A DNA stretch of 20,000 nt, from assembly GCA_010015585.1 (NCBI GenBank), contig ML975155.1; one strand, written 5' to 3'. The number at the start of each line of letters is the position of its first letter. The first letter of the stretch is position 1. Below, one piece after another: positions 1-20,000 of the stretch. The stretch comes from Eremomyces bilateralis CBS 781.70. Its lineage: Eukaryota. The notes beneath the pieces were generated by a model. That model was not told where the DNA came from and did no database searches. It saw only the letters and a program-made list of their open reading frames with translations. The translations under genes and the position numbers were made by a program.

Positions 1-2600
1 ACACGACCCTTACCCCCCTTCTCGAGGTCCGTTCTCCACTTCTGGAAAAGCTCTGGGGTGACACTGGGCTTGAACGTCAAGCTGGCGAGGACTGCCTCCG
101 GGAGCCTGCCGGTCTGCTCGAGCAGCTCCAGAACGCCGTCGACATCACCAAGAGCCCACAAGCATTCAAATGCAACGTTGCGGGCGCCAGCTGCCGATGC
201 CCTCTCCGCCAGGCTTCGCAACCCCTTCGGGTCGGACGCAGAAGTGTAGAGAAGGAGGAGACTTCCAAGATCATTGCCTCGATCGAAACATTCGGAGGCT
301 AACCGCAGATCCCACATCTCGAGAGCTTTGTCACCTAGAAGGCGCCATTTGCCCTCCTTGTCTTCCTCCCGAGCGATATCCTCTGCAATGTCCAATCGCG
401 CAAGGTTCAATGCCAGCTCAAACCGCTGTTCTCCGTCAGTTGCAACTTCCAGGGCAAGCTCTTTGTGGCCGAGGCCCTCCAAAAATCGAGCAATCCGAGC
501 CATCTGGTCTTTCGGAACTTCGGCAAGAACCTCGGCTGCCGACTCCATGTCTTCGCGAAGGATTAATGTTTGGTATTCCACGACGGCCAAGGAGAGGGCG
601 TATGAAGTGATATTGATGTCCTTGTCGCAAACGTACACCCTCGAGTCTCGAGGGAGATAACCGAGCAGGTATAACGGAGCATCGGACGATGCGAGGGTGT
701 GGGTCGTGGTGCCAACCAGGTAATTCAACCGATTTGTGGTGTTGGTATAAATGAATGCATCGCCAACCCATTGACCGGTTCGCACACTGCACAGAGTCAG
801 CTTCGATTCCCCGATATGCTAGAATATCTACTTACCTCTCATTGATGTCAGTAATGACTTCGATGGCCGACTCGACACCGTCTTGCTCCACCTCGCCGTT
901 CTGTAGGGCCGCGACGTAGTTTTCTCTCGAAAAACGAAGGACGTAAAAGGTATCTTCGCAGGCAAGAGTAAACAGCTCGCCACTTTCCGACCAATAAACC
1001 TAAGTCAAGTCAGCATATAGAGACGATCCGGGGGAAACCTAACTTACGCTCTTTGGCTCCACTTCGATTCTTCGCACCAATCCGCCAGTTTCCCAGTCGA
1101 AGAGTCCAATTCCGCCTTGTCCTCTCACGCCAAGGAGGGTACCGCCGCTCAGCCCTTCAGCAGAGAACCCGACATCAAGGCCCCCGCCCCCCCGCTCCTT
1201 GAGGTTGCGGAACAGTTTGACGCTCGTCGTACTTTCTCGGATCGCAAAGTCTTTGTCATTCTCCTTGCTGCCCCATACAAAGTCCAACGCTTTGCCGTAG
1301 GCAGAATTCCGTAGGGCCAATGCGGTATAGATGATGTACTCTCCATCGCCGCACACCGCAACGAAGCGACCATTTGGCGAATGTACCAGGGTTTGGGGGT
1401 AAATTTCGGCGGAGCCAAGGTCCTTCGCGGTTATTGTAAGACGGTCACCATCTTTAAGGGTTTTGTCTGACATTGTTAGATGAAGACTCGCAGTGGATGC
1501 CATGGAAATTACCTCCTCCCTTGATGACGGCGGACAAAATCTCCGCGTGCTTCGCCCAAATCACCTTTCCGCTCCCATCCATGGACACAGCGGGTTCCTC
1601 CTGGCCCATCTTTACGACGACCGCGCCATCATCGAACCCAACGGCGACGCCTTGCTTGCCCTTTTGATAGCTGACGCACCAGGCTCGCTCCAGCCCGTAA
1701 TTGAGGGTTTGCTCCAGTCGATAGGTGTTGGCATGCCAGATCTTCACCGTCCCGTCCTCGGATCCGGAAATAATCACGGGAAGCTCGGGATGATAGCATG
1801 CGAAGCTGACATTGCTCGAGTGGCCTTCCAGGGTGGCGATGAGACCCTTGGTCGTATAGTCCCAGACCTTGACGGTCTTGTCATCGGATGTGGTAAGAAG
1901 GTACGGTTTGTCGGAGTGCGGGTAATATTCGACATGATTGACCCCTTTCGTTTCATGCGCTTCTAGGGTGAAATTCGGTGTACCGCTGCCCAGATTCCAG
2001 ATCTTCACCGTGCGGTCCAAGCACGCACTGGCAAAGGTATTCGTGTCCTTCGGGTTAATGGCCAGTCCCATGACATAGTGGGAGTGCCCTTCGAACACTT
2101 GAACACATTTCCAGCTTTTCTCCCAGTCCCATAGCTTGATAGTCATATCATCGCTGGCGGTCAGGACAAATGGTTGTGACGGGTGGACCACAATCGCTCG
2201 GATATAATCCGGGTGGGCTTCGAACGAGGTGATTTTCTCCGATGTGTTGTAATTGTAGACGCGCAGTTGGAAATCATCAGAGCCGCAGACCAGCCAATTC
2301 TTGCGGGCGATGAAGCGGCCCGCTCGAACCGGGACATCGGTCAGCTCGAAGGTCTTGACGATCGCCTGGGTTTCGTAGGACCAGATGTAAACATGGCCGC
2401 TGTAGAGGGTCGTGAGGATCCATGGCTCGGTCGGATGGAAGTCGATCCCCTTGACCCGCTCGGATCGCGCAAATAGCTGTCTCTGGAGGTTCAGAGAGAT
2501 GATGTTAGCTCCGCTCATGTTGCTGGATGAGCGTCGTCGGGAGTAAGAGACGATGGTTGTTGAAGGGCAGTGTAGCGCATACCTTGACGTCTAACCTCAT
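1..2600 (-). CDS. SEC27: Coatomer subunit beta' (COPI, WD40 repeats), 3' end truncated by the window edge; exons 2600-2583, 2482-1513, 1466-1048, 999-836, 786-<1
   Basis: Spliced translation starts [35 protein letters not shown], followed by WD40 repeats ([33 protein letters not shown]) and then VYWSESGE and [26 protein letters not shown]. Introns 2582-2483, 1512-1467, 1047-1000 and 835-787 all have GT donors, CTAAC/CTGAC branch points and YAG acceptors, and they keep the frame. Confidence 0.97.
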
Positions 2601-3407
2601 CGTGAAGGGCGCTCAATCACGATGCTGAGTTCCCAATGCGGAGGAGGTAAGGGACACAAGGTTACAGCAGGAGCATTTGCGCTGCGTCGTACAGGACTGT
2701 GGCTCACATGCGAGGTTTGAAGGCTAGATGGTGAACAATTGGAGACCAGGGTTTCAAGTTTCAAATCGAATAATGAGGATCAAATCAGCGATTTGATTTA
2801 CGCAGACCAGCAAAAGTATCCGAATTGCTCGACCAGTGGACTTGGACACTTGGACACTTGGACTTGTCGTTGACTCTCACAGACCGCAGTTCCGCTGGCT
2901 GGTGGGAGGTGTCCATTTCCTCATATGGAATAGCGTCGCTTACAAAGGCACAGCTATAGGGTTGTCACGTGATCTATTCATTTGCGGCGGAGTTTGCCTC
3001 CCCACCGTACTCCCTACAACGACCTCTCAGGATGCTACAATGAGGCGATGAGGATGCGGACTATCACAATTACACAAGCAAAGAGGCGGAATCCCGCTTC
3101 GGTGACATCAGCTTCACTATACATTGGACACATATGTACAATTCCCCCTCTCGTCACATCGCTCACTCAATCGCTCTCCGATAATCAGAACAGATAAATG
3201 AAATGGTCGGCACCCGTGGCACGGGGTAGACCTGGTATCTAATCCCCGAAATCGGGGTCCAAATCGAATAAGAATATGGGACATGACGTGCTAATATAGT
3301 GAAATGGTTGTCCGGTTCGGAACTAAATGGTGGCTGCGTGTCGATGGTTGGCAGGGCTGATATTACGGATGAGAGGAATCGACTCGTTCCGGCTCGATGG
3401 ATCTGGC

Positions 3408-6032
3408 TCAATTCCATCCCAAGCTGTTTTCGCTCATGACCGGCGCGCTGATCTGGGTCGTACGAATGCTCCGGCCCTGGCTACTTCCGCTCTGGCCTGC
3501 GGAACTGCCAGACAGGCCGCTTCGGTCGGAGTATCGGCTCTGGCGTCCGCTCATTCCGGGGGTGACTCTGTCGTGGCCTGCACCCGTCATCCATGGTCCG
3601 CCCTCCTGGCTACCGCTTTGAACGGAGCTGGTTCGCTGGTGCCGTCGTGCCTTGCGTTGCTTGTACCGCCGTGCGACGAGGACCATGGCACCTCCGTACA
3701 GCACTGCGCCGACTGCCGCTGACACACCAACGGCCACGGAGGTGGATTTTACTGGAGACGAGGACGATGCATCGCCCCCAAACGCGGAACCGCCATCGGC
3801 TTTGGTGGGCGACGATGCCGATGGATTGTTAGGCCCCGTGCCCCTGTTATCGTCCAAGAGTTGGCCAGGTAGGAGAGGAATGGACGGGTTGATCAAGCCC
3901 ATTAACGTTCGCGCCGATTCGTCCGGGTTTCCGTACAATTGGCTGACGGGCGAAAGCAGGTCTGCACCGAGCTGGCTCACCTTGTCGGACGCAACGTAAA
4001 AGAGGGCAAGCGTGGTGATGTATTGAAGATCTTCGGTCGTGTCATAGGGTTGCAACGCGTAGAAAACCACCTGCTCCCGTGGAATTTTCAGGCCAAAGGC
4101 GATACCTTCGGGAAGGAAGCGGTAAATTTGGCGTCTGCTAACTGAGCTCGACGACACGAATGGGAAATTGAGCGGATAACTGAAACCAACTTGAACAAGA
4201 GTCGAATCCTTCGGGGCTTCTGGCGTGCCTCCAGGCGGCTTGATGAGTTTTGGCATGGTAGACGGGATGCCCGTCTCGACCGCAGTCAGTGTAACCGTGT
4301 TCGACGTCGGTTCGGCAACGATGCTGCTCGGAACAAATTGCGTGCTGAGCGTATCGGACCCGGTGGGGATGACGCTAAATACGGGCGCCTCGCTTAACGT
4401 GGTTGGTCCGGGAACCACAGTTGACGGGGTCTCGATTTGAGATGTCGCAGAACTGGTAGCGGATAGGGAAGGGTCCACGATACCACTAACCGACGATGAG
4501 CTCACTGGTAGGGAGCTAGAAGGTGATTCCGATAATGAAATGGGTCCCGTTGGATCAGATACTGGAATAGTAGAGTTGCTGATAGGCAGGTCGGTCGGAA
4601 GCGTACTTGAGGTGCTTTCCAAGGTCGGAGTGCTGACAGGTGGTGCCGTCGGGTTCGCGATAAATGAGCTCTCTGTCGAGTTATCTGGCGTCGACGTGGG
4701 AAAGGCCGGATCCGAGGTTTCCGGGGGGACCTCAGATACAATTGACGAGGCCTCCGATGCAATAGAGGACAGGATCAATGACAGATCTTGGGTCGGGGCC
4801 ACAGGGTCCGTGGGATTCGGCGAGGAACTGATGCCTGAAAATTCGGACGCGGCTGAGGACAAGATGCTAGAGATGTCCTCACTAAGAGACTCTGAGGGCG
4901 TCGGAGAGCTCGTCAAATCGCCCAACGCACTGGACGCTTCGGACGCGATTGAAGAGATAACATCTCCTGGGTCGGGTGGTGAAGTGGTCTCCGGTGGAGC
5001 TGATGAAGTGGGAATCGAGTCTGGTGGGAAGGATTCAGACCCGGACGGAAGTGCTTCAATCGAGCTGGAAGCACCGGTTCCCAGCGCGCCAGTTGGGAAG
5101 ACTCCTCCTGTTAGAGATCCGATGATCCCATCCAAGAAATCACCCGATGAGGAGGTGGGAGTAGCGAGATCCGATGGCTCAGAAGCTGAAGTCGATATGA
5201 CCGAATCCGACGCCGAGCTGATGACTGTGGAGAGCCCTACAATGATGCCAGTGGGTGACTCTGACGTCGAAGGTGCAGTTTCGGATGACGGGTCCGGTGT
5301 ACTTGATGGTTGCAAGACCGTCTCGGGTGTTCCACCGGTGCTGGATTCAAAGAAAGCACCGCCGAAGGGGACCGATAAACTTGGAAGTATGATACTCGAC
5401 GGAACTCCCCCGCCGCTGCTCGGGTCGCTCTCCGAATTAGATAATGAGCTTTCTAGAGATGGTGTCGGTAGGAGGGTGGGAAGGGAGAGTCCATTCGATC
5501 CGATTCCAATACCTAGGTCTAGAATGGGGGAGGTCGGCGTCTCGGAAGTCTCCGGCACCACCGGCGCGGTCCCTGACTCTGCGACACCACTTGGGGGAAG
5601 GATACCATCGGTAGTCCCCGACTCTGCGGAACCGCTTGGGAGAAGGATACCATCGGCGGTCCCTGACTCTGCGGCGCCACTTGGGGGCAGGATACCTTCG
5701 GCGGTCGGAGTGGCCATCGGATCGAATACGAAGACACTTGTCGAACTCACTACGATAGTCGTGACAGCATCCGAAGATGTTGTCTCCTCCGTCAAGTCGC
5801 TTGCGATGTTACTGATCAGACCCGAGAAGTCTGACTCCTGGGCGTCTGGTACAGGTAGCAATGCACTCAAATTGCCGATCTGTCTCTTGACAACCCGGGG
5901 AAAATAGTACCGCGGACGGTCGGGGTCTCTGGTATTGGGAGGGGCCGGTGCGGCTTCGGCGTATGTTAATAGTGGCCCGCAGAATGAGACCATGGCCATA
6001 GAGGCCGCTAGAAATCCTCGAGACTGCACCAT
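3408..6032 (-). CDS. MSB2: Signalling mucin Msb2/Hkr1 family, single coding exon, about 874 aa
   Basis: First true ATG is at 6032 (the ORF track start at 6056 is TTG). The protein has a signal-peptide-like N-terminus, a PRYYFPRVVKR dibasic site, a long Ser/Thr/Pro-rich mucin region, a conserved juxtamembrane domain (LVQVGFSYPLNFPFV...QIYRFLPEGI...LQPYDT), one TM helix (VAVGVSAAVGAVLYGGAMVLVA) followed by RRYK, and the Msb2-typical C-terminus ISAPVMSENSLGWN. Confidence 0.93.
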   Translation of the reverse strand: MVQSRGFLAASMAMVSFCGPLLTYAEAAPAPPNTRDPDRPRYYFPRVVKRQIGNLSALLPVPDAQESDFSGLISNIASDLTEETTSSDAVTTIVVSSTSVFVFDPMATPTAEGILPPSGAAESGTADGILLPSGSAESGTTDGILPPSGVAESGTAPVVPETSETPTSPILDLGIGIGSNGLSLPTLLPTPSLESSLSNSESDPSSGGGVPSSIILPSLSVPFGGAFFESSTGGTPETVLQPSSTPDPSSETAPSTSESPTGIIVGLSTVISSASDSVISTSASEPSDLATPTSSSGDFLDGIIGSLTGGVFPTGALGTGASSSIEALPSGSESFPPDSIPTSSAPPETTSPPDPGDVISSIASEASSALGDLTSSPTPSESLSEDISSILSSAASEFSGISSSPNPTDPVAPTQDLSLILSSIASEASSIVSEVPPETSDPAFPTSTPDNSTESSFIANPTAPPVSTPTLESTSSTLPTDLPISNSTIPVSDPTGPISLSESPSSSLPVSSSSVSGIVDPSLSATSSATSQIETPSTVVPGPTTLSEAPVFSVIPTGSDTLSTQFVPSSIVAEPTSNTVTLTAVETGIPSTMPKLIKPPGGTPEAPKDSTLVQVGFSYPLNFPFVSSSSVSRRQIYRFLPEGIAFGLKIPREQVVFYALQPYDTTEDLQYITTLALFYVASDKVSQLGADLLSPVSQLYGNPDESARTLMGLINPSIPLLPGQLLDDNRGTGPNNPSASSPTKADGGSAFGGDASSSSPVKSTSVAVGVSAAVGAVLYGGAMVLVARRYKQRKARRHQRTSSVQSGSQEGGPWMTGAGHDRVTPGMSGRQSRYSDRSGLSGSSAGQSGSSQGRSIRTTQISAPVMSENSLGWN
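5566..5706. repeat. 45-bp coding tandem repeat, 3 copies plus a fragment, inside MSB2 (15-aa unit like TADGILPPSGAAESG)
   Basis: Units 5566-5610, 5611-5655 and 5656-5700 resemble GCGGTCCCTGACTCTGCG..CCACTTGGGGG.AGGATACC.TCG. Confidence 0.95.
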
Positions 6033-6101
6033 CGTGAAATCAATACGTCCGAACAAGATGCAATGGAAATGATGCCGCTGGAAAAGATGTATATGGAACG
6101 A

Positions 6102-6155
6102 CTAGAAATATAATGTCAATACGGGAGAATGTTCGACGATTTCACAGAAACTTAC
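6102..6155 (-). other. Predicted 5'-UTR intron of MSB2 (54 nt)
   Basis: Minus strand has a GTAAGT donor at 6155, an ATTGAC branch-like motif at 6120-6115 and a TTTCTAG acceptor ending at 6102. Confidence 0.6.
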
Positions 6156-6215
6156 AATGTCAGGATATTTGTATAAACGAGTGTACTTGACGAGTCAAGA
6201 CTGATAATCAGATAT

Positions 6216-6302
6216 CTGAAAAAGTTAGGAACCGTCCAATTCGCATGACAGCAATGGTCGTGGGGGTTCGACGTTTGTGAGGTTGAGGAAAGAGTAGCTT
6301 AC
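6216..6302 (-). other. Predicted 5'-UTR intron of MSB2 (87 nt; alternative acceptor at 6201)
   Basis: Minus strand has a GTAAGC donor at 6302, a CCTAAC branch point and a TTTTTCAG acceptor ending at 6216. Confidence 0.65.
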
Positions 6303-6466
6303 TAGACTGCGAAGCAGTATTCTATGTTGAAAACTTTGGATAAATGCGAGTATATCGACAGTGGTTTCGAAGGCCCAAGGAACCAAACTATACAACCATT
6401 CTGCTCCAGAACTTTTGGACAGACTGGCGAATCGAAAAAAGACACGGAAGAATCGAAGCTCTCGAA

Positions 6467-6496
6467 CGATTGATGATTGACGATTGACGATTGACG
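6467..6496. repeat. Short tandem repeat (CGATTGA) x4, one variant copy
   Basis: Sequence reads cgattga tgattga cgattga cgattga cg. Confidence 0.85.
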
Positions 6497-7850
6497 CCCA
6501 AATTGAGGGGAAAAATGAGTCGCAGAGGGTCGGTCCCTGATCAAGGTATTTCGACACCCAAATCAATGTCACAGGATTCCCTGTCTTCAGAATGGAATTA
6601 GGTCCTTGTGTTGGCAATGGAAGAACCTCGCAGGCAGACAAAGAGAAAATTGCTTCGCGTCAACTTGGAGGCAATGCAGAGAGGATCGAGGGCTTTGTTC
6701 GTCTCGAATCTCAACCTTCTCCTAAGTATGGCGATGGTGTGGTTGACAAATAGACGTTGATCCAGATCCCGGACACTCTTTTCGTTTACTTTGTTGCGTT
6801 TAAACTTGTCGTGATCGCTTTGTGTCGAGGCGTATAAACGGTTCGGACTCGGGTTGTCGAGCGAGCTCGGGACGGGTTGACGGAAGGACGGTTCGCAGAG
6901 GAAACTCGTAAAAAAATAGTGAATCAAATGAGTGTCGGGCGATTCGCAAAGCGAAATTGCCAATGAAGATGGGTCGTAAAACGAGTGGCGGAGACGACAG
7001 GCGCTCAAAGATAGGCGATGGAAGTGGAGGACGGTTGCAGTGGGATAGACAGGTCGCAAATGGATCTCTCACGGCCGACCTTTAGCGGTAACGACCCAAC
7101 ACTGCGCGCGACTCCAGGCAGTGCGGGCGTGTTGTCGAGATGTATAGGTCCCGTTGGACCGAAGGAGTAAGGAGGACAGCAAAAGGATGGGATCGGTGGA
7201 AAGGACGCTGTGAGGATGAAGGGAAATGGAAAAACTCAAAAGAGAGAGAGAGCGAGGAAGCACGAGAGCCGGACGAGGTGAGGTGAGCAGCTGGGTGACT
7301 GGAGCGCCTGGGGCAGTGCGTGGAGAGCGAGAACAGTAGAACCGCAGAGGAGAGGGAGAGACTGGCGGAGCCGGGCAAGCAACGAACGATGGAGCGAGCA
7401 AGTGGCTGCCAAGGATGTGCAAATGCCAAATGGCGGTTGAATGGCCACAGGGGCAGGCACGTATTCATTATCTAAGCCAGGGGTGATACAGGGATATTGC
7501 AGGGGGTACGGCAGGGGGTCGCGGAAGGAGCCAGCGCCCAAAGCCAAGGAACCCAGTGACCCTTCTCCAGAGGAGGAAAGTGTTATGGAGTCCAGGTCCA
7601 CACACGTGTATTTGCGCATGTACACTTGTACAGTATGGGCAAATAGTTACTGAAATACATCAATCGTCAATCCAACATCAAGCCCCTAGCCACTAGCAGT
7701 TCATAGTATGGCATAACGGGAAAGGAGGAGCGAGGGTTCCGGTTCAATTTAACTCCTGTCTCCTTTTACATGTCCTATTTTGACGTGTGGAGAGTGGAGA
7801 CTGACCTTGACCACCGTTGTCTGTGGCTGTGGGAGTTCATGTCGGACATC

Positions 7851-7882
7851 AAAACTCAAAACTCAAAACTCAAAACTCAAAA
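7851..7882. repeat. Short tandem repeat (AAAACTC) x4
   Basis: Sequence reads aaaactc aaaactc aaaactc aaaactc aaaa. Confidence 0.9.
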
Positions 7883-10800
7883 ACCTTCCGGTAGACCAAT
7901 TCGTGCCTCGTTGCTTCGGCGTGGTAATAATCGGAAGTCCGCCTGTGTGTACAGGCACAACGTGAATCCAGCGACAGTACTTCCATCGGCCATAGCCCAT
8001 AGGAGGCCTGGATTCTGGTCTTCTGAAGAACAGACTGGATGGAAGGATGGAGAATGGGACCAGGCGTCGGAAATTGCAACTTTCATTCTCCGATGCAGAG
8101 ACCCTGACGACGGTAGGGATGGCCGCAGGGATGACTGCAGGGGAATGAACACTGCCCTGTGCAATATGTACAGAAAAAGAGAGATGACCAGCGAAAAGTA
8201 AACAGCGCTAGTTTATTACCCCGGCTTAGTCTAACCCAATCAGTTCTCTCTAAGCTTTCATTGTGGGTACCTGATGTTAAGCCGACCAATAACAGATGAC
8301 ATAAGATCCAATAAAACAGGGTGAAGGGTGCTTCCAGTCGTTCTATGGCCCATGCTCCTCCTTCTTACAACTGAATTCCCGGGCTTCAGTTCCTGTTCCA
8401 CGGGTTCATTGAGCATCGTGATATGATCATTGCAATTCGCAATCCGTAATTATTGATTCAAACGCATCGACTATCGGATTTGGTTTCAACTCTCGAATTC
8501 ATATCTGGTTGTCCATCATTACACTGCATTGATTTAGAATCTTACGACGTCTCTTATTCCTTCCTACCACGTGCCAACTGGTTGTGTTCTTGATACACTG
8601 TCCGGGTGGTATGGAGTACAGTAGGATTTAAGATGTCTAATAATGACAACCTTGTGCCCCTCTCCCGTCTCGCGATATGGCCAATCTGTGGGGGGTTAGA
8701 TATTTCAATATCTGTTGCCCTATTTGAGAAGACACCAACAATATTATGGATGTGTATTGCCTATTGTTGATTCTCACGCCTTGCCTAACCATTGGCCATG
8801 ATTAAATTGAAATCATGATCTCCCTTAAACGTTTCCATATTCATATACTTTTGCTTGGTGTGCAAAACGTGGCCAACCGACGTGGGATGGAGGCAAGGAG
8901 CCCAAATGTTCCTGGAAGCCTGCCAGGTACATACCTAACCTTCAAAAAACTCCAGTCGCCTCCCCAAAGCCCTTCAAGCTACTTACAGCATGAACTCCTT
9001 CTAGTCCGAAGTCTGGAATGTTGCTAGTCACCAGGAGCTCAAACAGAAACCGTCACTCTTCGCCGTATATACGGAACAATCCAGACCCAGACTCGGAGCG
9101 AACCGTCACCTCACGCTATCCCGCCACTCATTGTCAAGCAAGGAGATGAATATCAAATATGTCAACCAAATCGCGAAACACGAGATGAGATTTCGAACTC
9201 GTCCAAGCGTCTGGTGATGTCCCCGACCGCCCGACGGTTTGATCGGCTATTCAGCCAGTTGTTGCAAGTTATAACCTCCTTAGCAAGATCATCGTGTCTC
9301 GTGTGCAAAGACAGCCACTTTCGCCGCTTGTAGTGGAACCCGATCTGTACGAAATGCTATTGGGAGCTTTGAGTTTTGTTCGTATCATTCCTATGTAGTT
9401 TCGCTTCCTTCGAACTTGGAACTGTGGAATGTGGACGAAAGCAACTGAGCCAGAGAATTAGATTATTTTGAGGCGTTGGCAGGAATGTGGCCTTTTATGC
9501 GAACTAGGGATATCCTGGCCTTTGCGCGACTGTTTCATCTGTTCGACTTTCCACAATCCATCCACACAATTTGTCGAGATTGCCAGGGGGGTAGCATGAC
9601 GATGGTAATTGATGAATGGGAACTCATCCAAATGAACGCCTGCTGGCTGCTGCAAACCTGCAGGAGCTAATAAAGCATCCAGATTCCTGTTTTCTCGTCC
9701 TTGCATGGATCAGCGACAGATCATGGAACCCAAAGTCGCGGATTTGTGTGCGGTATTGTCAAAGCCATGTGTTTTTCTTGTCCTCCTTAGAAATTGTCCT
9801 GCTTGCTGTCATGTCCACAAACTACAAAAATCAAATGCCGGTGCCGAGTACTCCGTACGAATAAGGGATACGCAGGTCTATGTCGAAGCTCTATTCCATC
9901 ATGCCATCTCATCCTCTTCGACCTTCTACCATATTCACTATTGACAAATGGTCTGAATCCTGCGACAGGGAGAACGACGGATGCAAGCCACAATGTATCC
10001 GTATGCCATCGACCAATCCGGTTAGTTCACGAGATTGACATTTCACATACCAGGTATTGCTTTAACTCTATATTTTGGTTTTTACCGAAATTCCCTAGCT
10101 ATAATCGACGTCCTAAGAATAAGTTGAGCACAGGATCCACAAAGTTGACTGCTGACGCAATTCGTTCTCACAAGTCACAATATTGACACGCGTCTCAACC
10201 CTCAACTCTCAAGTTTTCTCTTTATGTGTCAGGGCTCGGACAGTAGCATCCGAGTCTGCTTGGTCACGGTGACAGATCGTTCCCGAAAACTCCGTATCTG
10301 CTCAATGATATCGATCCTATCGGTTTGGGATGAGTATTTATGAATTTTCCTCAGCATAATTATAGATGCTTCCTATCTCTCAGTCGCTTGCCCTTGCTGT
10401 GTTTCAAGTCCAGTATATTCATTATGCAATTCTGTTCCTCGTTCTCGAAGGTATATTTCCCGGAAGATGGCATATCAGCTCCACGCCTATGGCCTTTCAT
10501 GTCGACCCCAAAGTTTAGAGATGAGATGAATAGACCAGTGCTCTTATAGCTCCGTGTCTCCGATCATGCTAATTGCTCACCTTTCAATGCCACTAAGCAG
10601 GCATATTGTGCAATGAAGGGTCCGGATTGGTACCGTTCGACAGACGGACGGCACCCTGCCAGGTCATTTATCCTGCCTATGAACCTGGTTAAGGACTGGA
10701 GGTGTGGGACTTTGTTTTCTCCCTCCTAGCAAGCTTTAGTATAGTATCAAGTCAAATCTTTCTCGGTCTCGATGGTACTTTGTTGGCCAGATATCATACT

Positions 10801-11403
10801 TTCAATATATAAAGCCGCTTCTATTTGCTTCAAATCGTTGCTCCCATTCTCGCTACTGCCCCATCGAGTCAAATAATGTTCCAATTACTATGTTCGGACA
10901 CATCGACCCGGAGATCCAAGGCGGCTTCGACAGAGGGACAAATGGCATACTCAGTGAAAGTATCAGCGCATCAGAATAGCCTCCGAGACATCGCCACATT
11001 CACTGGATAATTGCGCCCAGACTATCCGATTGTTGGAGCAGGGATTGCACTCATGGAGATCATGGACTATTGGGCTTTTGTGATGTCTTTCTCGCCAGGT
11101 CACGCTGGAATAAAGAGGGTAGCATCCTTCTAAGTCCATCTTATTGACCAGACTCTCGGAGATACTGCGTGAAGGTCTTGATATCTGCAACAGGGGAGGA
11201 TGATTTGCAACAGACATGATAATAACAAAATATAAAGAACTTTCATTGCCGTGAATCACACCCTCCTTCAAATATCATTAGGCTTCTGTAATGCAAGATT
11301 GGGATATCGTCGAGTTGAATCCGATCAAAATATCATGCAACGCCGTCGCTATGCCACCCTCTCCAATAAACCACCGCATGCGCTAAATCCTCAATCCAAC
11401 TAC

Positions 11404-12381
11404 TCAGAGTTCAATCAGATCTGGAGCTGGAGGGCCAACACCGCGGAGCAGGACAATCATATTACCGGACTTGCAAACCTCGCCCAGTTTCTCGGAAAAT
11501 TCCAAGAGCCGTCCAGCTTCCACGTGGAAAACCCTCAACTTGTCCCCTTCCCCTTCCCGTCGATTATTCACGTTTTCCACTTGGAGCGTTTTGCTTGCCG
11601 CATCCAGAACGCGACCGATGGTCCAGTCCGCACTGTAGTAGAACTTCCCCGTCGGGTGTTTCGCGGTGGTGGTGTCCGCCGACGCTTCCACATGCAAATA
11701 TATTCTCTTTTCCTGAGGTACTTTGGCGTCCCCCTTTGCTGAGCGCTTCAACTCTGCCAGAGCCTGTGCTTGAGCGGCGGGAGATGTGGAGGACGCCTTG
11801 GGTTTGAACGGGGAAGACAACGTTTTGGTTGACGACGTGATTCCATCTTTGGCCACCGTCTTCTTGGCGGCACCCCACGCGCGGAGTCTCTGCAGGGCGG
11901 CCAGTCCTTTTTCTTTGCTCTTTTGCTGCTCCGATCCGGGGCGAGCCCCTCGGGGAGTAAGTTTCGAGCAACCGTGGTCCTCGTTCATGCGATGCTTGAG
12001 GCAGTAGGTGCGGTTACAGGTCGCGCAGTGGACGCCCGGAGTGAGCGGCGTGTCGACCAAGGTTTTGCATGATGGTTCGCTGCATTGTTGCTCATGTGTA
12101 AGAAGACTCGGTTTTGTCGATGCACGGTTTCCTGACGGAGACAGTGCTTCTCGTCGTGCTCGAGCCCAGGCCCCCGCGTTGGTGCAGGAATGGGTCGACT
12201 CGGTTCGGTGATCCAGGCAGAACGTGCCTTTGCAAGATTCGCAGCGGAAAGGGAGGAAATCCAGTTGGTGGCAGAACGCCATCTGACAGTGGGCACCGAT
12301 CGCTTCGACATCGCCAACTGCCATCTTGCTATAACTTGACGCTTCCGCCGAGGATGAGTTGGAATCTTTTGGCAGGGCCAT
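11404..12381 (-). CDS. AN1-type zinc finger protein, Cuz1/ZFAND1-like (two AN1 fingers plus C-terminal ubiquitin-like region), about 325 aa, intronless
   Basis: ATG at 12381 sits in a CCGCCATGG context. Finger 1 is HCQMAFCHQLDFLPFRCESCKGTFCLDHRTESTHSC and finger 2 is CSEPSCKTLV...HCATCNRTYCLKHRMNEDHGC. The C-terminal AKGDAKVP...RIYLHVE...WTIGRVLDAA motif is typical of ZFAND1/Cuz1. Confidence 0.9.
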   Translation of the reverse strand: MALPKDSNSSSAEASSYSKMAVGDVEAIGAHCQMAFCHQLDFLPFRCESCKGTFCLDHRTESTHSCTNAGAWARARREALSPSGNRASTKPSLLTHEQQCSEPSCKTLVDTPLTPGVHCATCNRTYCLKHRMNEDHGCSKLTPRGARPGSEQQKSKEKGLAALQRLRAWGAAKKTVAKDGITSSTKTLSSPFKPKASSTSPAAQAQALAELKRSAKGDAKVPQEKRIYLHVEASADTTTAKHPTGKFYYSADWTIGRVLDAASKTLQVENVNNRREGEGDKLRVFHVEAGRLLEFSEKLGEVCKSGNMIVLLRGVGPPAPDLIEL

Positions 12382-13622
12382 GGCGGAAGTGATGGAAATT
12401 TGACGAGAATATATAAGCGGCCAACGATGATTAATGTCCGCCGGCAGGCAGTGGACACGTACGGGCTTGGAGCCTCTGAAGTCAAGTAATAGAAGCTGCT
12501 GGAAGTGGTGGCGGAGGGGGACATCGCAGCATGCGGTGGTCGGGTGGTGAGTCTGGCCGCGATGACAAATTGCGGCCTGAGGCAAATTAGGTCAATTTTT
12601 TCGGGAACCCTGGATATCACGTGCCACCTGTATTGTCTTGATCTCTCATAACTCATAAGGCTGAGGGCCCAGAGGGGAACATCCGATCACCGGGCCTTTC
12701 CCCCTCATGCGCCCTCCAACCATAATAGCTGAGAAGGCTGCAATAGTTGATTATAGTTCAATGAAGTGTGAAGAATCGATTACGATCCTAATCTCAGCTA
12801 ATTTCCAATTTGTGGGCTGTTTGCAGAAAAATGTTCTTGTGCCGGATTTATATAGTAGCTTAATAGAGCAAATGTGGTCTCTCCAGACATCCAGGCCAAA
12901 CAACGGCAATCGGGTATTGAAGTGCTAGCCAAAGTTACAATATGGAAACCATGAATTGTTGTTGAAATGATGTTTGCCTTCCCAATCCAGATTGTACGCC
13001 TGAAGAAGCCATGGCATTAATGTTTGGGACGCATCACCTGAAGACAAAGAGTAGGCATATGTATTATGCTTCTTTTTAAGCCAGTTAGGTAGCAGCTCTA
13101 ATTAATGTCTTCTAGATTTATAGAGGCTCGCGGCCCGTATGGCCGTCACTGGGAGCTCTCCAATTTTGGCGACCCCTGGTGGAAGTTCATTCTTAAAGCT
13201 TTACTGCGTCCTCCTCGGGTTTGAGAAGCGGCAGATATAATGAACTGGTACATGGCCTAAACGATTCGCATCAACTCCAGTATTGTCAGTCTCCGCAATA
13301 TCCATGGAGGACTCTCACACCCACATGGACGGAATACACTGTGCCAGATGTCCGCAACTCCCCGGCCACTCCTTCAGGCACAACTTGCCGCTCATCCCAG
13401 ATAGTCGTCCGCTCATGTCCTCCCGTAGTAGTAATATGGAATCGGCGACCATCCCATTCCAACAGCCACGTATGCTATGCAGAGCAATACATCTTCAAGA
13501 CAAGAGCTTAGAGGACTCTCGTAATGCTCTGATGATGATGTACAGGGGATTGAGGTTCAATATCAGTGGTGCGATCCAACACACATGACATGTTGTTGAA
13601 CCACGTTGATATCAGACAATCA

Positions 13623-14703
13623 TCAAGCCTTGCCATTTGTAGAATTCGTTTTCCGCTGATTTACACTCTGAAGAGCCTGAAGATTAAGACTAGAGAGCTT
13701 TGTGCTGCTTTCCGAAAATATGCCCTTGAGGAAATCGATGGTATCGCATGTGTTGCCGTACCCGTTGTAGTGTGTGCTCCTTTTGCACATAGAGGGTTTA
13801 GTAAACTCGTTAGTGATCTTGAATAACCCGTCATATGAAATGCCTTCGTAACCCTGTTCTCGCGATGTAAAACTGCCTTCTACGTGCCCTCTAAATGTTG
13901 GGAGAACTCGCAGCTCGGTTAACTGCCTGGCTAGTTGACCAAGCATATGAAGTCGACAGTCCAGCGTGGGACAAATCTCTGGTCGGCAGAAAGATGGGCG
14001 AGGGAATTGGGAATCAAATTGATCGGAAGCCAATCGATCGAAAGCCATTTCGAATCGCTCTATCACTTTGGATACAATTTTCTTTCTTCGCTGATCTATC
14101 GCATCTAAGAATGGGTCAGAGCATTGCTTGTAGTCGTGACGCGTTTGGCATACCTGTGACGACTTGAGGGGTTGGGTATTCTCCTGGATCGACTGCGTTT
14201 TCTGCCTTACGAACCCAGTTCTTTGAAACCAGACCAAAAATGGCTGAATTAGGAAAAATCCAAGAGAGGAAGAGCCACTCGGCACTCATTTCGCCTCCTT
14301 CAAGTGCAGGTTCATCGCATTTGAACGCGTCATCCACCCATCGCTCGGCCTGATATTCAATTACTTCTAGGCACTCGTAGTAATCGACCAATTTTCCAAC
14401 CTGGAGCAGCTCCGCCTTCGGCAACGACTTGGGCACTTTTCGAAATCGGCCGTGCATTGCATTCAAAATGATCGAGTAACTGGTTGGTCCACATGAAGGA
14501 AGGGCACTGACATCCAAGCTTCCAGACTTTACGGACTCTGACTCTTTCCAAGGGCCAGAAAACATGCGATCGAAATAGGGAGAAGCCACAGATAAATGAC
14601 GTGAGGAGGCGAGGAACGACACAAGTTTGATCTCTTCTTCTGGGAAGGCAATATTAAGGGTCAGATCCCCCTTTGGATCGAGGGTTTGAAAGTTTGAAGT
14701 CAT
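13623..14703 (-). CDS. Fungal BTB/POZ-domain protein, about 343 aa; exons 14703-14154 and 14104-13623
   Basis: N-terminal LDPKGDLTL...FLASSRHLSVASPYFDRMFSGPWKES...IILNAMHG...LVDYYEC is the typical fungal BTB signature. A 49-nt intron (GTATGC...CTGAC...TAG, 14153-14105) joins the ORF-track frames 14116..14703 and 13623..14285 in phase. Confidence 0.88.
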
Positions 14704-15356
14704 AATTGGAGGCCCAAGAAGGGGACGATAGCGTTGGGTGAGGAAACCCTGTGGCCGATATCCCCGTGGTAGGTAGACTGGTAATTGTTCCTATCCAGTA
14801 TGAGGGCCCCATTTCATTGATATGTATCATAATGACTTACCAAAGAAACACGATTGACAACAAGGAGTATTGAACGTAACTGTCAACCCGATGATCTTAA
14901 GTTGCCGCAATGCGCATGTGTTACAGGTACTGGTACTTAGATATATCTAACTACTTCAGATCACTTTCTGTTTACAACAGCAGTTGGAGCAGAGGGACAT
15001 AGAGGTTGAAAGAAGAAAAGTGGGCCAGCCGGGGTTCACACATCGGTAGAAATTCGGTTCAGTTCCTGAGCATCATGGGCTTCGGAGCGGAGACAACACC
15101 GCACCGGACTTTATTAGTGGAGTAAGGGTCAGTGCTAGTATCAATAACATCACGTTGCGATGCGTCGAAAAAGCCTGGAATGTTCAGCAGCAACGGACTG
15201 TCATTCTCATTCTCGATCCAGATTATATAGATTTGTCCTGTATCGATGAGCAAGGCGGCTTCGCTGGAGCGACAGCGCCAAGCCGTGCATGATGATTTGT
15301 TATAACCCTAGTTCCCCACATGAGCCTCGCAGAGAGACCTGACGGTCGTATGAATG

Positions 15357-15373
15357 TCTCTCTCTCTCTCTCT
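15357..15373. repeat. (TC)n microsatellite immediately 3' of the AKR stop codon
   Basis: A run of about 8 TC dinucleotides. Confidence 0.85.
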
Positions 15374-15377
15374 GTAT

Positions 15378-16642
15378 TCATATATGTCCCTGAATAGATT
15401 TTGGCTCATACAACTCCTCTAAGTACTTCGTCTCTTCTTCAGTTAGTGTTTTCCCTGTCGCTGCAACTGCGTCATCAATCCTCTCCAAGCTACTGAACCC
15501 AATAATTGGGCTCGCCACCTTCGCATTCGTCCATGCTAGTGTCACCTGTGTCATAGTCCATCCCTTCTTCTGCGCCAACTCCTGTACTCTCTTAATCGTT
15601 TCCTTATCTGCCTCTGTTGACCAATTCGCAAAGTTCTGCGGTCCTGAACTCCTGTCTGTCTTCCCAGACTCTTCCAGCGGGCGAGCAAGCCATCCACGAG
15701 CAAGAGGCGCCCACGGAATTAGACCAACGCCCGTCTCATTGCAATATCGGTTCATCTCTCGTTCTTCTTCGCGATAGAGAAGGCTATAGTGGTTCTGCAT
15801 TGACACAAACTTTGTCCATCCGTTCTTCTCCGCGGCAAATTGCATCAAGGCGAATTGATAGGTCCACATGGAGGATGCACCGATATAGTGCACTTTTCCG
15901 GACTTCACCAGATCATGCAACGCTTCTATAGTCTCCTCGATCGGGGTGTTTTGGTCGAAGCGGTGGATTTGCAGCAGGTCAATGTAATCGGTTTGCAGTC
16001 GCGCCAAAGAATTATTGACGGCTTGGAATATCGCTTTGCGTGACAATCCTCCTTGATTGACATAGTCTTTCGATTTCGCAATCTGAGGACCCACATTGAC
16101 CGTCCGGAAAGCGGGATCCTCGGAGACATAGCCATAACATTTGGTCAGGATAACAAGCTTATGGCGCGGAATTTTGTATTTCTTGATGGCGTTGCCGATA
16201 ACTTTCTCACTGATGCCATTGCTGTAGGAGTTGGCTGTAGACAGTAAGTACGATGGAGAGTAAGATGGATCAGGAACCTGGTACCTGTGTCCCAAGTGTT
16301 GAGGCCGACATCGTAGGCATGTTTCAGGAGTGGGAGAGCCTGAGCGTCCGACGTTAGTCGATGGATACCTCAGAGAATTTAAATCAATTTCTTCGAGATA
16401 TTCTGCTAAGTAGGCGTACTTTATCCTCATCCTTTACCCAGTTCAACCTGCCATTGGTTAATTTTATTCCTGTCGAGATATTCGTTCGTCTAAGGGTCGT
16501 ACCAGTTGGAGGTACCAAAGCTCATGGCGCCCAGGATGGGGACCGACACTCGTAAGCCACTCTTTCCCAGTCTTCGATACTCCACCTTCGTCTCCTCCAC
16601 GGAGGTATTGAATCTTTTAAGAGCTTCCTCAACGGACGACAT
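15378..16642 (-). CDS. Aldo-keto reductase (YajO / aryl-alcohol dehydrogenase-like subfamily), about 359 aa; exons 16642-16503, 16447-16420, 16339-16285, 16234-15378
   Basis: Spliced protein contains [23 protein letters not shown]...[17 protein letters not shown]...LTKCY...[19 protein letters not shown]...[14 protein letters not shown]...[14 protein letters not shown], with the Asp/Tyr/Lys/His catalytic tetrad. Three GT-AG introns (55, 80 and 50 nt) restore the frame; total 1080 nt. Confidence 0.93.
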
Positions 16643-17490
16643 TGTGGCAGTAATCTCAGATAAATTTAAAAATTGCTCTCGGGTTGATGCTACCAAGGGA
16701 CGCTCAAAAGGGGTGGTAAAAGAATCAAAGGTCCTCAGACAACCGAAGGAAAATCTCGTGCTTAAATAGCTTCAACTTGACACTCGAAAAGGAAATGATC
16801 TAAAGGGTCCGATATGATCGCGCAATATCGCGTTTCTACTAGGGTAGCTATGTTTATATGTATCTTCTAGTATAAATGCGGATAGGAATAATTTCTGGGG
16901 TTTCATATCCGTACTACGCATACATACATTCGCCGGAATGGCCCCCCTATACATCAAATTGCTATTACGGAGTAAAGTTTCTTAATAAGACACGTTTCGA
17001 TCCAACAGAGAGGATGGTTGATATCCAATAGTTATCAACTCCTAACTAGCTGAACGATGACGAGGTGTTGTAGGGTATGTACGGATAAGATGTTATTAAG
17101 GAAGCAAAGGCACTGGTTGAAGGGTAGATTGCCTCTAGGCTATGCAGGATATTGGTTATGAACAGAAGAAGAATATACATAATAGTTACCTCCTTTAAAC
17201 AACCTGACGGCAGATTGACCTCCGTTTTGGGCGGTTTGTGACGCCGTTTTTACTGTAATTTGAGGACCTGTGACTGCCTCTTTGAGACTAGCGTGCCAGT
17301 TCGGGATTAGTGCTCTTTTCCGTTTTCAACCTTCCCAAAACTTTCAAACATAAATACCTCTATTATCCCCCCCTCTCGTAAACCCGCTCTCCTCTATCTT
17401 TTCCCATTCACAAATTCATTTCCTGTCCGCCTTCCTTGCCTCCCCTCTTCGTTTCCGTCGGCCCACCAGCCCACTTTCACCCCTGTGACT

Positions 17491-17620
17491 ATGCCTGCCC
17501 GCGTGAGGAGTGTTGACGATCCACCAGACATTTTCTCGCGGCGGCCACCCCGCCTACCTCCTTCATTCGATTCATGCGACTTGACTGTTCCCCCCTCTCA
17601 AAGGCCCCTCCATTCCAATG
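17491..17620 (+). CDS. Candidate first coding exon of the + strand microexon gene (MPARVRSVDDPPDIFSRRPPRLPPSFDSCDLTVPPSQRPLHSN), phase-1 end
   Basis: Lies downstream of a pyrimidine-rich promoter-like tract (about 17330-17490). The ATG has A at -3, runs 43 codons open and ends at a canonical GTGAGT donor (17621) with a stop just inside the putative intron. No homology recognised. Confidence 0.3.
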
Positions 17621-18549
17621 GTGAGTAATTCTGCCCCTTGTCTCGCTCATCCTGTCCGCCTGGGCGAAACGCCCTCGTTTCGTTACTAGCGGTGCCCCAA
17701 AACCATTAGGGCAGTAAAGGGAGAGTCACTATCTCGCGCACGAAGGCGCTGGGATATTTCTTCTCTCGGTCTCTTTAGTTTAGATTAATGGAACTTGGTG
17801 ATCGCAGACCTTGCACATCCAGATCGTGTCAAAATGTACTCGAATCATTTATAGAAGCATTACGAAAGGCTGTCTTTTCATAGGTGTTCGTGTCGCAAGA
17901 TGCCCCTCTTCGTTTCTACTACCACGCAGCATTCTTCTTCTGCCCATTACCCCCAGGCTAAGCCTATTTAGGACTGCCCACTCATTTCCTATATTTACAT
18001 ATCTTCAACGGTTTAGCTAGAGATCTCTTTTCGGGACACAATGGGAATCGTTAATAATATCAACATGCGTTGTGTCTACACAGTAACTGAGCTTAAGCAG
18101 CGAACTTGCTTAATCATCACCCCCGCGTAATGCGACAGTTTGGAGGTTGGCTTTAGTGCGGGGTTCACGGAACGCTAATACGCGATTCGCTGCTCAACGG
18201 AACTCAATTTAATAAAGTGAGGCCGAAGAATCAGCAGGCAGCTGGTGTCGTTGACCAATGAGTCAACGACATGTCGACTTTGCAGGATTCTGGTCAAAGA
18301 ACCGGTTATGACCTTGAAATAAAATGTGAAGCTCCCCTCTCGTCTGTTGTTACAGAAGAACACCTTAGATTTACTATGCACTTCACTTGCAACGGCATAC
18401 TACGCATTCAGAATAACGTGAAAAATGTCTCTGGCTTGGATTCATGACGGGTTTAAGGTACTTTTTAGTTCATCTGGCCTTCCTAAATCGATGTTAAAGG
18501 AAAGTAAAGAAACGATAAATCGCTAACTCTGTTCATCTCACTGGTTTAG

Positions 18550-19969
18550 CACGTAAGCCAACCTGTCTAAGATGGACCAGATGCTATGACAGCTAACCAT
18601 GGTCTTATTTATTGGTATAGGAAGTAAGTCGACCTTTCTAAGATAGACGGGATATTATGACGGCTGACCGTGGTCTTATTTATTGGTATAGATAGTAAGT
18701 CGACTTCTCTAAGATAGACGAGATACTATGTCAGCTGACCGTGGTCTTATTTACTGGTATAGCGGGTAAGTCGGCTTCTCTAAGATGGATGAGATGCTAT
18801 GACGGCTGACCGTGGTCTTATTTATTGGGATAGGAAGTAAGTCGGCTTCTAAGATAAACGAGATATTATGACGGCTGACCGTGGTCTTATTTATTGGTAT
18901 AGATAGTAAGTCGACTCCTTTAAGATAGACGAGATATTATGACGGCTGACCATGGTCTTATTTATTGGTATAGTGGGTAAGTCGACTTCTTTAAGATAGA
19001 CGAGATACTATGACGGCTGACCGTGGTCTTATTTACTGGTATAGATAGTAAGTCGATTTCTCTAAGATAGGTAAGATATTATGACGGCTAACCGTAGTCT
19101 TATTTATTGGTATAGCGGGTAAGTCGACTTCTCTAAGATAGAGGAAATATTATGACGGCTAACTGTGGTCTTATCTACTGGTATAGGAAGTAAGTCGACT
19201 TCTTAAGATAGACGAGATATTATGACGGCTGACCATGGTCTTATTTATTGCTATAGGCAGTAAGTCGACTTCTCTAAGATAGACGAGATATTTTGACGGC
19301 TGACTACGGTCTTATTTATTGGTATAGGAAGTAAGTCGACTTCTCTAAGATAGACTGGATATTTTAACGGCTAACCGTGGTCTTATTTATTGGTATAGAT
19401 AGTAAGTCGACTTCTCTAAGATGGATGAGATGCTATGACGGCTGACCGTGGTCTTATCTACTGGTATAGGCGGTAAGTCGACTTCTCTAAGATAGACGAG
19501 ATATTATGACGGCTAACCATGGTCTTGTTTATTGGTATAGGAAGTAAGTCGACTTCTCTAAGATAGATAAGATATTATGACGGCTGACCATAGTCTTATT
19601 TATTGCTATAGGCAGTAAGTCGACTTCTCTAAGATAGACGAGATGCTGTGATGGCTGACCGTGGTCTTATTTATTGGTATAGATAGTAAGTCCCCTTCTT
19701 TAAGATAGACGAGGTACTATGACGGCTGACCGTGGTCTTATTTATTGGTATAGCGGGTAAGTCGACTTCTCTAAGATAGACGAAATATTATGACGGCTGA
19801 CCGTGGTCTTATTTATCGGTATAGCGGGTAAGTCGACTTCTCTAAGATAGACGAGATATTGTGTCGGCTGACCGTGGTCTTATTTATTGGTATAGGAAGT
19901 AAGTCAACTTCTCTAAGATTAATAAGATATTATGACGGCTAACCGTAGTCTTATCTATTGGTATAGGAA
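18550..19969 (+). CDS. Putative coding segment made of 21 consecutive 3-nt microexons (partial gene, product unknown)
   Basis: Spacers in order: CAC GAA ATA CGG GAA ATA TGG ATA CGG GAA GCA GAA ATA GCG GAA GCA ATA CGG CGG GAA GAA. Each is flanked by an upstream TAG and a downstream GTAAG(T/C), every intervening unit has CTAAC or CTGAC, and no spacer is a stop codon. No transcript evidence is available. Confidence 0.65.
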
Positions 19970-20000
19970 GTAAGTCGACTTCTCTAAGATAGACGAGATA
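18553..20000 (+). repeat. Tandem array with a 71-bp period (20 full units plus a partial one, continuing past the window); each unit is a 68-nt intron-like sequence plus a variable 3-nt spacer
   Basis: Consensus GTAAGTCGACTTCTCTAAGATAGACGAGATATTATGACGGCTGACCGTGGTCTTATTTATTGGTATAG followed by NNN. Unit starts: 18553, 18624, 18695, 18766, 18837, 18906, 18977, 19048, 19119, 19190, 19260, 19331, 19402, 19473, 19544, 19615, 19686, 19757, 19828, 19899, 19970. Confidence 0.98.

Follow-up and report, generated by a model that had tools for sequence, protein, structure and literature searches.

A tandem array of near-identical introns and codon-sized exons in the 5' part of a probable HET-domain gene

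The last part of the window (the whole 20-kb stretch of Eremomyces bilateralis DNA analysed here) carries a tandem array of near-identical introns separated by codon-sized exons. Intron 1 of the gene and single units of the array are exactly removed from RNA, with the spacers retained. We regard it as probable that the array belongs to the 5' part of a HET-domain gene, in which it would encode a variable N-terminal linker, one codon per unit. The initial annotation of this DNA had read an apparent minisatellite as a chain of near-identical spliced introns with codon-sized exons; RNA run X3, in which intron 1 and two spacer-spacer joins are seen, supports this core reading. The coordinates of the features are collected in Table 1.

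Table 1. Features of the array and of the DNA preceding it
Feature	Position	Strand	Evidence or remark
CCAAT-box-like motif (TTGACCAAT), putative promoter	18251..18259	+	conserved letter for letter in L002, a metagenome locus with a homologous 5' region
Possible upstream ORF, 23 codons	18376..18447	+	relevant only if transcription begins before 18376
Exon 1, 33 nt, 11 codons (MSLAWIHDGFK), phase 0	18425..18457	+	homologous to L002 exon 1 (MALTWIQEEFK); 3' end set by RNA joint
Intron 1, 92 nt, GTACTT...CGCTAAC...TTTAG, outside the repeat	18458..18549	+	skipped in RNA run X3 only
First codon-sized exon, CAC	18550..18552	+	between RNA-verified acceptor 18549 and first array donor 18553
Array, 20 complete intron units and one cut unit	18553..20000	+	Tandem Repeats Finder, GTAAG split; single-unit removal in RNA
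Array introns 1-7	18553-18620, 18624-18691, 18695-18762, 18766-18833, 18837-18902, 18906-18973, 18977-19044	+	GTAAG split
Array introns 8-14	19048-19115, 19119-19186, 19190-19256, 19260-19327, 19331-19398, 19402-19469, 19473-19540	+	GTAAG split
Array introns 15-20	19544-19611, 19615-19682, 19686-19753, 19757-19824, 19828-19895, 19899-19966	+	GTAAG split
Cut unit	19970-20000	+	GTAAG split
3-nt exon starts 1-10	18621, 18692, 18763, 18834, 18903, 18974, 19045, 19116, 19187, 19257	+	GTAAG split
3-nt exon starts 11-20	19328, 19399, 19470, 19541, 19612, 19683, 19754, 19825, 19896, 19967	+	GTAAG split
Fitting place for the 'spacer + next spacer' RNA form: GAA 18621-18623, intron 18624-18691 out, ATA 18692-18694	18621..18694	+	AAT insertion in X3

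Array anatomy and evidence from RNA

Tandem Repeats Finder reports one tandem array at 18566-20000 (period 71, 20.3 copies, 86% matches, score 2044), a head-to-tail repeat within the minisatellite size class of 10-100 bp. Units were delimited by splitting the sequence at GTAAG, which gives 21 donors (18553 to 19970) and hence 20 complete units plus one cut by the window end, confirming the proposed layout of tandem GT-AG-like introns split by 3-nt spacers. Each unit follows the same plan, a 66-68-nt GTAAGT...GCTRAC...TATAG element and then exactly 3 nt; intron makes up 96% of the unit, and the one codon is its sole candidate coding part. All 20 complete units end in TATAG plus exactly 3 nt. 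GTAAGT begins 19 of them and GTAAGC the first, the branch motif is GCTGAC in 14 and GCTAAC in 6, and the branch A lies 24 nt before the intron end, counts on which we agree with the initial annotation. Its uniform unit length of 71 bp stands for 18 of the 20 but not for the other two, which measure 69 and 70 bp, their introns being 66 and 67 nt long. GTAAG, CT.AC and the terminal AG are kept in 20/20 complete units (the unit at 19048 has a second, internal GTAAG), and a GT donor, a CTRAY branch site approximately 20-30 nt before the end and an AG acceptor are present in all of them as well as in intron 1. The spacers are 3 nt long in 21/21 cases, counting the CAC at 18550-18552.

Within the 20-kb window, every match to the junction pattern (9) and to the unit head (18) lies inside the array, and 200 shuffles of the same sequence gave no match to either. 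Measured from stop to stop, the reading frames across the array reach at most 61 codons on either strand, so the array cannot be one ORF, and a search of 17500-20000 against Rfam at E up to 1 returned nothing. The four units folded were no more stable than shuffles (z between -0.2 and 0.32), and a search for a conserved RNA structure of the unit found none (consensus fold -2.19 kcal/mol, double change in 1 of 12 pairs). Nothing notable was found in the way of repeats in the intergenic DNA at 16700-18430.

Run X3, from the same organism as the window, alone has five intron-type CT..AC joints in the adjacent minus-strand genes, absent from DNA runs X1 and X2, and it therefore contains spliced RNA; its RNA nature is deduced from these joints, and its sample differs from that of X1 and X2. 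A further run, X6, with the species label of X1, aligned with one short piece only. Three observations in X3, each resting on one contig of this one run, concern the array gene. The first is a GT..AG joint on the + strand, 18457->18550 (listed as 18455->18548, cut +2), at a depth of 294.9 and in X3 only. The second is an insertion of AAT behind 18622, at a depth of 294.9 of 562.2, as against 0 of 5938.8 in X1 and 0 of 29885.3 in X2. The third is an insertion of GCG behind 18619, at a depth of 59.2 of 392.9; neither insertion occurs in X1 or X2, at depths of 5939 to 29885. Both insertion forms read 'spacer, next spacer, donor', that is, adjacent spacers are joined and the 68-nt unit between them is removed. 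The source unit of the AAT form is not fixed, since the array has GAA followed by ATA at three complete positions, starting from 18621, 18834 and 19328. These results run counter to each of three outcomes that the initial annotation had set against its own reading: an absence of + strand transcription (contradicted by the GT..AG joint), only unspliced transcripts (by the joints in X3), and no spacer ever retained in mRNA (by the two forms with adjacent spacers joined).

The RNA joins seen are of the neighbour-to-neighbour kind only, and contigs cannot reveal rare isoforms; the complete spacer chain is in no contig or read among those listed for Eremomyces bilateralis. Three X3 contigs of 1244, 1303 and 465 nt have 0 letters differing from the window, making a strain difference between X3 and the window unlikely. 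Five ordinary introns of the window, cleanly placed and verified by RNA, have the donors GTATGC, GTACCA, GTACGC, GTACGA and GTACTT, in contrast to the GTAAGT of 19/20 array units.

Upstream of the array, RNA depth is 0 in the bin 18157-18347 and 390 in the bin 18348-18538, so the transcript probably starts within 18348-18425. The CCAAT-box-like motif preceding this interval may be a promoter element. Window positions 18180-18560 and positions 740-1120 of the metagenome locus L002 share 77% column identity across the motif, exon 1 and intron 1.

Related arrays and the gene they lead into

Related arrays occur in two metagenome loci, with 14 units in L002 and 84 units in L001. Each array immediately precedes a HET-domain gene and shares its frame; the gene is intact in L002 and destroyed by RIP-type mutation in L001. 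L002, which has the promoter, exon 1 and intron 1 in common with the window, contains 14 introns of exactly 66 nt each, with eight 3-nt and six 6-nt spacers, and its array leads, in frame 0, to an exon of 380 codons that has the Pfam HET domain (PF06985, E = 7.5e-30). HET was the only Pfam match in the 6/6 reading frames scanned in L002, with none to NACHT or ankyrin. In L001, a HET homologue (tblastn E = 4e-61) that is a pseudogene comes after the 84 units; 16/84 donors are damaged and 7/84 spacers are TAG. Neither blastn nor inspection by eye found a homologue of exon 1 in the DNA before the L001 array. As 6-nt spacers exist in L002 genomic DNA, a 6-nt form could in principle be genomic in the strain of the X3 sample; what argues against a genomic origin in X3 is solely the identity of its other contigs to the window.

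Relatives of the large L002 exon align from its residue 2-3 onward, and the sequence before that point varies among them (kinase, DUF6606, short tails), so the exon border appears to be a module border. The database ORF P0247, 82% identical to the L002 exon, has the uninterrupted start MALTWIQKEFKNVRDLLSVNRDWRYLEDNGFAKRFF, in which the exon-1 peptide is followed by nine more residues and then by the conserved module. A near relative, P0243, is continuous across the second intron of L002. This suggests that the contigs of P0247 and P0243 derive from spliced RNA, an intron-less gene being the alternative. The database models of the L002-type gene, P0242 and P0243, begin at internal methionines; for this reason, variable HET N-termini may be missing as a whole class from fungal proteomes.

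By its homology with L002, the window probably contains the 5' part of a HET-domain gene whose downstream exon lies beyond the window. Such a + strand gene would start with an 11-codon exon 1 and an ordinary 92-nt intron, followed by the tandem array as its 5' coding part, in which each 69-71-bp unit would supply one short spliceosomal intron with near-consensus signals and one codon. The introns would be recognised singly (intron definition) and cut out individually, each unit lengthening by one residue an N-terminal linker that is variable and of low complexity, and the whole spacer chain would be included in the mature mRNA. The array would most likely end in a large exon encoding a W-x-Y-x-x-D-N-x-F-A module first and then a HET (heterokaryon-incompatibility, TIR-related cell-death) domain, a placement of the HET exon behind the window array that is drawn from the related loci. 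Gain, loss or exchange of units would alter the protein in whole-codon steps and always leave the frame intact, indels within the array introns would be harmless, and minisatellite instability would generate variation in length and sequence of a peptide beside a cell-death domain. In this way the array could diversify recognition.

Spacer variability and alternative explanations

Half of the 68 intron columns (34) are invariant, and these include each of the 11 columns of the splice signals GTAAG, CT.AC and AG (hypergeometric P = 1.9e-4). The three spacer columns of the window array hold 29 minority letters, versus 93 in the 68 intron columns, and no other three neighbouring columns of the unit vary as much; in L001 the spacer columns are the three most variable of 70. 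Per-site pairwise differences are 0.63 for spacers versus 0.115 for introns in the window, 0.73 versus 0.135 in L001, and 0.45 versus 0.135 in L002. Spacer length is 3 or 6 nt throughout (21/21 in the window, 14/14 in L002), while intron length varies by 1, 2, 4 and 9 nt. The window spacers encode Glu, Ile, Arg, Ala, Trp and His and include 0/21 stop codons, a count that is not significant, the chance of none being (61/64)^21, or ~0.36. An amphipathic-helix order of the encoded residues is not significant in the window (shuffle p = 0.22-0.55) and borderline in L002 (p = 0.04-0.09, uncorrected). Codon and adjoining intron show no co-inheritance, as introns beside the same codon are no more alike than others (p = 0.88, 0.45).

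An unlikely alternative is that the array is a non-coding minisatellite within one long 5' intron, the mRNA joining exon 1 (or CAC) to a downstream exon and the splicing of units being noise at cryptic strong sites. All spacers are multiples of 3 and exon 1 is phase 0, so a direct join from exon 1, or from CAC, to the last exon would also keep the frame, and the RNA forms seen are only partly spliced. A stop deficit that falls short of significance and the lack of helix periodicity fit this alternative too, as does L001, a large array without function. However, the RNA forms seen keep their spacers, whose length is held to 3 or 6 nt while that of the introns is not, and in independent arrays the spacers are the most variable part and the signals invariant; in P0247, moreover, nine residues separate the exon-1 peptide from the conserved module.

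Considerably less probable is that the array is a pseudogene in decay, as L001 is, and has lost its coding role though it is still transcribed and spliced. Repeats attract RIP-type or methylation-type mutation, and the differences among the window units are mostly transitions (76 versus 14 transversions); L001 proves that relics of this kind occur and that arrays can persist as dead DNA. Yet the window array has donors intact in 21/21 and stops in 0/21 spacers, compared with the damage counted above in L001, its flanking DNA has normal dinucleotide indices (TpA/ApT 0.63-0.87), and the locus is expressed and spliced.

Least probable, by a small step, is that the array feeds an NLR gene as a member of the truffle-type NACHT-ankyrin (nank) family. 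This would agree with the sole published fungal case of serial 3-nt exons found in the literature, and the downstream exon of the window lies out of view. The initial annotation had likewise pointed toward NACHT-ankyrin genes, a lead that did not hold up: both related loci carry HET behind the array, and the organism is not a truffle. Against this family also speak the homology of the window's 5' region to that of L002 and the failure to find NACHT or ankyrin in any L002 frame. No truffle (Tuber) or other Pezizomycete is named among the best 120 relatives of SEC27, of which the best named are at most 93% identical (Sarea, Pseudovirgaria, Elasticomyces and others).

Against a minisatellite with no processing or coding role speak the single splicing of units in RNA and the frame-preserving, hypervariable spacers.

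Comparison with known systems

The source study for the 3-bp mini-exons of Tuber melanosporum nank is reportedly Iotti et al. 2012 (Fungal Biol 116:261), which is the only primary case cited in the fungal papers found on 3-nt exons; we found no paper pairing 'HET domain' with micro-exon terms. Later papers describe tens of alternatively spliced 3-bp mini-exons in the nank (NACHT-ankyrin) genes (PMC9815663, PMC4986451, PMC3689799, PMC10197012, PMC13449251). The array resembles these in its serial codon-sized exons within a fungal gene of the non-self-recognition or cell-death repertoire, in the proposed use for diversifying a protein segment, in exons invisible to ordinary gene prediction, and in number, with 21 in the window (where the array is cut by the window end) and 14 and 84 in the relatives against tens in nank. 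It differs in its partner domain, which in the relatives is HET rather than NACHT-ankyrin, in its host, which is not of the genus Tuber, and in its place at the extreme N-terminus after an 11-codon exon, where the papers citing the nank case refer to the C-terminal sensor domain (PMC9815663). Alternative splicing is described for the nank exons; in RNA contigs, which cannot reveal rare isoforms, those of the window are seen joined to their neighbours only.

Single-codon exon arrays were previously found in the literature only for black truffle nank, and the present array is in another gene family and another lineage; a 2026 paper still terms the truffle mechanism lineage-specific (PMC13449251). 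If our reading is true, this would be a second, independent case for fungal immunity or incompatibility. We offer only tentatively, as somewhat doubtful, the broader proposal that HET cell-death genes of at least one non-truffle filamentous ascomycete lineage use tandem self-similar introns as a codon cassette, each 70-bp unit adding one residue. Gain, loss or exchange of units, and perhaps skipping, would then make the N-terminal peptide hypervariable, and this peptide would set or tune the specificity of recognition. Were this proposal true, serial micro-exons would, with the truffle case, be a recurrent diversification device of fungal immune-type genes and not a truffle oddity, and the 84 units of L001 would be the longest run of single-codon exons known to us. 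In evolutionary terms, the high mutation rate of a minisatellite would here be coupled to a protein without the risk of frameshift. Repeat masking and gene predictors hide such genes.

Schistosoma micro-exon genes (MEGs) have exons of 3-81 bp, introns of up to 5 kb and secreted products (PMC10526429). They share with the array runs of very short, frame-preserving exons and variable low-complexity segments but have long introns, whereas those of the window are 66-68 nt, near-identical and in tandem, with exons all of 3 nt; the window gene is probably cytoplasmic and HET-type, in contrast to the secreted MEG products. Fungal introner-like elements are likewise families of near-identical spliceosomal introns in one genome; their copies, numbering in the hundreds, are spread over unrelated genes, exceed regular introns in length and have stable predicted structures (PMC3609843). 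In the 20-kb window, by contrast, 18/18 unit-head matches sit in one array, and the introns are of ordinary length and fold no better than shuffles.

The WD40, ankyrin and TPR arrays of fungal NLR and HET-E-type genes, for which PMC9815663 describes a few hypervariable positions and unequal crossing-over, are also tandem repeats beside a cell-death domain. There, however, the repeat is a coding one of ~40 residues, while the window unit is 96% intron and has one codon. As the acceptor and the next donor are 3 nt apart, adjoining introns could hardly be recognised at once, and the array is an extreme test of intron definition. At the recursive splice sites (ratchet points) of long animal introns, AG abuts GT and the zero-length exon leaves nothing in the mRNA. 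Those sites are similar in having an acceptor closely before a strong donor and in the stepwise removal of a long non-coding stretch; in the array, unlike in them, 3 nt stand between AG and GT in 21/21 cases and are kept in the RNA forms seen.

Array anatomy and splice signals

Tandem Repeats Finder reported a single array in the window (18566-20000; period 71, 20.3 copies, 86% matches), and splitting it at GTAAG yielded 21 donors, the first at 18553 and the last at 19970. In all 20 complete units, a 66-68-nt element is followed by exactly 3 nt, which confirms the chain of near-identical introns and 3-nt exons proposed in the initial annotation; the proposed 71-bp length applies to 18 of the 20, one of the others being 69 bp and one 70 bp, and these differences are confined to the intron-like part. 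The complete units start with GTAAGT (GTAAGC in the first) and their elements terminate in TATAG. Unit splitting also reproduced the earlier counts of GCTGAC (14 units) and GCTAAC (6), with the branch A 24 nt from the element end. All 11 signal columns (GTAAG, CT.AC and AG) are among the 34 of 68 intron columns that are invariant (hypergeometric P = 1.9e-4). Reading frames through the array do not exceed 61 codons on either strand, and Rfam contained no match to it.

The spacers are frame-preserving and hypervariable. Variation in the unit peaks in their three columns, where the per-site pairwise difference is 0.63 (0.68, 0.77 and 0.44 by codon position) versus 0.115 in the intron part. The 21 spacers comprise seven triplets (GAA 8, ATA 5, CGG 4, GCA 2, GCG 1, TGG 1, CAC 1), none of them a stop codon, an absence not significant taken alone. 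Across 18553-20000, units differ by 76 transitions versus 14 transversions, and many differences fall at CpG (for example, spacers CGG/TGG and GCG/GCA), hinting at methylation-linked or mild RIP-like mutation in this live array.

Five cleanly placed, RNA-verified ordinary introns of the window measure 49-92 nt, in agreement with the ordinary size ascribed earlier to the array introns, and have the donors GTATGC, GTACCA, GTACGC, GTACGA and GTACTT; a sixth joint (14790->14844) was excluded because its source was a divergent copy carrying three extra letters. In length, the array introns are thus ordinary, but their signals are uniformly stronger than those of the ordinary introns of the window, which fits a need for recognition without help from flanking exons.

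RNA evidence for unit-wise splicing

Two DNA runs of the same organism (X1, X2) and a run from a different sample, guessed to be RNA (X3), were compared with window positions 13000-18700. Five CT..AC joints of 49-80 nt in the minus-strand neighbour genes occur only in X3, indicating that it contains spliced RNA, and X3 contigs of 1244, 1303 and 465 nt show zero differences from the window, so that its strain is the same or nearly identical. X3 depth is 0 across 18157-18347 and 390 across 18348-18538. A GT..AG joint, 18457->18550, likewise found only in X3 (depth 294.9, one contig), defines exon 1 and intron 1 and places them on the + strand.

Features of the array gene, its 5' neighbourhood and the related locus L002
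Feature	Position	Strand	Description	Basis
Exon 1	ATG at 18425	+	33 nt, MSLAWIHDGFK, ends at GT	3' end fixed by RNA joint in X3
Intron 1	after exon 1	+	92 nt, with CGCTAAC and TTTAG	X3 joint 18457->18550
CAC spacer	between intron 1 and first array donor 18553	+		sequence
Upstream ORF	18376-18447	+	23 codons, overlaps exon-1 start codon	
Aldo-keto reductase gene		-	upstream neighbour of array gene	
L002 6-nt spacers	1249-1254, 1459-1464, 1600-1605, 1741-1746, 1813-1818, 1954-1959		five begin TTT, one CTT	

Within the array, X3 alone carries AAT inserted behind 18622 (depth 294.9 of 562.2, one contig) and GCG inserted behind 18619 (59.2 of 392.9, one contig); X1 and X2 have depth 0 for the X3-specific forms at total depths of 5939 to 29885. 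The first insertion is spacer GAA joined directly to spacer ATA, followed by a donor, and the second is CGG joined directly to GAA. Both are exact products of excising one 68-nt unit with its neighbours still present, and each spacer pair is adjacent at three places in the array. Each X3 observation is one contig, and contigs are blind to rare isoforms. Transcription from about 18350 on, removal of intron 1 and removal of single units with their 3-nt spacers kept are thus shown, and the joint and two insertion forms bear out the + strand transcription with spliced units and kept spacers put forward earlier.

Over 18539-18700, which covers the first two units, DNA depth reaches 31x (X1) and 59x (X2) that of the preceding bins, a ratio that does not equal copy number. 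It fits tens of units genome-wide, so that the array probably extends past the window end or has sister arrays.

Related arrays and the HET protein family

A search of metagenome contigs for the junction pattern of the units identified two loci, L001 and L002. L002 is 77% identical to the 5' region in the window over the TTGACCAAT motif, exon 1 (MALTWIQEEFK in L002) and intron 1. It has 14 introns, all of precisely 66 nt, alternating with eight spacers of 3 nt and six of 6 nt, and the last TAG is followed immediately, in frame 0, by a 380-codon exon (protein P0001) with a heterokaryon-incompatibility (HET) domain (PF06985, E = 7.5e-30); beyond it come a 56-nt intron and another exon, 230-odd codons long. 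Given their TTT or CTT starts, and since TTT stands on its own as a 3-nt spacer 8 times in L001, the 6-nt spacers resemble pairs of single-codon exons that were fused when the intron between them was lost exactly; from the sequence, the fused spacer then appears to have been copied within a 141-bp higher-order unit (periods of 141 and 210 by Tandem Repeats Finder).

The L001 array has 84 units of 70 bp and a HET homologue behind it (tblastn E = 4e-61 and 1.5e-34). Array, gene and flanks (L001:1-13924) show RIP-type damage throughout (GC 32-38%, TpA/ApT 1.5-1.8), many W and Q codons are now stops, and 7 of the 84 spacers read TAG. Twelve of the 84 donors start with A, 11 of these behind a spacer ending in T; donors became ATAAGT in 11 of 16 cases when preceded by T and changed in 1 of 68 when preceded by another base, the TpG-to-TpA change expected of RIP. 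Despite this damage, variability among the 70 columns is still highest in the three spacer columns.

Both related arrays therefore feed a HET gene, one alive (L002) and one dead (L001). The core of the initial annotation, single-unit splicing with retained spacers, is supported by the X3 evidence; its lead to NACHT-ankyrin (NLR-like) genes was not borne out, and the array gene is most likely of HET type, not NLR.

Relatives of P0001 are HET-domain proteins from many ascomycetes (best identity 46%). In 9 of 17 compared, the alignment covers the large exon from its residue 2-3 onward (W-x-Y-x-x-D-N-x-F-A), and the preceding parts vary (kinase domains, DUF6606, short tails), so that the intron-array border coincides with a module border. 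P0247, one of 120 shorter relatives listed, comes from assembled public reads, is 82% identical to P0001 and starts with MALTWIQKEFKNVRDLLSVNRDWRYLEDNGFAKRFF, which reads, in a single open frame, as the exon-1 peptide followed by nine residues and the module. P0243, closely related to it, runs without a break across the second intron of L002, suggesting that both derive from spliced RNA; if so, P0247 represents a mature mRNA keeping a chain of spacer codons. At its last acceptor (L002:2089-2100), L002 has TAG then CAG, a tandem acceptor, and the corresponding Gln is absent from P0247; speculatively, splicing to the second AG of such an acceptor could account for this.

In P0244 (61% identical) and in P0002, from Venustampulla, a comparable W-x-x-x-x-F-K/E motif precedes a stretch of 30-47 variable residues. 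In P0002, the best named relative (a V. echinocandica model fused to an upstream saccharopine dehydrogenase), the motif FWAHHSFK resembles the exon-1 end, and 47 D/E/R/W-rich residues separate it from the conserved module (the region spans P0002 residues about 390-456); this gene may contain a similar array.

Proposed mechanism, known systems and neighbourhood

We consider it likely that the window holds a unit-wise spliced array of one-codon exons at the 5' end of a HET-type gene. The array introns would be recognised by intron definition and excised in successive rounds, since a donor and the previous acceptor lie 3 nt apart and neighbouring introns would not be engaged together; the X3 forms, which lack one unit but retain both its neighbours, agree with successive removal. 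Between exon 1 and the HET-type exon, each unit would contribute one codon to the finished mRNA, and unequal exchange inside the array could alter residue number and order without frameshift. The HET domain is described as a cell-death module related to TIR that is common in incompatibility genes, many of which are hypervariable (PMC10197012). By this association and the truffle analogy, the array peptide might contribute to recognition specificity; a diversification function is a tentative and somewhat doubtful proposal.

As far as the accessible truffle descriptions go, serial codon-sized exons are a principle common to the array and the NACHT-ankyrin (nank) genes of Tuber melanosporum, of which alternative splicing is a hallmark, whereas gene family, position and lineage differ. 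This is a known but very rare design in a form distinct from nank in those three respects. Schistosoma micro-exon genes, introner-like elements, the highly similar coding repeats found in fungal NLRs and recursive splice sites each have one trait in common with the array and lack others. In the literature searched, no HET gene with micro-exons was described; subscription papers and supplements may contain more. Named proteins (from Sarea, Pseudovirgaria, Elasticomyces, Zymoseptoria, lichen-forming fungi and others) reach no more than 93% identity to SEC27 of the window, with no truffle or other Pezizomycete named among its best 120 relatives; judged by sequence, the organism is a filamentous ascomycete outside Tuber.

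The upstream ORF is relevant only if the transcript start precedes 18376. Summed DNA contig depth across 17393-18156 is about 80x the neighbouring single-copy level (X1: 14435 vs about 180), RNA depth there is high too, and a joint skipping 17974-18106 is present in DNA only. The peak, around which no clear terminal repeats were found, probably marks a transposon fragment or a dispersed repeat immediately upstream of the promoter. Elsewhere, a minus-strand open frame of 882 codons (3408-6056; no Pfam match) contains a 45-bp tandem repeat (5569-5706, 3.1 copies) coding for a 15-residue repeat rich in Arg, Trp and Pro.

Follow-up and report, generated by a model that had tools for sequence, protein, structure and literature searches.

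What is to be made of a DNA segment in which near-identical introns follow one another head to tail, with three bases between each copy and the next? The window analysed here, a stretch of 20,000 nucleotides, closes with such an arrangement: from 18550 to the window end at base 20000 it is occupied by a 71-bp tandem array of 20.3 copies with 86% matches (TRF). Parsed as AG-NNN-GTAAG, the array resolves into intron copies with 21 three-base microexons between them, a lower bound, as the array runs on past the window end. On the plus strand the microexons start at 18550 (CAC), 18621 (GAA), 18692 (ATA), 18763 (CGG), 18834 (GAA), 18903 (ATA), 18974 (TGG), 19045 (ATA), 19116 (CGG), 19187 (GAA), 19257 (GCA), 19328 (GAA), 19399 (ATA), 19470 (GCG), 19541 (GAA), 19612 (GCA), 19683 (ATA), 19754 (CGG), 19825 (CGG), 19896 (GAA) and 19967 (GAA). 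The original prediction, which had counted seven triplet types among 21 spacers from 18550 onwards, was exact in coordinates and numbers (GAA 7, ATA 5, CGG 4, GCA 2, TGG, GCG and CAC 1 each), and the phase-0 translation of the 21 triplets is HEIREIWIREAEIAEAIRREE.

The edge unit (18550..18620, plus strand) combines the microexon CAC (18550-18552) with what parse and alignment identify as the most divergent intron copy (GTAAGC, CTAAC, TATAG). It is followed on the same strand by 20 further units (18621..20000), delineated by TRF, parse, alignment and RNA contigs, each composed of a 3-nt microexon and a 66-68-nt intron, with the last one cut by the window end. All 20 complete units carry a GTAAGT/C donor (GTAAGT, with GTAAGC in the first unit), a CTRAC branch motif (CTGAC or CTAAC) 24 nt from the 3' end, and a pyrimidine-rich tract before an ATAG acceptor, as is typical of fungal spliceosomal introns. 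The three-unit intron/3-nt pattern has 18 matches in the window versus none in 200 shuffles. No open reading frame passes through the units on either strand, and no ORF of more than 61 codons overlaps the array; with every frame through the unit closed on both strands, the array is not an ordinary coding repeat. A small-RNA host gene, in which tandem introns each yield a snoRNA, was considered and dropped, as a search of the whole window at Rfam gathering thresholds returned 0 matches.

Are the three-base exons used? The RNA evidence comes from X1, the one public run that contains the locus, which has 31 million letters and 0.43 of the sampled words and whose RNA label is a guess. A contig of 1303 letters from this run skips three CT..AC introns (GT..AG on the minus strand) of a reductase gene in the window, which identifies the run as cDNA. 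Contigs of X1 were mapped onto positions 15300-20000, and the results for the array come from the contigs listed. The intron ahead of the array is spliced, with one contig (depth 294.9) joining 18457 to 18550 across GT..AG borders. Within the array, GAA is found inserted behind 19118, which places the CGG of unit 9 next to the GAA of unit 10 (depth 59.2 of 362.6), and GAAGCA is found inserted behind 19472, which yields the succession GCG, GAA and GCA (units 14-16), with the whole local depth behind it (38.6 of 38.6). Both of these placeable multi-triplet joins keep the genomic order. As triplet insertions of this kind arise only by the removal of whole introns, the 3-nt exons are used: the spliceosome removes array introns and joins neighbouring codons, and the triplets enter RNA. 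What had been predicted from the DNA, real microexons rather than a silent satellite, thus holds at the level of RNA. Introns next to the joined triplets are still present in these contigs, and none of the contigs listed represents an mRNA spliced throughout the array.

Two further contigs bear on the question of exon skipping. In one, the joint 18457>18550 is combined with a second GT..AG joint, 18623>19399 (GAA|ATA), and positions 18550-18623 are unbroken, so that the intron of the edge unit appears to be retained there. At face value, the second joint skips 775 nt and with them ten units. However, the junction GAA|ATA and 47 flanking bases are identical to the neighbour junction between GAA at 19328 and ATA at 19399 (units 12 and 13). 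With 47 bases shared between the 2|3 and the 12|13 junction, a 31-mer graph may cross over from one to the other, and the 775-nt joint is possibly an assembly chimera. Since the junctions are all alike, isoforms cannot be counted with k-mer contigs or short reads. In the other contig, GACAGC is inserted behind 18690 and reads, with the next base, AG|ACA|GCG|ATA. Both this order and the triplet ACA itself are absent from the window; the contig probably stems from a continuation of the array past base 20000 or from a paralogue, although skipping could be its source as well.

How is the array entered? RNA contig cover outlines a transcribed 5' exon (18369..18457, plus strand), in which the ATG at 18425 opens 11 codons (MSLAWIHDGFK) that finish exactly at the exon end, in phase 0. 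This is the sole ATG with a frame open to 18457 on a codon boundary. The first intron (18458..18549, plus strand; GTACTT...CGCTAAC...TTTAG), established by the RNA joint with its GT..AG borders, is 92 nt long, is unrelated in sequence to the array unit, and ends directly before CAC. The phase, which the original prediction had proposed to read from the first conventional flanking exon, is therefore phase 0, imposed by the exon of ATG 18425, which has the only open frame into the array. Further upstream, the ATGs at 18271 (58 codons) and at 18376 (23 codons) lie in another frame that stops at 18445-18447, and the ORF 18271-18447 thereby ends 10 nt ahead of the first donor. These ATGs could pre-empt ATG 18425 if the transcript begins further upstream. 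RNA cover is also strong further upstream, at 17480-18030. Contig depth, which is a poor measure, is 59 in the bin 18126-18282 versus 357 in the bin 18283-18439, a step compatible with a transcript start downstream of 18271.

The window is eukaryotic. Its ORFs include coatomer beta', WD40, ZFAND1-like and aldo/keto-reductase proteins, and an MSB2-like ORF has its closest Atlas clusters in Ascomycota. The aldo/keto reductase gene lies just upstream of the array, on the minus strand, and extends from 15378 to about 16770; the interval up to the array contains no plus-strand ORF of more than 105 codons. The plus-strand ORFs near the array, including the 58-codon ORF 18271-18447, belong to no Pfam family, and neither a NACHT nor an ankyrin domain was matched in any window ORF tested, with none upstream of the array.

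Within the units, codons and introns vary in different ways. The first two triplet columns of the aligned units have entropies of 1.71 and 1.96 bits, versus 1.11 at most in any column of the intron. The triplets have a pairwise diversity of 0.643, the introns one of 0.108, and the triplet ranks first for diversity among the 71 three-column windows of the unit. Relative to the consensus, transitions and transversions stand at 67:12 in the introns and at 16:13 in the triplets. Both the excess of triplet diversity and this difference in substitutions resemble the mark of selection. The splice signals do not vary across all 20 complete units, in contrast to other columns of the intron. Divergence is greatest in the first unit (best intron identity to any other unit 0.853), which is what unequal exchange, in homogenising an array, would leave at its edge. 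No higher-order repeat was found: intron identity is 0.88-0.90 across offsets 1-10, with no offset higher. Triplet recurrence peaks weakly at offsets 5 (7/15) and 10 (5/10).

Is this architecture confined to the present locus? Scanning metagenome contigs with the three-unit pattern gave at least 117 stretches, many of which, among the matches listed, are true arrays with 65-80-nt intron-like units and variable 3-nt spacers; the long ones among the matches listed have 29 (L039), 27 (L013), 23 (L093), 22 (L108) and 21 (L100) units. AT-rich satellites of period 48/52 with TAA/TTA 'triplets' and a bacterial contig (L047) were set aside as false positives. A filter blind to the triplets, which demanded CTRAY 8-48 nt ahead of the acceptor in no fewer than 60% of the units, and an intron GC content of at least 30%, left 43 chains from 37 loci among the matches listed. 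In these 43 chains, stop triplets number 2 of 447 versus 27.4 expected from position-specific composition, and, with each triplet type counted once per chain, 2 of 253 versus 15.5 expected; in the other frames of the same chains, stops number 13 of 404 (offset 1) and 53 of 404 (offset 2). The rarity of stops in phase 0, relative both to expectation and to the other frames, is a phase-0 coding signature. Both stop triplets sit in L085, a decayed AT-rich relative of the window unit with broken donors. Of 43 chains of at least seven units among the matches listed, a set pre-filtered for at least three distinct triplets and against richness in TAA/TTA, 40 have triplets of higher entropy than the mean of their introns. 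The intron consensus sequences of 44 chains among the matches listed form 29 families, mostly one per locus, which argues for homogenisation within each locus and against seeding by a single mobile intron. Neither blastn nor tblastx found homology between the window flanks and the 116 metagenome loci, with only L085 sharing a 16-nt piece of the intron.

The neighbours of these arrays are of several kinds. In L013, an ATG-AAA exon is followed by an intron, about 35 single-codon exons and a 125-codon ORF, all in phase 0; the single-codon exons spell a hydrophobic stretch rich in Ala, Leu and Pro, and the ORF has no known family, its closest Atlas clusters being uncharacterised Ascomycota proteins. 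Of the flanking ORFs, 193 have at least 70 codons; 55 of the 78 with at least 95 codons, from 20 loci, were searched with Pfam. Directly upstream of the array in L039 this revealed a NACHT/NPHP3_N ORF, and upstream of the one in L033 an ankyrin ORF, both of which meet their arrays on a codon boundary, in phase 0. Also upstream of its array, L062 has a winged-helix domain typical of fungal NLRs, while L018 has a HET ORF downstream. Sub-threshold P-loop matches were obtained for L003, L028, L038 and L040, and L028 further contains retroelement domains; the remaining ORFs of this set of 55 from 20 loci have no family. The upstream ORF of L022 looks ankyrin-like by eye and was not counted, Pfam giving no family for it.

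Taken together, the region probably represents the 5' part of a transcribed ascomycete gene, the coding sequence of which is split into at least 21 one-codon exons with near-identical introns between them. A short exon with the ATG and then an ordinary intron of 92 nt would precede single-codon exons with optimal fungal splice signals. The mature mRNA would keep all triplets in phase 0 after MSLAWIHDGFK, and translation would add HEIREIWIREAEIAEAIRREE and the residues of any further units to the protein. Presumably, the array grew by tandem duplication of units of one codon and one intron, with unequal crossing-over or gene conversion keeping the introns alike, while the codons stayed or became different.

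Could the array be spliced and nevertheless carry no protein information? It would then be part of a long non-coding RNA, or of the 3' UTR behind the 58-codon ORF, and its introns would be removed only because each one is complete. The position of that ORF, which stops just short of the first donor, fits such a scenario, as do the several ATGs upstream of ATG 18425 and the strong RNA cover still further upstream; the lack of a Pfam family in the nearby plus-strand ORFs also fits, and so do the codons themselves, as ATA and CGG account for only a minor share of Ile (15%) and Arg (10%) codons, respectively, in the other ORFs of the window. The 58-codon ORF itself is likewise without a family, however, and the step in contig depth, poor measure though it is, is compatible with a transcript that starts downstream of its ATG. 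Moreover, a non-coding array would account neither for the depletion of phase-0 stops in the related arrays among the matches listed nor for the way in which L013, L033 and L039 keep phase 0 between array and flanking ORF, and neutrality does not predict triplets six times more diverse than the introns. We therefore consider a non-coding array unlikely. Even less probable, and indeed very unlikely, is an intronic minisatellite, in which splicing of the mRNA would run from the first donor straight to the last acceptor, or involve very few sites, and the joined triplets would be rare by-products. Every contig with joined triplets does still hold introns, and the 775-nt joint, at face value, skips ten units at once. 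Yet neighbouring triplets are joined in their genomic order in two independent contigs, one of them at full local depth, the splice signals stay invariant in introns that otherwise vary, and the stop avoidance seen in the family, among the chains listed, would be senseless had the triplets never been retained.

A multitude of near-identical spliceosomal introns also calls to mind introner-like elements, a burst of which might have inserted repeatedly side by side, and some intron families do occur on several metagenome contigs (e.g. L007/L034/L090/L104/L110). Introner-like elements are longer than the intron of the window and have a predicted stable secondary structure; five array introns that we folded did no better than shuffles (z -0.09 to 0.57). 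In fungi, introner-like elements are dispersed in unrelated genes, and for Zymoseptoria tandem duplication within a gene is put at below 1% of the gains of single introns (Collemare et al., 2015, PMC4457414). The copies described here, in contrast, are strictly tandem, and none is found in the remaining 18.5 kb of the window, where the consensus has only 6 matches of 9-13 nt. The prevalence of one intron family per locus speaks against such a burst as well, and a strict head-to-tail register of 71 bp, together with a diverged unit at the edge, is what tandem duplication typically produces, which makes an introner burst extremely improbable.

With the split coding sequence as the preferred reading, how does the array compare with known systems? 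Codon-sized mini-exons of this kind have been known from print since 2012. In Tuber melanosporum, an enlarged NACHT-ANK ('nank') gene family was described with tens or dozens of codon-sized 3-bp mini-exons, the alternative splicing of which is said to make the C-terminal recognition domain more diverse (Iotti et al., 2012, Fungal Biol 116:261-275, as cited in PMC4986451, PMC10197012, PMC3689799, PMC13449251 and PMC9815663). A 2026 paper that cites this work still calls the mini-exons a lineage-specific strategy. In the literature on 3-nt exons and tandem introns, we otherwise found 3-nt exons that stand alone, in animals, plants, Coprinopsis (27 such exons in 26 genes) and a dinoflagellate, and arrays only in the Tuber NACHT-ANK context. 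Like the Tuber arrays, ours has tens of consecutive 3-bp exons that are spliced into RNA from an ascomycete gene. Whereas the Tuber arrays are placed in NACHT-ANK genes, ours is 5'-proximal, 11 codons past the ATG, and has no NACHT or ankyrin ORF upstream, being abutted by the reductase gene on the opposite strand; the rest of its gene extends past base 20000. The original prediction of immune-type diversification hence mirrors a published idea and agrees with the reports on Tuber melanosporum, in which the arrays are proposed as a post-transcriptional diversification device; in the metagenome, too, the arrays of L039 and L033 come after a NACHT and an ankyrin ORF, respectively. For the gene in the window, which lacks such an ORF upstream, the immune-receptor context is unproven.

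A related principle is known from the sensor domains of fungal NLRs, which contain WD40, ANK and TPR repeats of high internal conservation, the units of which are thought to be reshuffled by unequal crossing-over (PMC9815663 and PMC13449251). There, too, near-identical tandem units contain hypervariable positions. In the NLR repeats, however, the whole unit is coding and adopts a WD40, ANK or TPR fold, whereas in the window the conserved part is intronic and one codon per unit is exonic. By analogy, then, the pattern is that of conserved NLR-sensor-type repeats with hypervariable positions, at the extreme of one residue per repeat.

The interchangeability of splice sites has precedents as well. 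Schistosome micro-exon genes contain runs of symmetric short exons of 6-36 nt; as in the window, the exons are very short and skipping stays in frame, whereas the schistosome introns are not tandem copies. At the recursive splice sites of Drosophila, an acceptor abuts a consensus GTAAGT donor to define a zero-length exon; the likeness lies in the proximity of acceptor and GTAAGT donor, and the difference in that recursive sites leave no exon. The polyubiquitin gene UBC is reported to contain a tandem array of dual-specific AGGT splice sites, and its stochastic splicing alters the number of units while the frame is kept (Duan et al., 2024, PMC10809524). In both UBC and the window, interchangeable splice sites stand at every unit boundary of a tandem repeat; the repeat of UBC is a whole ubiquitin-coding exon with overlapping AGGT sites, whereas that of the window is an intron, with acceptor and donor one codon apart.

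As all donors and acceptors of the array are equivalent, combinatorial skipping is mechanically possible at this locus and would always remain in frame. Any subset of the triplets is free of stops in phases 0 and 1, as had been claimed: there is no stop triplet, and exhaustively none of the 210 ordered pairs gives a stop in phase 1. The third frame does meet stops, as also foreseen, in 42 of the 210 ordered triplet pairs. That no triplet ends in T is correct for the array in the window; as a general rule it fails, for 55% of the triplets in the related metagenome arrays do. The suggestion of an amphipathic helix or coiled coil in the encoded peptide finds no support, since 22% of 20000 shuffles reach its 100-degree hydrophobic moment and composition thus suffices to explain it.

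What does the locus add, and what could it mean more widely? To the published mini-exons it contributes direct RNA evidence of ordered joining and a 5'-proximal position without an upstream NACHT-ANK. In the later papers cited here, the truffle mini-exons figure only as a lineage-specific curiosity. The metagenome scan hints that the architecture is common, with a coding signature, and suggests that it is commoner and more varied than the literature cited here states. The occurrence of at least 29 intron families in the 43 metagenome chains, the avoidance of stops in phase 0 and the hypervariable codons lead us to a tentative extension, which may well not hold in full: arrays of codon-sized microexons might be a widespread architecture of soil- and root-associated fungi, homogenised per locus and present also at the 5' end of non-NLR genes, as in the window and in L013, where they would encode a hypervariable N-terminal peptide under diversifying selection. 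If so, they would constitute a second, intron-borne form of the hypervariable repeat principle, with one residue per repeat. At least 21 exons of 3 nt in a row probe how far exon and intron definition by the spliceosome can go. Runs of 3-nt exons are, moreover, invisible to gene predictors and short-read aligners, so that such genes are systematically mis-annotated. Should skipping prove real and frequent, it would provide a post-transcriptional source of length and sequence variants in putative recognition proteins of fungi.

How do the donors of the microexon array compare with those of the introns adjoining it? The three RNA-validated introns of the aldo/keto reductase gene upstream of the array (window 16235-16502) start with GTACCA, GTACGC and GTACGA, while the array gene's own intron 1 (18458-18549) starts with GTACTT, a GTAC start being common to intron 1 and its neighbours in the reductase gene. 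Within the array, in contrast, the donor is GTAAGT in 19 of 20 introns and GTAAGC in the edge unit. The array donors are therefore stronger than those of their ordinary neighbours.

Directly upstream of the array gene, the depth of the RNA contigs peaks at 17480-18030 (more widely, 17190-18140), with bins reaching 2172.8 within the region compared with these contigs. The wider stretch contains loose contig ends at 17190, 17247, 17762, 17831, 17925 and 18138, and variant letters are also present in its RNA contigs. A 46-codon ORF starts inside this high-depth stretch at ATG 17491, and searches of the stretch against Pfam and Rfam matched no family. It could be a repeated element with several expressed copies, a separate small transcript, or a long leader at the array gene's 5' end. 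Elsewhere in the window, a 45-bp tandem repeat of 3.1 copies with 84% matches (5569-5706) is situated inside a minus-strand ORF of 882 codons (3408-6056), whose closest Atlas clusters are Ascomycota MSB2-like mucins.

Which of the metagenome loci matching the splice pattern of the array are microexon arrays? L029, L043, L014, L024, L059, L114 and others are AT-rich satellites of period 48-52 with TAAGTAAGT-like motifs in their units; they match the three-unit pattern through composition, their 'triplets' being mainly TAA or TTA, and were rejected as arrays. Among the matches listed, stops account for 144 of the 517 triplets in chains rejected by the triplet-blind filter on branch-site motif and intron GC. 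The eight repeats of 65-66 nt at L047 (3996-4454), with AGC/AGT spacers, are located between ORFs on a contig of 212 kb that appears to be bacterial, the ORF immediately downstream looking by eye like a response regulator; here the match arose by chance, and the repeats are not introns. L010 (1-3250), with 45 successive units of about 72 nt and the spacer GGA in every one, is either an array of microexons encoding poly-glycine or just a satellite matching the pattern, the branch-site motif being missing from most of its units (present in a fraction of only 0.11).

A complete, 5'-proximal array is found on the metagenome contig of L013 (3990-6600), where about 35 single-codon exons come after ATG AAA. 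Together, these exons are predicted to spell an Ala/Leu/Pro-rich hydrophobic stretch ahead of a protein without known family. Donors are damaged in some of the units (GAAAGT, GTAAGA), which would have to be skipped as part of longer introns. In L085 (minus orientation, 1-1373 of a metagenome contig), which is AT-rich and whose intron unit is related to that of the window's array, G>A and C>T differences are numerous, several donors are broken (ATAAGT, GTAAAT), TAG and TTA occur among the 'triplets', and the last intron at the 3' end of the array differs from the other units. L085 is a decayed relative of the intron unit in the window and has the appearance of a microexon array in the course of degeneration, its mutations possibly stemming from a repeat-induced process.

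Follow-up and report, generated by a model that had tools for sequence, protein, structure and literature searches.

A tandem array of intron-like units separated by single triplets in Eremomyces bilateralis, a probable run of one-codon exons

Structure of the locus

The window analyzed in this study is a whole stretch of 20,000 nt of contig ML975155.1 from Eremomyces bilateralis CBS 781.70 (GCA_010015585.1). Tandem Repeats Finder located a single array in it at 18566-20000 (period 71, 20.3 copies, 86% matches, score 2044), and splitting at every GTAAG resolved it into 20 full units (18553-19969) and the beginning of a 21st. Each cassette is built from a 68-nt intron-like unit, bearing GTAAGT, CTRAC and TAG, that is followed by exactly 3 nt. 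The features of the transcript and of the array are as follows.

18348..18424, + strand: 5' leader of the transcript; contigs of RNA run X3 cover the bin 18348-18538, and the start is resolved only to that bin
18376-18447, + strand: upstream ORF in the leader, overlapping the start codon (from the sequence)
18425..18457, + strand: exon 1, ATG and 10 codons (from the sequence; 3' end set by an RNA joint)
18458..18549, + strand: intron 1, 92 nt, GTACTT / GCTAAC / TTTAG (X3 joint); not a member of the repeat
18550..18552, + strand: CAC triplet, predicted to be the first one-codon exon, lying 3' of intron 1 and 5' of unit 1 (from the sequence; in frame with the ATG at 18425)
18553..19969, + strand: 20 full cassettes that pair an intron-like unit of 66-68 nt with a predicted 3-nt exon (repeat, entropy and HMM analyses)
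18837..18902, + strand: 66-nt length variant, shortened by 2 nt within the TTCTCT tract (alignment columns 12-15)
19190..19256, + strand: 67-nt length variant, shortened by 1 nt within the TTCTCT tract (alignment columns 12-15)
19757..19827, + strand: representative cassette, with GTAAGT at 19757-19762, branch CTGAC at 19797-19801, TAG at 19822-19824 and codon CGG at 19825-19827
19970..20000, + strand: start of the 21st unit; the array runs past the window end (from the sequence)

With the spacer included, 18 of the 20 units are 71 nt long, and the other two measure 69 nt (18837-18905) and 70 nt (19190-19259). GT stands at the start of 21 of 21 units, AG ends all 20 complete ones and CTRAC is found in 20 of 20. 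Read 5' to 3', the spacers are GAA ATA CGG GAA ATA TGG ATA CGG GAA GCA GAA ATA GCG GAA GCA ATA CGG CGG GAA GAA; all 20 measure 3 nt, both on cutting at GTAAG and in an HMM segmentation, just as the original prediction had it. The two predicted length variants of 66 and 67 nt in the TTCTCT tract are likewise borne out by the unit alignment. That indels are confined to the introns holds insofar as both deletions lie in this tract, but with two events, and 0.08 expected in the spacer, this has no statistical weight.

Retention of a unit would lead to an in-frame stop in 20 of 20 cases, TAA being the sixth codon of the unit. The ATG of exon 1 has an in-frame TGA just 5' of it (18419-18421) and an A at position -3. 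A dispersed high-copy repeat occupies 16820-18156, directly 5' of the array gene. In the 18.5 kb of the window that lie outside the array, nhmmer (E up to 10) detected no copy of the unit, and searches of the 20 kb returned no HET, NACHT or ankyrin match and no tRNA gene. Pfam assigned no family to any of seven ORFs, namely those in or beside the upstream repeat and four others in the window.

Variation within the unit

Alignment of the 20 units gave invariant columns at 1-5 (GTAAG), 40-42 and 44-45 (CT.AC) and 65-68 (ATAG). Position 6 of the 5' splice site is T in 19 of 20 units; the branch site CT.AC sits 24 nt 5' of the invariant ATAG, and its middle position (column 43) is occupied by G in 14 units and by A in six. 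The spacer holds the entropy maxima, with 1.68 bits at column 69 and 1.94 bits at column 70; the top intron column reaches 1.15 bits. This is the pattern that had been anticipated, with GT, CT.AC and AG invariant and the maxima in the spacer.

No variation is seen at 34 of the 68 intron columns, and the variable ones are unevenly placed: differences occur in 2 of the 14 columns that carry splice signals, compared with 32 of the remaining 54 (Fisher P = 0.0055; with CpG columns left out, P = 0.013). Pairwise diversity per site is 0.630 in the spacer versus 0.119 in the intron (0.135 in its non-signal columns), and the spacer ranks first in variability among the 71 three-column windows. Even variation across the unit would be expected of a neutral minisatellite; with protected signals and the spacer as the top window, the claimed departure from that model stands. 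Signal columns as variable as the others, spacers of a length other than a multiple of three and common stop codons were not found in the aligned array.

Other parts of the original prediction require qualification. The introns had been described as homogenized: their deviations from the consensus are indeed mostly transitions (76, against 14 transversions, with 3 gap cells), but a mean pairwise difference of 11.9% denotes moderate rather than strong homogenization. The spacers, described as hypervariable, do contain the most variable columns, but the range is limited to six triplet types in three deep classes (GAA, GCA and GCG; ATA; CGG and TGG). Change within a triplet class (5 of 60 sites) is about that in the intron (93 of 1360). 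The proposal that diversity of the encoded residue is maintained is borne out only in part for this array.

The pairing of residue and codon is nearly always single (GAA 7/7, ATA 5/5, CGG 4/4), which, together with the three founder classes, suggests that the units are duplicated cassettes that were shuffled later. No higher-order periodicity was detected, the intron differences at lags 1-9 all being 7.5-8.6 with no three-unit period, and a shared triplet does not go with greater similarity of the flanking introns (8.55 versus 7.97 upstream; 8.03 versus 7.52 downstream). A synonymous-redundancy test of selection on residues rather than triplets was uninformative (21 versus 24.6 +/- 3.6), and the absence of stops from the triplets of the window is without power, as (61/64)^20 = 0.38.

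Transcript evidence

Run X3 was taken as RNA owing to its splice joints, and X1 is a DNA run. Joints with CT..AC ends, that is, of minus-strand introns, occur in X3 at 14104>14154, 16234>16285, 16338>16419 and 16445>16501 and are absent from X1, from which it follows that X3 holds spliced RNA. One X3 contig (depth 294.9, side 24) joins 18455>18548 and omits 92 nt; shifting the cut two places rightward gives GT..AG ends. A plus-strand transcript exists, and intron 1 is removed from it exactly at 18458-18549. Through this excision the ATG at 18425, exon 1 and the CAC triplet come to share one frame.

The same contig, the only one in X3 across intron 1, is collinear with the genome over at least 24 letters on each side of the joint and so extends at least 21 nt into unit 1, which means that unit 1 was not removed in that RNA. 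Among the contigs placed on the window, with 131 loose ends and 584 contig pieces set aside, none shows codons of the array joined to one another. The RNA joints in the window skip 49, 50, 55, 80 and 92 nt, a range that includes the length of the array units (66-68 nt). Furthermore, the units have the attributes of U2-type introns in their 5' site (GT, GTAAGT), in a CTRAC near YAG and in their length.

X3 gives no cover over 18157-18347. The depth over two units compared with the leader is 17427.7 versus 262.2 in X1 (about 66 times) and 666.4 versus 389.8 in X3 (1.7); these ratios would fit many more units in DNA and few in RNA, but the depths are unfit for ranking gene parts or copy numbers and are not used as evidence.

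Related arrays in metagenome contigs

The exact pattern of the window unit had no match in metagenome contigs. A generic scan, in which GTAAGT, TAG and a 3-nt gap were fixed in three adjacent units and a branch-motif filter was applied afterwards, returned at least 121 stretches, most of which were simple repeats of 4-nt period without branch sites. The filter passed 49 of 502 parsed chains, and the retained set comprises 39 chains, which come from the window and 29 further loci (30 in all); four of the further loci have units homologous to those of the window. Matches to an HMM of the window unit were found in L112 (30 units), L056 (19), L113 (6) and L105 (2); identity to the window unit is 71% in L112 (z = 8.3), 66% in L056 and in L097, 62% in L105 and 61% in L008. 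Arrays of a related kind reach up to 67 units (L078). An alignment of the window leader with L105 was uninformative, offering only a 20-nt motif with 15 matches, which by estimate is within chance.

Across this set, the triplets behave as codons. Stop triplets number 2 of 425 in the 39 chains, against 22.6 expected (P = 2.4e-8), and 2 of 228 against 12.9 expected when distinct triplets are counted once per chain (P = 1.9e-4); in the segmented arrays without the decayed L056 there are none in 334, against 16.1 expected. Together with flanking exons that are in frame in the relatives, this agrees with the prediction that the triplets are read as codons. When 13 arrays were segmented with an HMM, 355 of 377 inter-unit gaps measured 3 nt and none 6 or 9 nt; it is through these relatives that the claimed constraint on spacer length finds its support. 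In all 13 arrays measured the signal columns are less diverse than the other intron columns, which extends the predicted constraint on splice signals beyond the window, and in 11 of the 13 the triplet is more diverse than any three-column window of the intron. Arrays of a single triplet also occur (GGA 44/44 in L005, CAG 5/5 in L051, CCT 4/5 in L113).

An exon with a HET domain (PF06985) lies behind the array in L062 (E = 1.5e-25) and L067 (E = 1.1e-26), and HET-like sequence is located behind the arrays of L105, L056 and L058. In L023 an ankyrin ORF of 455 residues enters the array in phase 0, and in L061 a NACHT ORF lies upstream of the array. L056 serves as a natural control: GT is kept at 17 of 23 units, the only two stop triplets of the set occur in it, and the HET region is stop-ridden; that of L058 is also full of stops. 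Judged from their sequences, arrays of the same predicted build are common in eukaryotic metagenome contigs, avoid stops and appear to run in frame into genes of HET, ankyrin and NACHT type.

Interpretation and alternative explanations

We consider it probable, although well short of certain, that the array is a coding run of one-codon exons in the 5' part of a fungal recognition-type gene. Each unit would be recognized as a separate intron (intron definition). Because just 3 nt separate each 3' splice site from the 5' splice site that follows, sequential removal is probable, the units being taken out successively from 5' to 3' with one codon left per removal. The array would grow by duplication of intron-plus-codon cassettes and be reshuffled by unequal exchange between near-identical introns, which would add, drop or reorder single codons without breaking the frame, while selection would preserve the splice signals, spacers of 3 nt, an open frame and a mixture of codons. 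The downstream exon most likely encodes, by analogy with the relatives, a HET-type recognition or cell-death domain to which the array would give a fast-changing N-terminal tail, predicted to be rich in Glu, Ile, Arg and Ala; for the gene in the window, which ends inside the array, the link to HET runs solely through unit homology.

A different account, which is unlikely but has to be taken seriously, accepts that the units are spliced and the frame is open but holds the residues to be irrelevant. The array would then be a tolerated, self-expanding intron minisatellite or a splicing-dependent brake, whereby dozens of introns have to be removed, any failure leads to a stop and a dangerous cell-death protein is kept low. 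The in-frame stop on retention of any of the 20 units and the existence of RNA with unit 1 unspliced accord with this, as do the lack of signal in the test of selection on residues and the single-triplet arrays L005, L051 and L113, which resemble plain expansion. However, spacer diversity is 0.63 against 0.135 in non-signal intron columns, and the triplet tops the intron windows in 11 of 13 arrays. Exchange should homogenize the spacer along with the intron ends, yet the spacer is more diverse, which implies that the triplets, or else the intron in its entirety, are under selection; a brake, moreover, has no need for dozens of different codons. The sole RNA contig across intron 1, with unit 1 kept, could also indicate that this particular array is not productively spliced and is a transcribed non-coding or dying copy, such as a leader or the remnant of a pseudogene. 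The upstream ORF over the start codon, the high-copy repeat directly upstream and the decayed relatives L056 and L058 with their stop-ridden HET regions point in the same direction. We regard this as improbable, since the array of the window is, unlike L056, intact (GT 21/21, AG 20/20, branch 20/20, no stop), its signal columns are significantly protected and intron 1 is precisely spliced.

Two further explanations concern the introns themselves, and both seem very improbable. Tandem related introns in one transcript are known from SNORD115/SNORD116 (PMC11608373), and each intron here might likewise yield a snoRNA-like or mirtron-like RNA. Rfam, however, returned nothing at the gathering score in the window and nothing at E up to 1 in 18300-20000; the folding of the units is no better than that of shuffled sequences (mean z +0.34 for the 20 units, -0.47 to +0.85 for five related arrays), RNAalifold gave no consensus pairs in 113 related units, and such a small-RNA factory would leave the stop avoidance and the in-frame flanking exons unexplained. 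It is no more credible that a mobile intron, an introner or introner-like element, was inserted repeatedly side by side with the 3 nt as target-site remnants. Introner-like elements do multiply in fungal genomes (PMC3609843), and related units are present in several metagenome contigs. Against this, the 18.5 kb of the window beyond the array contain no copy, and the units are of ordinary intron length without a stable fold, unlike the introner-like elements described in PMC3609843; within the window they are thus neither dispersed nor over-long nor stably folded. By reasoning, target duplications predict equal or doubled spacers rather than differing triplets, and the constancy of residue and codon (GAA 7/7, ATA 5/5, CGG 4/4) points to the copying of whole cassettes.

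The reading as one-codon exons permits a bolder proposal, which we put forward only as a tentative possibility: the near-identical introns may serve as recombination handles, making the array a codon-cassette diversity generator for fungal recognition and cell-death genes of HET, NACHT and ankyrin type. Since the predicted exons are all single codons in phase 0, their stochastic skipping could in addition give many peptides per allele. Such a generator, if real, would be a way of writing and varying a protein that is undescribed in any organism, and a second, unreported source of rapid variation for fungal allorecognition and immune-like genes beside their hypervariable repeats. If the triplets are joined in the message, tens of consecutive one-codon exons would form the most extreme split coding sequence known to us, would test how closely spliceosomes can work, with 3' and 5' splice sites 3 nt apart, and would represent a new route for intron multiplication. 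Full-text searches, confined to the articles themselves, found no literature on arrays of one-codon exons; automatic annotators often overlook microexons (10.1101/2024.05.10.593147), so that such arrays would have been missed.

Comparison with known systems

At the ratchet points of recursive splicing, a 3' splice site is directly followed by a 5' splice site, and the intron is removed stepwise from 5' to 3' with no exon left. The array has similarly adjoining 3' and 5' splice sites, whereas each step here would leave 3 nt. Exons of this size are known from the mushroom Coprinopsis cinerea, in which 27 single 3-nt exons in 26 genes have long-read support (10.1101/2024.05.10.593147). Their joining means that one-codon exons are feasible for fungal spliceosomes, although these are isolated cases and not arrays of related introns.

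In the micro-exon genes (MEGs) of Schistosoma mansoni, the micro-exons preserve the reading frame, so that protein variants are possible. These genes contain consecutive very short exons of 3-81 bp (10.1101/2023.06.21.545858). The array resembles them in its run of predicted tiny exons, 20/20 of its spacers being 3 nt long, and its upstream exon has RNA support. However, the MEGs encode secreted proteins of an animal parasite, their introns are long, reaching 5 kb, and are not duplicates of each other, and their exons are mostly longer than one codon; here, the intron is the repeated element and every predicted exon is a single codon. In the SNORD115/SNORD116 host genes, the exons are non-coding. 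These genes resemble the array in having tens of tandem kindred introns in one transcript (PMC11608373), but each of their introns carries one snoRNA, whereas the array units yielded neither an RNA family nor a fold, and their triplets behave as codons.

Closer in kind are the same-gene intron duplications of fungi, in which near-identical introns occur in one gene, half of them segmental, with flanking exon sequence, and with the length and folding energy of ordinary introns (PMC3609843). The units of the array are also near-identical introns (11.9% mean pairwise difference) copied with flanking exon sequence and so belong with these duplications. The numbers differ, with at most 16 members per species given in PMC3609843 and at least 20 in one gene here, and only 3 nt of exon are copied, with triplets that differ.

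The WD, ANK and TPR repeats of fungal NLR/HET genes combine high internal conservation with hypervariability, length polymorphism and concerted evolution by reshuffling (PMC4986451), and in the relatives the same HET, NACHT and ankyrin gene classes flank the arrays. The word 'intron' is absent from the main text of PMC4986451. Those repeats are coding, with 33-43 residues per unit and variable sites inside the motif (PMC4986451), whereas in the array conservation falls on a non-coding intron and variability on a single codon.

Structure of the array

A single tandem array was detected at 18566-20000 by Tandem Repeats Finder (period 71, 20.3 copies, 86% matches, score 2044), and cutting at every GTAAG yielded 20 complete units, 18553-19969, together with the start of a 21st unit that crosses the end of the window. 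The typical unit is an intron-like sequence of 68 nt, beginning with GTAAGT and ending with ATAG, which is followed by exactly 3 nt; CTGAC or CTAAC is located 24 nt before the terminal ATAG. The triplets between the units are, in order, GAA ATA CGG GAA ATA TGG ATA CGG GAA GCA (1-10) and GAA ATA GCG GAA GCA ATA CGG CGG GAA GAA (11-20).

Features of the array gene. The start codon, exon 1 and the CAC triplet were assigned from the sequence, and intron 1 from the sequence and an RNA joint.
18425, plus strand: start codon ATG, with an in-frame TGA immediately before it
From ATG 18425, plus strand: exon 1, 33 nt
18458-18549, plus strand: intron 1, 92 nt, not a member of the repeat
Between intron 1 and unit 1, plus strand: triplet CAC
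18837-18902, plus strand: shorter intron of 66 nt, bases lost in the TTCTCT tract
19190-19256, plus strand: shorter intron of 67 nt, bases lost in the TTCTCT tract

An upstream open reading frame of 23 codons (ATG 18376 to TGA 18445-18447) overlaps the main start in another frame. By eye, the 3' part of intron 1 (18520-18549; GCTAAC ... TGGTTTAG) is similar to unit columns 40-68 (GCTGAC ... TGGTATAG), and the array may have been born from intron 1 and the codon behind it.

The neighbouring genes in the window are eukaryotic (coatomer, WD40, AN1 zinc finger and aldo-keto reductase), and no tRNA genes, Rfam families or HET, NACHT or ankyrin domains were matched in the window. An 897-codon open frame on the minus strand (3408-6101) has no Pfam match and contains a 45-bp tandem repeat of 3.1 copies at 5569-5706.

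Variation among the units

It had been predicted that the introns are homogenized with conserved splice signals, whereas the spacers are hypervariable. This pattern was borne out by the per-column entropy of the aligned units, which is zero at the GTAAG, CT.AC and ATAG columns and highest at spacer positions 1 and 2 (1.68 and 1.94 bits, against 1.15 for the top intron column), and by pairwise diversity (0.630 for the spacer versus 0.119 for the intron); no other three-column window of the unit varies as much as the spacer. Constraint on the splice signals was likewise supported, with variation in two of the 14 signal columns and in 32 of the 54 remaining columns of the intron (Fisher P = 0.0055). 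Four CpG pairs are hot spots of mutation, and P is 0.013 once these are left out. Transitions account for 76 of the 93 intron difference cells.

The hypervariability of the spacer is limited, however. Only six triplet types occur, in three deep classes (GAA/GCA/GCG, ATA and CGG/TGG), GCA and GCG being one- and two-step derivatives of GAA, and changes within classes affect five of 60 sites by our own count, which is close to the intron rate (93/1360). The spacers are thus diverse, but without hypermutation. Both indels lie in the intron TTCTCT tract, as first observed, but avoidance of the spacer carries no weight because the window contains only two indels.

The codon for each residue is nearly constant (GAA 7/7, ATA 5/5 and CGG 4/4), and therefore the cassettes, each a unit with its triplet, are copies by descent. 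No three-unit periodicity was found in the introns of the window's units, and the introns neighbouring the same triplet are not more alike than others, which indicates that exchange between units has scrambled the intron variants relative to the codons. The persistence of three unrelated triplets within otherwise similar units is a puzzle, because unequal exchange is expected to homogenize a 3-nt spacer along with the flanking intron ends.

RNA evidence

No run was recorded as RNA, and X3 was assigned as such by its splice joints: in neighbouring genes it has joints with minus-strand GT..AG ends that are absent from the DNA run X1, and therefore X3 holds spliced RNA. The comparison with the array covered two units and the leader. 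In one X3 contig, of depth 294.9, position 18455 is joined to 18548 and 92 nt are skipped; when the cut is read two places rightward the ends are GT..AG and correspond exactly to intron 1 on the plus strand. This shows that the array gene is transcribed and that its first intron is in use. Each side of the joint comprises at least 24 letters, so that the RNA reaches at least 21 nt into unit 1, which is therefore still in place in that RNA. The retained unit, the only one with GTAAGC, may represent an intermediate of splicing, a first unit that is spliced inefficiently, or the normal state.

In the DNA run, the region directly upstream of the array gene (16820-18156) has a contig depth of up to 45559, compared with about 250 for single-copy sequence, and looks like a dispersed repeat. 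X4, a run labelled as another organism, shares only pieces of 40-60 nt with it (17190-17250 and 17655-17701), in many X4 contigs. Two open reading frames in or adjoining this repeat (17311-17628 and 16490-16771) gave no Pfam matches. An X1 contig of 444 nt (18110-18553) has its end precisely at the G that opens unit 1, which suggests that the sample contains a second sequence diverging from there; it may be a further allele of the start of the array. At 13785-15200 and 17070-17330, two sets of X1 contigs of about equal depth are separated by numerous differences (32 within 191 nt in one case), and the sample may contain two haplotypes or two strains.

Related arrays in metagenome contigs

The exact unit of the window had no match in the metagenome contigs. 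A generic pattern (three GTAAGT...TAG units with 40-70 nt inside and 3 nt between each pair) matched at least 121 stretches, mostly simple repeats. Chains were kept if they had at least four units and a branch motif and were not of low complexity, which left at least 39 non-redundant chains in at least 30 loci, including the window. Among the matches listed, the kept chains contain 47 of the 64 possible triplets and only two stop triplets in 425, where 22.6 were expected from position-specific base frequencies (P = 2.4e-8); with distinct triplets counted once per chain, stops number two of 228 versus 12.9 expected (P = 1.9e-4). TAA and TGA do not occur among these 425 listed triplets, which include TAT 13, TGG 12 and TTG 21 times. 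Over all arrays, just 19 of the same triplets have C as their third base, compared with 203 that have T and 122 that have A; C in this position would create a CpG together with the first base of the following GT.

For a segmentation blind to splice sites, one profile HMM was built for each of 13 arrays. Of 377 gaps between full-length units, 355 measured 3 nt and none 6 or 9 nt; since the search pattern fixes the 3-nt gap in three adjacent units, these numbers describe the arrays found and not an absence of other exon sizes. Both stops among the 355 triplets belong to the locus L056, and with it left out there are none in 334 (16.1 expected, P = 7e-8). Signal columns are less diverse than other intron columns in all 13 arrays, and triplet diversity exceeds that of any three-column intron window in 11. 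At L005 (18-3300, plus strand), all 44 chained units carry GGA and two have a recognizable branch motif; this array may have arisen by simple expansion or else encode a poly-glycine stretch.

Homology and gene context

The consensus of the window's unit was compared with those of other arrays after removal of GTAAGT and TAG, with z calculated against shuffles. Five further consensuses were no better than shuffled sequence.

Metagenome array consensuses against the window consensus.
L112: 71%, z 8.3
L056: 66%, z 6.4
L097: 66%, z 5.4
L105: 62%, z 5.4
L008: 61%, z 4.2

An HMM of the window's units recovered 30 units in L112, 19 in L056, six in L113 and two in L105, and no further copies elsewhere in the window. 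Two of the flanked relatives, L056 and L105, sit in front of HET sequence, and for this reason, which is the sole basis, a HET exon is expected beyond base 20000.

At L062 and L067, the exon behind the last unit encodes a HET domain (PF06985; E = 1.5e-25 and 1.1e-26, respectively) in frame 0, by a test that is lenient because the last 3' splice site was chosen for the longest ORF; the chosen sites lie at normal distances behind the branch motifs. The L105 contig ends within the motif that precedes HET. HET-like sequence behind the arrays of L056 (1776-2528) and L058 (1018-1731, minus strand) is interrupted by many stops at codons for Trp, Gln and Arg, a pattern typical of repeat-induced point mutation. 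L056 provides a natural control, with a broken HET region, GT at the start of only 17 of its 23 units and the sole two stop triplets; the array itself is decaying too.

Other contexts were also found. A 455-residue ankyrin ORF enters the first unit of L023 in phase 0, a NACHT ORF lies upstream of the L061 array, and the L008 array leads into a 125-residue ORF with no Pfam match. L078 (67 units) and L053 form an unrelated unit family, ending in CTGACAG with the same one-codon spacing, and their last exons are short, homologous to each other and carry a stop. A copia-type gag ORF lies about 1.1 kb downstream of the L053 array.

Discussion

The array is probably a working coding array of one-codon exons. 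Each unit, which carries a full set of splice signals, would be excised as its own intron. Since only 3 nt separate a 3' splice site from the 5' splice site that follows it, excision would probably begin at the 5' end and advance unit by unit, and every step would leave one codon. A retained unit would halt translation at its sixth codon, where all 20 units have an in-frame stop. The array would grow and be reshuffled through unequal exchange between introns, with the frame kept at each event, and the predicted product is an N-terminal tail of Glu, Ile, Arg, Ala and Trp before a putative downstream domain. That the class as a whole serves fungal recognition genes as a dedicated device for shuffling codons is a more tentative proposal, which we consider possible but doubtful. 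The original prediction, that splice signals and spacer length are constrained while the encoded residue stays diverse, was largely right, although the diversity here is modest and the splicing of the units in this organism is something that we infer.

The peptide may instead be irrelevant, with the array being a repeat whose expansion is tolerated or a means of holding back a dangerous protein through splicing. Single-triplet arrays such as L005 fit this explanation, but the excess triplet diversity speaks against plain expansion, and we regard it as unlikely. It is still less probable that the copy in this organism lacks productive splicing, as the retention of unit 1 in the RNA might suggest, since the splice signals of the array are intact. 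A source of small RNAs is very improbable, neither a fold nor an RNA family having been found, and serial insertion of a mobile intron deserves equally little credence, because it leaves unexplained both the different triplet between each pair of units and the fixed codon per residue.

A full-text literature search found no description of arrays of one-codon exons. Single 3-nt exons have been documented by long reads in a mushroom fungus (10.1101/2024.05.10.593147). In gene context, the nearest systems are the WD, ANK and TPR repeats of fungal NLR and HET genes, which are highly conserved and reshuffled (PMC4986451); the word 'intron' is absent from the main text of that paper. In origin, the nearest are intron duplications within the same gene in fungi, with up to 16 members per species (PMC3609843). 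In architecture, schistosome micro-exon genes are closest, with exons of 3-81 bp (10.1101/2023.06.21.545858), but their introns are long and mutually unrelated. The array in the window belongs with the known kinds of tandem intron duplication and micro-exon genes, as a variant.
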